Shown here: positions 1 to 64,000 of the stretch, piece by piece
How positions within the stretch are numbered: the first letter of the stretch is position 1
How the letters are laid out: the number at the start of each line of letters is the position of its first letter
From: a phage
Reading direction: 5' to 3' (one strand)
Sequence record: PV730299.1
Length of the DNA: 64,000 nucleotides
The notes under the pieces: model-generated
The model's database searches: none
Told to the model about the DNA's origin: nothing
Seen by the model: only the letters and a program-made list of their open reading frames with translations
Made by a program: the position numbers and the translations under genes

Positions 1-266
1 TTCAAGCGCAGAATATTCTGCGCATTATCTGCGAGACTCTGGAGGTCGGTGGGACATTGAAGGTTCCTAAGATTCTAACGACTGAGATCATCGCTGACAA
101 ACTGACTGTCGCTCAGACGATCAATGGTAACATCATATATGCCGAAGGTGCTGGTCGCGCTTCTTCTCTGTCAGGTGCAACCCCTGCATCCCCTACGGGT
201 CCGGGTGAGATTGACATCAAGGCAGAATTAAAAGACAATGGTGGTAATTTCGGCACCAAAGAGTAA
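1..266 (+). CDS. 3' portion of a gene whose start lies upstream of the window (function unknown)
   Basis: Frame 3 is open from the window edge to TAA at 264-266; the track ORF 57-266 begins at an internal TTG; the gp25-like gene follows 73 nt later. Confidence 0.35.
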   Translation, partial: QAQNILRIICETLEVGGTLKVPKILTTEIIADKLTVAQTINGNIIYAEGAGRASSLSGATPASPTGPGEIDIKAELKDNGGNFGTKE

Positions 267-339
267 GTTGGTATAAGTTTAGTGGCAGAGGGACAGCACG
301 TCTCTCTGCTCCTTATAGGCATCCTGAGAGGATCGCGAA

Positions 340-720
340 ATGAAAGAGTATAAAGATGTCGATCTGAAGTTCGGCATGCATCCGGTGACCAAAGACGTCA
401 CTATGAAATCAGGTGTGTATGCTGTCTTACAATCCGTGCGGAATATCGTCATGTCTTCAGTCGGGGACTGGCCCACTTATCCTGGGATCGGCGCGGGGCT
501 TTATGGGCTGTTGGGTGAAAACACGACACCGACTATCCAGGTAGATGTGAAGAACAAAGTAGAGGACGCTATCGCCCTGTATGAACCCAGAGCAGAGGTA
601 GAAGAAGTCACGGTGAGTCTGTCAGAGGATTACCATTCTCTGGGCGTGACCATCACATTCTATGTGGTCAACAATCCAGATCCAATAACAGACACCGTGT
701 GGTTGAAAAGGACGAATTAG
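340..720 (+). CDS. 25: baseplate wedge protein, T4 gp25-like (GPW/gp25 family)
   Basis: 126 aa; C-terminal block ALYEPRAEVEEVTV...VVNNPDPI parallels T4 gp25 RNYEPRIDKLAVNV...IDNPDDI; ATG preceded by GAGAGGA. Confidence 0.75.
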   Translation: MKEYKDVDLKFGMHPVTKDVTMKSGVYAVLQSVRNIVMSSVGDWPTYPGIGAGLYGLLGENTTPTIQVDVKNKVEDAIALYEPRAEVEEVTVSLSEDYHSLGVTITFYVVNNPDPITDTVWLKRTN

Positions 721-1067
721 AATTTCGTCCTGAATGCCGGAGCCACGACTAACATGAAGTGGCTCAATAACCTGAACATCTCTTTACCGTTGAATTGGTA
801 GAGGATAATCATCGGCCTGACGTCAACCACTGATCCCTCCAGCTTCTTGTTCAACACAAATCTGGAACCCACACTGACCTGTCCGCGCTCTTCGTCTCCT
901 GGTTTGTCGTAGACCACGCAACTGGTGGCATAACCGATTTGAGATCCATCCTCAGACCGCAAGGGCAGCATATGCCCTTCAGACATCAGATGATGCAGGT
1001 TCTGGTATAAACCTTTGTCTGGTATGGGGACTGCCAGCTGCATTCTCAACTCTTTGTAATCTTGCAT
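717..1067 (-). CDS. hypothetical protein
   Basis: 116-aa ORF, GGAG about 8 nt upstream of ATG, start packed against the stop of the upstream gene. Confidence 0.45.
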   Translation of the reverse strand: MQDYKELRMQLAVPIPDKGLYQNLHHLMSEGHMLPLRSEDGSQIGYATSCVVYDKPGDEERGQVSVGSRFVLNKKLEGSVVDVRPMIILYQFNGKEMFRLLSHFMLVVAPAFRTKF

Positions 1068-1072
1068 GAGGA

Positions 1073-1534
1073 CTACTCCGCCAGGGTGATCACAACCATA
1101 TTTAAGACTGTGTCGATAGCTCGGCCTGTTTCCTCTTCATGGAGGGTTTCGGCTCGGAGGTGCACGTCGGTGATGAAATTGTCGATGTGCATTGAAGTCA
1201 GATACGGGCGGTGTTGACTGACCGGGCGGTTGACCAGAACATAATTGCGCAATGTGTTGAAGTCCTGATGAGAGCACCCCGTTGTATCGATACGAAGGAA
1301 GCGTTCGTTGTGACTTGTCTTCAACTCAGTCACCTTGCCAAGGTAGACCAGAGGTCCATTGCGACCGATACGGAACATGACATCAACAACAGACTTGAAG
1401 ATTTCGCGTTCAATCAGTGCGGTGGGTGACCAGCAGATCTCTTCTTTGTCGTCGGCGTACAGGGTGTCGATCACCAGAGGGAGTTGAATGTAACCGAAGT
1501 TGTGCAGTGGGTTGGTGAGTACTTTGTTTGTCAT
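1073..1534 (-). CDS. hypothetical protein
   Basis: 153-aa ORF; AGGAACTATATC-ATG initiation region shared with other early genes; sigma70-like promoter just upstream. Confidence 0.55.
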   Translation of the reverse strand: MTNKVLTNPLHNFGYIQLPLVIDTLYADDKEEICWSPTALIEREIFKSVVDVMFRIGRNGPLVYLGKVTELKTSHNERFLRIDTTGCSHQDFNTLRNYVLVNRPVSQHRPYLTSMHIDNFITDVHLRAETLHEEETGRAIDTVLNMVVITLAE

Positions 1535-1584
1535 GATATAGTTCCTGCTTTTAATTTGTGGCGAATGCCAATGAATTACTGGGA

Positions 1585-1613
1585 AGTATAAGCGCAGGGA
1601 TTATAGAAGTAAA
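1585..1613 (-). promoter_or_regulatory. sigma70-like early promoter (TTTACT-N17-TATACT) abutting a hairpin at about 1614-1630
   Basis: Minus-strand reading TTTACTTCTATAATCCCTGCGCTTATACT directly after the hairpin GCCCCTCAATGAGGGGC; same hexamers and spacing as at 14320-14348; the copies at 51183-51210 (N16), 7899-7928 and 29197-29225 (TATTAT -10) vary slightly. Confidence 0.5.
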
Positions 1614-1639
1614 GCCCCTCAATGAGGGGCTTCGGCTTG

Positions 1640-1864
1640 TCAGCGTTTAAGGCTGGCGGCGAGTCCATTAACGTCGGTCACGGTCTGGTCAGCGAGGACG
1701 ATTACAGGCATCGACACGCGCGGCTTACCCGTCAACTGCTGAAGTTCTTCCAGCCGGTAATCTTTGTCCAGCTTGAGGATCTTGTGTTCCAGCCCTTTCA
1801 TTTTGCACAGATTTTCGGCTGTTACACACTGAGCGCAACCTTGTTTGGAATAGATCGTAATCAT
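1640..1864 (-). CDS. nrdH: NrdH-like glutaredoxin (redoxin partner of ribonucleotide reductase)
   Basis: 74 aa with N-terminal CAQC redox motif (MITIYSKQGCAQC); directly downstream of nrdB. Confidence 0.75.
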   Translation of the reverse strand: MITIYSKQGCAQCVTAENLCKMKGLEHKILKLDKDYRLEELQQLTGKPRVSMPVIVLADQTVTDVNGLAASLKR

Positions 1865-1873
1865 TTCTCACCT

Positions 1874-2977
1874 TTAAGCGAATTTGAGGCCATCGGATAC
1901 CGAACCAGTCAGTACACCCATCAGATAATCAGGAGCTTCCGCTTCCTGCAACGCGTACTGCATTGCCTTATTATCTAGCCAGTCATTAATCCATGGGACT
2001 GGGTTCTCCTTGCGAGGTTCACCGGGATATGGATGCCCGATAGCGCCCATCCGGTGGGTTGCCAGCCAGTCTACCATCTGATGAAGGATCTTGGCGTTCA
2101 GCCCCAGGATGGAACCGTCTTTGAATAGGTAGTTCGCCCACTCCTTCTCCTGATGGACCACGTCCAAGAACATCTGGGTCATCTCACCACGCAGTTCCTC
2201 ACGGATGATTGCAAAGTCGGGGTCCATACCAGGCAGGCGGTTTAGCAGCGTCTGGGTCAGGATCAGGTGATCCTGCTCATCACGGGCGATCTGTCGAATG
2301 ATTTTGGCATTGCCTTCCATCTTCTTCTGAAACTGTGTGAATGCCCAAGAGCATGCAAAGGACACGTAGAAGCGGATGCCTTCCAGTGTGTTGGCAGCAA
2401 ACAGAGCACGCCAGAATGCGCGTTTGGCATTCATCAGATCTTCTCGGGTGAAGATGCGTCCGGCCATACGCATGCCACTGTACTGTACCATGTCATCGTA
2501 GTACACACTGATCTGGTGAGCACAGTCCACGATCTCCACAACATCCAGTACGTGGTCAAACACGATACCTGGATCGTTCACAGTATTGCGCAAAATGTGG
2601 GTGTACGATAAAGAGTGAATGGCTTCCTGGCGCGTCCATTCAAGGACAGCAAACTGCATTTCAGGGGTAGACGCCCATGGACCAAACGCCTCGAACGGAG
2701 CCGCACCCTGGATAGAGTCCAGCATGGTCTGGCGCTTCAGGTTGCTGAAGTAGACATGTTTCTCTGCTTCGTTCAGAGTAGCGAAGTCTGCCTTGTCCTT
2801 GGTGATGTCCACCTCTTCAGGACGCCAGAACTGACTGAGACCTTTCTCATACCACTTCTGTACGAATGGCCAGGCCACGACATCGTAACGCTGGATGCTC
2901 ACTGGGTCACCGAAGAACGGTAGACCAGTGTTGTCCGAGCTTGGGTCGAATACGGAGAATTGTTTCTGTTCGCTCAT
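1874..2977 (-). CDS. nrdB: ribonucleotide reductase class Ia beta subunit
   Basis: 367 aa; ferritin-like di-iron/tyrosyl radical protein with overall similarity to E. coli/T4 NrdB; uninterrupted (no intron). Confidence 0.95.
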   Translation of the reverse strand: MSEQKQFSVFDPSSDNTGLPFFGDPVSIQRYDVVAWPFVQKWYEKGLSQFWRPEEVDITKDKADFATLNEAEKHVYFSNLKRQTMLDSIQGAAPFEAFGPWASTPEMQFAVLEWTRQEAIHSLSYTHILRNTVNDPGIVFDHVLDVVEIVDCAHQISVYYDDMVQYSGMRMAGRIFTREDLMNAKRAFWRALFAANTLEGIRFYVSFACSWAFTQFQKKMEGNAKIIRQIARDEQDHLILTQTLLNRLPGMDPDFAIIREELRGEMTQMFLDVVHQEKEWANYLFKDGSILGLNAKILHQMVDWLATHRMGAIGHPYPGEPRKENPVPWINDWLDNKAMQYALQEAEAPDYLMGVLTGSVSDGLKFA

Positions 2978-3047
2978 GTTTCTTTCCTGATTAATAAGGG
3001 GTGATCTCTCACCCCTGATGATATAACGGTAGTAGGTTTAGACCAAT

Positions 3048-5330
3048 TTATACAACACAGCTATCGCACTGAGTTTCCTCGGCCTGCTTCAGCTCTTCGT
3101 CTTCCTTGGCGTCCTTGTTTGTGTTGTAATACAGAGTCTTGCCACCCCACATATAGAACGACAGGATATCCTGCATCATCTTGGCGCGAGGGATCTTGCT
3201 GTCAGGGTACTTCTCTGGGTCATACCACGTGTTGGTACTGATGGACTGGTCAACCCAGCGCTGGATGACAGCAGCGGTCTTCAGGTACTCAATACAGTCC
3301 AGATCCCACTTGAGGTCATACATCGGTCCAAGGGTCTCAACGTCCGGGACGACCTGCTTATAAGTGCCGTCCTTGCTACCCTTGATGCTCACCAAGCCCT
3401 TCGGTGGCTCAATGCCGTTCGTTGCGTTGAGGACCTGTGAGGAGCTTTCGGTAGGGGCTACTGCCAGCAGGGTGGCGTTGCGGATACCATAGGTCTTCAG
3501 ATTATCCTTCAACCCATCCCAATCCAGCCCGTATGCCATCCCTTCTGGCTTCTTGCCATTTGGTAGGATATCAAGTGGAAGCGGCTGAAGGTCGGCGGTG
3601 ACCTGCCCATTATTGTGGATGGTTCCGCGTTTACACGCCCCGAACTTCATAGCCAGACGGTTGGACGCCTTGACCAGATAGAAGTGCAGGTGTGCCATCC
3701 ACGCATCCAGCATTTCAAGACCAGCTGGTGAGCCATAGCCCGTGAAGTTCTTGGCCAGGAAGTGAGCCACGTTCACGATACCAACACCCAGAGGACGATA
3801 GTCTTCAACAGCCTTGCGAGCCTGAATCGCTGGATAGTCCTGATATTCCAACAGCATGTCCAGCGCAGACACCAACACGAACGCCACGTCTTCCATTTCG
3901 GTCGGGTCTTCGAATGCTGTCAGGTTGAAGGAAGCCAGGGTGCACAGAGCCACGCGCCCGTTTTCATCGTTGTACTGCTCAAACTCACGGGTCGGCAGGG
4001 CGATTTCTAAACAAAGATTTGAAGAATAAATCGTGTCTAGGTTGAATGGACTGTATTCATTCATGTGATCGACAAACGCGATGTAGATGCGGCCTGTGTC
4101 TGAACGCTGGTCTAACAGCATCTGGAACACCTCTTCTGCCTGCAACTTTTTAGCACGAACCAAACCAGCATCAGCGGCCTTGATCATGTTCTCATACAGA
4201 GTACGGAACTTGTCAACGTCAGCGAAGTATGCTTCATACATTTCGCGGTTGTCTTTCGGGTCGAACAGATACAGAGGCTGCTTGGCAACCAGGCGCTCAA
4301 ACATCACGCGGTTGATCTGAATGCCATAGTCGATACGGCGTTCGCGGTTTTCTTCAGTACCACGGTTGTTCTTCAGAACAACGACGTCATCGAACTGGTA
4401 ATGCCACAGAGGGATGTACGCTGTTGCTGCACCACCACGAATGCCGCCCTGAGAGCACGATTTGAGTGCCCCAGTGAGATACTTGATGAACGGGATCAGG
4501 CCTGTGTGAACCATCTCTCCGCCGCGAATAGGACTACCAATCCCACGGATTGCCCCGACGTCGAAGCCGATACCCGCACGTTTGGACACATAGTCAACGA
4601 TGGTCTTGGCTGTTGCGTTGATAGAGTTCAGGGTGTCATCAGTCTTGATTAACACGCAGGAACTAAACTGACGAGTAGGAGTACGAACACCTGCCATAAT
4701 CGGGGTGGGAAGACTGAACTTGCCTGTGCTGGCATATTCATAGAACTTTTTCACCATCTCCAGGCGGCTGTCTTTGTCCCAGTTAGAGAACAACGCCATG
4801 GCGATGCCCATGTACATGACCTGAGGGGTTTCGTAGAAGATCTTGCTGTCTTTCTTGGAACGGTCGCGCAACAGGTACTTCTCAGTCAGCTGACCCATGG
4901 CCGCCCACGTGAAGTTCTTATCGCGTTTGTGATTGATGACATCGTTCAGCTCGTTGAACTCTTCGGTCGTGTAGAGATCAAGGAACTCACGATCATACAC
5001 GCGCTGTTTGATGTTCTTGACGAAGATGTCCAGCAGGTGAGGCGGCTTGTACTGACCGTAGACAGCCTTGCGCAGATCATACGACTTCAGACGAGCAGCC
5101 ACATACTGGTAATTGGGTTTGTCTACAGAGATCAGTGAAGCCGCAGCCTGGATGAGGATATCCTGAATGCGATCTGTTCTCATGTTGTCGGTGAACTGAA
5201 TCTTCGATGCAGCGATCACCTCTGACATTGACACACCAGACAGGCCATCACAGGCGCGGTCTACGACTGCGTGTAGTTTCTCAATATCAAATGGGACAGA
5301 AGATCCGTCACGTTTTATAACGTTAATCAT
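3048..5330 (-). CDS. nrdA: ribonucleotide reductase class Ia alpha subunit
   Basis: 760 aa; N-terminal ATP-cone (MINVIKRDGSSVPFDIEKL), length matches NrdA (about 760 aa); SD GAGGAACACC-ATG; no intein. Confidence 0.95.
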   Translation of the reverse strand: MINVIKRDGSSVPFDIEKLHAVVDRACDGLSGVSMSEVIAASKIQFTDNMRTDRIQDILIQAAASLISVDKPNYQYVAARLKSYDLRKAVYGQYKPPHLLDIFVKNIKQRVYDREFLDLYTTEEFNELNDVINHKRDKNFTWAAMGQLTEKYLLRDRSKKDSKIFYETPQVMYMGIAMALFSNWDKDSRLEMVKKFYEYASTGKFSLPTPIMAGVRTPTRQFSSCVLIKTDDTLNSINATAKTIVDYVSKRAGIGFDVGAIRGIGSPIRGGEMVHTGLIPFIKYLTGALKSCSQGGIRGGAATAYIPLWHYQFDDVVVLKNNRGTEENRERRIDYGIQINRVMFERLVAKQPLYLFDPKDNREMYEAYFADVDKFRTLYENMIKAADAGLVRAKKLQAEEVFQMLLDQRSDTGRIYIAFVDHMNEYSPFNLDTIYSSNLCLEIALPTREFEQYNDENGRVALCTLASFNLTAFEDPTEMEDVAFVLVSALDMLLEYQDYPAIQARKAVEDYRPLGVGIVNVAHFLAKNFTGYGSPAGLEMLDAWMAHLHFYLVKASNRLAMKFGACKRGTIHNNGQVTADLQPLPLDILPNGKKPEGMAYGLDWDGLKDNLKTYGIRNATLLAVAPTESSSQVLNATNGIEPPKGLVSIKGSKDGTYKQVVPDVETLGPMYDLKWDLDCIEYLKTAAVIQRWVDQSISTNTWYDPEKYPDSKIPRAKMMQDILSFYMWGGKTLYYNTNKDAKEDEELKQAEETQCDSCVV

Positions 5331-5413
5331 GGTGTTCCTCGGGTTTGTTTACGCAGGTTTTATTATACGCCACCCTCGTAGATTGAAGGCGGCGGGGAGG
5401 GTTGGCGAGTTAC

Positions 5414-6256
5414 TTAAATGTCGTACAGATCGTTGACTTCCAGCATCAGGCGGGTGAAGTCGCCGCGCCCGTTGCGGTCAGACTTGTCGAACTCGATGAT
5501 ACTGAACGGCTGAACCCATTCAGGGTACTCATCACCGACGCCAACACCATCGATCTTCAGGGTTCCGGCCTCCAGCTTGGCGTTGAAGTCGCGGAAGGAA
5601 CTGACGTACTTTTCAAGGGCGCTGTCGCGCAGGCGCTTGTTGGACTGTTTGATGTCACCGTTGACAAAGATGTAAGTCGAGTCAGATGCGCGGGTCAGTA
5701 GGTTCTTCAGCTGCTCCATATCACATTCCTGCGCTTCTTCAATGATCAGGAAGGTGTCGTCAAAGGTCATCCCCTTGATGGTCTCCAGATCCTGGATCTC
5801 AATGATCCGCTTCTCCCACAGATAGTTGAAGAAACCGTCGCTACCTGTGTCAGTCTTCAGCACCTTCTTCAGCGTCTGAATCAGGGGCATCAGATATGGC
5901 ATCAGCTTTTCGTATGTGTCGCCAGGGCGGAAGCCTGCAGTCTGGCCTGTTGGCAGCGGAGAGCGCGTGATGACGATCTTACTGACCACTTTATCGATCA
6001 GGAGCTTGGCGGCGGCTGAGGCACCGCAGTACGATTTACCTGTACCGGCAGGACCGATTGCGATAGTGAGGTTTTCTTCAAGAGCAGATTGATATGCGAG
6101 GTTCTGATTCTCTGAGAGGCCATTGAACGGAGCGATTCTGAAGTCACCTTTAGAGAACTTCATCCAGTCATCTTCTTTCTGAATTGTCTCTTTCTTACGT
6201 GCTGACTTGGTCTTGCCCGCTGGCTTCTTACTTACAACTTTGGTGGCAGATTGCAT
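5414..6256 (-). CDS. phoH: PhoH-like ATPase
   Basis: 280 aa; Walker A GPAGTGKS and PhoH-family layout. Confidence 0.9.
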   Translation of the reverse strand: MQSATKVVSKKPAGKTKSARKKETIQKEDDWMKFSKGDFRIAPFNGLSENQNLAYQSALEENLTIAIGPAGTGKSYCGASAAAKLLIDKVVSKIVITRSPLPTGQTAGFRPGDTYEKLMPYLMPLIQTLKKVLKTDTGSDGFFNYLWEKRIIEIQDLETIKGMTFDDTFLIIEEAQECDMEQLKNLLTRASDSTYIFVNGDIKQSNKRLRDSALEKYVSSFRDFNAKLEAGTLKIDGVGVGDEYPEWVQPFSIIEFDKSDRNGRGDFTRLMLEVNDLYDI

Positions 6257-6325
6257 GGGAACCTTCCTATATCTCAGGGTGTCATCACCTCTAATTAAGG
6301 TGACAACCCCAGCATACCTGAGGAT

Positions 6326-6355
6326 TGGATAAAGAAAAGGCCGTTTCCGGCCTTT
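6326..6355 (-). terminator. rho-independent terminator downstream of the endolysin gene
   Basis: Hairpin AAAGGCCG-GAAA-CGGCCTTT followed on the transcript by TTCTTTATCC. Confidence 0.55.
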
Positions 6356-6358
6356 GAG

Positions 6359-7153
6359 TTAACTGAAACTCTTGTATGCTGCTGCGAGCTTCTTGTCGTA
6401 CTGGTTCTTGGCATACGCCGGACCATTATAGCGCCGTGCAAATTCAGACCAGTTCTTGTCCTTCAGAGCCTGCCAGAGCTTGGCGTCAGCCTTGATGAAC
6501 TTCACGAATGCCATCAAATGAGCACGTTCTCCTGTCAGGAAGTCGTTGAACATCTCCTTGGCGTTGGCATATCCACAGACCTGGCAGTTGAATCCCATGA
6601 TCTGGAAGAGACCGTAAGAGGCGCTCTCGTACGCACAATCCTCATCGATGTTGATGGCCGCATGAAGTCGATCCAACTCCGCGTCGCCTCCCGTGTACCC
6701 GCCTGCAGAAGGGTTGACCAACGTCGGGTACATATGTCCCATGGCATTCGCCCGAGCCTGTCCGAACTTCGCCATCAACTTCTTATACATGATGTGGCGC
6801 TCAAATAATGTCTTGATCTTACCTGACTTGGTGAAGCCCGTGCCGCGCGACTCAACCTGATTCACCGCCTTGACAGAGGCAAGGTCAACACCCAGATCGT
6901 TAGCAGCATCAATCAGGTCTGACTCAGTTAGATGATCCTGATGGGCGTCTCCAGCGTTGCGAATAGCATAGGAGGTCTTTGGACCCACGATACCATCAAT
7001 GACAAGCCCCGCACCCGCCTGAACAGTCTTGACGGCGTTCTCTGTTGCCTTGCCAAAGATACCATCAGCGACGAGGGTGAAGCCGATTTTGTTGAGGCTA
7101 TCCTGGAGTGCCTTCACTTCAGTGCCACGGTTGCCAAGTTTTAGAATGGCCAT
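6359..7153 (-). CDS. endolysin: two peptidoglycan-binding repeats plus a C-terminal muramidase-like domain
   Basis: N-terminal repeats GTEVKALQDSLNKIGF... and GIVGPKTSYAIRN typical of PG_binding_1; C-terminal domain resembles phage N-acetylmuramidases; start taken at the internal ATG (MAILK) with GGAGGT SD, the track start at 7171 lies inside the leader hairpin. Confidence 0.8.
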   Translation of the reverse strand: MAILKLGNRGTEVKALQDSLNKIGFTLVADGIFGKATENAVKTVQAGAGLVIDGIVGPKTSYAIRNAGDAHQDHLTESDLIDAANDLGVDLASVKAVNQVESRGTGFTKSGKIKTLFERHIMYKKLMAKFGQARANAMGHMYPTLVNPSAGGYTGGDAELDRLHAAINIDEDCAYESASYGLFQIMGFNCQVCGYANAKEMFNDFLTGERAHLMAFVKFIKADAKLWQALKDKNWSEFARRYNGPAYAKNQYDKKLAAAYKSFS

Positions 7154-7159
7154 AAGAAA

Positions 7160-7191
7160 ATACCTCCACAATGAATGTAGAGGTATTTAAA
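7160..7191 (-). promoter_or_regulatory. late-promoter-like TTTAAATA motif plus leader hairpin that includes the SD of the endolysin gene
   Basis: Minus-strand CTTTAAATACCTCTACATTCATTGTGGAGGTATTTTCTT-ATG; same architecture upstream of the gene starting at 49770. Confidence 0.45.
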
Positions 7192-7337
7192 GTGAAAGTG
7201 AACTACTCGAGGAGCTGGGGGAGACTTTGTTCTGAATGTGTCAGCAACCCAGAGAGCGCCTAAAGAGGATTGAATGACTGTGATCTCCTCCCAAGACCTG
7301 ATAGGGGGAGTTGCCTCCCCCATGTTACACGTCTGGA

Positions 7338-7826
7338 TTAGGCCAGTTTGCTCACCAGAGCTTCAACTGCGTCGGCGCTCAGTTTACCCATTTTGACGTA
7401 CTGAGCTTTTGCTTCACCACCAGCCGCTTTCACGATGTCTTCGTTTGCGTAGCCTTTCTTAGGGAAGACCATCACAGAGAAGGAACCGTTGTTCAGCGGG
7501 TTCAGCTGGATGCGACCTTTACCGACTACGATGGTGCCGTAAGTTTCGGTGTTTGCTTCGACAATGTGGATGTCGTGACCCAGGTTTTTCAGCATACCAA
7601 CTTTGTCGGCAGTCTTAGCAACCACAGCTTTGTCAACCACAACCTGCTCTACCAGGGTGAAGCCGTTTGTCGATTTCACTTTACCGTTCAGCAGGTTCAT
7701 GAAGGAAGTTTTACCACCAGTGAAGCCAGCTGCCTGAGCGATGCGGAACATTTCAACTTTAGCAACTTCGGTGTTCAGTTCGAAAGAGATGGTGCCGTTG
7801 GTGATCAGAGTTTTGGTAGTAGCCAT
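7338..7826 (-). CDS. hypothetical protein (likely abundant early protein)
   Basis: 162 aa Ala/Val/Lys-rich; strong SD GAGGAAT and a TTTACT-N17-TATTAT promoter upstream; start taken at MATTKTL. Confidence 0.6.
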   Translation of the reverse strand: MATTKTLITNGTISFELNTEVAKVEMFRIAQAAGFTGGKTSFMNLLNGKVKSTNGFTLVEQVVVDKAVVAKTADKVGMLKNLGHDIHIVEANTETYGTIVVGKGRIQLNPLNNGSFSVMVFPKKGYANEDIVKAAGGEAKAQYVKMGKLSADAVEALVSKLA

Positions 7827-7898
7827 GATGTAATTCCTCATAATGTAGTTGGTGCGTTTCACTTTTCATTCGGCGGTGTGTTGTCGCCCTATGTGAAC

Positions 7899-7928
7899 TA
7901 TAATAGTGCATCATTATTGAAGAGTAAA
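7899..7928 (-). promoter_or_regulatory. sigma70-like early promoter (TTTACT-N17-TATTAT)
   Basis: Minus-strand TTTACTCTTCAATAATGATGCACTATTAT about 70 nt upstream of the 7826 start. Confidence 0.5.
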
Positions 7929-7961
7929 GTCTTTTTCAATAATTTTTAAAAATTATTTTTG

Positions 7962-7994
7962 AAGTATTTTAAAAGGCCTCGTCGAATGAGGCCT
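7962..7994 (-). terminator. rho-independent terminator
   Basis: Hairpin AGGCCTC-N7-GAGGCCT followed by TTTAAAATACTT on the minus-strand transcript, after the stop of the 8023 gene. Confidence 0.6.
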
Positions 7995-8022
7995 GGAGGG
8001 AAGTGATGTGAATTAAAAAGTT

Positions 8023-8229
8023 TTAGTTCGGGCGAAATCTTACAAACTCGCGAGCCAATTCGGCCTGCTCATCACTGATGGGAACCCCATGGAAGTCCGC
8101 CTGACCATTCTTCCAGCCGTGGATGAAACTCGGAGATTCTTCCCCAGATAAGACATACCCCTCACGAGATTTCAAGTACCCCCGCACGATCTCTCCGTCG
8201 TCCAGTTTGTTCAGTTCTTCTAACGTCAT
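8023..8229 (-). CDS. hypothetical protein
   Basis: 68-aa ORF whose start overlaps the primase stop. Confidence 0.4.
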   Translation of the reverse strand: MTLEELNKLDDGEIVRGYLKSREGYVLSGEESPSFIHGWKNGQADFHGVPISDEQAELAREFVRFRPN

Positions 8230-9284
8230 CGCACTTTCCTCAGTTCAGCGAATTGTAATGATGCGGCCATACCTTGGTAAACGTTCTTGGCGATTAGCTT
8301 CAGGAGGTCTTGTATGGACATGTTGCCCTTTGATGGCATGACCATGTCGTTGATATCCTTCCAAGGAACGTCTGGTGGGAACAGTACAACTTTGACACCT
8401 TTATCTATCATCTTCTGAATACCGTCACACACCTGCGGGTTCCGGTACTGATTATCAGGGATATAAATGTCACCCTTCACGCTCAGTAGATCAGCATCGG
8501 CCGATGCAAGACAGTTGGGTAGGAACAGGCTGTCAATCGGACCTTCCACAACCAGCTTGGTTTTGTGAATGTTCACCCGGTCTTCACCATACACCTTAGT
8601 GTCTTCATCCTTGGGCTTGACTGTTGCGTAGCGCAGTGTCGCATTCTTGTCGAATGCACGCCCCTGAACGATCTTCATGCGACCATCCTGAGTCCAGAAC
8701 GGAATCACCAGCCGCTCGTCATCGGGGATCTTCAGCTGCTTCTCAGGGTTCGTTTCGAACTGGAGTAGATCCTGGCGGAAGTGCTGTGTGTAATACAGGA
8801 GGGACAAAGTGCTCTCCGGCAGTCCACGCCACTGTACGTACTGTCGAGCCTTATGGTCAGGCGGTAGCAGATCAAGCCGTAGCATATTGCCGAGGAGGCT
8901 CTCGTCGCGTTTCGCCGCCACCGAGCCAATACGGGCGGTCTGTGTCAGCTTTGGTAACGGCTTCAGGGAAGGAAGTGGTCTGCCCGACGTATCACCCAGC
9001 AGACGGAACTTCTCCATGTTGTATTCTGTTGAGAGGCGCTCATCGAACTTCTTCAACCAGAACTCAAATGACCAGCCATTCATCTGGTTGCAGTTGTGGC
9101 ACTTGAACCGGAAGCAGTCATGATCCCGATCATAGAAGAAGTATCCACGGCGCTTGTTAGCAGACTTCGTGGAGTCACCGCACAGAGGGCAACGGAAGTT
9201 CGCAACAGAACCCACGCGCTCCCACTTGAACTTGTCAAGGCGAGGTGACACGTTGTTGATAAATTGCTCGTCAAGAAATTTCAT
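8226..9284 (-). CDS. 61: DNA primase, T4 gp61-like (zinc-binding domain plus TOPRIM)
   Basis: Zinc motif FRCPLCGDS...CHNC and TOPRIM block VVEGPIDSLF, KDINDMV, YQGMAA match T4 gp61 (VLEGPIDSLF, KDVNDMI, AQGLMA); start taken at MKFLDEQ (track start 9362 is further upstream). Confidence 0.8.
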   Translation of the reverse strand: MKFLDEQFINNVSPRLDKFKWERVGSVANFRCPLCGDSTKSANKRRGYFFYDRDHDCFRFKCHNCNQMNGWSFEFWLKKFDERLSTEYNMEKFRLLGDTSGRPLPSLKPLPKLTQTARIGSVAAKRDESLLGNMLRLDLLPPDHKARQYVQWRGLPESTLSLLYYTQHFRQDLLQFETNPEKQLKIPDDERLVIPFWTQDGRMKIVQGRAFDKNATLRYATVKPKDEDTKVYGEDRVNIHKTKLVVEGPIDSLFLPNCLASADADLLSVKGDIYIPDNQYRNPQVCDGIQKMIDKGVKVVLFPPDVPWKDINDMVMPSKGNMSIQDLLKLIAKNVYQGMAASLQFAELRKVR

Positions 9285-9526
9285 TAGATCTTCTGCCTCT
9301 GGAACACTTCGGTCACAGTATAGTCTACACCACGACTTTGAGCTATACACAGTTGTTGCCAAGCCCTATACAAAATATTTGTTTACCAGCCGTGTAGTGT
9401 TCGAAGTGGGCGAAGCTGTCCAAGAGATTCATGTAGCTGCGCATGTGACGGGATAAAGATTTTGCTCATTGTCCTTTCCTTTCGGTGAATAATGAGCAAA
9501 ATTATATGCCTTTATTTCGTATTGAC

Positions 9527-9880
9527 TTACGACAGCTGCTTCAGTTTGTAGATCGTCTGATAGCACAGTGTCTTGATATCGTCAAGAGTGCTCTGAAGGT
9601 GGGAGTCACACTGCTTGTAGATGCCATCGACGTCTATCACCACACTGTTAATATAGGAGATAGGGTCTGGGTTGTACAATTTGATATTCTCGAATGATGG
9701 AACATACTGACCACCCGCACCGATGTATGCTTCGGTAAACGTGTCCAGCAAGTCCTCTAGATCCCCGTAGAACTCCCCGAGTGCCTTGTGCTTGGCATAG
9801 GACGTTGTAACGAAGTGTAAGGCATGAGAGTGGGCTATAGCAAGCAGTCCACGGTTGATGAAAATACTCGCATTGACCAT
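9527..9880 (-). CDS. hypothetical protein
   Basis: 117 aa from MVNASIF; the track start at 9940 reads through the upstream terminator hairpin; SD AAGGAAAC. Confidence 0.5.
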   Translation of the reverse strand: MVNASIFINRGLLAIAHSHALHFVTTSYAKHKALGEFYGDLEDLLDTFTEAYIGAGGQYVPSFENIKLYNPDPISYINSVVIDVDGIYKQCDSHLQSTLDDIKTLCYQTIYKLKQLS

Positions 9881-9892
9881 GATTTGTTTCCT

Positions 9893-9925
9893 TAGAAAAA
9901 GAAATCCCCCTGTATTTAGGGGGAT
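9893..9925 (-). terminator. rho-independent terminator
   Basis: Hairpin ATCCCCC-N8-GGGGGAT followed by TTCTTTTTC on the minus-strand transcript. Confidence 0.6.
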
Positions 9926-9974
9926 CCAGTTACAGACCAAGTTCTTTCGCCGTGGCGTCGTCTAGTGCAACCTT

Positions 9975-10544
9975 CTAGACAGGCTTAACACCGAGGAACT
10001 TGGCAATGTCAGCAGCCAGGTTTTTACCCTTGCTGATGTCGTGTTCTTTACCGCCGACAGTAACGATCACATACGGGTCATCTTCACCACCGAAGTTCAC
10101 GGTGATCGCCTTGCCGATGCCAGGGATGCCAGAGTATTCGAACTCAGTGCGACCACTCTTGCGAGACTTGCCAGCACCCAGTGCTTTACCGATCATCTTG
10201 TCCATGTTCGCCAGTTCCTGAGCATAGGATTCGGTCACTTGGCCTTTGTTGGCAGACTTGCCAAAGAAGAATTCGAAGCCGTCATGGACAGCAACGACTT
10301 CCTGACCTTGGGAGATACCGTGAGTCTGGTCTGGGGTCAGCTTCACCTTGATGGTGTTGCCGTTGGTTAACTCCAGGTTGTAGACATCCGCCTGATTGTC
10401 AGGGGTGATCTGGGTCACGGTAGCGCCGGAACACCACTGGGTGCCGTCAGCTTGCTTGGTGATGGATACGGTCTTACCTTGGACACCAGCGTGGGTCTGA
10501 GGTTTAGCGGCTTGTTCTTTAAAATATTCGATAAAAGGTTTCAT
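9975..10544 (-). CDS. hypothetical protein, probably late-expressed
   Basis: 189 aa; SD GAGGAGAGA; TATAAATA about 25 nt upstream of ATG. Confidence 0.55.
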   Translation of the reverse strand: MKPFIEYFKEQAAKPQTHAGVQGKTVSITKQADGTQWCSGATVTQITPDNQADVYNLELTNGNTIKVKLTPDQTHGISQGQEVVAVHDGFEFFFGKSANKGQVTESYAQELANMDKMIGKALGAGKSRKSGRTEFEYSGIPGIGKAITVNFGGEDDPYVIVTVGGKEHDISKGKNLAADIAKFLGVKPV

Positions 10545-10569
10545 TGGATCTCTCCTCGGGGATTTAAGT

Positions 10570-10577
10570 TATTTATA
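10570..10577 (-). promoter_or_regulatory. T4-type late promoter core TATAAATA
   Basis: Exact TATAAATA on the minus strand immediately after the terminator hairpin of the upstream gene. Confidence 0.45.
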
Positions 10578-10601
10578 AGCCCCCGAAGGGGCTTTCGATG
10601 A

Positions 10602-13562
10602 TCAGATCTTAATCTGCATGTTGCCACCCAGGGACTGCTCGTACTCGCTGTATGCGCCTTCCCCGTAGTCTCGTGCCCACTGGTCAGACTGCTGGGCACT
10701 ATCCAGAGTCATCAGGTTTGGTTCAGTCGGGTTGTAACCCTTGGACTTCGCATCCCGGTACAGAGTCTGCAGGTACTGGTTGGCGCGGTCAATCTGAGCT
10801 TTGAACTCGCGATATGCCCCTTCAGTTGTGTTGCGGCGGAAGGTGATATCCCAGTCCACGTTCAGAGTCTGACCATCACGGCTTGCATAGATCTGCCAAT
10901 CCAGGTCGCGACCTTTTGGTGCGTTGTCGCGGATGGAGTCGGCGTATGCCGCAAGGTCGTCCTTCGGATTGTGCGACGTGCTTTTCAGAAGTAGTGCATG
11001 ACCCATACCACCGTTTGACTGAAGAGACCATTTTCCTGTTTCTCTTCCCAGGCGTTCTATGTTGTTGAGTTGGTTTATCGACAATTCAGAAGAGTCAAAT
11101 AATACCACATCACGTTTTTTGGGGGTTCTCACATAAGGGGTGAGATCAATGTCGATCATCCGGTTTATAAATTCTACCACTTCAGCTTGTTTCTTTGGCA
11201 ATGTGGTATTGATATCCGGCGTGTTTGCTACTTTCTCCAGGCGTTTGTTTTCTGCGCTTATCATGGATAGCATAATTTGTGTAACTTTGCCGTCAGACAA
11301 GTTGTAATCATTCCAAATCACTTCACCTTTATCCGTGATGGTTATATCGTTCAAGAACACCTGGTTTGGGTTGTATGACTGACTTTTCAACTGTTGGAGG
11401 TTTCTGGAAAGATATTCCATTTTTGATGAAATCTCATCAATCACACTCTGGACCATATCTTTGTTTAAAGGAAGTTCATATGTCTTTGGATTGTTCAGGG
11501 TACGCCCTTTCTGAGAGACAATTGGGGTGAATGCAACTTTACCTTTGTCGTAGTAATAGGTCACGTTGGTTATCATAGAAGCACCGGCGTATTTTCCCGT
11601 TTCGGGGAAATTGACATCCCACCGAATGGACATACCGTTGACAGTCTCACCAAACACCATGGCGTTGCGTGGCATCTTCAGGGTTCCAGAGTTGACCAGA
11701 TCATCGCCTTGGGCATTCAGGTCGATAGAACCATAGATGGCCCCGGTAATACGATCTTTCAGCATCAGGGTCTTGTCGCCCTTCTCTGGGATGATTTCCA
11801 GCGGGTGCTTGCCACGCGGAGGCTCTTTGATGAGTTCCAGCAGAGCAGTGTTCCCAGGCTTCACACGATTCAGGACAGCGTCTGACACTGTCAGAGTCCA
11901 GTTTGCGGTTTCTACATAACCCCAGCCCCGAGAACGGCGAATGGCTTTGATAGGGTATGGAGCGCTTGTTGGCACTGCGCTAATTTCCCATTTCCCAGTG
12001 TACTGGGTCTTGGCAACCTCAAAGATGGACGCAATTACCGCATTGGCGACGTCACGGGCGCTGCCTTTGGCCACGTTCTCCTCTTCAGCAATTTCGCTGA
12101 AAACTGAGTATTGAATGAAACCAGCGAGGACGTTTGTGAAGTTGACAACGATAACCAACCCGCCTGCCGTCGTGTAACGACCAGCGCCCACACGACGGAT
12201 GTTCTCACCAGGAAGAATAGAAGTGTCCAGCCCAACGTTGGTATCAATGATACCCAGAACACGAGCGATGAAACCGCTGTCACGTAATTGATCAACACTG
12301 GTTGCACCCTCGGTCGAATCCGATGCGGATTTAGACACTTTGTTCAACTTGATAGAGACAAGGGTTTCCCCGTTGACACCGATGATATCCCATTCAGTAC
12401 CCTGCTCGTTCGAGATGCGGGCAATCTTGCGCTTTGAATTGATGGCACCTTCGTAACGCCCGTTTTTGACCACAACAGAGGCAGTGGCAGCATCAGTCGC
12501 ACTTGCTGCATTTGAAAAGTCTGGGTCGGAAATACTGATGTCGACGTCACCGTTTTGAGAACGCATGCGAACACCGTTTTTGAATCGTTCCACGTTTACT
12601 TCTCGAGCACCAAGTCGTTTGGCATCAATAACAGCAGTTCCAGAACCGATAATGTTGGCTGGGTTATTTCTGTCTGAACTGTTTTGAGAACCTTTCCAAA
12701 ATTTTGTGGACGCCGTGGTGAAATCATTCAGGATACTGATAGGGACTTGCGGTAATTTCAACTGACGAGCAATGAAATCAGCACTTTGCCCACGCACAGG
12801 TTTCTCATTCATGTATGCGCCAACATACACACCCGGCTCATTGTAGTGGGGAGCGATATTTGCCGTGTTCATGCGGCCTCTCTCCTTACCAGCCCATAAC
12901 AACATGGGCTGATCCCCGTTTGAAGTCAATTTCCATCCGTTGGAATTATCAGCAGAAGATGACACACCCACATCCGGAGTATTGTTCTGAACCGGAACGT
13001 CACCGACCTTGTCTGGATCATCCCAGGTGATACCCTGCATCTTCGGACCGTCGAATACCTGAGCCGGATCTTTACCCTTGCGGACCAGCCACACATAACC
13101 ACGGTCAGGGACAGGCGCGTAGGTCAGGTCCATGACATTCAGTTTCTGTTTCAGGCCGGACTGGCGGATGATCTTAGGAATCAGGGTCATACCGCGATCC
13201 AGCGCTTTCTTAGAGAAGTTGACAGCAAAGCCATCGATGGTCTTGCCCAGAGGAGTCGCCATGAATTGTTTGGTCGCTTCGATCATGGAAGCGATAACGC
13301 GCATTGGGTTCTTGAAGCGAGCGATGGCGTCAGGATAGACGGAGCCGCGCTTCTGGCCGATGAAAACCTGACGAACGCTCTTGCCCAGCCCCTGAGGGGT
13401 ATAGAACTGAATACGGTATTCCTTTTCATCTTCGTCGATGAAGGTGAAGAACACATCGCCTGCGTTCTTCTTACCCATGGTCAGCTCATACGGAGCGGAG
13501 TTGAACGCTTCGTCCAACTGATCTCTTTCCTGCATGAACTGGAGGAAACTTAGCTTTGACAT
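10602..13562 (-). CDS. large hypothetical protein (986 aa), possibly virion-associated
   Basis: Uninterrupted 986-aa ORF with strong SD AGGAGATATAAA-ATG; CTAATTAGAA motif upstream as for gp19 and portal; no family recognised by eye. Confidence 0.7.
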   Translation of the reverse strand: MSKLSFLQFMQERDQLDEAFNSAPYELTMGKKNAGDVFFTFIDEDEKEYRIQFYTPQGLGKSVRQVFIGQKRGSVYPDAIARFKNPMRVIASMIEATKQFMATPLGKTIDGFAVNFSKKALDRGMTLIPKIIRQSGLKQKLNVMDLTYAPVPDRGYVWLVRKGKDPAQVFDGPKMQGITWDDPDKVGDVPVQNNTPDVGVSSSADNSNGWKLTSNGDQPMLLWAGKERGRMNTANIAPHYNEPGVYVGAYMNEKPVRGQSADFIARQLKLPQVPISILNDFTTASTKFWKGSQNSSDRNNPANIIGSGTAVIDAKRLGAREVNVERFKNGVRMRSQNGDVDISISDPDFSNAASATDAATASVVVKNGRYEGAINSKRKIARISNEQGTEWDIIGVNGETLVSIKLNKVSKSASDSTEGATSVDQLRDSGFIARVLGIIDTNVGLDTSILPGENIRRVGAGRYTTAGGLVIVVNFTNVLAGFIQYSVFSEIAEEENVAKGSARDVANAVIASIFEVAKTQYTGKWEISAVPTSAPYPIKAIRRSRGWGYVETANWTLTVSDAVLNRVKPGNTALLELIKEPPRGKHPLEIIPEKGDKTLMLKDRITGAIYGSIDLNAQGDDLVNSGTLKMPRNAMVFGETVNGMSIRWDVNFPETGKYAGASMITNVTYYYDKGKVAFTPIVSQKGRTLNNPKTYELPLNKDMVQSVIDEISSKMEYLSRNLQQLKSQSYNPNQVFLNDITITDKGEVIWNDYNLSDGKVTQIMLSMISAENKRLEKVANTPDINTTLPKKQAEVVEFINRMIDIDLTPYVRTPKKRDVVLFDSSELSINQLNNIERLGRETGKWSLQSNGGMGHALLLKSTSHNPKDDLAAYADSIRDNAPKGRDLDWQIYASRDGQTLNVDWDITFRRNTTEGAYREFKAQIDRANQYLQTLYRDAKSKGYNPTEPNLMTLDSAQQSDQWARDYGEGAYSEYEQSLGGNMQIKI

Positions 13563-13637
13563 TTTATATCTCCTGACTGAATTAATGGCGGTTTCTTCTA
13601 ATTAGCGAAACCAAAAGGGAGCGTCAGCCCCCTTATC

Positions 13638-13973
13638 TTATTTTTGAACTTGGGCTACAGACATCGCCCAGAGCGGGAGGGTGTGGGGGTCCAGGGCTTC
13701 CAGTAGATATTCGACGCGCTCTGACATGATACCTTCAGGGAAGTTTACTTCTTCTGGTTCGTTGTTGGCCGTCCAACCCAAGGTCAGTCCTTCAGCGTGA
13801 TGGATGATATAAACGAAGTCGTCTGGTTCGTAGTCCTTTTCCATCAGGTCGAAGAACGCTTCCATCTCTTCGTCGGAGAAGTAGTAGATGCGAGGTACGG
13901 AGCCGTCAGCAAAGTGCTCAGCACCCTGGAAGGCAAACATGTCATCGGCGGTGAAGTTCTTGAGTTGTGTCAT
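13638..13973 (-). CDS. hypothetical small acidic protein
   Basis: 111 aa from MTQLKNF, D/E-rich; AGGAACTATATC-ATG initiation region. Confidence 0.55.
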   Translation of the reverse strand: MTQLKNFTADDMFAFQGAEHFADGSVPRIYYFSDEEMEAFFDLMEKDYEPDDFVYIIHHAEGLTLGWTANNEPEEVNFPEGIMSERVEYLLEALDPHTLPLWAMSVAQVQK

Positions 13974-13995
13974 GATATAGTTCCTTCGGTTCAAA

Positions 13996-14271
13996 TTAAC
14001 GGCGGAAAGGGCGGTTTGCGTTTTCGCGGTTAGACCAATTCTTTTCAGCCCGAGCGATAGCCGCTGGACTCCATTCGCGCTCCCACTCTTTGTCTACTTC
14101 AGCCTGGTTGGCAGGCTCTACCATTTCAACGCCAGGGAAGTCGCGTGACATGATTTCGCGCAGCTGGGCAGCTGGGGCGGTCTGGGCGTGGATCAATTCT
14201 TCGCCGTCGTAAACCTTGGCCATCAGGTATTTCTGACCGTGGCGGATATATGCGTCGAGAATAATTTTCAT
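13996..14271 (-). CDS. hypothetical protein
   Basis: 92 aa from MKIILDAY; SD AGGAAC; first gene after the promoter at 14320-14348. Confidence 0.55.
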   Translation of the reverse strand: MKIILDAYIRHGQKYLMAKVYDGEELIHAQTAPAAQLREIMSRDFPGVEMVEPANQAEVDKEWEREWSPAAIARAEKNWSNRENANRPFRR

Positions 14272-14319
14272 GGTGTAGTTCCTGCTTTTCAAGTTGGTGT
14301 TGTACTGCTTATGGAATGA

Positions 14320-14348
14320 AGTATAGGGAAGGATATTGAAGAAGTAAA
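14320..14348 (-). promoter_or_regulatory. sigma70-like early promoter (TTTACT-N17-TATACT) with conserved leader
   Basis: Minus-strand TTTACTTCTTCAATATCCTTCCCTATACTTCATTCCATAAGCAGTAC; the run TATACTTCATTCCATAAGCAGTAC is identical at 51160-51188. Confidence 0.55.
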
Positions 14349-14378
14349 GGGGCGAAAGCCCCTTTTATTGAATTATTT

Positions 14379-15017
14379 TTACGGCGTCGGATTCGCAACC
14401 GGAATGTGGGATCGAATACCTGCGATGATATCCTTCAGCTGTGGTTTCCAGCCATTTACCAAACGGGGGAGAGCGATAGCGCCAGGCTGGACCAAAATGA
14501 TGTCGCTGCCTGTGATATTGTGCTGAGGGAACTGGGCAAGGTACTGCTCCATGGTGACACCCTCATCAATCAGAACCGCACCGACGTCAGACGATGCGTA
14601 GGTTGCACCCAGACCGTCAACGCCCCACGCCAAAATACCCCAGTCAGGGATGTTGGCTTCAGATGTGATGGTGAATCCAAACACGGTGTTCAGTGAGGTA
14701 AAGGAATAGACATCGTGGGTGAGGTCATACACCAGATACCCCTTGGCCAGCATATCGGCAAAGATCGCGTCCGTATCGCCTGCAGCCGGAGTCGGTACAG
14801 TAAACAACAACTCGCCCTCAGGAGGGGCAGGATACGTACCGAGGGCATAGAGGCACCATGCGTCAATACACTTCTTGATAAATGCCTCCGGTGCGACATA
14901 ATCAGCAAGGCGAACCGTGCCTGAGTACTCGGATACGATGATGCCTTCCTTCGCACCCTGTAGAGCAATGAAGACCAAGATATGTTCATATCCGGCCTGA
15001 GATGGAGTGATGTTCAT
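14379..15017 (-). CDS. hypothetical protein
   Basis: 212 aa from MNITPSQ with SD GAGGA; the track start at 15113 overlaps the upstream gene. Confidence 0.55.
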   Translation of the reverse strand: MNITPSQAGYEHILVFIALQGAKEGIIVSEYSGTVRLADYVAPEAFIKKCIDAWCLYALGTYPAPPEGELLFTVPTPAAGDTDAIFADMLAKGYLVYDLTHDVYSFTSLNTVFGFTITSEANIPDWGILAWGVDGLGATYASSDVGAVLIDEGVTMEQYLAQFPQHNITGSDIILVQPGAIALPRLVNGWKPQLKDIIAGIRSHIPVANPTP

Positions 15018-15631
15018 TATCTTGTCCTCTTCAGTTTCTCTATCGTGTGCTTGTTCATGGCGATCACCCGAGGATCTACCTCGGAGATGGTCCGGCCTTT
15101 GAAGGACACACATTTCTGAAGATATTTAGCTTTCTTCACGACGTCAGCGGCATAAGCGTTCGATGCAGGATTACGGGCAAAGCCAGCATTGTAAGAGGAG
15201 AGGGATTTGCGGATATTCTGATTGTGATAGGTCAGCCAGAACTGCATCTCATCGAGGGCGGCTTGCGCGGCATATTCTTGGTCGGTCAGCAACTTTATGG
15301 CGACATTGGCATAGCACTTGCGATTCTTACAACCTTCGCGATCACCAACTGTCTTCACCTTGTTCTGAAAGGCTCCCATGTTGGCCGCCTTGAGGCCGTA
15401 TCGCATTGACACTACATCTTCACCAGCGCGGCTCTCTCGCCAAGATATGGCGGCCAGAGTGTAGCCAAGATCTTGTGTCTTGCCTACGTGATAGGCGGTT
15501 GCCATCGTATTAAGTTGTTGCTCGGAGAAATTATAATCACATTGGGTGGTACTTTGGGAAGCGTGCACATTCCCGCTGGCAATGGTAAAGGTCACGGACA
15601 AGGCCATGGCCTTCAACGTTGTCATCGTCAT
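15017..15631 (-). CDS. secreted lytic transglycosylase-like protein (SLT domain)
   Basis: N-terminal signal peptide MTMTTLKAMALSVTFTIASGNVHA; catalytic-region motifs ISWRESRAG and YNAG as in SLT/IagB-family transglycosylases. Confidence 0.6.
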   Translation of the reverse strand: MTMTTLKAMALSVTFTIASGNVHASQSTTQCDYNFSEQQLNTMATAYHVGKTQDLGYTLAAISWRESRAGEDVVSMRYGLKAANMGAFQNKVKTVGDREGCKNRKCYANVAIKLLTDQEYAAQAALDEMQFWLTYHNQNIRKSLSSYNAGFARNPASNAYAADVVKKAKYLQKCVSFKGRTISEVDPRVIAMNKHTIEKLKRTR

Positions 15632-15728
15632 GATGGCGTTCCTTATGTTTTGTCGACTTGCAGCTCGCTTGAGCCTCCTGACAGGGGTTAAAAGATAAAG
15701 GGCACGTGGTATTTAGTGCCCTTCAGCC

Positions 15729-16013
15729 TCATTCGTAGATGAGGTGGTAGGATTCCTCGATGCACTCCAGCCAGCCATAGACGAACTGTAGAGGGTCATC
15801 CCATGCCGTCTTGGTCGCGACGGTAAAGTTGCCGTCCAGGATCTGCATATCTTGGTACTTGTTGAAAGCGAGTACAGCATCAACCACAATCAGGCCGCCC
15901 TGCTCAAGATAACGATTCAGAGTGACGGTCACTTGGTAATGAGGATTCCTGCGATTCCATATCTCCACAGCAATGTCACAGGATTCCTGAATTTCATCTT
16001 TGTTTTCTGACAT
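15729..16013 (-). CDS. hypothetical protein
   Basis: 94-aa ORF in the operon-like run, terminator-like hairpin downstream. Confidence 0.5.
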   Translation of the reverse strand: MSENKDEIQESCDIAVEIWNRRNPHYQVTVTLNRYLEQGGLIVVDAVLAFNKYQDMQILDGNFTVATKTAWDDPLQFVYGWLECIEESYHLIYE

Positions 16014-16323
16014 ACGTTTGTCTCAGATGTTCAGTAAAGGATTTACCCAGCTTGCGGAATAGTTTAATACGACCAATGACTTTGACGTAAACATCTCCGT
16101 GGCAGGGGCGCGGCTTACACCAGCACCCCAATACCTTCCCGTCAAGATCAAGGAGTTCATCCTCAGTGATATCCCCTTCAATCAGGCGCACATACAGGTC
16201 GTCCTCAAACAGTTCGATACAGACGCCTCGTCCATGGTCTTTGACCTCAAACGGGTTCCCCCATTTACCAGGCCGACCAATGTAGACGTCATATGGCTCC
16301 TTCTTGAAGTGGACGACTTTCAT
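15994..16323 (-). CDS. DUF4326-like protein
   Basis: 109 aa with GRPGKWGNPF and LGCWCKPRPCHGDV motifs characteristic of DUF4326. Confidence 0.6.
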   Translation of the reverse strand: MKVVHFKKEPYDVYIGRPGKWGNPFEVKDHGRGVCIELFEDDLYVRLIEGDITEDELLDLDGKVLGCWCKPRPCHGDVYVKVIGRIKLFRKLGKSFTEHLRQTYVRKQR

Positions 16324-16484
16324 TTCAGGATTTGACCTGCAAGTAGATAACAGAACCAGACAGAGAACCCGAGATACCCCAGTGATTTCAGGTAGTTTTT
16401 CCTTTCGACTTCACGAGAAAACGCAACGATGTCAATGATGCATGCAAAGATCAGTATTGCGAGTTTAATTTGTTCGTAGTTCAT
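16320..16484 (-). CDS. small membrane protein (not in the ORF track, under 60 aa)
   Basis: 54 codons, MNYEQIKLAILIFACIIDIVAF...LGYLGFSVWFCYLLAG, two hydrophobic segments; SD AAGGATTGATC-ATG; stop overlaps the next start (ATGA). Confidence 0.4.
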   Translation of the reverse strand: MNYEQIKLAILIFACIIDIVAFSREVERKNYLKSLGYLGFSVWFCYLLAGQILK

Positions 16485-16486
16485 GA

Positions 16487-18832
16487 TCAATCCTTCTTGA
16501 TAACTTCAGTCAGGCCGTTTCGCAGACCGTAGCGAATGTTGTGTTGGAAGTATTCCTGGAACTCCTGCTCACGCTGACTGATGACAAACAGGTTGTTCCC
16601 ACCGAACTTATGCTTCAACATCTCAACAGATTCCTGCACCCCGCGCTCGCTCATGTTCTCAAGGATCTCGTCCAGCACGAACAGGTTACATTGTACAGAC
16701 GCCTTGAGGTTAGCCACATCGCGCAGGGCTAATGTCACAGCCAGGTTCAGACGACTGCGCTGGCCAGTAGACAGGGAGAAGATACTCTGTCCTTTGCGAC
16801 CTGCTGCGCTCATGGTGATCTCAAAGGTATCGTCAACAACGATGTCCAAGAACATGTTGAGGGCTTCAAGATACTCGTTGATCTTACTATTGAGGAATGG
16901 CAGATACAGAGCGATGATACGCGCCTTGGTCTGGTCATCTTTCAAGAAGAACAGCAGGTGCTGTAAGTCCTGGAGTTCCTGGTCGGCATCCTCGCGGCGC
17001 TGGTATAGATCCTCCAGTTCACCTTCCAACGCAGCGATAGAGTTCTCTAGGTCGGTGGTAGGTGTTGGCTGTACAGCCAGTTTACGCTCCAGATCGGCAA
17101 TAGACGCCACGAGAGGAGCACGACGGGCTTTCAGCTCGGCGATCTTATCATCGACGACTTTAATCCCGCTGACGGCATTCTCTCGCGTCTGTTGCAGCGA
17201 AGCGGTGATGTCTTCAAAACGAACGTTCAGTGCCTTACGGATGTCAAGGATCTTCTGTTGGCATTCACGGTTCAGTGAATTACATTCAATCGTGGCGGTA
17301 TCATGAAAACCTTGAATATCACGGCGCAGCTGCTTGATGTTGTCAACGATTTCGTCGGCCTGCTTGCGCATTGCATCCAGTTCAGCATCCAACACAGCAA
17401 TGTCAGCAACCAGCTTGTCGTCCTGAGCCTTGTGATCATCGATCAGGACATTGATATCGGCGGTAACTTTGTCCAGTTGATCTAACTTCGACTGTAGTTC
17501 CTGGATCTGAGGATTGTACTCACTCTCAATCCGCGCCTTGGTGTCATCAGACACCAGTTGGGTACATGTTGGGCAAGTCCCCATATCGTGGAAGCGCTTG
17601 ATGGCCGACTGATGCCCCTCCATTTCAGTCTGGAACTTGATGCGGAAGTTCTCACCCTGTTGGCGACGCTGGATAGCAGCGTTCAGGGCGTCCAGATTTG
17701 TGTTGCGCTCGGTGAGCAGGGTGTTCTTGCGTTCGGCCACTGTAAAGGCGCGGTCACGCAAGACCTGAAGATCATGCTCCGCAGTAGACACTTCGATGCG
17801 CTCATAATCGTCAGCCTTGTCCTGCGCGGCGTCCTTCACCGCCTGGATCTTGGTATCAAAGTCTTTCTTGACAGCCTCGATCTCTACCATGGATTCATCA
17901 TGCAGGCGGCTTTCCACCGTCTTCATTTCCTGGGTGGCTTCAAACTCCACAGCCGTGAGGCGGGTGCGCTCTTCGTTCTGGGAAGCGATGTCGATATCCA
18001 GGGAATTCAGGGCTTCCTGTTGCTGTACAAGGATATCGGCCGATTGCTGTCGGATCAGGGCGTTGGATTGCTCGATCTGCTGAAGCTGCGTCTTCTTGTT
18101 GGTGTGGTCAACAACCTTCAGTGCGCATTCGTTAGATATAGAGTCCAGAGTTGCATTTGTCCTTTTGATGGCGGCCTTGACATCTTCGTTCATCAGGCTG
18201 AAGAAGCCCAAGTCCCAGATAGTCTCCACCATGGCGCGGCGGTCGGCTGTGTACATCTCCGTGAACGGAATGAACTTCTCTTTGCCCAGCACCAGAGAGT
18301 TCTCAAACATCTTCTGGTCCACGCCGATGAGGTTCACGATGTACTTGTTCATGTCGGCTTTGGCTGCTTCGTTATCGATCTTCAACCACTTGCCGTCCAC
18401 CATCTGGTATACTTCAACAAAGTCAGGTTTAATGCCACGGCGAACCTTCCATTCGCTACCACGGCAGGCAAACTCCACCTCACCCACACATTCCTTGCGG
18501 CTCTGTGAGTTAACCAGGCCTGCCTTCTTCTCCTTCTTGCTGTATGTGTCGTTGTACAGTACGAAAAACAGCAGCCATACCAGCATCGTGGATTTACCCG
18601 CGCCGTTGTCATCAGACGTGACAAGGGTGGCCGGGTTGCGCTGATAATCAATCTCCATGAACTGATTGCCGATGGAGCGGAAGTTCTTGGCGCGGCCTTT
18701 ACGGAAGGTCAGTTTGTGTGTAACAACGTTACGCACTTCAAATGGGACTTCAACCTCGACCGGGGCGTCGGCTTCCTTCAAAAGATTACCAAATTTGGTC
18801 AAGATATCTGTGCTCTGAGTCATGTTATGCAT
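16487..18832 (-). CDS. 46: recombination endonuclease subunit, T4 gp46-like (Rad50/SbcC family)
   Basis: 781 aa; Walker A GAGKST, zinc hook CPTC, signature STGQRSRLNLA and Walker B LFVLDE, long coiled-coil region. Confidence 0.9.
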   Translation of the reverse strand: MHNMTQSTDILTKFGNLLKEADAPVEVEVPFEVRNVVTHKLTFRKGRAKNFRSIGNQFMEIDYQRNPATLVTSDDNGAGKSTMLVWLLFFVLYNDTYSKKEKKAGLVNSQSRKECVGEVEFACRGSEWKVRRGIKPDFVEVYQMVDGKWLKIDNEAAKADMNKYIVNLIGVDQKMFENSLVLGKEKFIPFTEMYTADRRAMVETIWDLGFFSLMNEDVKAAIKRTNATLDSISNECALKVVDHTNKKTQLQQIEQSNALIRQQSADILVQQQEALNSLDIDIASQNEERTRLTAVEFEATQEMKTVESRLHDESMVEIEAVKKDFDTKIQAVKDAAQDKADDYERIEVSTAEHDLQVLRDRAFTVAERKNTLLTERNTNLDALNAAIQRRQQGENFRIKFQTEMEGHQSAIKRFHDMGTCPTCTQLVSDDTKARIESEYNPQIQELQSKLDQLDKVTADINVLIDDHKAQDDKLVADIAVLDAELDAMRKQADEIVDNIKQLRRDIQGFHDTATIECNSLNRECQQKILDIRKALNVRFEDITASLQQTRENAVSGIKVVDDKIAELKARRAPLVASIADLERKLAVQPTPTTDLENSIAALEGELEDLYQRREDADQELQDLQHLLFFLKDDQTKARIIALYLPFLNSKINEYLEALNMFLDIVVDDTFEITMSAAGRKGQSIFSLSTGQRSRLNLAVTLALRDVANLKASVQCNLFVLDEILENMSERGVQESVEMLKHKFGGNNLFVISQREQEFQEYFQHNIRYGLRNGLTEVIKKD

Positions 18833-19940
18833 CCAGTTTGTTCAGGCGTTGTTGGGCAGCATTATAGAAGTGCTCTGCTAGTTTACAGACATTGTCGGGG
18901 CGCTGAATGTTGTTCCCTGCGCGGATATCCTTCTTCAGGACTTCCACCGCATCGGTCGCCACCATCTCTTCGGTGACCTCAACCTTCTCGGCAGCAACAG
19001 TAATCGTCCGGTCGATGAAGTTGTAGTCAATACACTTGCATCGCTTCATGGCATCACAGAACTTTTCATAATGCTTAGCATTGTCGCGGTTCTGTACAAT
19101 AACCTTAACGATTTGCCCTTCAATACCCAAGCCTGTGTTCAACCATTCCGGGTCGATCCAATTACCTTCTTCATCAGAGGACAACTTGGTGTAATCATAT
19201 TCCACATAGCGGAACAGCGTCTGGTGCTCGGCGTTCGGGATAAAGATCTCACCACCACGCATGTCGTCCACATAGAAGCCACGGTTAGTGCCGTCTTTGT
19301 AGTCTTCCCAGTTCAGGTGATACGGAGTCCCAATATATTGAATGTTACCTTCCATCGAACGGGTATGGAAATGCCCCGTGTCGACCCTGGTAAACTTGGA
19401 AAGCAGAGCAACGTCGATCTGACCGTGATCACAAGTAGAAGACTGGTACATTTTGAACCCCGCCAGCTCCAGATGCGCAAAACAGTACTCGGCGTCTGTA
19501 TCTTGTATCGCTTTAATAGACGCATCATAGTTCTCCTTGTTGATCCAAGGCAGCAGCAGAGTCTTGACACCCTCGATCATCACTTCGGTCGGTTCGCTGT
19601 AATAGCAGTACACATCCGGGTCGAGTTCGTTCAGGTAGGATGGCCAGTTGATGCGGTTGGACTCTTCCAGGGTGATATCATGGTTACCCACGATGCCATT
19701 CCACTTGATACCAGCCGCTTTCAACGCAGGGGTGAGTTCATCCTTCAGCCAGTCTTTGTCACGACCGTACATGAATTTGCGGACATCAAACGTATCACCG
19801 AACTGCCAGACCTCTTTGATATCAGAGTCGACAAGTTCAGGAATGAAATAATTGATGAGATAGTTCTTGATGAAGTCGCGAACGTATCGAGAACCATTAC
19901 GGCTCCCGATATGCAGATCGCCAATTTTAGCAATCGCCAT
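18825..19940 (-). CDS. 47: recombination nuclease subunit, T4 gp47-like (Mre11/SbcD family)
   Basis: 371 aa; phosphoesterase motifs IGDLHIG, GNHD; placed immediately upstream of the gp46 homologue as in T4. Confidence 0.9.
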   Translation of the reverse strand: MAIAKIGDLHIGSRNGSRYVRDFIKNYLINYFIPELVDSDIKEVWQFGDTFDVRKFMYGRDKDWLKDELTPALKAAGIKWNGIVGNHDITLEESNRINWPSYLNELDPDVYCYYSEPTEVMIEGVKTLLLPWINKENYDASIKAIQDTDAEYCFAHLELAGFKMYQSSTCDHGQIDVALLSKFTRVDTGHFHTRSMEGNIQYIGTPYHLNWEDYKDGTNRGFYVDDMRGGEIFIPNAEHQTLFRYVEYDYTKLSSDEEGNWIDPEWLNTGLGIEGQIVKVIVQNRDNAKHYEKFCDAMKRCKCIDYNFIDRTITVAAEKVEVTEEMVATDAVEVLKKDIRAGNNIQRPDNVCKLAEHFYNAAQQRLNKLDA

Positions 19941-20718
19941 TATTCTGTTTCTCCCGTTCTTCTAATCTTTGTTTGAGGGCTTCCCAATCTGGTTCCATCG
20001 CACAGATATTATCTTCCAGATTGAATTGGGTTTTGCCGAAGTCCTGATCTGAATTGTCTTCGGCCTGCGCTGTTACCGTATTCTTAGCCTGCGCCATGTA
20101 TTGAAGTATGCCTTTCGCAATCTTTTTATTCGATTCTGCGAGACGAGCTGCCTCCACCTTCTCTCGTTCCTTCTGCCTTTGAGCGTCCTTTTTGTTCTCA
20201 AAGTTGCCGATACGTTCACGGAAGTCCATGCCAATTCCTGTAGCATCAACAAAGATCTCTTGTTGGAAGTCGGGATCGTCTGCCAGGCCTGCGAACCCAC
20301 CCGCCTCTTCAAATGAGCGCAATTTGATGTACGTATGTTCTTCTTCGATATTCAGTTTACGAGCAAATGAGCGATCCGCACACATGGTCACCCAAGAAAA
20401 GAAGTTGATCTTCCCTTTCTTTCCAATATGGTCGACGTCAAAGGTGTGGAGGTAACGCAGGATGTTGACGATTGCTTCAGAGACCATGTCTTCACGGAAG
20501 GGATAATCGCGATAGTTGTAGCGGGTACTCATCTTGGTGATGATGCGCTGGACCTGCAGAGCAACATAGTTGGGGATCTTTGGAAGCCTGGTGCCCTCAG
20601 CAAGTGCTTTCTTGCGAGCAGGGATCCAATCACGAAGGATACTAATGACACGCTCGTTGTCTTCGTCCGTGAAATATTTGACGACATTCTCCCCTCTGTC
20701 CACGAAGTTCATTCCCAT
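19927..20718 (-). CDS. 55: late-transcription sigma factor, T4 gp55-like, with C-terminal extension
   Basis: 263 aa; position after gene 47 as in T4 and N-terminal two-thirds resemble gp55; about 80 extra C-terminal residues rich in Lys/Glu. Confidence 0.6.
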   Translation of the reverse strand: MGMNFVDRGENVVKYFTDEDNERVISILRDWIPARKKALAEGTRLPKIPNYVALQVQRIITKMSTRYNYRDYPFREDMVSEAIVNILRYLHTFDVDHIGKKGKINFFSWVTMCADRSFARKLNIEEEHTYIKLRSFEEAGGFAGLADDPDFQQEIFVDATGIGMDFRERIGNFENKKDAQRQKEREKVEAARLAESNKKIAKGILQYMAQAKNTVTAQAEDNSDQDFGKTQFNLEDNICAMEPDWEALKQRLEEREKQNNGDC

Positions 20719-20729
20719 TATGATAGCCC

Positions 20730-21257
20730 TCAGATACCGATAAATTCATCAAAAGATCCAACAACCTTCTTCACCGAGATATTGTCATTCTCAATCAGGA
20801 AGTTGCTGTCGTTTTTGGCTGCTGTAGCCCAGTCATCGGCAAGTTCGTTGCCTTCGTGTCCCGCATGACCCTTAACCCATTTTAGTTCAACATCACAAAT
20901 TGAACAAACGAGATCATAGATTCTGAACAGATCTTTGATGAGTTCAACGTTCTTTTCTGGGAACCCCTGATACTCCCACTTCGTTCGCCATTCGGTGACA
21001 CTCTTGATGGCATATTGGCTGTCAGACCAAATTGTTGCCTTTGGTATTCTGCGCTCACCCTTTCCTGAGAATGCCCACAGTAGCTTCAATGCGTTGGTCA
21101 CACCCAACAACTCGGCGATGTTGTTAGTGGACGGGGGAGGTAGATGACCGAAGAACACCTTCCATTGCATACCCGTTATTGGCCTGATGACAAATGCCCA
21201 GCCTGCGGCCTGGTTGGTCTTCGGGTTAGAACCCCCGTCAGAATAAATTTCTATCAT
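20730..21257 (-). CDS. rnhA: ribonuclease HI (RnhA-type)
   Basis: Motifs IYSDGGS, TNNIAEL, SDSQY, WVKGHAGHEGNELAD match the RNase H1 catalytic core; start taken at MIEIYSDGG. Confidence 0.8.
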   Translation of the reverse strand: MIEIYSDGGSNPKTNQAAGWAFVIRPITGMQWKVFFGHLPPPSTNNIAELLGVTNALKLLWAFSGKGERRIPKATIWSDSQYAIKSVTEWRTKWEYQGFPEKNVELIKDLFRIYDLVCSICDVELKWVKGHAGHEGNELADDWATAAKNDSNFLIENDNISVKKVVGSFDEFIGI

Positions 21258-21259
21258 GA

Positions 21260-21267
21260 TATAAATA
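21260..21267 (+). promoter_or_regulatory. T4-type late promoter core TATAAATA
   Basis: Exact TATAAATA on the plus strand about 36 nt upstream of the 21303 start codon. Confidence 0.5.
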
Positions 21268-21302
21268 TCCCAAACTGGTTTTATAGAAAGAGGAATGAAA
21301 CT

Positions 21303-22070
21303 ATGGCACCCCGCGCATATCGTTTCAGTCTCACCGCCCCGCAGATTGAGCAATTGCTCCTCTCTATCTATGATGCTATCAAGTCAGAAGATATCATCTA
21401 TGATTATGCTGCAGGTGGGACTGCTGGACAAGTCGCAGCAGCGTCTGCTGTCAAGAACATGTGGTTGAAGCTCAACGAGATGGTGACAGGCCAAGGTCTC
21501 AAAGATGCCATCAACGATGCAGAAGACAGCAACGTGTTCACCGACTATTATAAGTCTTTACTGGATCGCGAAGGCTGGAAATTTATTGGATCTCCAGCAG
21601 ATGAACTTCAGCGAGGCGACATCGATACTTCGAACTTCAAAGGTGGTGAGGTCATTCTACTTCAGAAGAACGCTTCGGGCAACCCAGAATTCCAATACTG
21701 GAAGCGAACCCCTGTTGCTGGGGGTGATCCTACCTTTGCATGGGCTTCGGTCTATGAAGGGAACTCCAATGATTCCAGCATAGAGATTCCCGTGGTTGGC
21801 ACCAGCGTACTCAAGGACATCCCCAAGGCACTCTTCCATATGATCGAGTTCAGAGTGCATGTGTACGATGAGACACTGGGTCATTGGCAAGACACCGACG
21901 GGAAGGTGGGGTATCGTGGCGAGGATCTGATCTACAGTGTATACAACCATATTCAGACCAAACCTCTCGCCACCATTGACTTCAGCCAAGATACGGACAA
22001 TATGACGGTTTCTGTGACGTCGTTGGAACCGAATGTCAAGTGCCATCTGTCCTTCGTTGCGGGTTACTAA
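21303..22070 (+). CDS. hypothetical late protein
   Basis: 255 aa from MAPRAYRF; SD AGAGGAATGAAACT-ATG; the track start at 21144 overlaps the antisense RNase H gene. Confidence 0.6.
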   Translation: MAPRAYRFSLTAPQIEQLLLSIYDAIKSEDIIYDYAAGGTAGQVAAASAVKNMWLKLNEMVTGQGLKDAINDAEDSNVFTDYYKSLLDREGWKFIGSPADELQRGDIDTSNFKGGEVILLQKNASGNPEFQYWKRTPVAGGDPTFAWASVYEGNSNDSSIEIPVVGTSVLKDIPKALFHMIEFRVHVYDETLGHWQDTDGKVGYRGEDLIYSVYNHIQTKPLATIDFSQDTDNMTVSVTSLEPNVKCHLSFVAGY

Positions 22071-23785
22071 ACCTCAAACACGGCATCAGTGAACCAAGCG
22101 GGGAAGAACTCTGGGTTGCGCATCATCAGTGATTCAAAAGAAGAATCAAGGATGTACGTCGCAGCCCAGTCATTCACGCCCCTGACCGAACGCCCACACA
22201 TCTGAACGATACGCAGTACCGCCATCCTGAAGTACGCCGATGGGTCCACACTGTTGACGTGGGCCACCAGAGGATCACCAAGGTAATCGTATGGCACCTT
22301 GATCAAGATCTGAAATCGACTATAATCGCCTTTGAAGTCATACCCCTCTTCCATGGCCGGACTGGCGATGACACAAGGCGTCTTCGTCCTGAACGCGTGT
22401 TCCATGATGTCCATCAGAGCCTTACGAGTACGAGGAACGTGAATCATATTCCGGTACTTACTGAACTTTTGTAGAGCCAGGGCGCGGTCATAACTGACTG
22501 TGTGAATGATGCCAGACTGCCCAGGGTGGAACGCGATAATTTCATCCACGTATTCAGCCAGCTTCTTCATCTCGTAGTCGCCCATGTTCGCTGTCATCTT
22601 CATGATGGGCATGTAGTTGACTTTCCGGTTCTCAATCGGGATAGGGTTGCCGATCTGTATCTTGTGGTACTCACCCTCGCGGATACCCAGTGACCGGGCG
22701 TACGAGTCAATCCCACAAATGGTAGCCGACATGTGAACGTGGTAGTCACCCTTGCGGAACAGGCCGAACTGGGATACATCAGAGGCGATGACAGGCTTGA
22801 ACTGAATCATGCCCTTGTCCTTCTCCTGTACGATGAAAGTGCTGGCGTTGGTCTGCCCCATGATACCACAGTAGTCGCTGAGGTTGTGAAGATTATCAAT
22901 AATATCAGACAGCTTCATCACCTGGGCTTCAGTCAGGCGCTCATCCTCTACCAGTTCCTCAAGAGTTTCCAACAGGGCTTCAACCTTGCCGTGTAGTTCA
23001 TCAAATATCGCATGCATCTCACCAGACAGGGAATACAGCTTGCCCAATTCATAGTTCTCTGTGCGGGTGATGATATCCTTGATGGTCTCCACGATAGGCA
23101 CTCCCTCGGGGATCGTAAGCAACCCTTCCACAGCCTTTATGTTGTATTCCATGATCGTGTGCTCTAGGAGCGTAGAGGGCATTTTATGACACTCGTCAAG
23201 GATCAGCATATCGGCACGGTTTTCCGGCTTCATACAAATCGTCGTACACATCTCCACCATCATGGCGGCGTTGGTGCAGCGCAGGGAGGAGACGTCGGTC
23301 CACTGTCTACGCGCCTGAACATATGGGCAACGATTCTTACTACAGTGGCCATCACGGCATGCCATACGACACTGAATGGCGTTGTAGTATAGGTCGGGAC
23401 TGATGTGGCAACGATAGTTCTTCTTGCCCTTCAGGATGTCTATCGCCACGGCTTTCTCTGCTGCATACTGATCCTGTAAACCTTTGGTCGGCGTCGTGAT
23501 AGACGTGCGGAACTGACCATACGGGTTGTGCTCAAGAACCAAATGGCGAAGCACGTTATGGATGGTAGTGCCGATGAGGGATTTACCTACACCAGTCGGA
23601 GCCTCGATGATCACGTGTTTGAATTTCTTATTCACAAGGGCATCAATGGCTTCAACGATGCATTCCATCTGGCCGGGGTTGGCGGTGTCATACGGGAAGA
23701 ACTCAGTGGCAAGAGACTTGATGCGGTCTATGCTGACTGGTCCGACGCCGTTAAGCGCCTTGGTATATTGGTTGAATGCTGTCAC
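22067..23785 (-). CDS. DinG/XPD-like ATP-dependent helicase with putative Fe-S cluster
   Basis: 572 aa; Walker A APTGVGKS, DEAH-type box LILDECH, cysteine cluster CHISPD...CRMACRDGHC...CPY; GTG start preceded by AGGAGG at ideal spacing. Confidence 0.75.
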   Translation of the reverse strand: MTAFNQYTKALNGVGPVSIDRIKSLATEFFPYDTANPGQMECIVEAIDALVNKKFKHVIIEAPTGVGKSLIGTTIHNVLRHLVLEHNPYGQFRTSITTPTKGLQDQYAAEKAVAIDILKGKKNYRCHISPDLYYNAIQCRMACRDGHCSKNRCPYVQARRQWTDVSSLRCTNAAMMVEMCTTICMKPENRADMLILDECHKMPSTLLEHTIMEYNIKAVEGLLTIPEGVPIVETIKDIITRTENYELGKLYSLSGEMHAIFDELHGKVEALLETLEELVEDERLTEAQVMKLSDIIDNLHNLSDYCGIMGQTNASTFIVQEKDKGMIQFKPVIASDVSQFGLFRKGDYHVHMSATICGIDSYARSLGIREGEYHKIQIGNPIPIENRKVNYMPIMKMTANMGDYEMKKLAEYVDEIIAFHPGQSGIIHTVSYDRALALQKFSKYRNMIHVPRTRKALMDIMEHAFRTKTPCVIASPAMEEGYDFKGDYSRFQILIKVPYDYLGDPLVAHVNSVDPSAYFRMAVLRIVQMCGRSVRGVNDWAATYILDSSFESLMMRNPEFFPAWFTDAVFEV

Positions 23786-23827
23786 TTTCTTCCTCCTATG
23801 GGATTCGCCTTTAGTTTACCCGATCCC

Positions 23828-23864
23828 CAAGAACGAAAAAGCCGGAGCATTGTACTCCGGCTTT
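23828..23864 (-). terminator. rho-independent terminator downstream of the HU-like gene
   Basis: 10-bp stem AAAGCCGGAG-N7-CTCCGGCTTT followed by TTTTCGTTCTT on the minus-strand transcript. Confidence 0.7.
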
Positions 23865-23913
23865 CTCTTTGCCATGCCCTGTAATGCAGAGCCTGGCCGC
23901 GCGTCAGATAGAA

Positions 23914-24192
23914 TTACTTGCCGTTGGCAGCGTTCTTCAGACCTTCGCCCACTTTGAATTTCACAACGTTTTTCGCCGCGATCTGAATGGTCTGGCCGTT
24001 CAGAGGGTTGCGACCTTCACGCGCTTCTTGGTGTTTCACTTCGAACGCACCGAAGCCGACCAGCTGTACAGATGCGCCTGCAGCAACTGCAGTTTTAACA
24101 CCGTCGATAAAGGATGCCACTACTTTCTCCGCTTCGCCTTTGGTGATATTCTGGGTCGAAGCAATGTGGGCAACAAATTCAGTACGATTCAT
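23914..24192 (-). CDS. HU/IHF-family DNA-binding protein
   Basis: 92 aa; GFGAFEV...REGRNPLNGQTIQIAAKNVVKFK matches the HU beta-arm signature. Confidence 0.85.
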   Translation of the reverse strand: MNRTEFVAHIASTQNITKGEAEKVVASFIDGVKTAVAAGASVQLVGFGAFEVKHQEAREGRNPLNGQTIQIAAKNVVKFKVGEGLKNAANGK

Positions 24193-24317
24193 CTGGATTT
24201 CTCCGTTGGGTTAATGTTTACTTTCATGTTCACTACAAGAGGACTACAGTTTAACTAACAAATTTTATTGAATAAAGCGGAATTAATAGCCTTTCACCAC
24301 GATTACAGTCTTTGTGC

Positions 24318-24758
24318 TCATATTTGCTCCGTTTGTTTCTCAACGCCCAGTGCGGCGGCATAGATACCACGAGCCATGCGATCATCACAAAATCCATGCG
24401 TAAATAATCCAGCAATGGCATCAAGGCGTTCCTGTGTTGGTGCGACAGGCACAGACACCGTTTGAACTTCAGTCTTTTCGGTGCCTTCCGGTTTCATCAA
24501 GACCTCCATTTCTTGACGGCTAACCATAATGGTTTCTACCTTATCTTCATCGATCAACATTTCGTTCAGAAGATCGTATCCCAACACTTGTGTATCGCCG
24601 ATATATGTCTTCGCGTTCAGTTCTGCTTCGATACTTAACACCCTCTGAGCTGTAAGGCCACCAGAGGAGAACGGTACTGGATAGAAGGCGGAACGAACTT
24701 GGGCACACCCATTTACGCTGTAACGAACCAGCAAGACATCACACCATACGCCAGCCAT
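24318..24758 (-). CDS. hypothetical protein
   Basis: 146 aa; SD GGAGGTG; start immediately after the stop of the upstream gene. Confidence 0.5.
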   Translation of the reverse strand: MAGVWCDVLLVRYSVNGCAQVRSAFYPVPFSSGGLTAQRVLSIEAELNAKTYIGDTQVLGYDLLNEMLIDEDKVETIMVSRQEMEVLMKPEGTEKTEVQTVSVPVAPTQERLDAIAGLFTHGFCDDRMARGIYAAALGVEKQTEQI

Positions 24759-24759
24759 A

Positions 24760-25422
24760 TTACACCTCCACCGCGTGAGACTTCAGGAGTTCATCAATCT
24801 CTTTCTGCCCCATGTATGAGAACGGGGTGCGCTGGTAGAACGCCCAGAGTACTAACTGGACAACAGCACGGGAACGGGTTTCGGCCGTCATTACCAGGCC
24901 ACTGAAATGAGGAGACTCAGCTGTCCATTGTATCTCTTCGCCCAGGTCTTGATTACAGGTCACCGAGATGCGGAACTTGTTGCACAGATTGTCGACTTCT
25001 TTGTATGCATCGGTAGACACACGAAGTTGTTCCGAATGTGCCCACGGAGTTGTGATGATTCTTTCACCCATCACTTTATCAGAGATAAACCAATCAATAC
25101 ATTCGGTAAACTCACTAAAATGGTCGATACGATAAATGCAGTCTCCCCCTTCCATAGAACGCATGGCATGATAGCGAGCGTCAATTTCGTTGTTGTGCAT
25201 AGCGTTGAAGTCGATGAACACGCGACGCGCCAACACAACATCTTCTGGTTGAAGTGCCAGGAAATCGTTCAGGCGGCTATAATGGAGGATATTGGAACCG
25301 TCGTGGCCACGTGTGAAATATGCGTAATAGCTACCGATACGGGCGTGGGCAATATAAGACAACGGGGCGAAGAATAATCCGTCAGGATCAGGACCGACGA
25401 TAATAGAATAAAGTTTTTCCAT
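24760..25422 (-). CDS. hypothetical protein
   Basis: 220 aa from MEKLYSII with the conserved CTATATC-ATG initiation context. Confidence 0.55.
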   Translation of the reverse strand: MEKLYSIIVGPDPDGLFFAPLSYIAHARIGSYYAYFTRGHDGSNILHYSRLNDFLALQPEDVVLARRVFIDFNAMHNNEIDARYHAMRSMEGGDCIYRIDHFSEFTECIDWFISDKVMGERIITTPWAHSEQLRVSTDAYKEVDNLCNKFRISVTCNQDLGEEIQWTAESPHFSGLVMTAETRSRAVVQLVLWAFYQRTPFSYMGQKEIDELLKSHAVEV

Positions 25423-25478
25423 GATATAGTCACTCAAATGAAAGGGCAGCTTTATGATAAGCCGCCCGAGGTTATTGA

Positions 25479-26414
25479 TTATTGGAAATCGCCAACATAC
25501 ATGTTCAGCTTGTCGTCCCAATTCAGAACGACACGGATCGTTCCGGTGTCTTCTGGGAAGGTCAGTTTGTCACACATGGCGCGATTAACATAAGTCCCGC
25601 TCTGGTTGACGTTGTAGTCCTTGCCTTGCATGATACCAAAACGCTTGAAGTCGCGAGTGACCATCATGTTCAGAGTTGTCCAAGGGATTGCATCGCGCAG
25701 GGCTTTGCACAGGACGATCTTGCCATCCGACCTGAACGACACAAACAGCTCGTTGGCGACACGGCGGCGAGTAGGCGGTTCAAGTTCACGCAGGGAAATA
25801 AATTCAGAGGGATCGTCCAATGCACCCAGGGCGACCATGTCTTCGCGAACTTTACTGACAACTTCAGTTACTGCTGAAACGACTTCAACAGCTGATTTTG
25901 AAGAATTTTTAAAGGGTTCTACAGTCTTGTCGGTCTTGACAATTGCGTGGCCATTCTCTGTTTTCACCAGACGTTGTGATTCCATAACCACACCCTTGCG
26001 CTTCTCCGCATATTGTTCAACAGACTTTTCGCTCACCGGAGGCAGTTTGGTGGCCGGGTTTGCATCTGGCTTCGCCTTTGGGGTACTCCGAGCCGCACGC
26101 AGCTTTTCCTGGGCTTCCAGAATGCGCTCTTGACGAGAAAGCGGAGCCTTTGGGGTGATCTTCGTACTGAAGTCAGAAACGCCGACCCAGTCACCCTGGT
26201 CATTACGCTTGGCCACCAGAGTCAGTTTGTGGATGATACCCTGAAGTTTGCTCTCACGTAAGTTGTCGGCATACCAGAACTTCGCGCCCATCTCGAACTT
26301 CTCGGCGAAGATCACGCGAGCGTCTTCGTGTACCAACATAACTTTGGCTGCGTTGGGGGCAAAAGCCTTATTCTTTTCGATAATCGCCGCAGCGATTGTT
26401 TTGGTCAGGAGCAT
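25479..26414 (-). CDS. hypothetical protein
   Basis: 311 aa; SD GAAGGAAT 8 nt upstream of ATG (the track start is a GTG one codon upstream). Confidence 0.55.
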   Translation of the reverse strand: MLLTKTIAAAIIEKNKAFAPNAAKVMLVHEDARVIFAEKFEMGAKFWYADNLRESKLQGIIHKLTLVAKRNDQGDWVGVSDFSTKITPKAPLSRQERILEAQEKLRAARSTPKAKPDANPATKLPPVSEKSVEQYAEKRKGVVMESQRLVKTENGHAIVKTDKTVEPFKNSSKSAVEVVSAVTEVVSKVREDMVALGALDDPSEFISLRELEPPTRRRVANELFVSFRSDGKIVLCKALRDAIPWTTLNMMVTRDFKRFGIMQGKDYNVNQSGTYVNRAMCDKLTFPEDTGTIRVVLNWDDKLNMYVGDFQ

Positions 26415-26453
26415 CACAGTGTATTCCTTCAGTTCACAATGTAGGGCTAAATT

Positions 26454-26780
26454 TTAACCCGAAACTTTATTTTGAAATCCGACAAAGTCCTGGGCAATCC
26501 CCCGACAATACATCAGGTCTTTCTTCGTTTGTGGACTGTTATCAGCCGCAGTCAGCATCATGGGAAGATCCAGCGCATTCTCTATCTGATCAACACTGAA
26601 CAGATCAAGGCGCTTCAGCTCCCCCTCGAAGTCGGACAGGAGGATAGATGTGTCTTTGTCATCTGGGTGGAACTGCTGATACGTCTCCATCCATGCCACA
26701 CATGTGTTCAGTTTGGACGGTGGCGCGGCGTTTACACACCCGGCTATCAGTACCAACAAGAGCAGGATTTTACATTTCAT
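26454..26780 (-). CDS. putative lipoprotein (lipobox LIAGC)
   Basis: 108 aa; N-terminus MKCKILLLLVLIAGC is a signal peptide with lipobox; strong SD GAAGGAGAA; start overlaps the stop of the upstream gene. Confidence 0.6.
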   Translation of the reverse strand: MKCKILLLLVLIAGCVNAAPPSKLNTCVAWMETYQQFHPDDKDTSILLSDFEGELKRLDLFSVDQIENALDLPMMLTAADNSPQTKKDLMYCRGIAQDFVGFQNKVSG

Positions 26781-27466
26781 CACTCGTTCTCCTTCATCAT
26801 ATTGTCGCAGTCAACACGAGTCTGCTGGAGTTCGCGCGACATGCGGGGATCATCAAGGTTCACGCTCAGATTCGTAGCCAGGTCTTTCAGACCGTTCTGA
26901 ACCCTGTCTTCAAAGTAATAATCGTTCTCAACCAGCCAGGCTCTGAGACCAAGAGCGCGGGTGCGCCATTCCTTCTTCAGGACGCGATCAGAGGTCTGTG
27001 TAGCGCTGTATTCGAATACTTTGATGCACTGGTTGCCATCGTTGATAAGGTTCAGGTGGCGGCGACCAACCTGCACACCCTTCTGTAATGCCGGAGAAGG
27101 GAGCGAACGGCACTGTCTTACGGTCATTCGGCCTTGGGTGCCCATACGCCCAGTCATGATCAAATCGCCAGCCTCCATGCCTCCACGGTTAAATTCGTCG
27201 TCATTGAGGTAGCCTTTGAGGTTATAGGCTCCCTGTTTGTAACGGTTGAACTCAATTCCGGCATTGACGACAGCAGTGGAGACGTTGCCTGTGTTCCAGA
27301 GTTCAGCGAAGTTCTCTATGGAACCAGACTTGTCGATGGCAACCGCCTGGGAGAACCCAGCGCAATAGGAAAGGTCGGACCACAGTTTATCACCTGTGGA
27401 GTTCAGCTTGGCAGCGGCGGGTAATGCCAGACCAACCAGCACAACCCCGAGGATTAAACGTTTCAT
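26780..27466 (-). CDS. secreted or membrane-anchored periplasmic protein
   Basis: 228 aa from MKRLILGVVLVGLALPAAA (hydrophobic N-terminus) with SD AAGGAGAA; immediately upstream of the lipoprotein gene. Confidence 0.55.
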   Translation of the reverse strand: MKRLILGVVLVGLALPAAAKLNSTGDKLWSDLSYCAGFSQAVAIDKSGSIENFAELWNTGNVSTAVVNAGIEFNRYKQGAYNLKGYLNDDEFNRGGMEAGDLIMTGRMGTQGRMTVRQCRSLPSPALQKGVQVGRRHLNLINDGNQCIKVFEYSATQTSDRVLKKEWRTRALGLRAWLVENDYYFEDRVQNGLKDLATNLSVNLDDPRMSRELQQTRVDCDNMMKENE

Positions 27467-27545
27467 GGCGATTCTCCTTATTTCATTGGATGAAATGATA
27501 GGCGGCTCACCATGATGAGTAAAGGGATTCAATAAACTATCGTAT

Positions 27546-27995
27546 TCAGAAACGGGTATCACTGACCGTTCTGTATCGCACACCCTGAAACTGTTTAGCG
27601 AGTTTAACAAATTCCATCGCTGGCAAATCAACTTTGTAGACCTTCATGCGCTGTTTGCCGTCCATGTTCAACGCAGCGACAAATCGGTGAGAACCGTCAA
27701 CAACGTAATTGTCAGAAGACACCCAAACTCGACCCATAGGTTTCTTATTTCTGATGTTCTTCATGATCTTCCAGACCTTCATCTTGTTGATTTCGTTCTG
27801 GGTAAGACGAAGCATTTTGATGGGCACTTGCACAGCATCTATGGACACGCCGTTGTCTTCAAGATATTTGTGAAAATCTTCTTGTTTGTCGGCATCGATT
27901 TGCGGCATAGAAGAACGAGAAAGCCCGAGGTTCCCAACAGGAATCCTCAGGCCGTTAATGATGTTCAACCAGTCAATAAAAGATGTAAGGAACAT
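27546..27995 (-). CDS. ParB-like nuclease domain protein
   Basis: 149 aa; motif YVVDGSHRFVAA matches the ParB/Srx DGxHR box. Confidence 0.55.
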   Translation of the reverse strand: MFLTSFIDWLNIINGLRIPVGNLGLSRSSMPQIDADKQEDFHKYLEDNGVSIDAVQVPIKMLRLTQNEINKMKVWKIMKNIRNKKPMGRVWVSSDNYVVDGSHRFVAALNMDGKQRMKVYKVDLPAMEFVKLAKQFQGVRYRTVSDTRF

Positions 27996-28027
27996 GACAC
28001 ACCTCGGGATATAGGGTTATCCCTTAG

Positions 28028-28186
28028 TTAGCGCATCCATCGATCCTTTCTCTCTTTCTCCTTGCGTTCGCGACGTTTCTGGTCGGATCGGAATAACCAA
28101 TAGAAGAAGTTCCCACCCAAGATGAAAACCACCGCGATTATTACTAGGACACCCTTCACAATTTCCCAAACCAATTCTTTATCCAA
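28028..28186 (-). CDS. small membrane protein (TTG start inferred)
   Basis: Hydrophobic segment VLVIIAVVFILGGNFFYWLF followed by a basic tail; SD GAGGTATAAT then TTG; the track ORF 28028-28219 starts at an upstream TTG overlapping the previous gene. Confidence 0.3.
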   Translation of the reverse strand: MDKELVWEIVKGVLVIIAVVFILGGNFFYWLFRSDQKRRERKEKERKDRWMR

Positions 28187-28187
28187 A

Positions 28188-28475
28188 TTATACCTCGTCT
28201 TCTTCAGGTCCACCGTCAATCAGGATACGAGCGGCGTCGAAAGTTTCCCCGCCCGTGTTCAGCAGCTTGGTCAGATCGTCAAGATATCGGACCGTGCCAA
28301 GATCAGACGACCGCGATATAAACTCCAGCATGCCATACAACGCTGTTTGGAATCGGCTGTTGTCGATATCGTTCTTTATTACCATCAGGCGCAAGATGTT
28401 CTCTGACTGAGTATGGCCAACACACGCCTTGTCTCTGATCATCTCCTTGATAGAACTTCTCTCTGATGGTGTCAT
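28188..28475 (-). CDS. hypothetical protein
   Basis: 95-aa ORF; ATGA start/stop overlap with the upstream gene. Confidence 0.4.
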   Translation of the reverse strand: MTPSERSSIKEMIRDKACVGHTQSENILRLMVIKNDIDNSRFQTALYGMLEFISRSSDLGTVRYLDDLTKLLNTGGETFDAARILIDGGPEEDEV

Positions 28476-28846
28476 AACGTACCCCCGACAGAGATCAAGA
28501 ACTCTTCTTGCATGGTCTTGACCGGGTGGTGGTTGCGGGTTTCGAACATGAAGCCCCAGCCACCGTCGGCGACGTTGCCAAAGGTCTTGACGCCAAAGGA
28601 CTTCGTCCCGTTGGAGCAGGAATAGATGTCCAGGACGTATGGGCTACCCTGATTGTCGATCCCACGATTCACGTCGTCTGATACGCAGCGCTCAATCATC
28701 TTCCCGTTCTTATACAGAACGAGGTCTTGGCCATACGCCTTGAAAGCATAAACACCGTTGGTAGACACTCCGGTGATGACAGGAGGGGCGGAAACAGCAG
28801 CAAAGGAAGCGCCCAGCAGGGCAACAGCGAGGATTAACTTTTTCAT
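28472..28846 (-). CDS. secreted protein of unknown function
   Basis: 124 aa from MKKLILAVALLGASFAAVSA (signal peptide); conserved CTATATC-ATG initiation context. Confidence 0.55.
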   Translation of the reverse strand: MKKLILAVALLGASFAAVSAPPVITGVSTNGVYAFKAYGQDLVLYKNGKMIERCVSDDVNRGIDNQGSPYVLDIYSCSNGTKSFGVKTFGNVADGGWGFMFETRNHHPVKTMQEEFLISVGGTL

Positions 28847-28905
28847 GATATAGTCTCTTGGTTTCAAATAGACGGGGTAATCATACCCCGCCCAAAGTTA
28901 TAGAA

Positions 28906-29145
28906 TTAACTGATGTGCTTCAGAAGAGCGAAGAGGATCACGGCCTTGGCCTTTACCTTTCCTACGATGCCTGTCTCGACATCAACTTCTTCAGCAACCC
29001 ACTCTTTGCCTTTCTTGCTGATGATAACGTCACGACGCTGTGCGTAGACTTCTTTGGTCGCATACACACGGCGGAACCCTTTAGCGCGGAGCAATCCCCA
29101 ATTGCGATCAATCTCTACTGAAGTTTCGACCATTTTGTTCTTCAT
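28906..29145 (-). CDS. hypothetical protein
   Basis: 79-aa ORF downstream of a TTTACT-N17-TATTAT promoter. Confidence 0.5.
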   Translation of the reverse strand: MKNKMVETSVEIDRNWGLLRAKGFRRVYATKEVYAQRRDVIISKKGKEWVAEEVDVETGIVGKVKAKAVILFALLKHIS

Positions 29146-29196
29146 GATATAATCTTACCTTTCAACCCGGTGAACCCATCGTTCGCCAGTTATTGA

Positions 29197-29225
29197 ATAA
29201 TAGGACATTCCTTAGAGGAAGTAAA
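29197..29225 (-). promoter_or_regulatory. sigma70-like early promoter (TTTACT-N17-TATTAT)
   Basis: Minus-strand TTTACTTCCTCTAAGGAATGTCCTATTAT upstream of the 29145 start. Confidence 0.5.
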
Positions 29226-29230
29226 CCCCT

Positions 29231-29262
29231 AAAAGTAAAAATCCCCAACAAAACGTTGGGGA
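29231..29262 (-). terminator. rho-independent terminator
   Basis: Hairpin TCCCCAAC-N5-GTTGGGGA followed by TTTTTACTTTT on the minus-strand transcript, just after the ACP-like gene stop. Confidence 0.65.
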
Positions 29263-29268
29263 CTTCTG

Positions 29269-29592
29269 TTATTTGCGCAGGGCAACCACGAGTTCAGCGA
29301 GTTCACCCATGGTCGGGTCATCGCCTTTACTACCCAGCCAACCGTCGTCGATTTCGACCTGAAACTCTTCTTCTAGTTCCATTACGATTTCGATGGCATC
29401 CAGTTCATCACCGCCGAGGTCTTTCTTGGTACGGAGGCCAGCCAGCTTGTCCAGGGCGTCCTCGTTCTGAGATGCCACGTCGTCCAGCAATTTACGCTTG
29501 TCATCGTCACGCCACAGATCCATATTCAGATTGTCAGTGGCGTACTGAGCCAGATGACGCATGACTTCAACATATGTTGGTTTACTGCTCAT
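29269..29592 (-). CDS. acyl-carrier-protein-like small acidic protein with Glu in place of the carrier serine
   Basis: 107 aa; KKDLGGDELDAIEIVMELEEEFQVEI parallels the ACP helix II region ([20 protein letters not shown]) but the phosphopantetheine-attachment Ser is Glu. Confidence 0.6.
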   Translation of the reverse strand: MSSKPTYVEVMRHLAQYATDNLNMDLWRDDDKRKLLDDVASQNEDALDKLAGLRTKKDLGGDELDAIEIVMELEEEFQVEIDDGWLGSKGDDPTMGELAELVVALRK

Positions 29593-29600
29593 GCTACTTC

Positions 29601-29627
29601 TCCCAAAGAAAGGCGGGTTGCCCCGCC
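29601..29627 (-). terminator. rho-independent terminator
   Basis: Hairpin GGCGGG-N4-CCCGCC followed by TTTCTTTGGG on the minus-strand transcript, after the VWA gene stop. Confidence 0.6.
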
Positions 29628-29634
29628 CGTTGGA

Positions 29635-31878
29635 TTAGATTTTGATTTCTTTCTCTGTCAGTTCGGCAGTGACCTTGTACTTCACGCCATCCACTTCAAC
29701 TTCCATGGTGGACTCTTCCAAGTCGAGGTCGGTGAACCAGCCATGGCCAGCAACGATACCATAAACCACTTTAGACAGCGTCTTGTTCAGGGCACGGACT
29801 TCGGTGATGGCCGCCTTGGCAGCAGCGTCGATCCAGTTTTCGATCAGATGTTTCTGTAAGGCTTCAGGCACGGCAGTGATCATAGGAGACTTCACGAATG
29901 CTTCGTACTCCTTCAGCGCATTGGCGATGAACAAGTCACCAGCATTGAGTTTCTTGTTCTCGGCAATCTTCTTCTGTACCGCTGCGATAGACGGTAGAGA
30001 AGAAGCGCCAGCGATCTTCACGTTCAGCTCACGGCTCATGTAGAAGTCGGTAGACTCTTTGGTCTCAGTCTTCGGTGAGAATCCGTAATCGCGGATGCCG
30101 TAGGAGGACAGGAACTCGGCCGCCTCAGCGCCGTACTGTACTGCCAGGCCTTTGGCGTTACCCTTACCAACCAGGGCGTCTCGATAGAACTTCAGCACCT
30201 TCTGCTTGCCTTTCAGGGCTTCCAGACGGACATTATCCGCAAAGAACTGAGCAGCACTGATGTTCTTGACCATGGCGCGGTTGACCAGTGGTACACTTTC
30301 CAGGTTCAGGACAAACACTTCTGGACCACCAAACACGTGGACACCCATTTCGATCAGCTTATGCACGACTTCGATATCAGCCTTGAACGGCAGAGTCTTC
30401 ACGTTAATGATACCGTCTTTGACGATCGTGTAGTTGCGCCACTGGAAAGTATCCAGTTCTTCAGGCAGGCCGAACTTCTTCTGTGCGAATTCAGGCACAG
30501 CCACAGTACCGTGTTGAATTGTACGCACACTGATGTTCGGGCGCTCGGAGTTATAGACCAAATCGCTGATTGGCACAACACCCAGGTCGTTGGTAGGTTC
30601 GAACGTCGGGTTCCACTCTTCGTGCTCTGCCAGCTTGAGAGCCAGGGCTTTACGCTCTTCTTTGGACTGAGCATTCGCGATCTGTTCTGCCAGCTTGTCT
30701 TCGGTGTCGTCGGTTTTCTGCACAGTACCGCGCCCGATACTCTTATAGGAGAACATCGGATGCTTGGTAGCAACAGGCACACCAGCTTCAGCCAGGTACG
30801 TCAGCACATCAACAACGGTGGTCGCGTCTTCGGCCGGAACCAGGTCATAGTCAATACCGTCAACGCCGCGCAGCTGGTCGTCAACAATCGCCTGAACCAG
30901 ATCGTTCTTGATGTTGGAGTAGTCCTGCTTGGTGAAGCAGTTGCTGTACTGTTTGATGAAGCGAACGTCACCCGTTTTCTTCAGTGCAGCCCACACCAGG
31001 TCCGCGTCCATGATGTGTACGCCGTAGAACGCCAGCACGTATGCCGCCTGGATATCCGTCAGACTATCCATCTGGTCGATCATGTTAGGGTTTACAACCC
31101 ACAGCTTGGTGACGCTCTCAGGGATGCTCACATAGCCGACCGGGTGAGAGTCATCGTCCTGCACCGCCAGTACTGTTGCCACACCGTTTTCGACGTAGAT
31201 GGCATGGGTGTAGATGACTGGGACATCAACTTTCACCTTCGGCACTGATGACTTCAGCACGTTTTCCAGTTCGGTCTGGTATTCGGTCTGACCTTCGGCA
31301 AACACATGAGTCGCGCCAGAGCGCTCGGACATCAGAGCCAGCAGTTCGCGGTTACAGTGCCAGCCGTATTCGATGAAAGTAATGTTATCGAACACAGAAG
31401 GCAAGGTTTCGGCGACGGCCAGGATTTCGTTTGAGCGCCAGCAGTTGTCATAACCATCGGTCATGAATGCCAGGTTGTTGACGTAACCAGGTTTCTTCAG
31501 GTCACGCGCAGTATCCATCGCCAGTTTCAACGGCTCAACGAAGCCAGTACATCCGGACGGTTGCAGGAAGCGATCGATCAGTTTGTTCAGCTCGCTCAGG
31601 TCAGACGCAGCACTAACCTGGCGGCCAGCGAACACAGTACCAAAGTCGCCTTTGGAGGAGAAATACAGAACGCTCACAGTGTCTTCCGGTTTCACCAGGG
31701 AAGGCAGGTTCTCCTTCAGATGCTTACGGACTTCAGGGAGCGCACGGTACATAGAGCCGGAAATGTCTACAACGATTACATGGTTGGACGGGGCAGCAGT
31801 CGCAACCGCATTCTTAAATTCTAATGATTCAATCATTGTTCTCTTCGCCTTGTGCGTAAGGGTTAAGTTCAGACTCAT
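29635..31878 (-). CDS. von Willebrand factor A (VWA) domain protein, function unknown
   Basis: 747 aa; N-terminal VWA with MIDAS motif VIVVDISGSM and downstream T/D residues; long C-terminal region without a recognised family; start could alternatively be the ATG 14 codons in (MIESLEF). Confidence 0.7.
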   Translation of the reverse strand: MSLNLTLTHKAKRTMIESLEFKNAVATAAPSNHVIVVDISGSMYRALPEVRKHLKENLPSLVKPEDTVSVLYFSSKGDFGTVFAGRQVSAASDLSELNKLIDRFLQPSGCTGFVEPLKLAMDTARDLKKPGYVNNLAFMTDGYDNCWRSNEILAVAETLPSVFDNITFIEYGWHCNRELLALMSERSGATHVFAEGQTEYQTELENVLKSSVPKVKVDVPVIYTHAIYVENGVATVLAVQDDDSHPVGYVSIPESVTKLWVVNPNMIDQMDSLTDIQAAYVLAFYGVHIMDADLVWAALKKTGDVRFIKQYSNCFTKQDYSNIKNDLVQAIVDDQLRGVDGIDYDLVPAEDATTVVDVLTYLAEAGVPVATKHPMFSYKSIGRGTVQKTDDTEDKLAEQIANAQSKEERKALALKLAEHEEWNPTFEPTNDLGVVPISDLVYNSERPNISVRTIQHGTVAVPEFAQKKFGLPEELDTFQWRNYTIVKDGIINVKTLPFKADIEVVHKLIEMGVHVFGGPEVFVLNLESVPLVNRAMVKNISAAQFFADNVRLEALKGKQKVLKFYRDALVGKGNAKGLAVQYGAEAAEFLSSYGIRDYGFSPKTETKESTDFYMSRELNVKIAGASSLPSIAAVQKKIAENKKLNAGDLFIANALKEYEAFVKSPMITAVPEALQKHLIENWIDAAAKAAITEVRALNKTLSKVVYGIVAGHGWFTDLDLEESTMEVEVDGVKYKVTAELTEKEIKI

Positions 31879-32044
31879 CAGCGGCTTCGATGCGCGTCTT
31901 TACAGAGTCCAGCATATTGTTGATAAATTCACGAGACTGCTCCAGCTGAGCCAAGAGCACATCCTTTGGAGCATAGTTCTGAATGCAAGCCGGAATACTT
32001 TCAGACGTCGCCTTCAGGTCGGTAAAACATTCTTTCAGTATCAT
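31829..32044 (-). CDS. hypothetical small protein
   Basis: 71-aa ORF between the NadV-like terminator and the VWA gene; weak SD. Confidence 0.3.
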   Translation of the reverse strand: MILKECFTDLKATSESIPACIQNYAPKDVLLAQLEQSREFINNMLDSVKTRIEAADESELNPYAQGEENND

Positions 32045-32110
32045 TTGATCTCACTTAACAGAGACGAAGCCCTGTTGGGATTTAATAGCGGTCTTCACAG
32101 ACATCAGGTT

Positions 32111-32138
32111 TCCCTCAAAACAGGGGAGTCTCCTCCCC
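32111..32138 (-). terminator. rho-independent terminator downstream of the NadV-like gene
   Basis: Hairpin GGGGAG-N4-CTCCCC followed by TGTTTTGAGGG on the minus-strand transcript. Confidence 0.6.
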
Positions 32139-32146
32139 TTCGGTTA

Positions 32147-33811
32147 TCAGATTTGTGAGGCCAGTTCTGTCACCAGAGGAGCGGCACGAACACGCGCATC
32201 TTCCAGTGTTTGAGTATTGAAGAACTCGCCATCACGATACACCAGCTGGTGCTGGTTGTCGGCGTCTTGCACCTGATCAAAGGTGATACCGTCAACCAAC
32301 ACTAGTTTACCCTGAGAGTCTTTAATGACTTTAAGGAAACCACGCGCAGACTTTTTAGTCCCGCCTTTATCGGTCTTCGGCTCTTTGAAGATCTCACGGA
32401 ATTCGCCGTTCACTTTACCAGCCGTGGCTTTCACCGCCGTGCCAGTACTGTCACGGGTGTTCATCTGGTAGGTGTAGGAACCGATACCGAACACCACGTT
32501 GATGGAAGCGAAGTTCCGGTCAGCCAGACGGCTAAAGATCTGGTCTTCACGCGACAGGGTGATAGAATCACCGTAGATCAGGCCGATGTGCTCATCCAAC
32601 AGGAAGTGCCCAGTTTCAGTCTGGGTGCCACCAAAGATCTCCCACAGGCGCTGGATAGAGCCGACCGCTTCTGAACGGCTGATGATATTACGGTCATCTG
32701 CCATCAGAGAGTTGATCGTGCCTTCGCCTGTAATCAGGTGGTAGGTGTTCGTCTCTTCGATGTGAATAACTTCTGTGTCGCTAGACACACCGCTAATGTT
32801 CAGCGTGGCACGGTCTTTGAACCCCTCGATGCGGTAGCCGCCAACAATGTGTACAGGGTCGCCCGAGTCGGGGCGGATCACGACTTTACCATTGCGCGCC
32901 ATGATAATGTCTTTCAGGCGAGGGAGATAGTCGTCGATGACCTGCCAGTAATCCCATGCATCAGACACGATGCTGACGGTGCCATCAGGATACACGTCCT
33001 GCACCAGGCGGCGGAAGGTTTCGAATTCGCCATCCTTCGTGCCCATACACATCACGGCGTGTTCGGTAGCCGCAACAGAACCAGCAACGACATAATCTTC
33101 GTCGATGTCTGCGCCATAATACTCTTCTACGAAGTCTAGGGCAGGGTTGGTATCGGTGCCTTTGAAGAACACCAGATGACCGGAACCGGAAGACGCCGCG
33201 TCATGCCACCCGCTCATACCACGGAAGGAGAAGTCGTGGCCTTGGTAGTCGATGAACCAATGGTCCGGCGACACGCCTGTAGCGAGGGCAGCTTTCACCA
33301 TCAGTGCCTTGTAATGCAGAGCTATGGTGGCGTTCGTCATCGGCTTCCATATCTCAGAGCTGAACACGGTCTCCAGATAGTTGGTCAGCCAGTAGAACTC
33401 CGGCAGGGTATTGAACATCACATACACCGGAACGCCATACGGGCACATGGTGCCTTCAGGCAGCGCACGGACTTCGATAGGAAGGTAGCCGAGGTCATGC
33501 AGGGCTTCAATATGCTCTGTGCCGACGCGGCCTGGACCCAGGACTTTGTTCATGCGACGGGCATACTTCTTCAGCACCTTGGCCTTCGGGCACTGGAAGA
33601 ATGCTTCGTCAAACAGTTCGTGGAACCAGGTCATGAAGCCCTGGATGCCCCAGACCACCACTCCGTTCTTCGGCAGGTGAGAGTTGAACAGTTTGTTAGA
33701 GCGCGGAGTTCCGTTGGAGAACACCAGCTCACTGCCTTCAGGGAACTGATAGATGTGCCCCGATTTGTAGAAGTCGATTGCATGGATTGGGTCTAAGTGG
33801 CGCATGCTCAT
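32147..33811 (-). CDS. nadV: nicotinamide phosphoribosyltransferase family protein (NadV/Nampt-like; candidate Namat of a NARP1 module)
   Basis: 554 aa with overall Nampt/NadV-like character; start overlaps the stop of the Prs-like gene (ATGA). Confidence 0.85.
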   Translation of the reverse strand: MSMRHLDPIHAIDFYKSGHIYQFPEGSELVFSNGTPRSNKLFNSHLPKNGVVVWGIQGFMTWFHELFDEAFFQCPKAKVLKKYARRMNKVLGPGRVGTEHIEALHDLGYLPIEVRALPEGTMCPYGVPVYVMFNTLPEFYWLTNYLETVFSSEIWKPMTNATIALHYKALMVKAALATGVSPDHWFIDYQGHDFSFRGMSGWHDAASSGSGHLVFFKGTDTNPALDFVEEYYGADIDEDYVVAGSVAATEHAVMCMGTKDGEFETFRRLVQDVYPDGTVSIVSDAWDYWQVIDDYLPRLKDIIMARNGKVVIRPDSGDPVHIVGGYRIEGFKDRATLNISGVSSDTEVIHIEETNTYHLITGEGTINSLMADDRNIISRSEAVGSIQRLWEIFGGTQTETGHFLLDEHIGLIYGDSITLSREDQIFSRLADRNFASINVVFGIGSYTYQMNTRDSTGTAVKATAGKVNGEFREIFKEPKTDKGGTKKSARGFLKVIKDSQGKLVLVDGITFDQVQDADNQHQLVYRDGEFFNTQTLEDARVRAAPLVTELASQI

Positions 33812-34662
33812 TTTACACGTCCTGTATTTTCAGTTTTGAAAGGAAGCCCGTCGGCGGTGATGTTCTCCCACCAGACAGTGTCGGCATACACAGCATCATA
33901 GATCCCGTCGAAAACAGAGAGACCTTTGCTGAAGATGCCATGGGTAACGAAGAGTGTCATGTGCTTAGGCTTGTGCTTCTGAAGCTCTTTGCCTAACTCA
34001 ACGAAAGTGCGCCCGCCGTCGCAGATATCATCAACCACAACCAGATAGCGGTCTTTGATCAGTTCAGGGTTCGTAATACTCACCCCAATGATCTCACCAG
34101 TCTTGGTGTCACGGTTCTTGTGACCGTAGACAATAGGAACACCGTCCAACGACAGGCTGAGGGCTTCGGTCTTCTTAGCCGCGCCGCCGTCAGGGGCCAC
34201 CAACACAGCGTTGTTCCCACGGATGAACCAACCCAGATACTGACGCACGATGTAATCTTGCGGGACAACATGGACGTTGTTGATCAGAGAAGACACAACA
34301 TGGCTGTGAGGATCTTTGATCGCCACGCGGTCAAAGTTCATGCTATTGATGAACTCAGCCGCCCACTTCACAGACAGAGGCTCACCGAAGTCACAATGGC
34401 GGTCCTGGCGAGCATACGGGAAATAAGGGATATACGCATGGAATGTCGTCAGACGGTCCACGTTACCCAGACCACGAACGGCGTTTACCAGAAGCGCCAG
34501 CTCAATGAAGTCAGCCGATGATTTGATGTGAGCATCAATCACCACGTTCTGAACGTGGCCGATAGGGATACCAGACTTTTGAATCTTGATATGTTCCTCA
34601 CCACCTGGGAAGGTGAAGTGTTTGTAGAACACATCTTGGTCGTTCAATTTCAAACGAAACAT
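33808..34662 (-). CDS. prs: ribose-phosphate pyrophosphokinase family protein (Prs-like; candidate Adps of a NARP1 module)
   Basis: 284 aa; IPYFPYARQDR and VVDDICDGGRT match the Prs motifs IPYFGYARQDR and LVDDMIDTGGT, but the protein is shorter and more divergent than housekeeping Prs. Confidence 0.85.
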   Translation of the reverse strand: MFRLKLNDQDVFYKHFTFPGGEEHIKIQKSGIPIGHVQNVVIDAHIKSSADFIELALLVNAVRGLGNVDRLTTFHAYIPYFPYARQDRHCDFGEPLSVKWAAEFINSMNFDRVAIKDPHSHVVSSLINNVHVVPQDYIVRQYLGWFIRGNNAVLVAPDGGAAKKTEALSLSLDGVPIVYGHKNRDTKTGEIIGVSITNPELIKDRYLVVVDDICDGGRTFVELGKELQKHKPKHMTLFVTHGIFSKGLSVFDGIYDAVYADTVWWENITADGLPFKTENTGRVK

Positions 34663-34770
34663 AATGCAGCCTCATGGTGTATTGTACAGCCGTATTATAC
34701 TGTGATGCACAAATTGAAACGTCCAGCATTTACGCTGGACGTTATTGATATTGAAAAGGTTTTGACAAAC

Positions 34771-35004
34771 TCAGGATTTGGAGGAAGCGCCCTTCCATGT
34801 CTGACGTTTGTAGTGGGAAGCCATGGCCATCGACCCGGCGTATTGTGTTTCACCCCTGACTACCACAGCCACAACCAGCTTATGTCGCAACAGGAAGTCC
34901 AGACCTGACTTAGACGGGATATCGCCAATGCTCAGTGGACCACGATTGTACAGGGCATACATGGTGTCAAGCGCCGCCCCGGTAAAGATAATCTCTTTAG
35001 ACAT
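34771..35004 (-). CDS. hypothetical protein
   Basis: 78 aa from MSKEIIF; the track ORF starts further upstream and overlaps the preceding gene. Confidence 0.4.
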   Translation of the reverse strand: MSKEIIFTGAALDTMYALYNRGPLSIGDIPSKSGLDFLLRHKLVVAVVVRGETQYAGSMAMASHYKRQTWKGASSKS

Positions 35005-35011
35005 GGCGGTC

Positions 35012-35317
35012 TCACTTAAACGAGTCAACGATGGATGTAAGAATTTCGGGGGTGGGTTTGGCGTCTTGTGGTTCACGGAAACCCACCTTTGCGATGCGAC
35101 CCAAGACATTGTACACTTCGCGCGGAAGGGTGTCTACGACCGTGTCCGACATGAACGCCACGTCTTCTTGGATGGCGTTGTATTCGGCCAGTTTAGCCAG
35201 TTCTGATTCTACCAGGGACTTCAGCTTTTGCAATGGGTCGTTGCAATAGTTGAGACGGTTGCAGTTGGTGAGCGCCTGGGTTAGATTCTCAAACGCTTCT
35301 TGTATTTCCTTTGACAT
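35012..35317 (-). CDS. hypothetical protein
   Basis: 102 aa from MSKEIQEAF with GAGG about 10 nt upstream. Confidence 0.45.
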   Translation of the reverse strand: MSKEIQEAFENLTQALTNCNRLNYCNDPLQKLKSLVESELAKLAEYNAIQEDVAFMSDTVVDTLPREVYNVLGRIAKVGFREPQDAKPTPEILTSIVDSFK

Positions 35318-35404
35318 TGATATGTGCCTCGTATTGTTGACAGACAACAACTACTTTACGGCACATGTCGATATCGAACAAGCCAATATGACACTCACGC
35401 TTCT

Positions 35405-35698
35405 TTATCCCCAGCTTATGCGCCAGCCAACTGTAAGCGTCGCTCCTGCTCCTCTCTCCGTTTTCCATAATGGGTCAAACGATCTATGGGCTTTTTGCTT
35501 CTCGGCACGGAGAGCGGCATTCGCCATCCTTCCCAGAGGCTGTCTGCCGTCGCCATGGGCATGGCAACCGACACGGGCATCACACGGGGTGCATATCCAG
35601 AACTTCAGATTGCGGAGGTCAGGGCGATGAGGGTAGAGAACATCACCACCGACGAATTCGGCTGGGAGGCCACAGTAATCACATATAACATGTTTCAT
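35405..35698 (-). CDS. putative zinc-ribbon protein
   Basis: 98 aa from MKHVICDYCG; cysteine pairs CDYCG and CTPCDARVGCH; the track start at 35725 lies inside the upstream terminator hairpin. Confidence 0.5.
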   Translation of the reverse strand: MKHVICDYCGLPAEFVGGDVLYPHRPDLRNLKFWICTPCDARVGCHAHGDGRQPLGRMANAALRAEKQKAHRSFDPLWKTERGAGATLTVGWRISWG

Positions 35699-35705
35699 AT
35701 TCTTT

Positions 35706-35736
35706 GTCCAAAAGAAACCCCGCACATGGCGGGGTT
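35706..35736 (-). terminator. rho-independent terminator
   Basis: Hairpin AACCCCGC-N5-GCGGGGTT followed by TCTTTTGG on the minus-strand transcript. Confidence 0.6.
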
Positions 35737-35758
35737 GCTCAGGCTGAGGTCAGACAGA

Positions 35759-36130
35759 TTATTTCAGGAGTGCTTCCAGTTCTTCAACAGATTTGCTTTC
35801 CAGCTCTTGCTGTTTCTTACGCTGGATCAGCTCCAGGATAATCTGGTTGTTCGCCTTACGCTCTGCCGCTTCTCTGCTGTCGTCACGTTCTTTCAGCTTA
35901 ACGCCGATGATGTGCTTGACAACGTCGAAGCGCAGCTGCAGTTCGGAGTCAACGTTGCTTTTGGTGCCAATGAAATCTTCTTCATCGGTTTCTGCTGCTT
36001 TCACCTGACGGCTCAGACCTTTCGCCATTTCGTTCAGGGCAGTCAGGCTCAGGTCCCAGACCTGCTCAACAGACAGCAGACCTTTGTTAGACTCGAAGCG
36101 CAGTTTCATACGGGTTGCTTTATCAAACAT
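35759..36130 (-). CDS. hypothetical protein (predicted coiled-coil)
   Basis: 123 aa; SD GAGGATAGTAAA-ATG. Confidence 0.55.
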   Translation of the reverse strand: MFDKATRMKLRFESNKGLLSVEQVWDLSLTALNEMAKGLSRQVKAAETDEEDFIGTKSNVDSELQLRFDVVKHIIGVKLKERDDSREAAERKANNQIILELIQRKKQQELESKSVEELEALLK

Positions 36131-36174
36131 TTTACTATCCTCAATGATGAATGGGTTACAATTTCAAATCAGGT

Positions 36175-38193
36175 TTAGAACACAACTTTCACAGTGCGGT
36201 TGAACGAACCGCTCACCTTCACGAACACGTGGTTACGTTGGGTGGTAGAGAAGCCCAGACCGGACAGCTGCTCAGTGCTTGGCTGTACTTTAATCTTACC
36301 ACCTAACATTTCAAAAACCTTGCGGTGTTTATCAAGTTCCGGCTTCAGATATTCGTTATAGAAACCACGGGTGCCGACAGGGTTAGCACAACCTTCCAGG
36401 ATGAAGAACACGTGCTTGTTGCCCGTCTGCTCGCCGTCCCAATGGTTTGGTGAGTTCAGAACCAGCTGTACCTTCTGGAAGACGGAGGTCTTGATGCCCC
36501 AGATTTCCTGAGAGCGAGCGTCGTCTTTCAGGGTAGAACTGATGTCAACCACCTGACCAGCGCGAACCTGAACCACAACAGCCAACGTGCGATCTTTGTT
36601 ACCCAAGCCAGGGTGTGAGAAGCGCTTAGTCTGACCTTTGTATTCAACTTCGATTTCGAAACCAACGTCACAGGTTTCACGCTTGTTGAAGTTGGTGACA
36701 TAGAACTCATAATTCCCGTCGCGCAGCTTGCTTTCATCGCTAAAGAAGATGTTCTCCACCGGACGGCGGTTTGGATCAATGCCGTCCATACCGTTCATGT
36801 CGATGTCCAGAGTTGCGCCAGTTGACGAACGACGGTTGCGAAAATATACGTGGTTGTGAAGAGGATCGTTCATGCTCAGATCCAGGTCGTCGTTGTTATG
36901 CCAAGCCAGTGACACACGGAGGAAACTGTCGACATTACCACCTGCGGTCTTCACGCGCTCTTTGATGGAGTCGGCCACTTCGCCATTGTACGACCAGCTG
37001 AAGCCGTTGTTCCACTTGAACAGGTTAGGAGCGCCTGCGGTGGCCGGAGCGATCAGGGACATCAGGTTGCCAATGTGAGAGTTTTCGACCAGCACTTCCA
37101 GGGAATGCGCCTTTGGCAACACGTTTGTCAGGAAGTCGTCGATCGTGATCTCTTCAACCTTGTCCAGGGACTTGGTCGGAGTCTTCACTTCAGACGCCAG
37201 CTGAGCAAACGGGTCCATCTTCTTCTGAGCTGCCAGATCGGCGAACAGAACGTTGTTGATGGTCAGATCGTCATACACGGCATAACGGCGACCCAGTGAA
37301 TCAGTCAGACCCAGCGCTTCGACTTCTTTCTGCGCGTTTTCAATCATCGACTTCGTGACCAGCGCGGTTGGGCGCTTGTAGTTCGTCGGAGCGACTTTGG
37401 CTTCAAAGGACTTCACGGCGGTTTCCAGATCCCGGCCTTCATTGAGGTCTACCAGCAGAGAGCCAATCACGGTATTACGAATGCCGTGAGGGGTATGACC
37501 GTTTGCACGGTAGCCAGTGCGCCAAGCCCACAGAGCGCGTTTCTCTTCTGCAGTTTGTTCGTACATGGTCTTGTTCACCACGAACGCCTGCACTGCCGCT
37601 TTGTGCTCTTCACCGCGATACAGAGAATTCTGGTCAATCAATTCCAGAACGATTTCAGCCGATTCCAGAGACAGTTCACGCAGGCCGCGCTCAAACACTT
37701 CAATCGCCTGGCGGATTTCACCCTTCTTAGAAGCGATGGTATCTGCCCGCAGAACATAGCTGCCCAGCAGGTCGGTGTGGAAGTGGTTGTAGGTGCGGAC
37801 AATACCATCTTTCATTTCGTGATTCGACTCAACACCAACTTTCTTGGTGTCGTTGAAGTACACGTCGACGATTGCGTGCTGCTTAACATACGCTGACAGC
37901 GCCGCAGCGACAACGTCGTATTCGTTACCCAGCTGAATGTTATCCCAGATAGAGATCACGTTCAGGTCGGCGTCGATGGTGACCACACCGCCGATGTTAC
38001 GGATGAATTGTTTACAGCAGGTGCAGTCGTGCTCGGTACGCTCACGGTAGAGCGGGTTGGTACCAGCAGGAAAAGAAGACAGATACAGATCCCACAGAGC
38101 ATCTTTATCGATGTTGGTCATGAACAGACCAGTTGCTGACATGGCTAGCACGTTGTTGTTAACAGCTACTGCGAAGGGCTTAAATTCTGACAT
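36175..38193 (-). CDS. large hypothetical protein (672 aa)
   Basis: Uninterrupted ORF with SD AGGAAGACTACACC-ATG; no polymerase, ligase or helicase motifs found by eye. Confidence 0.7.
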   Translation of the reverse strand: MSEFKPFAVAVNNNVLAMSATGLFMTNIDKDALWDLYLSSFPAGTNPLYRERTEHDCTCCKQFIRNIGGVVTIDADLNVISIWDNIQLGNEYDVVAAALSAYVKQHAIVDVYFNDTKKVGVESNHEMKDGIVRTYNHFHTDLLGSYVLRADTIASKKGEIRQAIEVFERGLRELSLESAEIVLELIDQNSLYRGEEHKAAVQAFVVNKTMYEQTAEEKRALWAWRTGYRANGHTPHGIRNTVIGSLLVDLNEGRDLETAVKSFEAKVAPTNYKRPTALVTKSMIENAQKEVEALGLTDSLGRRYAVYDDLTINNVLFADLAAQKKMDPFAQLASEVKTPTKSLDKVEEITIDDFLTNVLPKAHSLEVLVENSHIGNLMSLIAPATAGAPNLFKWNNGFSWSYNGEVADSIKERVKTAGGNVDSFLRVSLAWHNNDDLDLSMNDPLHNHVYFRNRRSSTGATLDIDMNGMDGIDPNRRPVENIFFSDESKLRDGNYEFYVTNFNKRETCDVGFEIEVEYKGQTKRFSHPGLGNKDRTLAVVVQVRAGQVVDISSTLKDDARSQEIWGIKTSVFQKVQLVLNSPNHWDGEQTGNKHVFFILEGCANPVGTRGFYNEYLKPELDKHRKVFEMLGGKIKVQPSTEQLSGLGFSTTQRNHVFVKVSGSFNRTVKVVF

Positions 38194-38533
38194 GGTGTAG
38201 TCTTCCTGTTTCAGTTCAAATGTGCGCCCCGTTTGCCAGGGCGCTTCGTTTAAGTGAGGTCAATAATACGTTGAAAAGAGTTATTGAAGAACGAAGTAAA
38301 GGGAATCTTTATTCAGACGATCTTACCGCCGTCACAAGGCCGAGTATCACCGGAGTTGTATGCCAACATCCCCTGCATCAACAAACGTCTTGGCCCAGAA
38401 ACTGATTTCTGTTTCCTCAACGTACTACAAAACCGAGTAGTGCCTGGGTAAGGAGTGTACACGAGACGTCCTTCCATACGGGCTTTCAGAAGAAACTCAT
38501 CAGTCGCTTTACGCAGTTTGAACAATTTCCAGC

Positions 38534-39463
38534 TCATTTCTCACCCTTGTATCTTTTTAACCATTTGACGCATTTTAATGGTTCCCACCCTTTATTGAAA
38601 CGTTCGATTATCCCACTGGTGGCATTAAACGCCTTCAGATCTTTTGTTCCGTACACATGCATGAGGGCTTCTGAACGTTTCATCGTTTTCAGGGCTTCAA
38701 GGAATTGATCAGCTTTCTCCCAATATACGTCATTGTCGGGGTTCCATTTACCCTTCTCCCAAGGCATCTTAGCCAACATGCCTTTCTGAGCGTTTTCTTT
38801 CTGTTTGGCGCGTTGCTCTGGTGTGAATGAGTTGGTTAAGTCCTTCCCATAATTGGGATTGAGTTCCCCCAGTTTAGCTTTCCTGGCACATTCAGAAAAT
38901 TGTTCTAAATCCATGTTGGCGCGGCGTTTCTCTAAAACCCGCCTTTTATATTCAGGATCAGAAGCCATCCTTTCATGGATTTTCATCAATCCTTTGGTAA
39001 TTTTCTTGACTTGCTCTGGGGTTCTCTTATACCCATATTGGGGATTATTCTTTCCTCTTCTCCCATACATTGGGTTGTCTTTACCCACAAACCGAGAAAC
39101 CCCTTTCCATTGTAAAGACAGTTGTTCGCTGAATTTAATTCTGAAACGTTCATACAAATGAGAATTAAACCGAATACCTGATTTATTTCTTCTTCCTCCC
39201 TTTCTCATAGCTACCACAGCATACACCATTCTCGTGTTTGGGAAAGCCAAGGCCAAGCATACATGGACAAGATAATGTTGTCTGCCTGTTAATCGAACCA
39301 AATTTATCTTATCTTTAGAATATTCAGGGAACATGCTCTTGGGAAGGATGTGGTGCAATTCAGTGTAGTCACCATCAGAATATTTGAAAGATTGAATCAT
39401 CCTCAAATACTTCTTGATAAAATGCGGTTTACCGCCTTTAGAAATCAATAATTCGTAAAACAT
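38534..39463 (-). CDS. HNH homing endonuclease with NUMOD3-like repeats (free-standing mobile gene)
   Basis: 309 aa; HNH core TELHHILPKS; repeated NPMYGRRGKNNPQYGYKRTPE / LNPNYGKDLT modules; gene and flanks are markedly AT-richer than neighbours. Confidence 0.8.
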   Translation of the reverse strand: MFYELLISKGGKPHFIKKYLRMIQSFKYSDGDYTELHHILPKSMFPEYSKDKINLVRLTGRQHYLVHVCLALAFPNTRMVYAVVAMRKGGRRNKSGIRFNSHLYERFRIKFSEQLSLQWKGVSRFVGKDNPMYGRRGKNNPQYGYKRTPEQVKKITKGLMKIHERMASDPEYKRRVLEKRRANMDLEQFSECARKAKLGELNPNYGKDLTNSFTPEQRAKQKENAQKGMLAKMPWEKGKWNPDNDVYWEKADQFLEALKTMKRSEALMHVYGTKDLKAFNATSGIIERFNKGWEPLKCVKWLKRYKGEK

Positions 39464-39522
39464 AACAGGAACTCCAAATGAAAGTTCCTGTTATAATATA
39501 CTTTCTTAATTCACAAAGTAAG

Positions 39523-40719
39523 TTACTTTTTAAATAAATTTAGTAGGTTTTTAGAACCAGATGTCGCCGCTTTGGGTTGTCCTTCCCCATTGTATCCAAC
39601 CTTCCCGCGCGGTTTTTTACCTTGCTGTATGGCCTCTACACAACGGGTATATTTCGACAATTCACAAAAGTGGTTTTCTAACTGTTGAACATTCATACAC
39701 TGATCCCAAGGCTCTTCCGCAGACCAGAATTGCTCACGAACATACCCATATTGGGAATACACCGCGTCCTGATTGTCCCGCAACCAGAAGATGCATTCTT
39801 CATGCGTCATGCCATCTTTGTCCTGGAACATCAGATCAATCCCTGCGCGACAGCCTGGTCCAGCAACCGTGAAGTGGTTCTCACTGAAAGGATATCCAGG
39901 AATGTAAGTGAAGTCTACCCAGATCTGATAGGCCAGGAATGGACCAAGCCCTTCGATGTCGTCATACATGCGCTGGTATACTTCCAAAGGAGTACCAAGG
40001 CGCAGCAGGTCATGGAAATAATTTGGATACTTGTTGACGAATGCCTTCAGGGAGCGGATGACACGCATTGGCATGTACGGTTCCCAACCTTCGATGGTGT
40101 AGAAGTCCGGCTCTGCTTCGGCTATCGCCTTGGCTTCTTTATAATCCATGTTCTGGGTTGAACCGTCTTTACAGATCAGATTCACCATCATCCCACCGAA
40201 GCACTGCTCCTTGTGGTTGACAACCATCTCAGGGAAAGCCAGGCATTGCTTCAGGCCGCCCGTGTTGAAGGCATTGGTGAATACCTTACCACCGTCGGCC
40301 TCGAACTTCTGAAGTCGTTCGCGGGTTGCATCGAGGTTGATCTCGGCGAATTCTTTGATCGTCATCGCGCCGCCGATAGCCTGGATTGGATCCCAGAGGT
40401 TGAACATGCGGAACAACACGCAGTTGAACATCTTGTCGGCCATACTCAGAGCATCGTTGTTGACGATGTTGTTGATCAGGTTGAGAGATTGCCTGTCGTG
40501 CTCTCTCCGGACATTACAGAACTTGACCTGCCGTAGTATGGGATTATCAGTCCAAGGAGCAGGAAGGCGCTGGACGTCCTTCTTGACGTGGATCTGATAA
40601 CGATCGCGCATCCATTCGTAAGACAGGCGGGTATGGGTCGGACTGAGAACCGGTTTGGCCGACTTTATCTTTTCTTCACGGACACCGCAGTACGGGACGT
40701 CCAGGGCTTTATCTTTCAT
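39523..40719 (-). CDS. hypothetical protein (398 aa)
   Basis: Uninterrupted ORF; SD AAGAGGATACC-ATG; no family recognised. Confidence 0.65.
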   Translation of the reverse strand: MKDKALDVPYCGVREEKIKSAKPVLSPTHTRLSYEWMRDRYQIHVKKDVQRLPAPWTDNPILRQVKFCNVRREHDRQSLNLINNIVNNDALSMADKMFNCVLFRMFNLWDPIQAIGGAMTIKEFAEINLDATRERLQKFEADGGKVFTNAFNTGGLKQCLAFPEMVVNHKEQCFGGMMVNLICKDGSTQNMDYKEAKAIAEAEPDFYTIEGWEPYMPMRVIRSLKAFVNKYPNYFHDLLRLGTPLEVYQRMYDDIEGLGPFLAYQIWVDFTYIPGYPFSENHFTVAGPGCRAGIDLMFQDKDGMTHEECIFWLRDNQDAVYSQYGYVREQFWSAEEPWDQCMNVQQLENHFCELSKYTRCVEAIQQGKKPRGKVGYNGEGQPKAATSGSKNLLNLFKK

Positions 40720-40730
40720 GGTATCCTCTT

Positions 40731-40765
40731 AGAATACGAAAACAGAGGCCATTATAGCCTCTGTT
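40731..40765 (-). terminator. rho-independent terminator
   Basis: Hairpin AACAGAGGC-N7-GCCTCTGTT followed by TTTCGTATTC on the minus-strand transcript. Confidence 0.6.
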
Positions 40766-40787
40766 GTTTAGTGAATAACCGTATATC

Positions 40788-41660
40788 TTAATCGATACGT
40801 GTCAGTTGGGTGATAGATGATTGCACTGGGCTGGCCACATAGATACGGACGTTGGCTTTCCATTCACCCCAGATCAACGGTAGAGTTGGGAAGTTGTCTT
40901 CATTGAAAACAAACACGGGAATGTAGCTCTCGACTGTTTCGCCAGAGAACGCCTGGAAGCCCATCTTGGTGTATCCCATGATCTCGTCAATAAAATCGAA
41001 CGGAGCGAAGGCAACACCAGCGTGTTCGTTAGAACCGAGCTGGCCTGGAATGGCCGTGCCCGTCAGAATGATTTCGGTGATCTGGCGCTTAGGCTCGGTG
41101 GTCAACATATCAGAGAAGTCAGGCTCTTTGAAGGTTGCCATGTTCTTCAGGAACTTGCCAGCCGGGTACTCTTTGCCGTCGACGGTGATGGTGTCTACCA
41201 CTTTGATGCACGCCTGAGGGAATTCCCCTTCGATGCGTAGACTTTCGCGTGGGAAGCCTTTGTTGTAGTAGTAATCCAGTGCAGGCACAACTTCACCTTC
41301 ATTACGGATGAACTTGCTCATGTTAGAGGCATACACGCGCTGTAGGCATTCGTCACCGTCGAAACCAGCAATATGAGCCACGCCGTCGTTGACTGTTGTG
41401 ATGTCACCCTGGGCATCCATGATCTGGCGCATAATGTCTTTGATGTCGACAACAACGGGTTCTTTCAGGACTCGAGGAGATGCGGCGAACTCAATTTTCA
41501 CCTCGTGGTCGAAATACGCCGCTTCTAGCAGTTCACGAGTTTCTTCCAGCACCAGTTTCGCCTGATTGCGGATCTTACCAAAGTCGGGCGATGTGACGTC
41601 GCCCTTTGCATTACCGAAAGCCAGATTCAGATTCACGTTCTTAGAAAATGTAGTTGTCAT
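40788..41660 (-). CDS. hypothetical protein (290 aa)
   Basis: Uninterrupted ORF between regA and the 398-aa gene; no family recognised. Confidence 0.65.
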   Translation of the reverse strand: MTTTFSKNVNLNLAFGNAKGDVTSPDFGKIRNQAKLVLEETRELLEAAYFDHEVKIEFAASPRVLKEPVVVDIKDIMRQIMDAQGDITTVNDGVAHIAGFDGDECLQRVYASNMSKFIRNEGEVVPALDYYYNKGFPRESLRIEGEFPQACIKVVDTITVDGKEYPAGKFLKNMATFKEPDFSDMLTTEPKRQITEIILTGTAIPGQLGSNEHAGVAFAPFDFIDEIMGYTKMGFQAFSGETVESYIPVFVFNEDNFPTLPLIWGEWKANVRIYVASPVQSSITQLTRID

Positions 41661-41676
41661 GATTTAGCGACTCCAG

Positions 41677-42141
41677 TTATTCGCTTTTTGCCTTTGTAGG
41701 CCGGATGATGTATTTTGGAACCAGTTTCCATTCAGGAACCTGATCGTGTTTAACCACTTTAATGCGAGACATATCGGCTGCTTCAGTGACCTGCTCAGGA
41801 TGAATGACCTTCACCATGTTCCACTGCTCCAGCAGCTTGATGATTCGGTTCATCCTCAGGACATCTTCGCGGTTAAATCCGTTGTAATGCCCGTCCAGCA
41901 TAAATAGATGCTTAAAGTGGACGATATAATACTTGCCACACTTATGAAGAATATGGCAAGTCTGATACAGAGTATTCGGCTCTTGGCGCGTGTTTACCCC
42001 AATTCGACTCAGTGTTTCCTTGATCCCCAGGAATATACCTGGCCGATCTTGGTTCAATTGAACTTCAACCATACAATCAACGATGCTGGCCTCATCGTTG
42101 ACTGCTGAAATATTCAATATGTCTAGCGTATTACGCGCCAT
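41677..42141 (-). CDS. regA: translational repressor RegA-like
   Basis: LYQTCHILHKCGKYYIVHFKHL and PEWKLVPKYIIRP parallel T4 RegA (LYQSCHILQKKGLYYIVHFKEM, HEWKLVPKYTIGN); the ORF carries about 23 extra N-terminal residues relative to T4, true start may be the internal ATG near 42072. Confidence 0.7.
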   Translation of the reverse strand: MARNTLDILNISAVNDEASIVDCMVEVQLNQDRPGIFLGIKETLSRIGVNTRQEPNTLYQTCHILHKCGKYYIVHFKHLFMLDGHYNGFNREDVLRMNRIIKLLEQWNMVKVIHPEQVTEAADMSRIKVVKHDQVPEWKLVPKYIIRPTKAKSE

Positions 42142-42170
42142 GACTCATTCCCCTTTTACAATAGTTTGAA

Positions 42171-42593
42171 CTATTTAGCCTTGCGCGGTTTCGCTTTGGC
42201 GTTCAGCTCAGTGCGTCTCATCTTCTCGCGTATCTCGGCCAGGACTTCCTTCGGCAAGAAACGGACGTACTCCGATGCCTTCTCCATGCTGATGTAGAAG
42301 TACTCTGAGAGTAACTTCACGTCAGGATCAATCGGACCTTTCTTAGACCATTTGTCGTAGCGTTTCCGAGCCGGAATGGTGTAAAAGGCATATGACCATT
42401 GCATCCATGGAGTGATAGCATGTAGCTTATTCATCTGTTGCGCAGCCACTAGAGTGTCTTTGCTCTGAGCTAAACCACGCCGCGTCATAAACGGGTCGAA
42501 TCCTTTCAACACTTCTGGGTCATCAGACCGCAAAAGGTTTTCTTTGCTGCTGTTCAGAGCAGCCAGGTAATCGAACAATCCAAGGGCGGCCAT
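42171..42593 (-). CDS. 62: clamp loader small subunit, T4 gp62-like
   Basis: IPARKRYDKWSK parallels T4 gp62 VPRGKRYGKWAK; located directly downstream of the gp44 homologue; start taken at MAALGLF. Confidence 0.6.
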   Translation of the reverse strand: MAALGLFDYLAALNSSKENLLRSDDPEVLKGFDPFMTRRGLAQSKDTLVAAQQMNKLHAITPWMQWSYAFYTIPARKRYDKWSKKGPIDPDVKLLSEYFYISMEKASEYVRFLPKEVLAEIREKMRRTELNAKAKPRKAK

Positions 42594-42597
42594 AATA

Positions 42598-43587
42598 TCA
42601 CTTCCACTTGATGTTGAGCATGACATTGGTCAGGAAAAACACAGCATGCAGCCAGACATCGCCGACTTGACGGTGTTCAATCTGAGACTGACCACATACA
42701 CACACCAGATCAGGAATAGACTCATTCTGGACCAACATTTGCTTCTCTTTATCCTGTGGTACACAGAACTGGAAGAAGCGGGAATAGAAGTCTTCAGTGA
42801 TATAGTTCTGGTTGTCGGTCACCCACTGCTTCATCCCAGCCCAGTCATTATCCTTCAACATATTCACCAACATGCCCATATCGGCCGATTTTAACACAGC
42901 CAGTGCACGTTCGTCGATCTTGCCGTAAGTGGTGACGTTATCCTGTAGAACACCCATGATGCGGCGGTTATCAGGGAAATGGCGCTTGACAATAGCAGCC
43001 AACACAGGAGGGTCATACTCAACACCTTCGCAGCGAAGGATTTCAGCACAGCGGCGCATGAACTGAAGTTTGACCTCATCAGCCTCGGTCTCATTCCAGA
43101 TAAAGTCGATTTCACGGCAACGAGAGCGCAGAGGTTCGTTCACACGTTGCTTGGCGTTGGTGGTCAAGATGAATGAACAGTTCTTGGAGACCTTCTCCAC
43201 AATACCCTTCAGCGACTCCTGTGCCGCCATAGACAGACGCTCTACTTCGTCGAGGATAACGACTTTGCGGCCACCGAATACGCTCACACCAGTAGAGTAC
43301 TGAATCACGCGGTCACGGATAACGTCGATGCTGTTGTCCAGGGATGCGTTGATCATCAGTGGTTGCTTACAACCGATTTCATTACACACGGCCAGGGCGG
43401 AGGTAGTCTTGCCAGTACCAGGCTGAGGAGAGTAGAACAGCATAGACGGGATGTTGCCGTTGCCGCTGGTGATGTAGCCATGGATTTTAGCGCGGACGTC
43501 TTGAGGGATGATAATCTCGTCCAGGTTGTCAGGGCGGTACTTGTTTTCCCATGCGTACTGGTCGGAAACGATAGTGATATTAGACAT
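42598..43587 (-). CDS. 44: clamp loader large subunit, T4 gp44-like (AAA+ RFC-like ATPase)
   Basis: 329 aa; WENKYRPDNLDEII, Walker A GTGKTT, Walker B ILDEVE, SRC-like SRCREI. Confidence 0.9.
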   Translation of the reverse strand: MSNITIVSDQYAWENKYRPDNLDEIIIPQDVRAKIHGYITSGNGNIPSMLFYSPQPGTGKTTSALAVCNEIGCKQPLMINASLDNSIDVIRDRVIQYSTGVSVFGGRKVVILDEVERLSMAAQESLKGIVEKVSKNCSFILTTNAKQRVNEPLRSRCREIDFIWNETEADEVKLQFMRRCAEILRCEGVEYDPPVLAAIVKRHFPDNRRIMGVLQDNVTTYGKIDERALAVLKSADMGMLVNMLKDNDWAGMKQWVTDNQNYITEDFYSRFFQFCVPQDKEKQMLVQNESIPDLVCVCGQSQIEHRQVGDVWLHAVFFLTNVMLNIKWK

Positions 43588-43669
43588 TTTCAGCCTCGTG
43601 TAGAAGAATCATTTCAAATAGGCGGGGAACGCCCCCGCCCACACATTATAGCATCAGGCTGGAGATTGA

Positions 43670-44338
43670 TTACTCAATCTGTGCGCCGACGAAGTAATTG
43701 ATCGTCGCGTCGGATGATTGGAAGTTCACCATCTGTAGATCAGCACAGGCACGCAGAGTGTAGTTGCCTTCGATCATTTTCAGGTTGGCAACATCCAGCG
43801 GCATTACGAAGTCCGGCAGCGCGGTTTCGCCCAGCTCAACAGTGTAGTTGTTGGAGTTGTCCAGGGTAGTGGTGGTTGCAACCAGGCGTGTTTTGCCACC
43901 CTGAGCAACCAGGCGCACAGTCTTGTGTCCGAGGGTAGAACAGGCGCGGGTCAGTTCTTTCATCTTCTCTGGAGTGATGATCGCTTCAAAGTCAACAGAC
44001 GGCAGTTCAATAGTATCAGCCGGGACAACCGTGAGTTCTTTAGCAGAACGCCAGAATTGCAGCTGAGAGCTTTCGCCTTTCAACAGGATGTAGTCCTGAT
44101 GGAATTCGGCTTTGGCACCTTTGAAGGAAGGTAGGCGCTGGATGGCCAGAAGTTTGGTCAGGTCCAGAATCGGGAACTCAAACGGGAAGTCTTCTTCGAT
44201 CTGCGCCACGGCGATCACAGTAGAAGAATCATTAATACTGCGCAGCATCTTACCCGGTGTCAGAACGATAGATGGGTTGATGGTCTCAAAGTTGGCCAGC
44301 AACTGAAGTGTACGTTCGGAGAGAGTGATCTCTTGCAT
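43670..44338 (-). CDS. 45: sliding clamp, T4 gp45-like
   Basis: 222 aa; N-terminal LQLLANFETIN resembles T4 gp45 LLKNFATIN; synteny 45-44-62-regA as in T4. Confidence 0.85.
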   Translation of the reverse strand: MQEITLSERTLQLLANFETINPSIVLTPGKMLRSINDSSTVIAVAQIEEDFPFEFPILDLTKLLAIQRLPSFKGAKAEFHQDYILLKGESSQLQFWRSAKELTVVPADTIELPSVDFEAIITPEKMKELTRACSTLGHKTVRLVAQGGKTRLVATTTTLDNSNNYTVELGETALPDFVMPLDVANLKMIEGNYTLRACADLQMVNFQSSDATINYFVGAQIE

Positions 44339-44470
44339 TTGTATGTATCCTCAAAATATAGTGGGGGTTCAAGTCATGTTTGACGCAATCTAGTATCGCT
44401 GTGTTTTGCTTATAGAACAAGTGGCAAATTGCGCTACGCGTTATTAATAAATGCCTTCGGCATTTATGGA

Positions 44471-44516
44471 CTTTATTAAAGATAATAACCTTTATTAAAG
44501 ATAATAATCTTTATTA
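44471..44516. repeat. tandem direct repeats (about 19-bp unit TTTATTAAAGATAATAAYC, 2.4 copies) in a 360-bp AT-rich divergent intergenic region
   Basis: Read directly: tttattaaagataataacc tttattaaagataataatc tttattaa; adjacent hairpin AAATGCC-TTCG-GGCATTT at about 44448-44464. Confidence 0.6.
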
Positions 44517-44699
44517 ATCCTATTCGCTTCGCTCATAAAACAAATACTCGTTGTTCGCTAACGCTCACAACTCGTATAATACCACGCCATTGTTCAACAA
44601 GAAAGCAGTTTTTATTCAACAGCAAAAATAATTTATTTGGTCTAAACATGCACGCGAAATAATATGTATGTCATGTTAACCAACACACGAGAGTAATAT

Positions 44700-45071
44700 A
44701 TGAAACAGTTCGTAGGATTATACGCAGTCGGGTGTAGTAAGCCAGACGCCAACCTCACCACAGGTCAATTTATCACAGGCACCCCAGTTTATCTGACACA
44801 GCTGGCGTCAGACAAGAACTTACCATCGGAGCCGCGATTTGTCCCTCTGGGTTTGATGACAGGCCTGAAAGTTGGTCTGTATGTCGGTGTGGTGACGTTT
44901 GAAAATGGCGTCGAAGCGAAAGTTCTGCCATTCAAATTGGGCAGCGAAGAAATGCTGAAGGATACGATCAGTGAACACCTGAACGCACAATGTCTGGCTT
45001 CTCTGGACAAATTGTTCGGTGTAGTAACTGATGAAGGCGAGGCCACCCCCGCCTATGTGAATCAAGATTAA
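44700..45071 (+). CDS. hypothetical protein
   Basis: 123-aa plus-strand ORF, SD GAGAG, divergent from gene 45 and convergent with uvsW. Confidence 0.55.
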   Translation: MKQFVGLYAVGCSKPDANLTTGQFITGTPVYLTQLASDKNLPSEPRFVPLGLMTGLKVGLYVGVVTFENGVEAKVLPFKLGSEEMLKDTISEHLNAQCLASLDKLFGVVTDEGEATPAYVNQD

Positions 45072-46576
45072 TCGTGATTACCCAGCGCCACCTTCATGAA
45101 TTCCACAGGGTGGCGCTCTGCTAGGTAAAACTTGTAACGCTCGTGAGAGTGCCTAAGAGCGTGGTTCGTGCTGGCGTTGTACGATGCATCATCCACTAAG
45201 TCCCATATCCACGCGACGTCCTTAGAGGAGTGCTGACGCATCAGACGACCCAATGTCTGTATGACGCGGATATATGACTTGCTCGGGTGTGCCAGTACAA
45301 GGTGGTGTAGCTTCTTGATCGACACTCCCTGCTGCATTGTCCCGTATGATGCCAACAGGGTGATGTCCTCTCCATCCTCCATCGCTTTCTGTATGCGGCG
45401 GCGGTCTTCGATCTTCACTTCCCCGTTGATGACAAACACGTTGGGCTTGACTGCGCTCAGCATATCATATACGACCATCATGTGACCATCAATACGCTCG
45501 AACATGATGGCCACGTTTCCTTTCAGATTCAGTGCCATCTTGGCGATCAGTTCGTTGCGGGACTGGTGTGTGATAAGGTATTCTATTTCCTTGGAATAAT
45601 CCCCGTCCAGACCAACAGCATCCGCCGGAGTGTGCTTCAGCTGAATCATCTTCACTTTGATGTCAGTGGCGTACCCGAGATTGATAAGATCGCGAGCCGT
45701 GATGATCTTATGGTACGCCCCGAAGTGAGCCACCACCTGAAGCCCGGCAACTTTGGTATTCGCCAGCGTACCTGTAACCCCCAGGCGCTGGTCGGCATAG
45801 ATGCAGTTGTTTAGGATGTAAGACAGTTTCTCAGACTTGGAGGTGTGCACTTCATCCACCACGATATCACCGAACTGGTGGAACCATTCCTTCGGCTGGT
45901 CTTGAATGCCTTGCCATGTACTGATGACGATTGGTTTGCTGATCTCCTTTGTCGCGCCCTCAAAAATCAGCTGGGTGTTAACAACGGGCTTCCAATCACT
46001 GCCATGCGCATACTCTTCGAAGTTGTCGTACAGCTGAGTGACTAGGTGGATTGACGGCACCACGATAAGCGTCTTCAGAGGACTTTCGAGAGCTTCTCTG
46101 CGCCGCCTGTAGTACCGCGCCATGACATACAGAATAAAGGACTTACCGGCACTCGTAGCCAGTTCACAGACGCATCTGGTTTGACGCATAGCCTTGGCGA
46201 TGGTGTCGTACTGGTAGTCACGAGTCTCGGCATCGATATATTCGTGATTTTCGGTGCGGATCTTTGGATGCAGACTGTCGATGAAGTCACGGATTTCTTC
46301 ATCTGGGATGTCCTGAATGTACTTCAGCGTCGGATCCAGTTCAATGGTGTATCCGTTGTTCTTACAGAACTTAAATACCTCAAACAGCAGACCGATATCG
46401 ATTAGACCAGATGACTTGGTAAATAGGCGGACAACCCCGTCCCATTTAGAGAAGGGGTTGGGAACGAAGTTCGGGTCTTCGAATTTGAAGTAGTCATTAA
46501 GTTCTTCCCTGATAGAAAGATCTGCGATGCAACGCATGCGGACTTCGTTAACCTTAACAATCTGAATGTCTGCCAT
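45068..46576 (-). CDS. uvsW: UvsW-like SF2 DNA helicase
   Basis: Walker A LATSAGKS, DEVH box, overall collinearity with T4 UvsW (NLPTSAGRS, NDECH, VVLAH); start taken at MADIQIV with SD GGGAGA. Confidence 0.85.
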   Translation of the reverse strand: MADIQIVKVNEVRMRCIADLSIREELNDYFKFEDPNFVPNPFSKWDGVVRLFTKSSGLIDIGLLFEVFKFCKNNGYTIELDPTLKYIQDIPDEEIRDFIDSLHPKIRTENHEYIDAETRDYQYDTIAKAMRQTRCVCELATSAGKSFILYVMARYYRRRREALESPLKTLIVVPSIHLVTQLYDNFEEYAHGSDWKPVVNTQLIFEGATKEISKPIVISTWQGIQDQPKEWFHQFGDIVVDEVHTSKSEKLSYILNNCIYADQRLGVTGTLANTKVAGLQVVAHFGAYHKIITARDLINLGYATDIKVKMIQLKHTPADAVGLDGDYSKEIEYLITHQSRNELIAKMALNLKGNVAIMFERIDGHMMVVYDMLSAVKPNVFVINGEVKIEDRRRIQKAMEDGEDITLLASYGTMQQGVSIKKLHHLVLAHPSKSYIRVIQTLGRLMRQHSSKDVAWIWDLVDDASYNASTNHALRHSHERYKFYLAERHPVEFMKVALGNHD

Positions 46577-46604
46577 ACAAAATCTCCCAAGGATTATGGG
46601 GTAT

Positions 46605-47351
46605 TTAGTGATCCGGCCAGACTCCGTTTTGTTCTTTATCCATGCGATGATACAGACGAACACGCTCAAACATCTTAGTCAGAATGTCATCACGGTTGAA
46701 CTCAATTACGGTTGGTAGAGGGGAAGACTCGTTGGCAATCACGTTGATGAGGCGGGTGATCTTGACGCCGAACATCTGCTGGAACATGACCGAATATAAG
46801 CACAGCTGGATACTGTAATCCTCGATCATGCCCCGCGTCTTCATGGTGTTCGATGTCTTGAAGTCGATGACAGCAGGTTTACCCTCATAAACCCCGATAA
46901 GGTCTACACGACCTGCAAGACCAAGCACCTCACTATATAATGGGATCTCCTGAGCATAGATCTTTGTCATCTTGTTCAGGTAAGGGAACAGCTGCTTGAA
47001 CATGAACATGTATTCACCAGCCGCTTCCAACACTTCTTTCATTGGGCGGTTCTTTAGATACAGTTCACACGCAAGGTGCAGCTTCTCCCCTCGGTCAGCA
47101 CAGCGCATGGTCTCAAGATCAGCGGCCTCTGCGCCCAGCTTCTTCCTCCAAGACTCAAGCCATTCATGATCTCCAGTGCGTCCCAGCATAGTCGTGACGG
47201 ATGTCAGTTTAACACCAGACGGTGAAACGTAATGACGACCATTCTCCGTCGTAACACACTCCAGTTCCTTATGAGGAAGTTCGTATTGCTGGAATGTGTA
47301 ATGACGGTTTTCGAAGTCATTCAGCTTGCGTAGATCCTGGAGAGATGCCAT
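46605..47351 (-). CDS. PD-(D/E)xK nuclease superfamily protein
   Basis: 248 aa; GRVDLIGVY...VIDFKTS resembles the D...(D/E)xK active-site arrangement of Cas4/lambda-exonuclease-type nucleases. Confidence 0.6.
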   Translation of the reverse strand: MASLQDLRKLNDFENRHYTFQQYELPHKELECVTTENGRHYVSPSGVKLTSVTTMLGRTGDHEWLESWRKKLGAEAADLETMRCADRGEKLHLACELYLKNRPMKEVLEAAGEYMFMFKQLFPYLNKMTKIYAQEIPLYSEVLGLAGRVDLIGVYEGKPAVIDFKTSNTMKTRGMIEDYSIQLCLYSVMFQQMFGVKITRLINVIANESSPLPTVIEFNRDDILTKMFERVRLYHRMDKEQNGVWPDH

Positions 47352-47366
47352 TATGTGTGATCCTCG

Positions 47367-47819
47367 TTATACACCATCAATATATTTTCTCCACTCAATA
47401 GCATTTTTCACTTCGTATCCCAGTTTGTTCAGGCGATCCAAACAAGTCTCTATGAACTTGACTTTTGCTTTTTGTTCTTGTAACAGAACAGACAACTCCA
47501 CATAGTCATCGTCTGCTTTGACCCATGTATCTAGGTCAGACTTCAGGGGGCGAACCTTCAGGGGGCGATCTGCGTAGATGTTAGGGGGTAACTCCCCTGC
47601 ATAGTAGCGGCGCAGATAGAGATCGATTTGGCGGAAGCGCCCGTTGAGAAATTCAAGATAACGTCCCTCGCGCAGATAATGCCGCTGTACAGCCATCCAA
47701 GAGCGCCCGATTTTCAGAGAGATCTGGTCAAGGTTCATGTCTTCTGGGTCCACTGTGATCAGCGGCTCCAGTTCGTTCATGATGTCCTCGGTAGCCATTG
47801 TCTGTAGTTGTTCTTTCAT
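47367..47819 (-). CDS. uvsY: recombination mediator UvsY-like
   Basis: 150 aa; LYLRRYYAGEL and C-terminal LDRLNKLGYEVKNAIEWRK parallel T4 UvsY (ARLDYYSGRGD, LDAIKSRGFAIKHIQDMRAF); position next to uvsW as in T4. Confidence 0.6.
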   Translation of the reverse strand: MKEQLQTMATEDIMNELEPLITVDPEDMNLDQISLKIGRSWMAVQRHYLREGRYLEFLNGRFRQIDLYLRRYYAGELPPNIYADRPLKVRPLKSDLDTWVKADDDYVELSVLLQEQKAKVKFIETCLDRLNKLGYEVKNAIEWRKYIDGV

Positions 47820-47861
47820 AAAATATCCCAGCTTGTCAATGTCATAGAATTATACCGCATT

Positions 47862-48362
47862 TCATGGATTAGAATCAATCGCCTTCCCACCAGATAGTGG
47901 AACCAGCTGTTGGAACTTGAAGGTCACTGTCGTCACCAGCTGAGGTACAGCCGCGTCTACGTCCACCAGTACGTTGTCCAAAGCAGTCGGGCGGGCTTCC
48001 TCCAGCACGAGAGTGAGGCCAATCGGTCGGTTGAGGTTATCCAGCAATTCAATGGTAATGTCCTTGCTGACAGGCAAATCCTTGCCGACGTTGCTGGTAA
48101 TCCATTGGTGGATCTGTAACCATGATTTCCAGTCCTCGTCTATAACGAAAGTAAATACGACGGGGTCATAGGTTAAACGCTCTGAAGGTATAGAAACCAG
48201 TACGTCACCAGGAGACGGGCCATCGATGCCTTCGGAGTACACCCCTGGTATACTGAAGTCGTGGATATTACGGGTTAGGAGTACAAGGTCTCCGATGGTC
48301 AGACGCCACTTATCGGACGCCGCGAAATTAGGGTTTTCGTTCTTAAATTGTACGTTGGACAT
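47862..48362 (-). CDS. putative tail/baseplate structural protein (tube-fold-like)
   Basis: C-terminal 166 aa from MSNVQFK look protein-like with SD AAAGGTG; the ORF stays open to 48665, so the true start may be further upstream. Confidence 0.45.
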   Translation of the reverse strand: MSNVQFKNENPNFAASDKWRLTIGDLVLLTRNIHDFSIPGVYSEGIDGPSPGDVLVSIPSERLTYDPVVFTFVIDEDWKSWLQIHQWITSNVGKDLPVSKDITIELLDNLNRPIGLTLVLEEARPTALDNVLVDVDAAVPQLVTTVTFKFQQLVPLSGGKAIDSNP

Positions 48363-48633
48363 AATAGCACCTTTACTGTGGAGATATGTTGTGACCCTGA
48401 TGCGCGGGATCAGTAGATTGTTGTTGGCATGCTCGATGCTCTTGTTTACGAGCTGTCGCATCTTTGTCACGCCAATAATTTCTGTTTCCGAACTCTGGAC
48501 CCCAGAAGTGCGCACCGTACCTGTGATGTTGTCGGCCAGTGTTCCCACTTGTAACAAGGGTATGCTGGACATCATCGTGCAAGAGTTCCAGCCCTTCCAG
48601 AAGCTCGTACCTTTAGGTTGCTTTGATGAGAAC

Positions 48634-49041
48634 ATGAGCACCCTCAAGCCATACTGGAAGACCACAATTCCTCTCCTGCGGCGTGGCGATGAAGGGAAGA
48701 TTCCATACCTTTCAGCCAGTATTTATTACTCTCAGAACAACAGCATCATTATCACTTTTAATCCATCATTCTATGCCAAGCTGAAGCAACGCATGGTTGG
48801 ACGACTGGGTACAACATCGGATATAATCGTGACGTTCAAGATCATGAATGACACAGATAAACCAGTACGAATCGCAACTCAGGGTGTGTTCGTTAACAAC
48901 GACGCGGTTGGAAATGGGATGAGCATCTTTGAAGTTAACCCAGGGGGAACAATCTTGATCAGACTGAGTAATGCGGGTGTGAACTCCCTGCTGTTGGATG
49001 GCATCGAACCATTGGGAGTTCTTCCGGCGCGGGAGCACTGA
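48634..49041 (+). CDS. hypothetical protein (plus strand, uncertain)
   Basis: 135-aa segment from MSTLKPYWK is the only ORF covering 48666-49041; weak SD; overlaps an antisense open frame upstream. Confidence 0.3.
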   Translation: MSTLKPYWKTTIPLLRRGDEGKIPYLSASIYYSQNNSIIITFNPSFYAKLKQRMVGRLGTTSDIIVTFKIMNDTDKPVRIATQGVFVNNDAVGNGMSIFEVNPGGTILIRLSNAGVNSLLLDGIEPLGVLPAREH

Positions 49042-49770
49042 TTACTTCAGCGCATTCTTCAGATTATCGGAACCGATGCTGTTGATGACACCTCCGGCGC
49101 AGATATCTTTCGCCCACTCTGAGATCACGTTGGCGAAAGAGAAGTTAAGACACTTACCAACCATGTCTTGGATATGGGCTAACTCTGCTGCAATACCGTT
49201 CGTGATGTCTTGAGCAATAGAGGCTACTGATGCGACAGCAGTGTCGATGGCTTGAGTAACTTCAGCAGCCAGTGCCCGAATAGCATCAAGACCAGCACTG
49301 ACACCCTGAGCTACCAACTCAGCCAGCTCATTCATCTTGTTTGTGATAGTTGTGAGAACACTTTGCATGGTGTTGATCCACTGTTTGCCGAGGTTCTGAA
49401 TAACCCCAAATGCATTATTGATCAGATCACAGTTGTTCGGTTCTCGACCTATAGACTTCAGGGCGGACTTATACGATACAGATGTACCGATGCGGGAATA
49501 TGCCTCGTTCACTGACTGGTCGCCATAGTTGTTCAAAGTAGTGATGCTGTTGTTGGCTGAGTTGAACATTGCTGTAGATTCGTTGAGTTTGGCTGTAGTC
49601 AACCCACCTGCCGTCAGCGCTTCCTGAATCTGCGCATTTCCGGTGTTAGCCAGTGACTCTGTAGTCGCCTTACCGCTGGTGATCAACCCCTGTGAGGCGC
49701 TGCTGAGGGACGGGAGAGGATTGGTAAAGGCGTTGCCCTGCGATAGGGCGTCATAGATCTGTGCGTTCAT
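49042..49770 (-). CDS. hypothetical late protein (Ala/Ser/Thr-rich)
   Basis: 243 aa from MNAQIYDAL; CTAAATA motif and leader hairpin upstream, same arrangement as the endolysin gene. Confidence 0.55.
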   Translation of the reverse strand: MNAQIYDALSQGNAFTNPLPSLSSASQGLITSGKATTESLANTGNAQIQEALTAGGLTTAKLNESTAMFNSANNSITTLNNYGDQSVNEAYSRIGTSVSYKSALKSIGREPNNCDLINNAFGVIQNLGKQWINTMQSVLTTITNKMNELAELVAQGVSAGLDAIRALAAEVTQAIDTAVASVASIAQDITNGIAAELAHIQDMVGKCLNFSFANVISEWAKDICAGGVINSIGSDNLKNALK

Positions 49771-49777
49771 AAGAAAA

Positions 49778-49805
49778 TACCCCCATGGATGATGGGGGTA
49801 TTTAG
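49778..49805 (-). promoter_or_regulatory. late-promoter-like CTAAATA motif plus leader hairpin including the SD
   Basis: Minus-strand CCTAAATACCCCCATCATCCATGGGGGTATTTTCTT-ATG. Confidence 0.45.
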
Positions 49806-49808
49806 GGA

Positions 49809-49979
49809 TCATGGTAGTTTGTAAACGAAGTTGGACCAGAACTTACGAACAAACTTCTTGACATAAACCATTCGGTTGGCGTATTCCCCATCCTTCAGGT
49901 CATTGTAGGTCTCGATCCCTACCGCGCCCAAGAAGTACGCCGTGAAGATATAGCAGAACAGATTGATGACGACAAACAT
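49809..49979 (-). CDS. small single-pass membrane protein (not in the ORF track)
   Basis: About 56 codons, MFVVINLFCYIFTAYFLGAVGIETYNDLKDGEY...; SD GGAGATACATC-ATG; ATAAATAA motif upstream. Confidence 0.4.
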   Translation of the reverse strand: MFVVINLFCYIFTAYFLGAVGIETYNDLKDGEYANRMVYVKKFVRKFWSNFVYKLP

Positions 49980-50020
49980 GATGTATCTCCGCTGTGTGTA
50001 CTCAAATTATTTATGATATG

Positions 50021-50443
50021 TTACAAAAGGCGCTTGGTCTTCGGCTTACCCATTAGAGTGATATCCACAGGGAGGCCAGCTTTCTTGCAACGGTTGATCA
50101 TGTCCAGGGTGCCAGTGGACGAACCATCCCACATCGCAATCGGATACACTTCCAGCTTGGTCTGCCTGACGAGATCCAATGCCTTGTCTAACATGTCCTG
50201 ATTACGTTTATTGCCCATCCCTTTCCCATACTTTTCATAATAGCTCGGAGGTATTGGCATAGGAGTGATATGAACATAATTGATTTCAGCCCAGTCACGG
50301 CAAATCTTGTCCACACCAGAGGCTTCACCCTCAATCAGTGTATAGACCTCACGAGGATCCAAGAGTTCGTCCAGCTTGGCGAATACCTTATCCCGCTCGG
50401 TGATTGAGCGGGAACCCGTAATGAGAACGATATACTTCTTCAT
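50021..50443 (-). CDS. SLOG-family (DUF2493/YspA-like) protein
   Basis: 140 aa from MKKYIVLITGSR; Rossmann-like GSR ... GEASGVD motifs typical of SLOG/LOG-like domains. Confidence 0.5.
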   Translation of the reverse strand: MKKYIVLITGSRSITERDKVFAKLDELLDPREVYTLIEGEASGVDKICRDWAEINYVHITPMPIPPSYYEKYGKGMGNKRNQDMLDKALDLVRQTKLEVYPIAMWDGSSTGTLDMINRCKKAGLPVDITLMGKPKTKRLL

Positions 50444-50447
50444 AGAA

Positions 50448-50792
50448 TCACAGCGCCCCAAGATTGCCGATTACGTACAGGGAGCACAGAGGAGTGCCTG
50501 ACGAACGAGGTTCGATCGTCATCCCGCTCAGGCGGATCAGTTCCAGTAAGCCGTCAGTGGTCTGATACGCGCGTGTCGAACCGTTCGGTCGATATAGCTC
50601 CAGCTCAGTTCGCCCTTCCTTTATTGCATTGCGAATGCGAGTGAACACGCTGTGGTCGCCGAACTTCTGTTTCAGAATATCCAGTTTGGTGGTCAGGCGG
50701 CGCGTTTTGCGTGGCTTGCGCTCACTCGGCTTTTCGAATTTGACGATGTGGGGGATCTCCACGGATTTGTTCAGTTTGGTGTCTGCTGCCAT
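50448..50792 (-). CDS. hypothetical protein
   Basis: 114-aa basic ORF in the same operon-like run. Confidence 0.45.
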   Translation of the reverse strand: MAADTKLNKSVEIPHIVKFEKPSERKPRKTRRLTTKLDILKQKFGDHSVFTRIRNAIKEGRTELELYRPNGSTRAYQTTDGLLELIRLSGMTIEPRSSGTPLCSLYVIGNLGAL

Positions 50793-50851
50793 GGTAAAGT
50801 CCTCTATTTGTAGGGGATAGGGTATGTGGTTAACATACCCTGTTCAAAGGT

Positions 50852-51133
50852 TTAGAACAAATGCTCACCTTCCACATGGTATGCTAACACGCCGTCAGAA
50901 CATTCAAAATACATGTTATCATATTCCCACAGAGCGGTGATTTCTTCACCCTGGCAAACCACCGAAAACTTCGGCTGGCTGGCCTTAACTGGAAATTTTT
51001 CAGGGGAAGAGATTGGGGTGAATTTGGCATTTCTGACGGCCATACCAACAAATTGCTGCAATGTTACTTTGTAACGAGAGTGGGTGATAGTGCCAGCATT
51101 CAGGGCTTCGATCAATTGCGCTTTAGTTGTCAT
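50852..51133 (-). CDS. hypothetical protein
   Basis: 93 aa; AGGAACTATATC-ATG initiation region and the conserved promoter/leader upstream. Confidence 0.5.
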   Translation of the reverse strand: MTTKAQLIEALNAGTITHSRYKVTLQQFVGMAVRNAKFTPISSPEKFPVKASQPKFSVVCQGEEITALWEYDNMYFECSDGVLAYHVEGEHLF

Positions 51134-51182
51134 GATATAGTTCCTTCATTTCAGAGTCAGTGTCGTACTGCTTATGGAATGA

Positions 51183-51210
51183 AGTATACGGGGTTTATTG
51201 AAGAAGTAAA
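51183..51210 (-). promoter_or_regulatory. sigma70-like early promoter (TTTACT-N16-TATACT) with conserved leader, second copy
   Basis: Minus-strand TTTACTTCTTCAATAAACCCCGTATACTTCATTCCATAAGCAGTAC; the -35 region sits in the loop of the hairpin ACGGGGTTTA...TAAACCCCGT. Confidence 0.55.
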
Positions 51211-51232
51211 CCCCGTTTATTGAAATGTTCTT

Positions 51233-53143
51233 TTAGTTCAAGACATATTTGATCAGTCCACAATTCCAAATCCTGACCAGCCCGGCTTCGGTTGCTAACT
51301 GATCTTCTGTCTTACCTTCTACGTCATAGCCCATCTGAGCAAAGTCTGCCTTTCTGAATCCAAACTTGTGCTCCCGCATGAGAGTCCCTGGTTTGTGATA
51401 TTTGTAATCCGGGTCTTGTATTTCTTCCTCGACGAACCCGTGAGAAAGATAAATGTTGGACAACCGACTAACAACACACCTATCGCCAAAGGAGAAAGTC
51501 TTCACGCCATCCCAGAGATGTTCCTTGTAGTACGCCAGCAGTTTAGAGAACGCCCCGTGAATGCCGTCGGAGGCAAACCTCGTAAGTTCCATACACTGTT
51601 CCCCCTTCACCACACGTTTGATAAAGGTCATAACAGCCCGAACCCGGTTGTCTCTCTTATCTCTGAGGAGAAGGTAATGCGTGGCTGAATGAATGGTGCC
51701 CTGTATGTGTTGAGAGGCCAGGAGTTCTAGAATGTCCGACTTCTTACCTTCCTCTACATAACACTGACGGGCGTACCCGGATGGCTTCTTGATCCCGAGT
51801 TTGGCAGCCAGCAACCCTTTCACGATCTCTGGGTTGTTATGCCACTCATCTTCCCAGATGTGTATCAGCTGAACGCCTTGTGCTTCACATGCCTCTGTCT
51901 TTTCGAGATGATAACGGCGATATTTGTGTATCTCACTATGCCAGTACAGGCCGTTAAATTCAATTGCCAGTTTGTGGTCTGGACAGTAGATGTCGATCTG
52001 GCGCCGAGTTCCACCGTCCTGGCAATTCATATTGTTTAGGAGGGTGAAGTCTGAGCACTTGTGCACAACACCCATTGAGGCGAGCCACTCGGATATTTCT
52101 ATTTCTGGTTTGGACTGGAATTTACGGAAAGAAATAATGTATTCCCAAACGGATTTGTTTTGCATAGCATACGGAACGCCATATAACTCAATATTTTTTA
52201 TCCTGGCATTTTCTAAGCAAACTTCTGTGTTTAGAGAGCATTTAACCCCGTAACGATCGAATACAGTTTTTCCTATCTTATCTCGAATTTCTTGTACTTG
52301 TCCCGTCCATTCCTTTCCGTATCTTTCTAAATTGGTCTTGATCAATTTGTTTAAGACTGCAGCATCACGCATAGGATGACCGCCCTCATACTCCCCGAAT
52401 GCCTTCTCTCGTGCCGCTTTACCTTCTGGGGTAGCATACCAAGACCGAGCACCGAGGGTTTCCCAGGCGCGCTGTTTGACCTCTTCCACCTGCATCGGAT
52501 GCTCAACTCCATACTTCTTCATCACGGAATCTTTGAACAGCTGTCGCCCATGTTCTGATTGCATAACATGTTCCGCACCGAAACGCCGAAGTAAGGTAGC
52601 TCTTGCCCTACCCTTTACAGATTCATTCTGGAATACGTTGGATACACCATATTTGTCAAGGATTGTCTTGTCCAAGACTTTACGGGCTTCACCACCCAAC
52701 TTCATTGATTGGGCATAGCATTCCTCCGAACAATATTTCCGGTAGGATGGGATAGACTTCTTAATCTCGACAGAAGTTCTAGCACCGCAGGTGATACAAG
52801 GTGTTGGTTTGACGTCGTGTAACCAGACCAATACACGGGCGTTCACGGATTCTTCAGAGTTGTGCTGGTTGGCATATTTGAGGGGGTCTACGCCAAGGTA
52901 AGATGACAACAGGGGTGAAGACAGTAGTTGGTAATTCAGGTTGCCATTCTTCATATAGAAATATTCACGGATGAAGTCTTTGTAGTCATCTTCAGTTTGA
53001 ATAAATTTGGCGTCCGACATTAACTCTGGGGAGAATTTGATACCAACTGTTTGGTAAAAGGTTCTGCAATCAACACTACAGTAGACGGCCTTTGACTGGG
53101 CATTGACGAATGAGGTTTTGCATGTCCGGCATATATGAATCAT
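51233..53143 (-). CDS. putative homing-endonuclease-like protein (zinc ribbons, tandem YG...PMQ repeats, C-terminal Vsr/DUF559-like nuclease domain)
   Basis: 636 aa; N-terminal CRTCKTSF...CSVDC and CITCGARTS...CSEEC; five repeats of the KYGV.HPMQ type; C-terminal QIDIYCPDHKLAIEFNGLYWHSE resembles the PD-(D/E)xK Vsr-like motif. Confidence 0.6.
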   Translation of the reverse strand: MIHICRTCKTSFVNAQSKAVYCSVDCRTFYQTVGIKFSPELMSDAKFIQTEDDYKDFIREYFYMKNGNLNYQLLSSPLLSSYLGVDPLKYANQHNSEESVNARVLVWLHDVKPTPCITCGARTSVEIKKSIPSYRKYCSEECYAQSMKLGGEARKVLDKTILDKYGVSNVFQNESVKGRARATLLRRFGAEHVMQSEHGRQLFKDSVMKKYGVEHPMQVEEVKQRAWETLGARSWYATPEGKAAREKAFGEYEGGHPMRDAAVLNKLIKTNLERYGKEWTGQVQEIRDKIGKTVFDRYGVKCSLNTEVCLENARIKNIELYGVPYAMQNKSVWEYIISFRKFQSKPEIEISEWLASMGVVHKCSDFTLLNNMNCQDGGTRRQIDIYCPDHKLAIEFNGLYWHSEIHKYRRYHLEKTEACEAQGVQLIHIWEDEWHNNPEIVKGLLAAKLGIKKPSGYARQCYVEEGKKSDILELLASQHIQGTIHSATHYLLLRDKRDNRVRAVMTFIKRVVKGEQCMELTRFASDGIHGAFSKLLAYYKEHLWDGVKTFSFGDRCVVSRLSNIYLSHGFVEEEIQDPDYKYHKPGTLMREHKFGFRKADFAQMGYDVEGKTEDQLATEAGLVRIWNCGLIKYVLN

Positions 53144-53247
53144 GATCTAATCCTACCTGTTATTATTTTAGAATTATATGCTGGTTTGTTTCAAAAGAAA
53201 ACCCCGCACGTTGGCGGGGTTTGTCAGGGTTAAGGACAACTGTTCGA

Positions 53248-54579
53248 TTAGAACAGGCCTTTGATCAGCCCTTTACGGAAATACACGTTGGTGTCCTTGG
53301 CGATACCATCCGCAGTCACATAGACCTGTGGATCCTGGTTCGCTGGGATCTGAACGAATGGGTTAGCACAAATCCCGTAGCGGGTCTTGAACGCCATACG
53401 TGGTGCGAAGGTGGTTTCACCCTGGGTGCGGTACATTTCCAGCGGCACGTATGGCGCGAAGAAGATACCAGCATCCAGCGCGGTTGCACCTTTGTATGCC
53501 AGGGTGATGTATTCTGCTACTGCATACGGGTCGATATAGACACGCATACCGTTAGACAGCACACCAGCGAAGGTCTGACCAGTCGGATCAATCGCCAGCT
53601 TGGTGTTTTCCTGCAGCGCCGGAGCATAATCCAGCATGCCGGACATCGCCAGAGCGGATGCTACGTTCGGAGAGCACAGAACACGGTTGCCTTTACCACG
53701 ACGGGTGTCAACACCGATGCCGTTCGCTTCAACTTCCAGCATGAAAGTCATGTACTTCCATTTTTCCAGCGCCCAACGACCGGAGATGTCAGTGGAGATA
53801 TCTACGATACCGTTGGTGCCGAATTTTTTGAAGCGTACTGCGCTGAAGTTCATGGTGCGGATAAACTCACGGTTCATCTCTGCCTGAATTTCAGTTACCA
53901 TCACGTCGGACAGGATGCTGTCAACGTCTTCGCCGTGGATCGCCATCATGTCCTGGCGCAGTTCGTGGCTGTAGTCAGCGTACAGGCCGCGAGACTTCGC
54001 AGTCACGGTTGCTTTCTGAACGGTGATACCAACACGTGCCCATGGGTTGGTGGTGGTGCCCAGCAGTTCAGCGTCGGCAGTTGACATACCTTTACCGATG
54101 GTGGTGGTAGCAGCGCCGGAACCTTCGATCTCAGTCTGGGAGAAGCCAGATGGGTCGCCAGCCTGTGCAGTGTCGTCACCGGAGTAACCGGAGTTGGCTT
54201 CGTTCATGAACAGCTCAGCGCGGGACTGGGCAGTGTTGGAGCCGTCTGCAACACCCTGGCGAGCACGCAGTGCGAAGATCTGACCGTCAGGACCAGACAG
54301 CGGCTGAACGCCGAAGAAGTCCATCGCGATGTTGACCGGAGCCAGGCGTTTGGCCATGTCGATCAGGACTGGCTGCCATTTGCCCACAGAGGCGTTCACG
54401 GAGCCAGGAGCGTCGGATTCGCCCAGGTTTTTGGCGTTCCACTCAGCCTGGTTTTGCAGCAGACGGACGGCAACGTTTTCGGCAGAAAGCGGCTGGATGC
54501 TTTCAGATTCTTTCTGAAGAACTGGCAGCCACTGCTCGCGCATTTGTTCAGTAACAAGTTTCTTAGCCATGATGGTCAT
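53248..54579 (-). CDS. 23: major capsid protein, T4 gp23-like
   Basis: 443 aa; blocks FALRA, NPW, KSRGLYADYS, EMNREF, FAGVL, RVYIDPYA, YKGATALDAGIFFAPYVPL, FKTRYGI, NPF, YFRKGL are collinear with T4 gp23. Confidence 0.95.
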   Translation of the reverse strand: MTIMAKKLVTEQMREQWLPVLQKESESIQPLSAENVAVRLLQNQAEWNAKNLGESDAPGSVNASVGKWQPVLIDMAKRLAPVNIAMDFFGVQPLSGPDGQIFALRARQGVADGSNTAQSRAELFMNEANSGYSGDDTAQAGDPSGFSQTEIEGSGAATTTIGKGMSTADAELLGTTTNPWARVGITVQKATVTAKSRGLYADYSHELRQDMMAIHGEDVDSILSDVMVTEIQAEMNREFIRTMNFSAVRFKKFGTNGIVDISTDISGRWALEKWKYMTFMLEVEANGIGVDTRRGKGNRVLCSPNVASALAMSGMLDYAPALQENTKLAIDPTGQTFAGVLSNGMRVYIDPYAVAEYITLAYKGATALDAGIFFAPYVPLEMYRTQGETTFAPRMAFKTRYGICANPFVQIPANQDPQVYVTADGIAKDTNVYFRKGLIKGLF

Positions 54580-54661
54580 TCCTTACATTGATATTCAGTT
54601 AAGTTGAAATTACTTAGTAGTTCAAAATCAAGCCCCCTTTCGAGGGCTGTGGCTGCTAAAA

Positions 54662-55513
54662 TTAGCCGTTGATACCGAAGCGACGATTATAGTCGGCCAA
54701 CTGACGCTTGATAGATTCTTTCAGCTCTTTGTCTGTTTCATCTTCATCGTCATCTTCATCGCCTTCTTTCTTAGGCTTTTTGCCTTCGGCTTTAACATCT
54801 TTGTTGTCGTCATCGCCGTCTTTACCGCCGACTTTGTCCTGGAAGTCATCGTCATCGTCATCGCCTTCTTTCTTCACGGACTTACCTTCTACCAGGTTGC
54901 GGAAGGTGTGTACGCGGGAAGCGAATTCGCTTTCGGTGGTGAACTGCACCGCTTCCAGCAGATTGACAACCGTTGCTTTCTTGGTGTCGACCATACCTTC
55001 ACAGATACGGGCGATCACAGAGTCACGCAGAGTCGCATTCGCGGCTTCTTTGATTTGACGGTTTTCGCTTTCGGCAATCGCAGCACGTCGTTCTGCTTCG
55101 GTCAGGCGGGCAGTCAGCGCAGCGATCTGGCCGTTTTCGTCGGTGGCAAAGTTAATACCAGCTTCTTTCAGAACACCAGTCAGGCCAGTCAGCAGATTTT
55201 CAGCCGCTTCACGTTTGATCTGAGCATCGATTGCAGGAGCGTTTGTGTTAGCCCACTCTTCTACAACAGCATTCAGGAAGCCATCGACTTTGGTCGCGAT
55301 TTCCATCAAGTGAGACTCTTTCAGCTGAGCAATCTCAGCCTGATGAGCTTCAACCAGACGCAGGCGCTCAATGTTGGCAGCGTTTTCGGTTTCTTGAATA
55401 GCGGTCAGGCGAGCGGCTTCTACTTTAGATTCCAGCAGACCAGACACTTTATCCAGGAAGTCGGTGCTGAGGCCGTTAACGCCCTCAAACAGTTTTTGCA
55501 ATTCAGGTTTCAT
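54662..55513 (-). CDS. 22: prohead core scaffold protein, T4 gp22-like
   Basis: 283 aa coiled-coil-like protein with acidic/lysine-rich C-terminal tail, located between the gp21 and gp23 homologues as in T4. Confidence 0.8.
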   Translation of the reverse strand: MKPELQKLFEGVNGLSTDFLDKVSGLLESKVEAARLTAIQETENAANIERLRLVEAHQAEIAQLKESHLMEIATKVDGFLNAVVEEWANTNAPAIDAQIKREAAENLLTGLTGVLKEAGINFATDENGQIAALTARLTEAERRAAIAESENRQIKEAANATLRDSVIARICEGMVDTKKATVVNLLEAVQFTTESEFASRVHTFRNLVEGKSVKKEGDDDDDDFQDKVGGKDGDDDNKDVKAEGKKPKKEGDEDDDEDETDKELKESIKRQLADYNRRFGING

Positions 55514-55558
55514 GATTGTTTCCTTCTGAACGATTTTCAGTATTTAGTGAGGCTGAAT

Positions 55559-56227
55559 TCAGCCCAGATGTTTCAATGCGATATCGAGGCGGCGCAGGAA
55601 GTCGTCTTCTAACTGAATATTGGTTTTCACCAATGAATCGACCACATGCCCCTTAATGTCCTTAGGAACCCAAATTCCTGAAGATTCATCAAGCTGCCAT
55701 TCCACAGATTCGCTCACAGCCTTTACATAACAAACTTGTCCAGAAGGACGGTCGACTGCATCAACAGCAGTGAGCATAAAGCCGGGTTGAACGTCATCAT
55801 AGCCGTTCACTGACTTGGTCTCACCAAGGCCACGTGTAGACACGGCCAGGTTGAAGTCTGCTTCAGCCAGAGCACGAATGATCTGACCTTTCGGTGTATT
55901 CAGGATCCGCGCTCGACCGATAGCGTTGGTGCCTTCCCAGCGCAAAGATTCGGTTTTGAGTGCAGCGTGTTCGATATCGGGGAAAGGATAATCCGGATGC
56001 TTGAGTTCACCGATTGCACGACGATCCTGGATATACTCTTTGTCGTATGCTTCGACAGCAGGGATACCCACCTTTTGGAGATCGTAGTTGCGACCATTAC
56101 GGTTCACCTGGTTACACATCACGAATGGACCTTCGATGTACATGGCTTTGCCGCCAGTGACCGTGGCCGCTTCACCAATCTGAAGTTCTTTCCCTATCGC
56201 AGTGATCTCACGCAACAGTTTCATCAT
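55559..56227 (-). CDS. 21: prohead core protein/protease, T4 gp21-like
   Basis: 222 aa; position and overall similarity to T4 gp21 prohead protease. Confidence 0.8.
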   Translation of the reverse strand: MMKLLREITAIGKELQIGEAATVTGGKAMYIEGPFVMCNQVNRNGRNYDLQKVGIPAVEAYDKEYIQDRRAIGELKHPDYPFPDIEHAALKTESLRWEGTNAIGRARILNTPKGQIIRALAEADFNLAVSTRGLGETKSVNGYDDVQPGFMLTAVDAVDRPSGQVCYVKAVSESVEWQLDESSGIWVPKDIKGHVVDSLVKTNIQLEDDFLRRLDIALKHLG

Positions 56228-56234
56228 TCGCTCC

Positions 56235-56540
56235 TTAACTCAGCCCCATCATACGACGGAACTTCATTGCTTTTTTCTTACGACGCTCGATTTTGCGCTG
56301 ATATCCCATACCCATGCGTTTCTTGGCTCGGATCGCCTTGCGGTTGCCCAGCTTGCGGGTACGGCGCTCACTGGCGACCATCACCTCACAACGGGAACCA
56401 TCCGCAGACAGTTTGAAACCAGGAGCACACTGCAGACGGCGACGGCGTTTGCCTTTTGCGTTCACCTTGTCAATGACTTTCTGCTCATCCATGCGGGAAG
56501 CCAGGAAATCAGCGAACGTTGCAACTTCTTCGATTTCCAT
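56235..56540 (-). CDS. 68: prohead core protein, gp68-like (by position)
   Basis: 101-aa highly basic ORF between the gp67-like and gp21-like genes; SD GAGGAATGTATC-ATG. Confidence 0.5.
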   Translation of the reverse strand: MEIEEVATFADFLASRMDEQKVIDKVNAKGKRRRRLQCAPGFKLSADGSRCEVMVASERRTRKLGNRKAIRAKKRMGMGYQRKIERRKKKAMKFRRMMGLS

Positions 56541-56552
56541 GATACATTCCTC

Positions 56553-56723
56553 TTACTGGTCGTCGCCGAAAGGACCCATGTCTTGGCTCAGGGAGTTCAA
56601 GACATATTCAGTACCCTGCTGGACCAGTTCTTGGGCGCGAGCGGATAGCTCCATTTCGCATTCAGCAGCAGCGGCATCAGTATCACCGGCGATGATTGCT
56701 TTTACCAGATCGATAGCGGCCAT
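56553..56723 (-). CDS. 67: prohead core protein, gp67-like (by position)
   Basis: Small acidic protein immediately after the portal gene; start taken at MAAIDLV with SD AGAGGA; the track start at 56774 overlaps the portal gene. Confidence 0.45.
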   Translation of the reverse strand: MAAIDLVKAIIAGDTDAAAAECEMELSARAQELVQQGTEYVLNSLSQDMGPFGDDQ

Positions 56724-56760
56724 GTTCATATCCTCTAAATGTTTTCTATACTTAGTCGAA

Positions 56761-58455
56761 TTATTCTTCACCACCAGGAGGGTTAGTCGCTGGGATGACG
56801 TTAGGTCTGAATTTCAGTGGACTGACTTCCCCGCTGCCGAAGCCGCCGGACTCATCTGCCTGCACTTCAGGGTATTTGCCTTCTTTCTTCTCTTTCGCGA
56901 TCTTCTCTTGCTGGTCTTTGATGTCTTCATCGGACATACGCAGCAAATTGCGTTGAGCAAAATCGATAGAGAAGAGAGTGCCGATATATGGTTCGATCTG
57001 ACCGAGAGCCGCCATACGCTGTGACAAGATTTCGTTCTCTTGTTGTTCACGGATGAAGCTGTCAGAAGTGAATTCGAACTTGACGAACGGCTTGATCTTC
57101 TCATTCCAGTCAGCCTGATCTGTAATGCCTTTCAATATCAGTTGACGGCGCAGAAGTTCCAGGAAGATACCAGAAGAATAACGACGGCGCAGGCTCGCAC
57201 AGAACTTGTTGAAGCGCAGTTCTTCCTGTGTGATTTCAGCAAGATTGGAACCACCGATGTTGATGGAACCTTCCTCTTGCAGGCGGCTCTTAGGGATCAT
57301 CAGAGCCTCATAGAGTTTCTCGCGGAAGTATACCACATGATCCATTTGACCCAGTTGATCGCCACCGCCTACGTTGGAGATCTCGGTTGCGTTCTGTCCT
57401 TCGCGACGTGGTAGCCAGTAGTCCTCAGCGATACCCATCAAATGAGTGTTACCAGCCACCTTACCAGTGGTGCGATCATACGCCAGACGGTTCTTGAATT
57501 TGCCCATCATGGCTTGCATGTATTCTTCGGCCGACTTCTTACCCAGCGTACCCACGTCGAGATAGAACGCTCGCTTCTCAGGAGCACGTGTTATCGCATA
57601 GATCACCGTTGCATCTTCAGTTGTAACAAGGTTGTTCAGGGGACGGATAGCTGGGTTCAGCAGGCTGGGTACAACCCCATTCGCCAGAGGCTCTTCACCA
57701 CTGTCCAGATACACTATGCTCTCATCATCAAACACCAGCTCTTGCTGTGACGGTTGGAAGTTCTGAGACGTACCGGACTGGCCAGTGAATTGGTTGCGGT
57801 TGTAGTTCGGGTTGTAGTAGTATTGAAGTTTTACGTCATTGATGACTTCGATACCGTCGCGCATCGCCTTTTGAACGATGTATACAGGACGGATACAGCG
57901 TGAGTCCATCATGATGAGTTTGGCGATACCCGCTTTCTTGTTCTTCGGGTCCACTACAACGTGGAATGCCTGACGGCCTTCAATATACCATTTGCGGATC
58001 TTCTGATACGCCGTGTTGTCAAAGTCAAGGAGATGCATGATCTCTTTGAATGCGTCAGTGATCTTCTCTTTGACTTCGTCTGTGATGCCATCTACCTTTT
58101 CCAGGTTGATGGTTACAGGAGTCTCTTCCTCTTCACAAGTGACGACGTCGTTGACAATGATATCCACAGCCTTACGAATCTCAGGCTGCTGAGCCATAGA
58201 CTGGTACTCTTCGACCAGCTGTTTGACGTTGAGCAACTCATTCTCAACACCAACGAAATTGAATGTGTTCGCGCCGCCCTGGAGGATGATGGAACCATCC
58301 TGAGAATCGTCCAGCGCAACAACAGTCGCTTTTGAAAGCAACTTCTCTTCTTGGTTCGTGACCATCTTGTCGGTATCAATCGGCGCTTCTACTTTGCCGC
58401 CTCTGCCGAACAAGCCGAAGAACCCATTTCCGAATGCACCATTACCGAATGCCAT
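56761..58455 (-). CDS. 20: portal vertex protein, T4 gp20-like
   Basis: 564 aa; size and order (18-19-20-67-68-21-22-23) as in T4. Confidence 0.9.
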   Translation of the reverse strand: MAFGNGAFGNGFFGLFGRGGKVEAPIDTDKMVTNQEEKLLSKATVVALDDSQDGSIILQGGANTFNFVGVENELLNVKQLVEEYQSMAQQPEIRKAVDIIVNDVVTCEEEETPVTINLEKVDGITDEVKEKITDAFKEIMHLLDFDNTAYQKIRKWYIEGRQAFHVVVDPKNKKAGIAKLIMMDSRCIRPVYIVQKAMRDGIEVINDVKLQYYYNPNYNRNQFTGQSGTSQNFQPSQQELVFDDESIVYLDSGEEPLANGVVPSLLNPAIRPLNNLVTTEDATVIYAITRAPEKRAFYLDVGTLGKKSAEEYMQAMMGKFKNRLAYDRTTGKVAGNTHLMGIAEDYWLPRREGQNATEISNVGGGDQLGQMDHVVYFREKLYEALMIPKSRLQEEGSINIGGSNLAEITQEELRFNKFCASLRRRYSSGIFLELLRRQLILKGITDQADWNEKIKPFVKFEFTSDSFIREQQENEILSQRMAALGQIEPYIGTLFSIDFAQRNLLRMSDEDIKDQQEKIAKEKKEGKYPEVQADESGGFGSGEVSPLKFRPNVIPATNPPGGEE

Positions 58456-58521
58456 GATTAAGTCCTCAACATTTTCTTGTAATTAGTGAGGGGGAATAAA
58501 GATCCCCCAGCACTGAGGACA

Positions 58522-59055
58522 TTAGAGAGACTTGTCTGAAATGGCCTGGAAGTAACGCAGGTCAACAGTGAACTGAGTATAAGAGTCCATTGCAGACATG
58601 TCCAGTTCCAGCTGACCGAGGTTCTGAGGCCAGGTGCCCTGAAGGGTCCAGGTCTTGGTGACGTTGTCGTTAGCATCCAGCAGTTCCATGATTACATCAC
58701 GGAAATAATCATCTGGGTTAGCAGACGCACGGTTGTTGTTGCTGCCGTTGATATACTGCTGCCAGACTTCGAATGCGTTGTACGGGGCGTTGTCCACGAC
58801 GTTGATGAACGTCACAGGCAGAGCCTCGAAGCGGCGGTCACCTGGGAATGGAAGTTCACGACCACCCCATGGGACGAGTATTTCCCCGAGCTGGCCTGTT
58901 GGGGTATTTGTGGTCACCGCCAACAGCGAAACATCACGGATAGTATCGCTTCCAGCCACGAAGGAAGGGAAGTTAACAGTCACACGCCAGCGGTGTTGGC
59001 GCTGAACGCCGCCCCCGCGTGACATAGCTGCTCTGAATTCATTAACTGTAGCCAT
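58522..59055 (-). CDS. 19: tail tube protein, T4 gp19-like
   Basis: 177 aa; C-terminal GQLELDMSAMDSYTQFTVDLRYF parallels T4 gp19 GELQLDWDSNNEIQTFEVTLALDYWE. Confidence 0.8.
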   Translation of the reverse strand: MATVNEFRAAMSRGGGVQRQHRWRVTVNFPSFVAGSDTIRDVSLLAVTTNTPTGQLGEILVPWGGRELPFPGDRRFEALPVTFINVVDNAPYNAFEVWQQYINGSNNNRASANPDDYFRDVIMELLDANDNVTKTWTLQGTWPQNLGQLELDMSAMDSYTQFTVDLRYFQAISDKSL

Positions 59056-59075
59056 TATAGATTCTCCAGAAAGAG

Positions 59076-59771
59076 TTACACAATTCTAATTAGCTGCCAA
59101 CCCGTCGTGTTCAAACGCTCTGCGGTCGCAGTTTTCCTATGATACACAGACGGTGGTGGAACTGGAATACCCTTGTCGATGTAATCATAGAGTGCTGAAT
59201 ATTTAAGTCCCAACCTCTCCACATATTCACGACAGTTCCCGTGGATTTCGTGTTCTTCGCCGGAAGGAGATACCAATTTGAATCGCTTGGCATTGGAGTT
59301 TTTGGATCCGATTCTGCTCTTTGCAAATACAGATAAACTCTTCGAGAACGAACGTTTGACTCCGGTCTTACAATGTATCAGTTCCCCTGTAGCCCACCTT
59401 GGGTCATCACAGCCAACAAGACCAATTCGCTCTCCTGTTGACGCATCAATAGCACCTGTCTTTCCATAGAATGTCGCACCGTCACCACCCCAAGTTTTGT
59501 TGTACCCTTTCAGGGACATGTGGGTGCCATGCTGCTTAATCAATATGATCTCTAATTCTTTCAAGTCTTTCAGGGACTTGGTCTGGGCTATCACCTGTAC
59601 AGAAAATAATTCTTCTCCATATTTGCGGATAGCCTGATGAACAAAGTAACCAGAGCCGTTTTGAGCGCTGTTACAATGTTCCCACCACCTATCGATGGGA
59701 TCACGCGTGGTGATCCCGATATAGGCTTTCTGATTGACTAGATTTGTAATTTTGTAAACACTTCCGATCAT
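59076..59771 (-). CDS. GIY-YIG homing endonuclease (free-standing, between sheath and tube genes)
   Basis: 231 aa; N-terminal VYKITN...KAYIGIT (GIY...YIG), conserved Arg and Glu/Asn of the catalytic domain, C-terminal basic DNA-binding region. Confidence 0.8.
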   Translation of the reverse strand: MIGSVYKITNLVNQKAYIGITTRDPIDRWWEHCNSAQNGSGYFVHQAIRKYGEELFSVQVIAQTKSLKDLKELEIILIKQHGTHMSLKGYNKTWGGDGATFYGKTGAIDASTGERIGLVGCDDPRWATGELIHCKTGVKRSFSKSLSVFAKSRIGSKNSNAKRFKLVSPSGEEHEIHGNCREYVERLGLKYSALYDYIDKGIPVPPPSVYHRKTATAERLNTTGWQLIRIV

Positions 59772-59855
59772 TTCGATGCTCTCTCAGTAAAATCGTTCCA
59801 TTTTAACCCGCGAGAGACCATTGAAATGCCCTCCGAAGAGGGCATGAGGGGTAAA

Positions 59856-61751
59856 TCAAGAAGCAGCGACGATACCACCGCCGGATTCGATCTCACTGAA
59901 TTCCATGTCTGGACGCACGGAAGCAAAATCTAAAAATATCCAATTAATACTGTACTCTGGTTTCAGCCAGATACCCGCGACCATCTGGTTCGCAGCGATG
60001 ATGTCGGCGGTGTTGTTGTCCTCGTCACACTTCACCATCCCGTCATAGATCGCGCCCATGTTGGCCAACTGGCGGATATATGGGCGGACAGCGTTGCTGA
60101 ACAACCCACGAGTGAATGCATCGTTGTTCTCACCAAGGTAGTATTTGGCGATGGCTGCGATGTTCTGCTCTGCCATAATGAACAGACCACGAACGTTGAT
60201 GCGGTCGAACGCAGATGGGCGGGTCAGGCCAGTCTTGTCGCCGTACAACACGATGCCTTCGTTGGAGAAGGTGACGATGCTGTTGATCTGGTTGCGATAC
60301 AACACAGCACGCTCATCAGAAGACGCAGACCACGCCATTCGATTATAGTTGTTGTATTTACCACGGTTGTGGAACGCTGGAGACTTGTAGATACCCGCGA
60401 TTTCAATGCTTCGCGCCCAAACACCTGCGGTGCCACCACAAGCCGGAATCCAACGCATTTTGTCGTTGTACTTGTCGTACACATACGCCCAGTTGTCATC
60501 CATGAAGAAGTAGGAGGAGTCGCGAACAAGGCTTTCACGCCAGGCCACAACATCATCCATCTCACGGCCACGGTTTCCGACGACCGTATCGCGAAGAGGA
60601 GACACGAAGGACACTGTGTCTTTACGCTCGGTGGACAGGTCGATCAGTGCCTGCTGCTCAATCAGTTCTTCACAGAAACCGAACACTGGCTTGGCATCAT
60701 ACGCTTCGGCGTTGTTCAGTGCCTGGATAGCCGCAACACGGTTCCCAGTGTAATCGTCTACACCACCTTCGAGTTCAATGACACCAGCAGCCAGGGTAGT
60801 GGCGAAGGTGTACACCCAATTTGAGGTGCCGTTGATCACGTCTTTGAAGTACGCATTGGATCCATCAGATTTCTTAGAACCCTGAGCGGTCTGCACCAGT
60901 TCATACTTCTCGATGATCGTACCGGAAGCACCAACAGTGGTGACGGCAGCGGTAGCAGTCAGACCATTCGCGTCTGGAACAATCGCAGTCGCAGCCTGAG
61001 GACCGATTGCTTTGTGAGTGACGGTGACGGTGTTGGACTTCACGACAACAGAAGAATACACGCTAGACAGAGACGTCAGCGCAGTTCCGATCTTTGTCGC
61101 CAGAGTCGCCGGGGTGTCAGCGTCAGTGTATGCCACGGCTTCCCCAGCAACAGAGATGGAACCAGCAGCGGTGGCAGTACCGGATACAGAGATACGATCA
61201 ACCTGACTAACAGCGCCAGAAGAGTCGGTAATGCGACCTACTTTGTCAACGATGGCGATATGGTACTCGCCATCCTGCGGAGCATATGCGAAGTTGTTAC
61301 GGAATTCCCAGGTCGGGAACAGCGCAGCGTCACAGATGTTCACAGCAATGTCGTTACCCAGAGAGCCAGCATAGCGGCCTGTCCAGGTAATAGACGCAGA
61401 TGGGGACGCAGTTTCGAAGTCTAGTTTGTTGCGGATAAGGATTGCAGTCTGACCTTTGGTTACAGCGTTGCGTGCCGCCGGACCGACCACACGGGTCACC
61501 CATGCAACAGAGCTGTAAGACAGGAAGTCAGCAATCACCAAGAAGTCGGTGGCAGTTGCATCGTTTGGCTTGAAGAATTTCTTCACCAGACCAGTTTCGC
61601 CACCAGTGACCAACACAGGGAGTTCTGCTTCACCCCATTGGAATTTGCCGACAGTCGCACCCTGAACAACAACGGATGGAGACGTCTGAAGCGTGGCATC
61701 ACGCTCAGTCCACTGTACGGACGGCGCAACGCTGAAGCTTTGAGTTGCCAT
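59856..61751 (-). CDS. 18: tail sheath protein, T4 gp18-like
   Basis: C-terminal blocks DKYNDKMRWIP, YGDKTGLTRPSAFDRINVRGLF, AFTRGLF are collinear with T4 gp18 (DKYNDVNRWVP, YGDKTATSVPSPFDRINVRRLF); start taken at MATQSF. Confidence 0.9.
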   Translation of the reverse strand: MATQSFSVAPSVQWTERDATLQTSPSVVVQGATVGKFQWGEAELPVLVTGGETGLVKKFFKPNDATATDFLVIADFLSYSSVAWVTRVVGPAARNAVTKGQTAILIRNKLDFETASPSASITWTGRYAGSLGNDIAVNICDAALFPTWEFRNNFAYAPQDGEYHIAIVDKVGRITDSSGAVSQVDRISVSGTATAAGSISVAGEAVAYTDADTPATLATKIGTALTSLSSVYSSVVVKSNTVTVTHKAIGPQAATAIVPDANGLTATAAVTTVGASGTIIEKYELVQTAQGSKKSDGSNAYFKDVINGTSNWVYTFATTLAAGVIELEGGVDDYTGNRVAAIQALNNAEAYDAKPVFGFCEELIEQQALIDLSTERKDTVSFVSPLRDTVVGNRGREMDDVVAWRESLVRDSSYFFMDDNWAYVYDKYNDKMRWIPACGGTAGVWARSIEIAGIYKSPAFHNRGKYNNYNRMAWSASSDERAVLYRNQINSIVTFSNEGIVLYGDKTGLTRPSAFDRINVRGLFIMAEQNIAAIAKYYLGENNDAFTRGLFSNAVRPYIRQLANMGAIYDGMVKCDEDNNTADIIAANQMVAGIWLKPEYSINWIFLDFASVRPDMEFSEIESGGGIVAAS

Positions 61752-61803
61752 AATCTTATTCCTTCTCTGTAGAGTTTCGCTCAATTTGAAAGATATTTAG
61801 TGA

Positions 61804-64000
61804 TCACCGTCTCAGCCATTCTTCCATAGACATACCAGAGCGTTCATCATAAACCTGAATTCCACCGAACCCTGGGATGTTCTCCACAGAGTGAGGATCT
61901 GGCGTCGACATCATACCCCCAAATGGTAGCATCTGAGATTCTTCCATCGCAGACAACCGTCCTCTCATGTCCACAGAGATATTTGAATTGGTGAGATCAC
62001 TAAACCATTCTTGTTTCACCGCCCATGCATACAACACGAGGGGCATTACACAGTCATCATGACAACCATCATCGGCTTCATACCTTGTTCCAGTCCATAC
62101 GAATGTACTGAGTTCATCTATCGTGTCCTGGTCATCTATCACCAGCATTTCACGTTCAATCAGGGCTTTCAGGTTGGCACAGCCGTTTGTGCGCACCTTC
62201 TTGTTGGTATTGATACCAGGCTCAGGGCGGCGACCACCGATTCTCTTGCCTGTACCCTTGGTATCTGTTGTAGTGAATATGATCTCGGGATATTCAATTT
62301 CCTGATATAGAATTGTGATTACCTGACCACCCACGTCGTTGTTGGTCTCGACTAGCATCGGGCACGTTCCATACTTCTCACCCATATCGGCGATTGTGTA
62401 CGCGTACATCATTGGAGGTATCGTGTTATTTCGATACTTGGCTGCGATCTTGTGAGGATAGTCTGTGATGTCGATAATGGTCAGCACAGAATAATCCCCT
62501 TCGACACCCTTGCCTGTATCTGCGATACCCATATAGATGCGTTTAGGATCGTAGTCGTGATAAATCTTGGTGAACTCGTTCGGCTCCTGATACAGCTTCG
62601 AGGTCATCTTGTCCAGACACTTGGCAGGTATCAGTGATCCCACAGAACCACGGAACTTAATGCCAAATTCTTGATCGAAACGTGCATCACCCAGCTTCGC
62701 CCTCTGTTTGGATTCCCAGTCTGGATCTTTGGTGTACGTTGGAACACGATACCATGGGACCTCTGTGAGTTTGAAGTCGTTGTATTGTGGATGTTCTGGG
62801 TTCGCCTTGGTGACGATGTCGTAGAACAACCCGCGCTGACCTTTCGGCGTACTGGTCAGAATACAACGTGAAGTCTCTGCAGATGCAATCGCCGGGAATG
62901 TAGACTCCCAGAATTCAAAGTCGTTTTCAATGAACGCCACTTCGTCCACATACAGGAGCGATACAGATCGACCACGGATGGAGTCGGAAGATGTCGCATA
63001 GGCGTAGATCTTTGATCCGTTTTCGAACTCGATCAGCGTGGAACCGAACTTCTCACAACCCTGTTGGAGGAAGAATGGCAAATCTTGATATGCTTTGCGA
63101 ATACGATCTAGGATTTCAATCGCCTGCTTCTCTTTGTTCGCCAGTACTGCGATCTCTTTGTCGGAGTGGAACATCGCATACCAGAGCAGGAACGCTGCCA
63201 CGACAGTCGTGTTGTGGCTGAGGAAGCCGTTGGTGTAGTAGCGCTGATCACTAGATTTCACCTGTAGGTCATACATGTGATGCGTCTCACCAGTCTGCCA
63301 AACCTCACGGATTTCTTCTGGACCTTCTGACGTCATGATGTATGACCCAGCATTCAGGTCTTTGGCAAATATCTCCTTCATTTCCGGAGTGAAGAACATA
63401 TGTTCATCGGCCACGTTAATTCGCCGCCCAGTAACAGTCACAATAACGAATTCCGCATATTTCTTCGTCTTATGCGCTGCGATAACCGGAACCCAGCCAC
63501 TATCGGATTGCACAAAGTAACGTTTGCCGAAGCGGCTGTCCACGAACTTGTCATGGTTGCCAATGGTATTCAGCGGCACAGCGTGGTTGACGTCCTCGAA
63601 GCGGCTGTGAAGCTCCCCTATGGTCAGGAGCAACTGCTCTTGGCTGAGAGTATCGTAAACTGTGACAAGCGTGTCACCTTTTACACATTTCCCAGACTGA
63701 CGAGCCTGGACGACCGCATTGAATCGATAGTCCTGGAAGTCATGGAACAACTGCTTCTGATAATCGTGCATGTCAAAGAGGATGAAGCCTTTATCGATGG
63801 TCGTGATCTTGTAGTAGTTGGCGGCGAAGTAATGGGCGTCCATCGCGCACTCGACGAACTCCGATTCCTGCTCATCTGTTAGCATCAACTCCACACGAGG
63901 AGCGCGCACAGACGGCTTGCGCATGAACGTTTGGTCCATACGCAGTCTGACGTCTTCTGTCTTAAACCCCGTCTTGAGCGGGGCGTATTCCACATCACGC
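61804..64000 (-). CDS. 17: terminase large subunit, T4 gp17-like, containing a mini-intein; 5' end runs off the window
   Basis: Nuclease/ATPase blocks collinear with T4 gp17 (KDKAVGILAHK, LIEKDKLIIHH, EEGYHDDLVMSLV vs EKEIAVLANK, LIEREMLVID, DDGCHDDCVMPLV); reading frame still open at the window edge (the track M at 63993 is a GTG). Confidence 0.9.
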   Translation of the reverse strand, partial: RDVEYAPLKTGFKTEDVRLRMDQTFMRKPSVRAPRVELMLTDEQESEFVECAMDAHYFAANYYKITTIDKGFILFDMHDYQKQLFHDFQDYRFNAVVQARQSGKCVKGDTLVTVYDTLSQEQLLLTIGELHSRFEDVNHAVPLNTIGNHDKFVDSRFGKRYFVQSDSGWVPVIAAHKTKKYAEFVIVTVTGRRINVADEHMFFTPEMKEIFAKDLNAGSYIMTSEGPEEIREVWQTGETHHMYDLQVKSSDQRYYTNGFLSHNTTVVAAFLLWYAMFHSDKEIAVLANKEKQAIEILDRIRKAYQDLPFFLQQGCEKFGSTLIEFENGSKIYAYATSSDSIRGRSVSLLYVDEVAFIENDFEFWESTFPAIASAETSRCILTSTPKGQRGLFYDIVTKANPEHPQYNDFKLTEVPWYRVPTYTKDPDWESKQRAKLGDARFDQEFGIKFRGSVGSLIPAKCLDKMTSKLYQEPNEFTKIYHDYDPKRIYMGIADTGKGVEGDYSVLTIIDITDYPHKIAAKYRNNTIPPMMYAYTIADMGEKYGTCPMLVETNNDVGGQVITILYQEIEYPEIIFTTTDTKGTGKRIGGRRPEPGINTNKKVRTNGCANLKALIEREMLVIDDQDTIDELSTFVWTGTRYEADDGCHDDCVMPLVLYAWAVKQEWFSDLTNSNISVDMRGRLSAMEESQMLPFGGMMSTPDPHSVENIPGFGGIQVYDERSGMSMEEWLRR
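63211..63687 (-). mobile_element. mini-intein (about 159 aa) inserted in the Walker A P-loop of the terminase large subunit
   Basis: Host sequence QARQSGK / TTVVAAF reconstitutes the P-loop GKT when the segment is removed; the insert begins with Cys (CVKGDTLV) and ends with His-Asn followed by Thr (GFLSHN/T), the class 1 intein boundaries. Confidence 0.75.

Follow-up and report, generated by a model that had tools for sequence, protein, structure and literature searches.

A DUF8224-family protein of an Agtrevirus-like phage carries a TerD-like insert and is encoded next to an obligate partner gene

Introduction

The family to which the protein described here belongs has already been catalogued, as DUF8224 (Pfam PF26675) and as PHROG 1735, in both cases without an assigned function, and our protein is a typical member of it. 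One part of the protein has the beta-sandwich fold of TerD, and TerD-family domains reportedly belong to systems linked to phage inhibition. The literature that we searched on DUF8224, PF26675 and TerD in Ackermannviridae contained nothing relevant. Here we describe the locus as it is found in a stretch of phage DNA of 64,000 nucleotides (record PV730299.1, hereafter the window), together with its distribution in other phages and in bacteria, and compare it with these known systems.

The gene, its relatives and their distribution

The listing of reading frames shows a single uninterrupted ORF of 672 aa with an ATG start, on the minus strand, in exact agreement in coordinates and length with the initial annotation of this DNA. 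Also present where that annotation had placed them are the neighbors, a mobile HNH cassette and a NadV/Prs module. The genes concerned are the following:

36175..38193, minus strand: DUF8224-family gene, 672 aa (match to PHROG 1735; PF26675 on 99%-identical proteins)
35759..36130, minus strand: partner gene, 123 aa, directly downstream of the 672-aa ORF (match to the partner HMM; PHROG 2018)
38534..39463: HNH/NUMOD3 endonuclease gene, neighbor of the 672-aa ORF
33808..34662: Prs-like gene, neighbor in the window
32147..33811: NadV-like gene, neighbor in the window

By megablast, the window comes from an Agtrevirus-like phage of the Ackermannviridae. The 672-aa gene is 98.5% nucleotide-identical to the copy in Escherichia phage LHE287 and 95–96% identical in the Salmonella phages Marshall and Maynard and the Shigella phage ChubbyThor (Agtrevirus). 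Full-length homologs occur in at least 60 Ackermannviridae records, in almost every one of which the gene is named "hypothetical protein." The label "DNA-directed RNA polymerase," which the homologs of ChubbyThor and Salmonella phage Se-B carry, is without support. Against five relatives of growing distance, dN/dS ranged from 0.06 to 0.26 (Nei-Gojobori), and the ORF is a real, intact gene under purifying selection. Its product is a soluble, acidic protein of 75 kDa (pI 5.9), in which hydropathy over 19 residues peaks at 1.28 and no transmembrane segment is present.

The match to PHROG 1735 is full-length (E = 0, 1020 bits, residues 1–672 on profile positions 1–673). PF26675, which appears under the name DUF8224 in a locus table, is the precomputed Pfam assignment for proteins 82–99% identical to ours over the full length, so the membership comes from the annotation of close relatives and is indirect but unambiguous. 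A large protein search returned more than 5,300 homologs. When 1.84 billion cluster representatives (clusters at 50% identity) were searched exhaustively with an HMM, 9,119 clusters were recovered at E ≤ 1e-3, 5,363 at E ≤ 1e-10, and 2,316 at E ≤ 1e-30. The best 150 of these ~9,100 clusters were all collinear with the window protein, at ~660–690 aa and with a constant architecture.

Using tblastn, we found the gene in 556 deposited phage records, and the carriers span at least 10 unrelated groups. They include Ackermannviridae, the KpS8/CR8/Hena1 myoviruses, phiCbK-like Caulobacter phages, Pseudomonas pf16, Alteromonas AD45-P1, Bastille-like Bacillus phages, N4-like Schitoviridae, a Microcystis phage, and Cellulophaga phi4:1. 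In prokaryotes, a scan that took one genome for each species added 160 loci. Many of these are chromosomal in Micromonosporaceae (Actinoplanes, Micromonospora, Salinispora, and Dactylosporangium), and others were found in Myxococcota, Sericytochromatia, and Clostridia, with one on a C. difficile plasmid. The identity of these phage and bacterial groups to the window protein is still 39–50%.

Domain architecture and conserved residues

The protein is composed of a core in two pieces with an insert between them:

36922..38193, minus strand: N-terminal core, aa 1–424, with an alpha/beta domain, a helical domain, and a second alpha/beta region
36475..36921, minus strand: TerD-like beta-sandwich insert, aa ~425–573, with conserved acidic residues
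36178..36474, minus strand: C-terminal core, aa 574–672, which aligns with the C-terminus of the short forms of the family

Within the N-terminal core, an E-H-D-C-x-C-C motif (aa 51–60) and H137 lie in the first alpha/beta domain, and the helical domain covers aa ~150–300. The C-terminal core is the most conserved part, with the motifs SPNHWDG, GNKH-FF-LEGC, RGFYNE-L, and HRKVFE, and it is basic (pI 9.6). It should be mentioned here that the overall pI of 5.9 is not suggestive of bulk nucleic-acid binding, only the last 100 aa being basic, and to that extent speaks against a role on DNA. In the insert, the residues W431, D436, D438, D463, D465, E480, and N481 are conserved. All of them except W431 are nearly invariant, and they are reminiscent of the acidic loops of TerD.

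The family also has short forms of 530–560 aa, likewise in PF26675, which are found in Xp12 and its relatives, in PaBG, in several jumbo phages, and in prophages of Burkholderia and Ralstonia. These align with residues ~24–420 and ~574–672 of the window protein, with a gap over ~427–573; the TerD-like sandwich is thus inserted in a core that also occurs without it. Five residues (H137, R274, R302, E614, and E628) are invariant, short forms included. Long forms have a nearly invariant E-H-D-C-x-C-C motif, of which the two outer cysteines are kept without exception in the short forms as well.

The insert is a TerD-like beta-sandwich, and the likeness is structural rather than one of sequence. 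At the sequence level, TerD (PF02342) gave no Pfam match at E ≤ 1, an hhalign probability of 0.3 against 2kxt, and a BLASTP E of 8.7. The genes of a ter operon (TerB, TerC, TerZ/A/E, and TelA) were absent from the conserved clusters and the top Pfam families of the flanks. When 63 diverse members were searched at E ≤ 1, the only recurrent weak Pfam signal was DUF2135 (3 of the 63, best E 0.085), which may be taken as a hint of a common sandwich class only. What had been said of the ORF itself was correct, but both this insert and the wide spread of the family in bacteria and unrelated phages had been overlooked.

For the core (aa 1–424 plus 574–672), no solved fold was matched, and its N-terminal part (aa 1–424) had no known fold match. 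The complete protein had no match in Pfam (a local copy without the DUF8224 model; E ≤ 1) or in NCBIfam, and neither it nor the partner matched PADLOC 2.0 at E ≤ 0.1. Sequence and profile searches of the PDB, run with three different alignments, gave chance-level matches only, and Foldseek against predicted viral structures (BFVD) returned only uncharacterized family members. Approximately 520 of the 672 residues thus have no recognizable relative of known structure or function. A likeness of the C-x-C-C stretch to a RING finger, seen in the PDB search at an E of 0.05–0.25, is at chance level and was discarded. The initial annotation had noted that no polymerase, ligase, helicase, or nuclease motifs are visible, and this is borne out by the profile and structure searches, in which no homology to a core replication enzyme appeared.

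The partner gene

The gene directly downstream encodes a protein predicted to consist of a short N-terminal beta-hairpin motif (F-x2-A-x-R-x-K-x-R-F ... E-D-L-W-D-L), a long helical hairpin, and a short C-terminal helix (AF2 pLDDT 86). Its dN/dS is 0.11–0.41, and the gene that follows DUF8224 in three unrelated loci (a Bradyrhizobium contig, a contig of 210 kb, and the N4-like phage Paxi) is 34–45% identical to it. We define the long-form two-gene module by a partner of ~125–135 aa, adjacent and on the same strand, and the window carries such a module. With a partner HMM, the gene was found adjacent and co-oriented in 80 of the 80 viral long-form loci and in 79 of the 80 bacterial ones, the single exception being a contig that ends 48 nt past the DUF8224 gene. 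In the short-form loci, by the same HMM, it was found in none (0/86). The 123-aa gene is an obligate partner of long-form DUF8224.

No other conserved neighbor was detected in ~250 clustered loci, nor among 38 chromosomes of Micromonosporaceae. The strict correlation between insert and partner is the strongest functional clue that we obtained, and it leads one to expect that the TerD-like insert is where the partner binds. As for the NadV/Prs module, the two genes are indeed neighbors in the window, but the conserved link is with the 123-aa downstream gene, which had escaped the first reading. The link to NadV/Prs is not family-wide; this synteny is restricted to Ackermannviridae loci.

Genomic context in phages and in bacteria

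In phages, DUF8224 genes always lie in a module of replication, recombination, or nucleotide metabolism and never in structural modules. The gene of the window, for example, is downstream of genes for a sliding clamp, a clamp loader, RegA, a MazG-like protein, and a protein with a 5-hmdU-DNA-kinase helical domain. In the N4-like phage Paxi it is near a dCTP deaminase and ThyX, in Xp12 it sits between RNR and PNK/ligase, and in prophages it is beside SSB, helicase, RecT, exonucleases, and methylases. Twenty short-form loci had RNR, ThyA, ligases, methylases, ERF, and RdgC nearby. End-healing and end-sealing enzymes (PNK, ligases, and RtcB) were considered as a specific link and set aside, as they recur only at the level expected for such modules. 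In 15 of 18 Ackermannviridae loci the gene after the pair encodes a DUF3268 zinc finger; such a gene was adjacent or nearby in 12/142 other viral loci and in 0/80 bacterial loci.

Around the bacterial copies lie ordinary genes of metabolism, transport, and regulation, with no conserved neighbor besides the partner. Searching 121 neighbors in 24 of these loci for a defense-island or prophage context, we saw no phage hallmarks and only scattered single matches to defense models. A role on DNA, in bacteria at least, receives no support from the metabolic and transport genes among which these copies lie.

A natural deletion was found in the Limestoneviruses of Dickeya, in which the DUF8224 gene is a remnant. 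LIMEstone1 keeps codons ~1–267 in three small ORFs; what remained of the gene has been lost, along with the partner, the DUF3268 and Prs-like genes, and most of NadV. The pair is therefore dispensable for a viable Ackermannviridae phage, and the accessory role that had been suggested for the 672-aa protein is backed by this deletion.

The leader region and the terminator-like hairpin

The elements around the pair are as follows:

38263..38288, minus strand: promoter-like block TTCAATAACTCTTTTCAACGTATTAT, conserved across genera, with the likely −10 TATTAT at 38263..38268
38224..38244, minus strand: leader hairpin GCGCCCUG-GCAAA-CGGGGCGC, between the −10 and AGGAAG
38202..38207, minus strand: ribosome-binding site AGGAAG
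35716..35736, minus strand: intrinsic-terminator-like hairpin AACCCCGC-CATGT-GCGGGGTT, then TCTTTT, after the partner gene

Over the 115 nt that precede the start codon, ChubbyThor is 95% identical to the window. A leader of about this length is conserved in blocks among Agtrevirus, Kuttervirus, Taipeivirus-like phages, and phiMAM1, in the order TTCAATAA; (T)ATATTGACCTCAC with TATTAT; a G+C-rich hairpin; TTTGAACTGAAACAGGAAG; 7–8 nt; and ATG. A flanking hairpin had been claimed, and it was located at 38224..38244. Its 8-bp, G+C-rich stem is conserved, being kept in phiMAM1 through a compensatory G-C to A-T change, and its loops vary. The fold of the leader has a z of −3.2, and a comparison of the leader with Rfam gave no family match.

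Because the leader blocks are conserved across genera, the TTCAAT-N14-TATTAT element is real. Its designation as an early-type promoter is not established: the element is present at 38263..38288, but a spacer of 14 nt (13 nt in LIMEstone1) is not sigma-70 geometry, in which the hexamers are 16–18 nt apart. A scan with the sigma-70 consensus reported no site there. The register TCTTCA-16-TATTAT would be more plausible, albeit with a weak −35; it scores 3/6 + 5/6 in the window, and TTTTCA-16-TATATT in Kuttervirus scores 4/6 + 5/6. The depositors of LIMEstone1 marked the same TATTAT as "−10, putative promoter" and other sites as "putative early promoter." In the literature on this phage group, the transcriptomics of Kuttervirus included, we found no data on transcription starts or timing. 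The strings TTCAATAA...TAT and TATTGACCTCAC, tried as recurring phage promoter motifs, were rejected, since each is unique to this site within the window.

If the putative promoter is used, the leader hairpin would lie in the 5′ leader, ~11 nt from the predicted start, where it could act either in stabilizing the mRNA or as a weak terminator of the upstream gene. The sequence of the terminator-like hairpin at the other end is conserved in ChubbyThor and Marshall. With the promoter-like block and the leader hairpin upstream and this hairpin after the partner, the 672-aa and 123-aa genes look like a bicistronic unit.

Proposed function and alternatives

Our preferred reading, held tentatively, is that the two products make up a soluble factor with two subunits that serves phage DNA or nucleotide metabolism, in which the partner docks on a metal-binding TerD-like insert. 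Its steps are given here in falling order of confidence. First, the two products would form a complex, the partner docking on the insert; co-occurrence makes this a candidate complex. Second, the insert would keep a divalent-cation site of the Ca2+ type, as may be predicted from its near-invariant acidic residues, and it would be a regulatory or adaptor module, or one that localizes the complex, rather than the catalytic part. Third, the core would be an enzyme or a ligand-binding machine working on a universal nucleic-acid or nucleotide substrate before late infection, with a helper role in DNA replication, repair, or nucleotide-pool metabolism. Last, the pair would be accessory rather than essential.

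That the core carries a conserved chemical or binding step is suggested by the residues that are invariant even in the short forms (H137, R274, R302, E614, and E628), and also by the near invariance of E-H-D-C-x-C-C in the long forms. We say "enzyme" from the pattern of conservation only, since no homology or fold match provides a catalytic domain. Consistent with an enzyme-like core are the 40–50% identity that is maintained from enterobacterial phages to actinobacterial chromosomes, the dN/dS of ~0.1, and the fixed architecture. Guilt by association is a weak argument in this case, because the early and middle regions of phages hold many unrelated functions.

A bolder formulation, which we regard as possible but somewhat doubtful, is that the DUF8224 core is a new fold with a new activity on a universal substrate of the nucleic-acid or nucleotide type, and that in the long form this activity is gated by a metal-binding TerD-like insert and an obligate coiled-coil partner. 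The whole would then be an autonomous module common to many lytic phage families and to actinobacterial, myxobacterial, and clostridial chromosomes. In a more speculative variant, the insert would let phages engage or mimic Ter-type stress and phage-inhibition systems of the host.

Among the alternatives, the one that survives best takes the pair for a conflict module able to pass between bacteria and lytic phages, with a function in counter-defense or superinfection exclusion or as a stand-alone defense or stress cassette; one version has the TerD-like insert mimicking or engaging the Ter-type stress and phage-inhibition machinery of the host. We give it a real but minor chance. In its favor, the pair is a self-contained two-gene cassette whose flanks are unrelated in nearly every lineage, even among the 38 Micromonosporaceae chromosomes. 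The dispensability of the pair in Limestoneviruses, its position next to a mobile homing endonuclease gene and near a probable NARP1 counter-defense operon of this phage, and the general association of TerD-family domains with phage-inhibition systems point the same way. However, neither protein matches any PADLOC model, and no ter genes (TerB, TerC, or TelA) are nearby. The bacterial neighbors, moreover, are mostly housekeeping genes (oxidoreductases and transporters) with scattered single defense-model matches and no phage hallmarks, and so high a conservation with a fixed architecture is unusual for arms-race proteins.

Less likely still is a non-enzymatic function, with the pair forming a metal-responsive scaffold, chaperone, or sequestering complex, such as a Ca2+-sensing stress protein that binds a ligand, be it a protein or a small molecule, without chemistry. 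The TerD-like sandwich is, after all, the only recognizable module; the long helical hairpin of the partner is typical of adaptor and coiled-coil proteins; and developmental or sporulating lineages (Micromonosporaceae, Myxococcota, Clostridia, and Bacillales) are overrepresented among the carriers of chromosomal copies. Yet the core without insert and without partner is itself widespread, which means that the main function must lie outside the TerD-like part, and the invariant His, Arg, and Glu residues of the core look catalytic or ligand-binding.

The two remaining readings are essentially excluded. A virion or morphogenesis protein is very improbable: in LIMEstone1 a vWA protein encoded nearby is confirmed as structural, and one Bacillus phage record names the homolog "putative membrane protein," but the gene is always placed among replication or nucleotide genes, never in a structural module, has bacterial chromosomal copies away from prophage genes, encodes no transmembrane segment, and was lost in Limestoneviruses. 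Practically no chance is left for a DNA-directed RNA polymerase or other core replication enzyme, for which the only argument is how the product is named in two GenBank records, those of Shigella phage ChubbyThor and Salmonella phage Se-B, and which is effectively refuted, as there is no match to any polymerase in Pfam, NCBIfam, or PDB sequence and profile searches, no RNA polymerase family with homology or a similar fold, a hypothetical name for the homolog in more than 500 other records, and a deletion of the gene in viable Limestoneviruses.

Several points are new as far as the searched literature shows: the obligate partner, the dissection into core and insert, the TerD-like fold of the insert, the distribution on bacterial chromosomes, and the natural knockout in Limestonevirus. 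The "DNA-directed RNA polymerase" label in GenBank records is also corrected. DUF8224 is among the larger and better conserved uncharacterized families of tailed phages, and it occurs as a stand-alone pair in bacterial chromosomes. It is now experimentally tractable, with a two-gene functional unit, a core that can be told apart from the TerD-like insert, an insert-partner correlation that predicts an interface, a natural knockout lineage, and candidate catalytic residues. Nothing in these results is startling, but the family is well suited to the discovery of new functions.

Comparison with known systems

Compared with the long form of DUF8224/PHROG 1735, the window protein is typical, and nothing sets it apart. 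The short forms, represented by those of Xanthomonas phage Xp12 (QNN97164) and Pseudomonas phage PaBG (PaBG_00013), have the same N-terminal ~400-aa and C-terminal ~100-aa core at 23–28% identity to the window protein, but, unlike it, they have neither the TerD-like insert nor the partner gene. The beta-sandwich of DUF2135 (YfaP-type) gives weak matches to the insert region, far below the curated threshold. With respect to the TerD systems, the terZABCDE, TerC, and TerB context was not found around DUF8224 loci, and the form of the domain also differs: TerD, TerE, and TerZ (PDB 2kxt, 3ibz, and 2qz7) are free proteins of ~190 aa, whereas in the window protein the sandwich sits as an insert within a larger chain.

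Genomic neighborhood of the DUF8224 gene

The genes that surround the 672-aa DUF8224 gene and its partner, the 123-aa gene directly downstream of it, are the following:

29635..31878 (-), vWA-domain protein of 747 aa (PHROG 2426)
32147..33811 (-), NadV/Nampt-like gene
33808..34662 (-), Prs-like gene
35289..35725 (-), DUF3268 zinc-finger gene, 3' of the partner, with its frame broken by a 1-nt deletion
35486..36178 (+), antisense ORF of 230 aa, opposite the partner and DUF3268 genes
38313..39463 (-), cassette of a 309-aa HNH/NUMOD3 endonuclease and a 74-aa ORF
39523..40719 (-), 398-aa protein with a 5-hmdU DNA kinase helical domain (PF18723, E 2e-81)
40788..41660 (-), MazG-like pyrophosphatase (PHROG 2144), adjoining the 5-hmdU-kinase-like gene

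The last two are typical of the thymidine-hypermodification machinery described for ViI-like phages. At the other end, the vWA gene, for which the Dickeya phage LIMEstone1 has a homologue (ORF108) annotated as a confirmed structural protein, is followed by an acyl-carrier-protein-like gene. The HNH/NUMOD3 cassette has inserted at a precise point: it is bordered on one side by the stop codon that ends the 5-hmdU-kinase-like gene and on the other by the conserved DUF8224 leader, the stretch of about 115 nt upstream of the start codon. It is missing between these two genes in the Shigella phage ChubbyThor. At the same site LIMEstone1 carries a homologous endonuclease, F-LimVI (82% nucleotide identity over 339 nt), and the two elements appear to occupy a shared homing site.

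In the DUF3268 gene, the deletion lies between 35461 and 35460, where the window reads AAAA-CGG vs AAAAGCGG in ChubbyThor and the Salmonella phage Marshall, and it leaves the gene as two separate ORFs, 106 aa and 59 aa long; the break reflects a pseudogene or else an error in sequencing. The antisense ORF was rejected as a gene and is regarded as a listing artefact, as the minus-strand genes have homologues and are under purifying selection. In related loci, the same antisense ORF misdirects greedy ORF picking.

DUF8224 homologues in phages and bacteria

The DUF8224 homologues in OL615013.1 (ChubbyThor gp166) and NC_049495.1 (Se-B) bear the GenBank label "DNA-directed RNA polymerase"; this label was backed by none of the searches. 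In the Limestoneviruses, DUF8224 has lost its final 60% through two deletions (LIMEstone1 4501..5569 compared with window 32463..37393; locus L252). The partner, DUF3268, the small ORFs and the Prs-like gene are gone as well, as is most of NadV, and what remains includes annotated gene fragments.

Many species of Micromonosporaceae carry DUF8224 and the partner on the chromosome (among loci L089-L168), for example Dactylosporangium (L146), Salinispora (L151) and Micromonospora (L163). The flanks of the pair vary between species, and no phage or defence-island signature was seen around the pairs at these loci.

The NAD module

The Prs-like and Nampt-like genes (32147..34662, -) overlap by 4 nt, with the Prs-like gene first. 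NARP1, a phage NAD+ reconstitution pathway composed of Adps and Namat, counteracts NAD+-depleting defence (bioRxiv 10.1101/2024.02.11.579819). Because the order of the Prs-like and Nampt-like genes in the window is the same arrangement as that of NARP1 (Adps + Namat; bioRxiv 10.1101/2024.02.11.579819), the NadV/Prs module is probably a counter-defence operon rather than one for plain NAD salvage.

Follow-up and report, generated by a model that had tools for sequence, protein, structure and literature searches.

The window analysed here, a 64,000-nt stretch of phage DNA (record PV730299.1), carries an AT-rich island whose main gene is, in all likelihood, a laterally acquired free-standing HNH homing endonuclease gene (HEG). 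The gene is an intact 309-aa open reading frame with an ATG start at 38534-39463 on the minus strand, identified from the ORF itself, PHROG and Pfam matches, orthologue annotation, and dN/dS; its product is predicted from sequence to be a MobE-like free-standing HNH/NUMOD3 homing endonuclease. The element is of an already known kind: relatives carry a gene annotated as a homing endonuclease. By genome identity, the window belongs to an Agtrevirus-like phage of the Ackermannviridae (97–98% identical to the Escherichia Agtrevirus-like phages A221, ZQ1, and AV101). On one side, the HEG lies in the spacer downstream of an aGPT-Pplase-like thymidine-hypermodification gene (hereafter, the Pplase gene; 39523-40719, minus strand), which matches PF18723 (5-hmdU DNA kinase helical domain) with a Pfam E of 2e-81 and whose orthologue in Yersinia phage CAU_YEP3 is labelled ‘alpha-glutamyl/putrescinyl thymine pyrophosphorylase clade 1’. 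On the other side lies a 672-aa gene of unknown function.

The HEG is compositionally foreign. The original prediction had singled out 38313-39522 as visibly AT-rich, and both sliding-window GC and the GC and GC3 of the ORFs confirm that its composition differs significantly from the rest of the window. The HEG ORF has a GC of 0.404 versus 0.497 for the window; 38313-39522 comes to 0.414, and the 59-nt spacer upstream of the HEG to only 0.288. Across all 930-nt and 1210-nt sliding windows, GC reaches its minimum for the 64 kb in this region (z −3.6), and the 0.7% of sliding windows equally low in GC all overlap the HEG region. Of the 59 ORFs of at least 100 aa, none is poorer in GC than the HEG (0.404 vs. 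0.498 ± 0.027), whose GC3 is low as well (0.432 vs. 0.577 ± 0.066) and whose GC stays at ~0.40 across host phages of differing GC. The locus is thus a clean worked example in which a low-GC island spotted by eye marks a mobile endonuclease. As a separate observation, two further low-GC ORFs in the window match homing-endonuclease families, one clearly GIY-YIG and one only HEG-like; blastp of the HEG against the rest of the window found no paralogue.

Comparison with empty-site relatives delimits the whole island to 38317-39592, where 1276 nt stand in place of ~87 nt in phage ZQ1. Blastn alignments to ZQ1, A221, and Marshall are restricted to 36000-38316 and 39593(39587)-42000, and the junctions were derived from blastn and anchored extraction of the locus sequences. 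The right border of the island lies beyond 39522, so that it takes in ~70 nt at the 3′ end of the upstream gene. The site is empty in the nearest relatives (ZQ1, A221, PC3, PH4, YX22, and Ag3), which have a 114-nt spacer at the locus instead of the HEG, as well as in Marshall and most sequenced Agtrevirus-like members. The HEG is present at the locus in Det7, PMBT18, SJ3, AV101, RPN242, and phiD3; overall, the element occupies this same position in ~43 records spread among Kuttervirus, Agtrevirus, and Limestonevirus, and the whole locus is covered in 42 of the 266 matching records. Among the matches listed, AV101 and RPN242 are the only Escherichia carriers, and their copies are more divergent (91% and about 80–90%, respectively). 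Sequence comparison, then, reveals a HEG that is polymorphic for presence or absence at one fixed locus across three genera. The lateral acquisition that had been suggested from composition is borne out by this synteny comparison, in which the nearest relatives are empty, the carriers are scattered, and the gene is not conserved across all relatives.

The relationship of the island to its flanks points in the same direction. The island is 94–100% identical to the Kuttervirus phage PMBT18, and its protein is 98% identical to that of SJ3, whereas the flanks are 98–100% ZQ1-like; a PMBT18-like island inside ZQ1-like flanks argues for lateral acquisition by recombination. Because PMBT18 is itself Agtrevirus-like over 39800-41300, it is ambiguous which of the two, the window lineage or PMBT18, was the donor. 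Alignment of the flanks further indicates short, patchy donor-type tracts bordering the island on both sides, in a backbone that is otherwise ZQ1-like. In the Pplase gene, a Kuttervirus-like conversion patch at 39727-39760 is defined by 14 consecutive informative sites, and within 39700-39799 the window is 94–96% identical to PMBT18/Det7 versus 85% to ZQ1. This tract is discontinuous, with two recipient-type sites at 39630-39631 between the island and the donor-type patch. On the side of the 672-aa gene, informative-site analysis identified patchy Kuttervirus-like sites at 38047-38277, with donor-type bases at 9/33 informative sites within ~270 nt of the island versus 0/123 beyond (Fisher p 3e-7). 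The island, together with its conversion tracts, accounts for local Agtrevirus/Kuttervirus mosaicism in genomes used for phage therapy and biocontrol.

It is highly improbable that the gene is instead an ancestral Ackermannviridae resident, repeatedly lost, whose low GC comes from its function, for instance, as an AT-rich, highly expressed or late gene. Its unvarying locus would suit such a history, as would a dS between copies of up to ~1.0 (window versus phiD3), which makes the HEG family old within the group. However, an island that is Kuttervirus-like in an Agtrevirus backbone contradicts the backbone phylogeny, and donor-type patches fade with distance on both flanks. In addition, the junctions of empty sites are clean and identical even in distant lineages, where the Pplase tail is distinct and conserved, and in Limestonevirus the site holds a different nuclease domain (GIY-YIG) joined to the C-terminal module of the HEG.

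The laterally acquired island also substitutes the C-terminal tail of the upstream Pplase gene. The replacement 3′ tail, at 39523-39592 on the minus strand, has a GC of 0.371 and ends in GYNGEGQPKAATSGSKNLLNLFKK before the stop codon, as defined by the tail alleles and by blastn to empty alleles, which stops at 39593. The HEG-less allele ends in GYDGGGEYKKRCDEVVLKRGSVNLLDRLKKPE before the stop, and the EYKKRCDEVVLKRGS tail is the HEG-less type of the Pplase gene. All six HNH-HEG carriers examined have a Pplase tail ending in GEGQPKA(A/T)TSGSKNLLNLFKK and the stop codon. Along the same lines, a 129-nt sequence of tail plus promoter occurs in 43 records and the HEG-less tail in 106, with no names in common among the matches listed. 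Across all carriers examined, the allele comparison, therefore, places the divergent AT-rich tail in complete linkage with the HEG. A linked Pplase tail combined with patchy conversion tracts in the flanks is the signature of intronless homing. On the strength of this allele linkage, we give about an even chance to the Pplase 3′ end being the target of the endonuclease; free-standing HEGs may cut hundreds of base pairs away from where they are inserted (PMC2988022), which leaves room for a target at another position. In a mixed infection, the enzyme would nick or cut DNA of the HEG-less type. The likeliest site is the final ~90 nt of the Pplase gene or its vicinity, and the break would then be repaired by recombination with the HEG-carrying genome as a template. 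Repair would bring in the endonuclease gene, a cleavage-resistant substitute Pplase tail, and adjacent DNA, which here would include a passenger gene, ORF74 (discussed below).

The 309-aa protein has an N-terminal HNH nuclease, a central NUMOD3 linker, and a C-terminal DNA-binding module, and it matches PHROG 655 ‘homing endonuclease’ (E 8e-63) and phrog_12434 ‘HNH endonuclease’ (E 1e-17). The HNH (His-Me finger) ββα core spans residues 34–73 (TELHHILPKSMFPEYSKDKINLVRLTGRQHYLVHVCLALA; 39245-39364, minus strand), as defined by motif, homologues, and predicted fold. The catalytic and metal-binding residues are present in the order His(-His)...Asn...His...His, and H37, H38, N54, H63, and H67 are invariant in alignments of 12–14 sequences that include homologues at 28–37% identity. 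The predicted fold is the ββα-metal fold of the HNH/His-Me finger superfamily. Direct searches of Pfam and NCBIfam with the window protein gave no HNH match, returning NUMOD3 only, or nothing, and phmmer against the PDB found no significant HNH structure and only spurious SMC coiled-coil matches. A homologue, P0010 (35% identity, E 2e-17), matches PF01844 at the residues aligned to the HNH core, and a family profile run against the PDB gave sub-significant HNH matches to 6me0 (E 0.16) and 4uhp (E 0.68) over exactly residues 30–74. The HNH assignment is, thus, supported by motif, homologues, and predicted fold. The NUMOD3 DNA-binding motif, at residues 136–155 (38999-39058, minus strand), is the better of the two PF07460 stretches found at E ≤ 10, scoring 23.3 bits against a cutoff of 20.4. 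The other, near residues 197–212, is a second NUMOD3-like copy (KLGELNPNYGKD; 38828-38875, minus strand) in which G199, N202, and P203 are invariant.

The lack of a direct Pfam HNH match could suggest a domesticated or decaying former HEG, namely, a non-cutting DNA-binding protein kept for regulation or awaiting deletion. Several T4 mob genes have never been proven active (table in PMC2988022) and I-TevI also acts as a repressor (PMC2988022), both of which would agree with this reading, but we regard it as very unlikely. The residues of the catalytic motif are all invariant in homologues down to ~30% identity, and a dN/dS of 0.08–0.27 over the whole gene indicates purifying selection. Furthermore, near-identical copies in different genera, accompanied by flank conversion, argue for recent active spread, and the HEG's own upstream region has no operator-like similarity to the empty site.

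The region upstream of the HEG contains two overlapping features, both on the minus strand. RNA folding predicts a 15-bp hairpin at 39461-39495 whose 3′ arm holds the SD GGAG (39472-39475) and the AUG (39461-39463) of the HEG. The 91-nt context folds with a ΔG of −25.2 kcal/mol (z −5.1), a stability that none of 200 shuffles reaches. The hairpin is kept in all HNH-HEG carriers, with varying loop length, and in Det7, one A-to-G change preserves a G-U pair. The SD-containing hairpin noticed initially is, therefore, a strong structure that buries both SD and AUG. The promoter-like A/T-rich box TATATTATAA (39491-39500) overlaps the 5′ arm of the hairpin, occurs once in the window, and is kept in HEG carriers, but a 10-mer match alone is without significance. 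A scan for sigma-70 promoters and terminators on the minus strand near the HEG returned nothing, and TATATTATAA itself has no sigma-70 match; the T4 late consensus TATAAATA, from which TATATTATAA differs, is absent upstream of the HEG. The position of TATATTATAA nonetheless mimics the late-promoter/hairpin layout of T-even HEGs (reviewed in PMC2988022). Following the model for I-TevI and Aeh1 mobE, read-through transcripts from the Pplase operon would fold the 15-bp hairpin and hide the SD and AUG, whereas a transcript beginning just downstream of TATATTATAA would be without the 5′ arm, and hence translatable. Such a promoter/hairpin timing of HEG expression, suggested by analogy, is plausible, if somewhat short of probable. 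Separately, an I-TevI-style operator was rejected: in a comparison of the HEG upstream region with the empty-site region, the best local score was 11 versus 9.2 ± 1.3 for shuffles (p 0.13).

ORF74 (38313-38537, minus strand; 74 aa) is a small conserved gene that matches phrog_19743 (E 2e-52) and overlaps the HEG stop codon in ATGA. It has no match in Pfam, NCBIfam, or the PDB and only four close clusters in a 5.8-billion-protein set. It had been thought to belong to the same element as the endonuclease, and in the window lineage it does travel with the HEG; yet it is best read as a separate conserved gene that here appears to be a hitch-hiker, co-inherited with the endonuclease. ORF74 is found in 65 records (30 Klebsiella, 30 Salmonella, 3 Serratia, 1 Escherichia, and 1 Yersinia). 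Klebsiella phage Menlow and Yersinia phage CAU_YEP3 have a stand-alone copy that immediately follows the Pplase gene and overlaps its stop codon, and the Klebsiella phages with a stand-alone ORF74 are Taipeivirus. We consider it unlikely that the HEG and ORF74 form a single two-gene mobile cassette in which ORF74 serves the endonuclease as an accessory or immunity factor. Empty-site relatives do lack both genes, which overlap in the window, and among the matches listed, the Salmonella records with ORF74 are all also HEG carriers. A cassette is, however, at odds with the stand-alone copies and the about 30 Klebsiella records with ORF74, with the HEG carriers RPN242 and phiD3, which are without ORF74 (phiD3 has a different 135-aa ORF there), and with a 52% identical homologue at another locus in phiMAM1. 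Similarly, the GC of ORF74 (0.484) is native-like. Its dN/dS is 0.02–0.23, and because dS versus Menlow is saturated, yet the protein is conserved, ORF74 is an old gene. RPN242 was also considered as a simple ORF74 deletion; this was dropped, as the 3′ end of its HEG (ERYGSSE before the stop codon) matches the F-LimVI type rather than that of the window.

F-LimVI, the endonuclease of Dickeya phages LIMEstone1/XF4/JA15, has been classed as GIY-YIG and I-TevI-like (PMC3296691); it gave weak, sub-threshold GIY-YIG/SegE matches here. It sits at exactly the same position as the window HEG, directly after the Pplase gene, and here, too, the Pplase tail of the carriers departs from the standard one. 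The two enzymes share the last ~350 nt (~115 aa; 82–91% DNA identity in blastn), a C-terminal module that corresponds to gene nt 580–930 in the window (38534-38884, minus strand). Identity to the XF4 F-LimVI is 81.7% over 339 nt for the window, 90.8% for phiD3, and 88.5% for RPN242. In contrast, the N-terminal parts of the window, phiD3, and RPN242 proteins are unrelated to that of F-LimVI, which carries a GIY-YIG nuclease in place of HNH. F-LimVI also differs in having no promoter box or hairpin, its start codon lying 2 nt past the Pplase stop, and no ORF74. A natural nuclease swap is conceivable, though doubtful at present, whereby one ~115-aa DNA-binding module is mounted on HNH (window, Kuttervirus, and some Limestonevirus) or GIY-YIG (F-LimVI in other Limestonevirus), with a putative shared recognition sequence in hypermodified (5-hmdU-derived) DNA. 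If the same sequence is recognised, HNH and GIY-YIG would form a matched pair built on a single specificity module, both enzymes would be homing enzymes adapted to hypermodified thymidine, and the HEG-borne replacement tail might change the activity of the modification enzyme. Such a pair on one DNA-binding module could interest engineers of modular nucleases.

Among known systems, the window protein is close to the T4-type free-standing HNH homing endonucleases (MobA-E), especially MobE of T4 and Aeh1. Like T4/Aeh1 MobE, it has an N-terminal HNH core of the PF01844/His-Me finger group 1 type, and like T4-type Mob genes, it is encoded by a free-standing gene between two phage genes, with a sporadic distribution. 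Tblastn gave a weak but specific alignment of window residues 31–206 with the T4 mobE locus, which lies between nrdA and nrdB, at 26.6% identity (E 1e-4). Unlike T4 mobE, whose target is nrdB, the window HEG adjoins the Pplase-like gene, its presumed target, and not nrdA/nrdB; the nrd genes of the window are located elsewhere, away from the endonuclease locus. The similarity is only distant, and the C-terminal 115 aa, common to the GIY-YIG enzyme, are unrelated to MobE. Strict orthology to T4 MobE was, thus, ruled out by location and by similarity that is not full-length, and the protein is better described as MobE-like. As in the T-even HEGs under hairpin/late-promoter translational control (I-TevI, segB, and Aeh1 mobE), a stable hairpin sequesters the SD, that of the window also enclosing the AUG. 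Aeh1 mobE likewise has a hairpin that sequesters the RBS, with an A/T-rich box at its 5′ arm (PMC2988022), while the late-promoter consensus of T4 is missing in the window. The intronless homing of T4 SegF/SegG (PMC2988022) and HEGs at recombination boundaries (PMC10448857) display co-conversion of flanking markers, divergence of the carrier target region, and hitch-hiking of neighbour genes, all resembling the pattern in the window. Those cases were demonstrated experimentally, whereas cleavage and homing by the window enzyme are what we infer from comparative sequence data. Among the closest counterparts are the Ackermannviridae orthologues in Det7 (gp37), SJ3, Se-J, and GG32, annotated as ‘homing endonuclease’, and in Dickeya phage phiD3, annotated as ‘NUMOD3 motif family protein’; the Det7 label reads in full ‘homing endonuclease, T4 MobE-like’. 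These are the same gene at the same locus, with 83–98% protein identity and a shared linked Pplase tail, promoter box, and hairpin, and what sets the window HEG apart from them is its setting in an Agtrevirus-like backbone.

The 309-aa homing endonuclease gene (HEG; 38534-39463, minus strand) begins with ATG and is followed by a 74-aa ORF (ORF74; 38313-38537, minus strand), whose start codon overlaps the HEG stop as ATGA. Upstream lies the aGPT-Pplase-like thymidine-hypermodification gene (the ‘Pplase gene’; 39523-40719, minus strand), encoding a 398-aa protein with a 5-hmdU DNA kinase helical domain (PF18723, E = 2e-81); downstream is a gene for a 672-aa protein of unknown function (36175-38193, minus strand). 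Genes for a MazG-like pyrophosphatase and RegA, also on the minus strand, neighbor the region. The whole window is 97-98% identical to Escherichia phages A221, ZQ1, and AV101 (Ackermannviridae, Aglimvirinae) and therefore derives from an Agtrevirus-like phage.

The interval 37500-40500 matched 266 phage records, 42 of them over the entire locus. In the nearest relatives (ZQ1, A221, PC3, PH4, YX22, Ag3) and the Kuttervirus Marshall, only the flanks match, and in ZQ1 and A221, the Pplase and 672-aa genes are separated by a 114-nt spacer. The original prediction placed the anomalous interval at 38313-39522; the anomaly is there, but blastn sets the borders at 38316/38317 and 39592/39593, correcting the island to 38317-39592. 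In a sliding identity comparison, the flanks are 98-100% ZQ1-like, and from 38317 to ~39800 the closest pattern changes to Kuttervirus PMBT18, with an identity of 94-100%. The HEG protein is 98% identical to its counterpart in Salmonella phage SJ3, and carriers span Kuttervirus, Agtrevirus (AV101, RPN242), and Limestonevirus (phiD3). This synteny supports the proposed lateral acquisition of a mobile endonuclease cassette. The HEG belongs to a well-known class, and in public genomes its orthologues at the same locus already bear the annotation ‘homing endonuclease’. Marshall lacks the island and has another, 209-aa HNH endonuclease (3519-4148 of its locus, minus strand; PF01844, E = 2e-8) between MazG and Pplase, i.e., on the opposite side of the Pplase gene, which therefore has an independent HEG insertion site on either side.

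Base composition bears out the predicted AT-richness: GC is 0.404 in the HEG ORF and 0.414 in 38313-39522 vs. 0.497 in the window, and sliding windows of either 930 or 1210 nt reach their minimum GC in this region (z = -3.6). The HEG also ranks lowest in GC of the 59 window ORFs of at least 100 aa, with a GC3 of 0.432 vs. 0.577 +/- 0.066. Orthologues in phiD3, RPN242, and XF4 have a GC of 0.40-0.42; thus, the element retains its own composition across hosts. Two further low-GC ORFs match homing-endonuclease families. The first (59076-59771, minus strand; GC 0.45, GC3 0.46), directly downstream of the tail-sheath gene (59856-61784), is a second homing endonuclease gene, encoding a 231-aa GIY-YIG protein (PF01541, E = 3e-8; phrog_314/5123). 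The other, a 636-aa ORF (51233-53143, minus strand; GC 0.46) with the major capsid gene (53248-54579) upstream, matches phrog_3339 ‘homing endonuclease’ (E = 6e-144), phrog_559 ‘HNH endonuclease’, DUF7487, and, weakly, REase_MTES_1575, and may be a third mobile nuclease.

The HNH/NUMOD3 assignment is supported. NUMOD3, scoring above the gathering cut-off, is the sole Pfam match, and a direct Pfam search found no HNH domain; the HNH assignment was tested indirectly, using residue conservation, a homologue, an AlphaFold model, and tblastn. H37, H38, N54, H63, and H67 do not vary in alignments that include homologues of 28-37% identity, and one homologue of that set (P0010) matches PF01844 at the aligned residues. 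AlphaFold models a confident N-terminal domain (pLDDT 85-93; strands 34-38 and 55-59, helix 60-73). PHROG 655 ‘homing endonuclease’ covers the full length of the protein (E = 8e-63), and residues 16-90 match phrog_12434 ‘HNH endonuclease’. A tblastn search recovered the T4 mobE locus, which lies between nrdA and nrdB (E = 1e-4), and the Det7 orthologue bears the annotation ‘T4 MobE-like’. The protein is MobE-like and not MobE itself, given the different locus and an unrelated C-terminal third. With a dN/dS of 0.08-0.27 among copies, the HEG is therefore maintained.

The island replaces the 3′ end of the Pplase gene. Translated from an anchor common to all alleles, the Pplase tail reads ...GYDG(G/S)G(E/D)YKKRCDEVVLKRGSVNLL(D/E)R(L/M)KK... 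in HEG-less genomes, including ORF74-only ones, ...GEGQPKA(A/T)TSGSKNLLNLFKK* in six of six HNH-HEG carriers, and ...GEGTPSTKSRSLLDMIRK* in XF4, which carries a GIY-YIG enzyme. The HEG-linked tail shares the AT-richness of the island: GC is 0.371 in this tail, 0.479 in the ZQ1 tail, and 0.505 in the remainder of the gene. A 129-nt segment of tail plus promoter was found in 43 records and the HEG-less tail in 106, with no names in common among the matches listed. Tail allele and HEG are completely linked in these comparisons, as would be expected with a recognition or cleavage site in the Pplase 3′ end and a resistant version in carriers; we infer that the site may lie there. Free-standing homing endonucleases can cut far away from their own gene (PMC2988022).

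Informative sites, which distinguish the two empty-site Agtrevirus phages (ZQ1 = A221) from Kuttervirus carriers (PMBT18 = Det7), trace exchange into both flanks. Toward the Pplase gene, 14 sites in a row (39727-39760) are donor-type in the window, which is recipient-type past 39772; this tract is patchy, given two recipient-type sites at 39630-39631. On the other flank, 9/33 sites within 38047-38277 are donor-type vs. 0/123 farther away (p = 3e-7). AV101 and RPN242 have their own donor-type patches at different positions, which suggests separate conversion events. PMBT18 is Agtrevirus-like over 39800-41300, so the direction of exchange with it is ambiguous. Its identity to the window is 55-89% in the greater part of the 672-aa gene (36100-38299), 90-100% across the Pplase and MazG genes, and 62-83% past ~41400; therefore, ~3 kb of Agtrevirus-like sequence lies beside the HEG in this Kuttervirus genome. 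The tract pattern fits HEGs located at genetic-exchange boundaries (PMC10448857).

Marshall and Maynard, classified as Kuttervirus, are 96% identical to the window across the 672-aa gene (36000-38316 for Marshall) vs. about 55-90% for Det7 and PMBT18, which makes this another mosaic block beside the HEG site. Within the same gene, A221 and AV101 fall to 82-91% over 36500-36799 and ZQ1 and RPN242 stay at 97-100%; this small patch reflects recombination distinct from, and unrelated to, the island. The XF4 counterpart of the gene (3635-5669 of its locus) is annotated as five short ORFs, one a ‘putative NadV’, suggesting frameshifts, sequencing errors, or pseudogenization.

ORF74 is a real gene, given its dN/dS of 0.02-0.23 and saturated dS vs. 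Menlow. It was suggested that it may belong to the endonuclease element, but it is not an intrinsic part of it. Klebsiella phage Menlow (Taipeivirus) and Yersinia phage CAU_YEP3 have ORF74 directly after the Pplase gene, overlapping the Pplase stop, without an endonuclease; ORF74 is present in about 30 Klebsiella records, and RPN242 has the endonuclease without it. All ORF74-bearing Salmonella records among the matches listed also carry the HEG, and Agtrevirus empty sites lack ORF74. In the simplest reading, the endonuclease would first have entered an ORF74-bearing genome at the junction of the Pplase gene with ORF74, and ORF74 would since have been carried along as a co-converted flank. In phiD3, an unannotated 135-aa Cys-rich ORF (2192-2599 of its locus, minus strand; CPAC...CQIC, zinc-ribbon-like) takes ORF74's place, overlapping the HEG end. 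Serratia phage phiMAM1 has an unannotated, 52% identical ORF74 homologue (3001-3219 of its locus, plus strand) at a different locus, where its neighbors are the DNA ligase and gp59 genes.

Of the predicted expression signals, the SD-containing hairpin stands. The 15-bp hairpin (39461-39495, minus strand), whose 3′ arm includes the GGAG and AUG of the HEG, is far more stable than shuffled sequences (z = -5.1) and is kept in carriers, an A-to-G change in Det7 preserving a G-U pair. The box TATATTATAA (39491-39500, minus strand), in the 59-nt HEG upstream spacer, overlaps the hairpin 5′ arm; it differs from the T4 late consensus, does not match a sigma-70 promoter, and is not statistically distinctive, so promoter function is conjecture. 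A conserved GC-rich stem-loop (GCGCCCTGGCAAACGGGGCGC; 38224-38244, minus strand), not called by a terminator scan, occupies the native spacer that precedes the 672-aa gene and is also found in empty-site relatives, the Kuttervirus loop being 3 nt shorter with compensating stem changes. The layout of box and hairpin matches the scheme of I-TevI/II/III, segB, and Aeh1 mobE, in which the ribosome-binding site is hidden on read-through transcripts and exposed on the transcript from a promoter at the hairpin 5′ arm (PMC2988022).

A related enzyme occupies the same site in the Limestoneviruses XF4, JA15, and LIMEstone1, where F-LimVI, classed in PMC3296691 as a free-standing, I-TevI-like GIY-YIG endonuclease, directly follows the Pplase gene. 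The last ~350 nt of F-LimVI are 82-91% identical to the HEG 3′ end, whereas the N-terminal halves are unrelated, the signature of a probable nuclease-domain swap on a common C-terminal module. Modular shuffling is a known theme among homing endonucleases, and the F-LimVI/HNH pair would be a tidy instance of it.

Follow-up and report, generated by a model that had tools for sequence, protein, structure and literature searches.

The window analysed here is a stretch of 64,000 bp of phage DNA (sequence record PV730299.1), and all positions given below are those of this stretch unless stated otherwise. On its minus strand lie the genes for the gp45 clamp and the gp44 and gp62 clamp loader, with regA immediately downstream (Table 1). 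The Pfam matches of the upstream neighbours of regA were gp45-slide_C, AAA/Gp44_lid and Phage_clamp_A, respectively. The match to gp45-slide_C was weak (E 0.002, 18.6 bits, under the cut-off of 25), and the annotated relatives agree on a clamp. The order gp45-gp44-gp62-regA was also found in annotated relatives and in one T4-type phage. In T4, regA likewise lies directly after gene 62 in the clamp/clamp-loader cluster, and a position immediately distal to gene 62 is found for regA across T4-related genomes (PMC3014915).

Table 1. Coordinates of the features of the regA locus in the window.
Feature	Position	Strand	Description and basis
A/U-rich spacer	42142..42170	minus	29 nt, from the gp62 stop (TAG 42171-42173) to regA
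Shine-Dalgarno (SD) sequence AAGGGG	42150..42155	minus	8 nt ahead of ATG 42141; anti-SD duplex
regA coding sequence	41677..42141	minus	154 codons and TAA stop (41677-41679); ORF list
regA start codon ATG, long (very probably the real) form	42139..42141	minus	First start after the in-frame TGA
N-terminal extension	42073..42141	minus	Codons 1-23, MARNTLDILNISAVNDEASIVDC; absent from T4 RegA; alignments, pN/pS, AlphaFold2 (AF2)
13-bp mRNA hairpin	42073..42105	minus	GCAGUCAACGAUG[AGGCCAG]CAUCGUUGAUUGU; codons 13-23; ends 1 nt before the internal AUG
Codon 24, internal ATG	42070..42072	minus	Matches T4 Met1; Met/Leu position of strand beta-1
RegA core domain	41704..42072	minus	Residues 24-146; Pfam Translat_reg and 1REG alignment

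The spacing between gp62 and regA is maintained at approximately 28-37 nt among the relatives. In a T4-type phage the regA ATG is located 1 nt past the gene 62 stop, whereas in the window the 29-nt spacer carries a strong SD of its own. No sigma-70-like promoter was found in the region 41400-42700, and no Rfam family matched this region at E <= 1. As no such promoter was found, regA is probably read from transcripts of the upstream cluster and would be co-transcribed with the gp45, gp44 and gp62 genes. The longest ORF for gp62 (42171-42626, minus strand) encodes 151 aa from ATG 42626 and shares 29 nt with the end of gp44. In the annotated relatives gp62 starts 33 nt further in and has a length of 140 aa; the equivalent start in the window is at approximately 42593, just past the gp44 stop. 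The mechanical gp62 start at 42626 therefore probably makes the protein too long.

The product of 41677-42141 had been described as a RegA homologue, and this was upheld by family profile, fold and gene order. The Pfam family Translat_reg (PF01818) matched residues 24-146 over profile positions 1-121 of 122, with an E-value of 2.1e-34 and a score of 118.5 bits (cut-off 25). A phmmer search of the PDB aligned residues 25-146 to residues 2-120 of T4 RegA (1REG; E 4.3e-26). The AF2 model, for which an alignment of 26 sequences was used as input, had a mean pLDDT of 88.1 and a pTM of 0.83. When this model was compared to the PDB with Foldseek, 1REG was the sole significant match (E 2.7e-12), with a target-normalised TM-score of 0.88-0.89 and an rmsd of 2.1-2.3 Å over 121 columns. 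A tblastn search of a phage collection showed that the protein is 100% identical to QVW27183.1, a 154-aa 'translational repressor protein' of Escherichia phage vB_EcoM-ZQ1 (Ackermannviridae, Aglimvirinae). The gene product is a RegA-type translational repressor of an Ackermannviridae phage, whose repressor activity and targets we infer.

To our knowledge, the 122-aa RegA of T4 is the only type that has been studied structurally and biochemically. It belongs to the same Pfam family as the window RegA and has the same fold, with 40% identity over the structural alignment. In T4-type RegA the N-terminal Met is also the first residue of strand beta-1 (MIEITL), whereas in the window RegA 23 conserved residues stand before Met24. 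The alignment to 1REG makes Met24 the counterpart of T4 Met1, with exactly 23 residues preceding it, in agreement with the approximately 23 residues that had been predicted ahead of the T4-like N-terminus. The window protein also has approximately 8 extra C-terminal residues, which are poorly conserved.

In T4 and RB69 RegA, residues K14, T18, R21 and W81 belong to the RNA-binding helix-loop groove, and F106 cross-links to RNA (PMC3014915). Three of these five residues are kept in the window RegA: T18, R21 and W81 are present as T43, R46 and W107, and all three are invariant in our alignment (A1). K14 is replaced by Gly39, at a position that varies within the clade (G, S, L, R), and F106 by His132. 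Since the contact residue K14 is not kept, the operator specificity may differ from that of T4. In the alignment to 1REG, the pair that forms the dimer salt bridge in T4 (R91/E68) corresponds to V118/V94.

Two start codons were compared for regA, ATG 42141 and the internal ATG 42072. For ATG 42141 the best anti-SD duplex was AAAAGGGGA (dG -7.8 kcal/mol), with the GGGG core at 42153-42150 and a spacer of 8 nt. Of the 1270 AUGs on the minus strand, only 1.7% have an SD at least as strong. At usable spacings (4-10 nt), no duplex for ATG 42072 was better than -1.5 kcal/mol (61st percentile), and the sole GAGG in front of it lies 16 nt upstream. The original prediction, which had placed the best SD before ATG 42141, was thus correct on this point. 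Two codons ahead of ATG 42141 the frame is closed by a TGA (42147-42145), which excludes a reading frame longer than 154 aa.

Homologues of RegA were drawn from a set of 5.8 billion proteins, IMG/VR, metagenomes and assemblies. Scanning metagenomes for further relatives yielded only three near-identical sequences of the Ackermannviridae type. An ATG was present at position 1 in the loci of 18 out of 18 diverse relatives, with AGGGG, AGGAG or GGAG located 6-9 nt upstream. Codon 24, on the other hand, varied: of 26 distinct sequences, 8 had CTG, CTT or TTG, including those of the Serratia phage KNP4 group and Salmonella phage CRW-SP2; at the protein level, Leu replaces Met24 in homologues P0004, P0006, P0007, P0012 and P0013. 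Several relatives, with CTG or CTT as codon 24, thus have no start codon at this position. The internal ATG was retained throughout the closest clades (Limestonevirus-like, Kuttervirus and Taipeivirus-like).

Selection on the two parts of the gene was nearly identical. In 17 distinct coding sequences codons 2-23 had a pN/pS of 0.099 and codons 24-154 one of 0.095, and the variable columns of the extension were distributed over the first, second and third codon positions as 3/0/13. Residues 2-23 had a mean pairwise amino acid identity of 0.63, next to 0.62 in the core, and the C-terminal tail reached only 0.20. Both pN/pS and the third-position pattern indicate translation and are unlike what is expected of an untranslated leader. 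Judged from these sequences, the extension is translated and constrained. Two ORFs on the plus strand (41746-41907 and 41908-42108), antisense to regA, were rejected as genes. They are mechanical ORFs only, since the third-position substitution pattern suits the regA frame on the minus strand.

Translation exclusively from ATG 42072 would give a T4-sized protein of 131 aa, and the upstream 69 nt would be an untranslated leader with a role at the RNA level. Although Met24 lines up exactly with T4 Met1, ATG 42072 lacks an SD at a usable distance, and this codon is not a start codon in the relatives with CTG or CTT. A stable hairpin takes up the 33 nt just ahead of ATG 42072, which speaks for this reading, but substitutions in the 69 nt follow the codon positions, with a pN/pS of 0.10 like that of the core, the amino acid conservation of the extension equals that of the core, and the extension is ordered in the AF2 model. 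The RegA of Erwinia phage Bue1 (P0015, 141 aa) is annotated from the internal Met, but in locus L025, which is likely the Bue1 locus, the extension is completely encoded and has an ATG and SD of its own. We therefore regard an exclusively internal start as extremely unlikely. The extended protein is favoured, because the extension is constrained like the core, the upstream ATG and SD are kept and the internal Met has become Leu in several lineages. On these sequence comparisons, the RegA product is very probably the 154-aa form from ATG 42141. The original prediction had offered both alternatives; the extended repressor was supported by the conservation of the extension, the kept ATG and SD and the Leu at codon 24, whereas a start at ATG 42072 was opposed by its poor SD and by the 8 of 26 sequences with Leu at this codon.

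A second possibility is dual initiation, in which phages of the clades with ATG24 would produce a short isoform besides the long main product, helped by the hairpin presenting its GAGG loop near the AUG. The retention of the internal ATG in the closest clades, together with the GAGG in the loop, would leave such a minor isoform a small probability there. The hairpin (42105-42073) has an MFE of -18.0 kcal/mol, and only 1.1% of the 39-nt windows on the minus strand are at least as stable as -15.2 kcal/mol. The sequence GATGAGGCCAGCATC was invariant at synonymous sites in 17 of 17 close relatives, and ATG24, the hairpin and this invariant sequence co-occur in all closest relatives. In addition, hairpin pair 37-57 shows four Watson-Crick types (A-U, G-C, C-G and U-A) across lineages. 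The window hairpin was stabler than 98.5% of the synonymous recodings of the codons 13-23 peptide (z = -2.4), but these recodings already reach -9.5 kcal/mol on average, so that the pairing is largely imposed by the peptide itself. Over 26 distinct sequences the mean z of the hairpin was -0.83, and an unrelated control segment elsewhere in regA gave practically the same value (-0.87). In the same number of sequences the hairpin partners were paired in 81.1% of the cells versus 78.8% with shuffled partners, and RNAalifold predicted no consensus structure for the segment. Three pairs had double changes, a number that was reached in 111 of 500 shuffles.

In T4 genes 38 and 25, RNA structure is able to compensate for a long distance between SD and AUG (PMC3014915), but in these genes the SD is located 5' of the hairpin and not in the loop. 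Neither L068 nor any of the more distant relatives has kept the loop GAGG, and ribosomes coming from the upstream start would hold the hairpin open. Taken together, we consider dual initiation improbable. The hairpin was also rejected as a selected RNA element for the whole set of relatives, as the recoding and shuffle controls showed no selection. That it is a selected mRNA element in the Limestonevirus, Kuttervirus and Taipeivirus clades, for internal initiation of a T4-sized isoform or other intragenic control of regA, is very unlikely. We regard the hairpin as a real local structure in this phage, for which the controls showed no selection across the relatives.

Another hairpin was observed within regA, at 41931-41961 (minus strand, codons ~61-71, QTCHILHKCGKY), with 12 bp and -15.3 kcal/mol. 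It was present only in the Limestonevirus-like lineage (z -2 to -4 versus synonymous recodings) and absent in the Kuttervirus and Taipeivirus-like relatives.

With the 154-aa form as the preferred product, the extension could be described from 16 homologues with identities down to approximately 54%. Its pattern is M[AP]RNTLDIL..SAV..E..I.DC, in which N4, T5, L6, I20 and C23 are invariant and R3, L9, A13 and V14 near-invariant. AF2 modelled two helices in the extension, residues 5-10 (block pLDDT 90) and 17-22 (block pLDDT 78), which run into strand beta-1 (25-29) and then helix A (36-45); the model confidence of the extension comes near that of the core. Packing of the extension on the core is suggested by its conserved hydrophobic residues (L6, I8, L9, A13, V14, I20, V21 and C23), and a functional surface by its conserved polar residues R3-N4-T5. 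It is reasonable to expect that the extension may contribute to, or retune, RNA binding or the oligomeric state.

We propose that translation from ATG 42141, behind the strong SD, would yield a 154-aa protein in which residues 24-146 would form the T4-like RegA fold. Residues 1-23 would form the two modelled short helices that lead into strand beta-1 and the RNA-recognition helix A. Our best guess is that the extension would pack on the core and add to or retune the RNA-binding surface. If it acts as T4 and RB69 RegA do, the protein would occupy A/U-rich, unstructured RNA where translation of phage mRNAs is initiated, in competition with the 30S subunit.

The RegA of Dickeya phage LIMEstone1 is 98% identical to the window RegA, and those of Kuttervirus (e.g. 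SP1 and Mooltan) and Klebsiella phage phi1_146029 are 87-90% identical; the assignment of the latter phage as Taipeivirus-like is our own. The annotated RegA proteins of these Ackermannviridae (vB_EcoM-ZQ1, LIMEstone1, Kuttervirus and phi1_146029) have 154 aa and the same start and neighbours, and nothing of substance differs between them and the window RegA. In the literature searched, no experimental study of these annotated proteins and no discussion of a RegA N-terminal extension were found. All public annotations that were checked give the long form, except that of Erwinia phage Bue1.

Outside this clade, the extension was covered by tblastn and BLASTP alignments to Delftia phage PhiW-14 (32% identity over query residues 2-144) and, at 40-45% identity, to several uncultured large phages. 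In PhiW-14 and several uncultured phages the extension has a similar length and the pattern x-D-[IL]-x ... G-[DE]-x-[IV]-x-P-[YF]-[LM]-V-E-V, whereas the RNTLD motif is confined to the Ackermannviridae-type clade. The RegA of cyanophages (Kyanoviridae, ~131 aa) has only the second half of the extension, with the second helix (e.g. MNVVDSLVEIEL). The RegA proteins of PhiW-14, the uncultured phages and the cyanophages belong to the same family but share just 32-52% identity with the window RegA, and the starts in their records are gene-caller predictions, some of which are doubtful. The number of residues before the ETL anchor was 22-23 in most of the best 120 database matches, compared to 16 in T4 and 41-44 in the Ackermannviridae type. 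Among these best 120 matches, the class with 22-23 residues consists of proteins of ~131 aa, and the named phage relatives of that type are cyanophages.

The extension is conserved among RegA proteins other than that of T4, and the gene and its start were already present in public annotation. Because the extension also occurs in PhiW-14 and uncultured phages, and its second half in cyanophages, the 122 aa of T4 RegA represent the short extreme of the family: a minimal version and not the norm. Many phages outside the Tevenvirinae carry a conserved N-terminal addition beside the RNA-recognition helix. If this addition aids RNA recognition, it could explain why operators differ among the RegA proteins of different phage groups, which is a modest point of interest to specialists. 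For annotation, the result would settle on the 154-aa form as the right one.

Some database entries differ in their starts. In PhiW-14, regA (L004, 1480-1986 of that locus) is annotated from GTG 1546, and the alignment to the extension runs from 1501, with an ATG at 1480. For the Bue1 RegA, with 141 aa from the internal Met, the complete extension (MSSPRNTLDIL), including an ATG and a GGAG, is encoded upstream of that Met in L025 (around 1489). Both the 141-aa Bue1 entry and the PhiW-14 GTG start are probably truncated. A similar ambiguity was seen in regA of Synechococcus phage S-P4 (L122, 668-760), which is annotated with 142 aa and an overlap with the gp62 stop (ATGA), and where an internal AAGGAGG lies approximately 20 nt before the Met equivalent to T4 Met1.

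The A/U-rich leader of regA (42142-42170, minus strand) contains AUUGU. The SELEX consensus for T4 RegA is AAAAUUGUUAUGUAA, with AUUGU as its core (PMC3014915). Strings of AUUGU or resembling AUAUUGUUA were seen approximately 15-20 nt before the start in many relatives, including L003, L005, L024 and L069-L073. The motif in the regA leader that resembles AAAAUUGUUAUGUAA could be an autoregulatory operator, a candidate put forward from the sequence. In a crude search of crudely defined initiation regions, AUUGU occurred in 6 of the 69 such regions of the window versus a background of 3%. A RegA operator motif shared with other genes was rejected, as AUUGU was not clearly enriched in the other initiation regions of the window, and with just 6 of 69 regions no regulon can be claimed.

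Downstream of regA the gene content differs from that of a T4-type phage, in which regA is followed by the DNA polymerase gene, versus a gene annotated as NTP pyrophosphohydrolase in the window. The region 39523-41660 (minus strand) encodes a protein of 290 aa and then one of 398 aa. The 290-aa protein had no Pfam match and is annotated elsewhere as a MazG-like NTP pyrophosphohydrolase; the 398-aa protein is a 5-hmdU DNA kinase (PF18723, E 2e-81). The genes downstream of regA are thymidine-hypermodification genes, as expected of Ackermannviridae.

Elsewhere in the window, a near-identical initiation region with GGAACTATATCATG or GACTATATCATG was present at the starts at 1534, 13973, 25422, 28846 and 51133 (minus strand), and similar regions at 14271 and 38193. 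The genes that share it are mostly small, and a TTTGAA(A/C) motif often precedes it. These shared regions look like a repeated promoter/leader cassette. A TTTGAA-type motif is also located ahead of the gp44 gene, and TTGAAC ahead of the gp45 gene.
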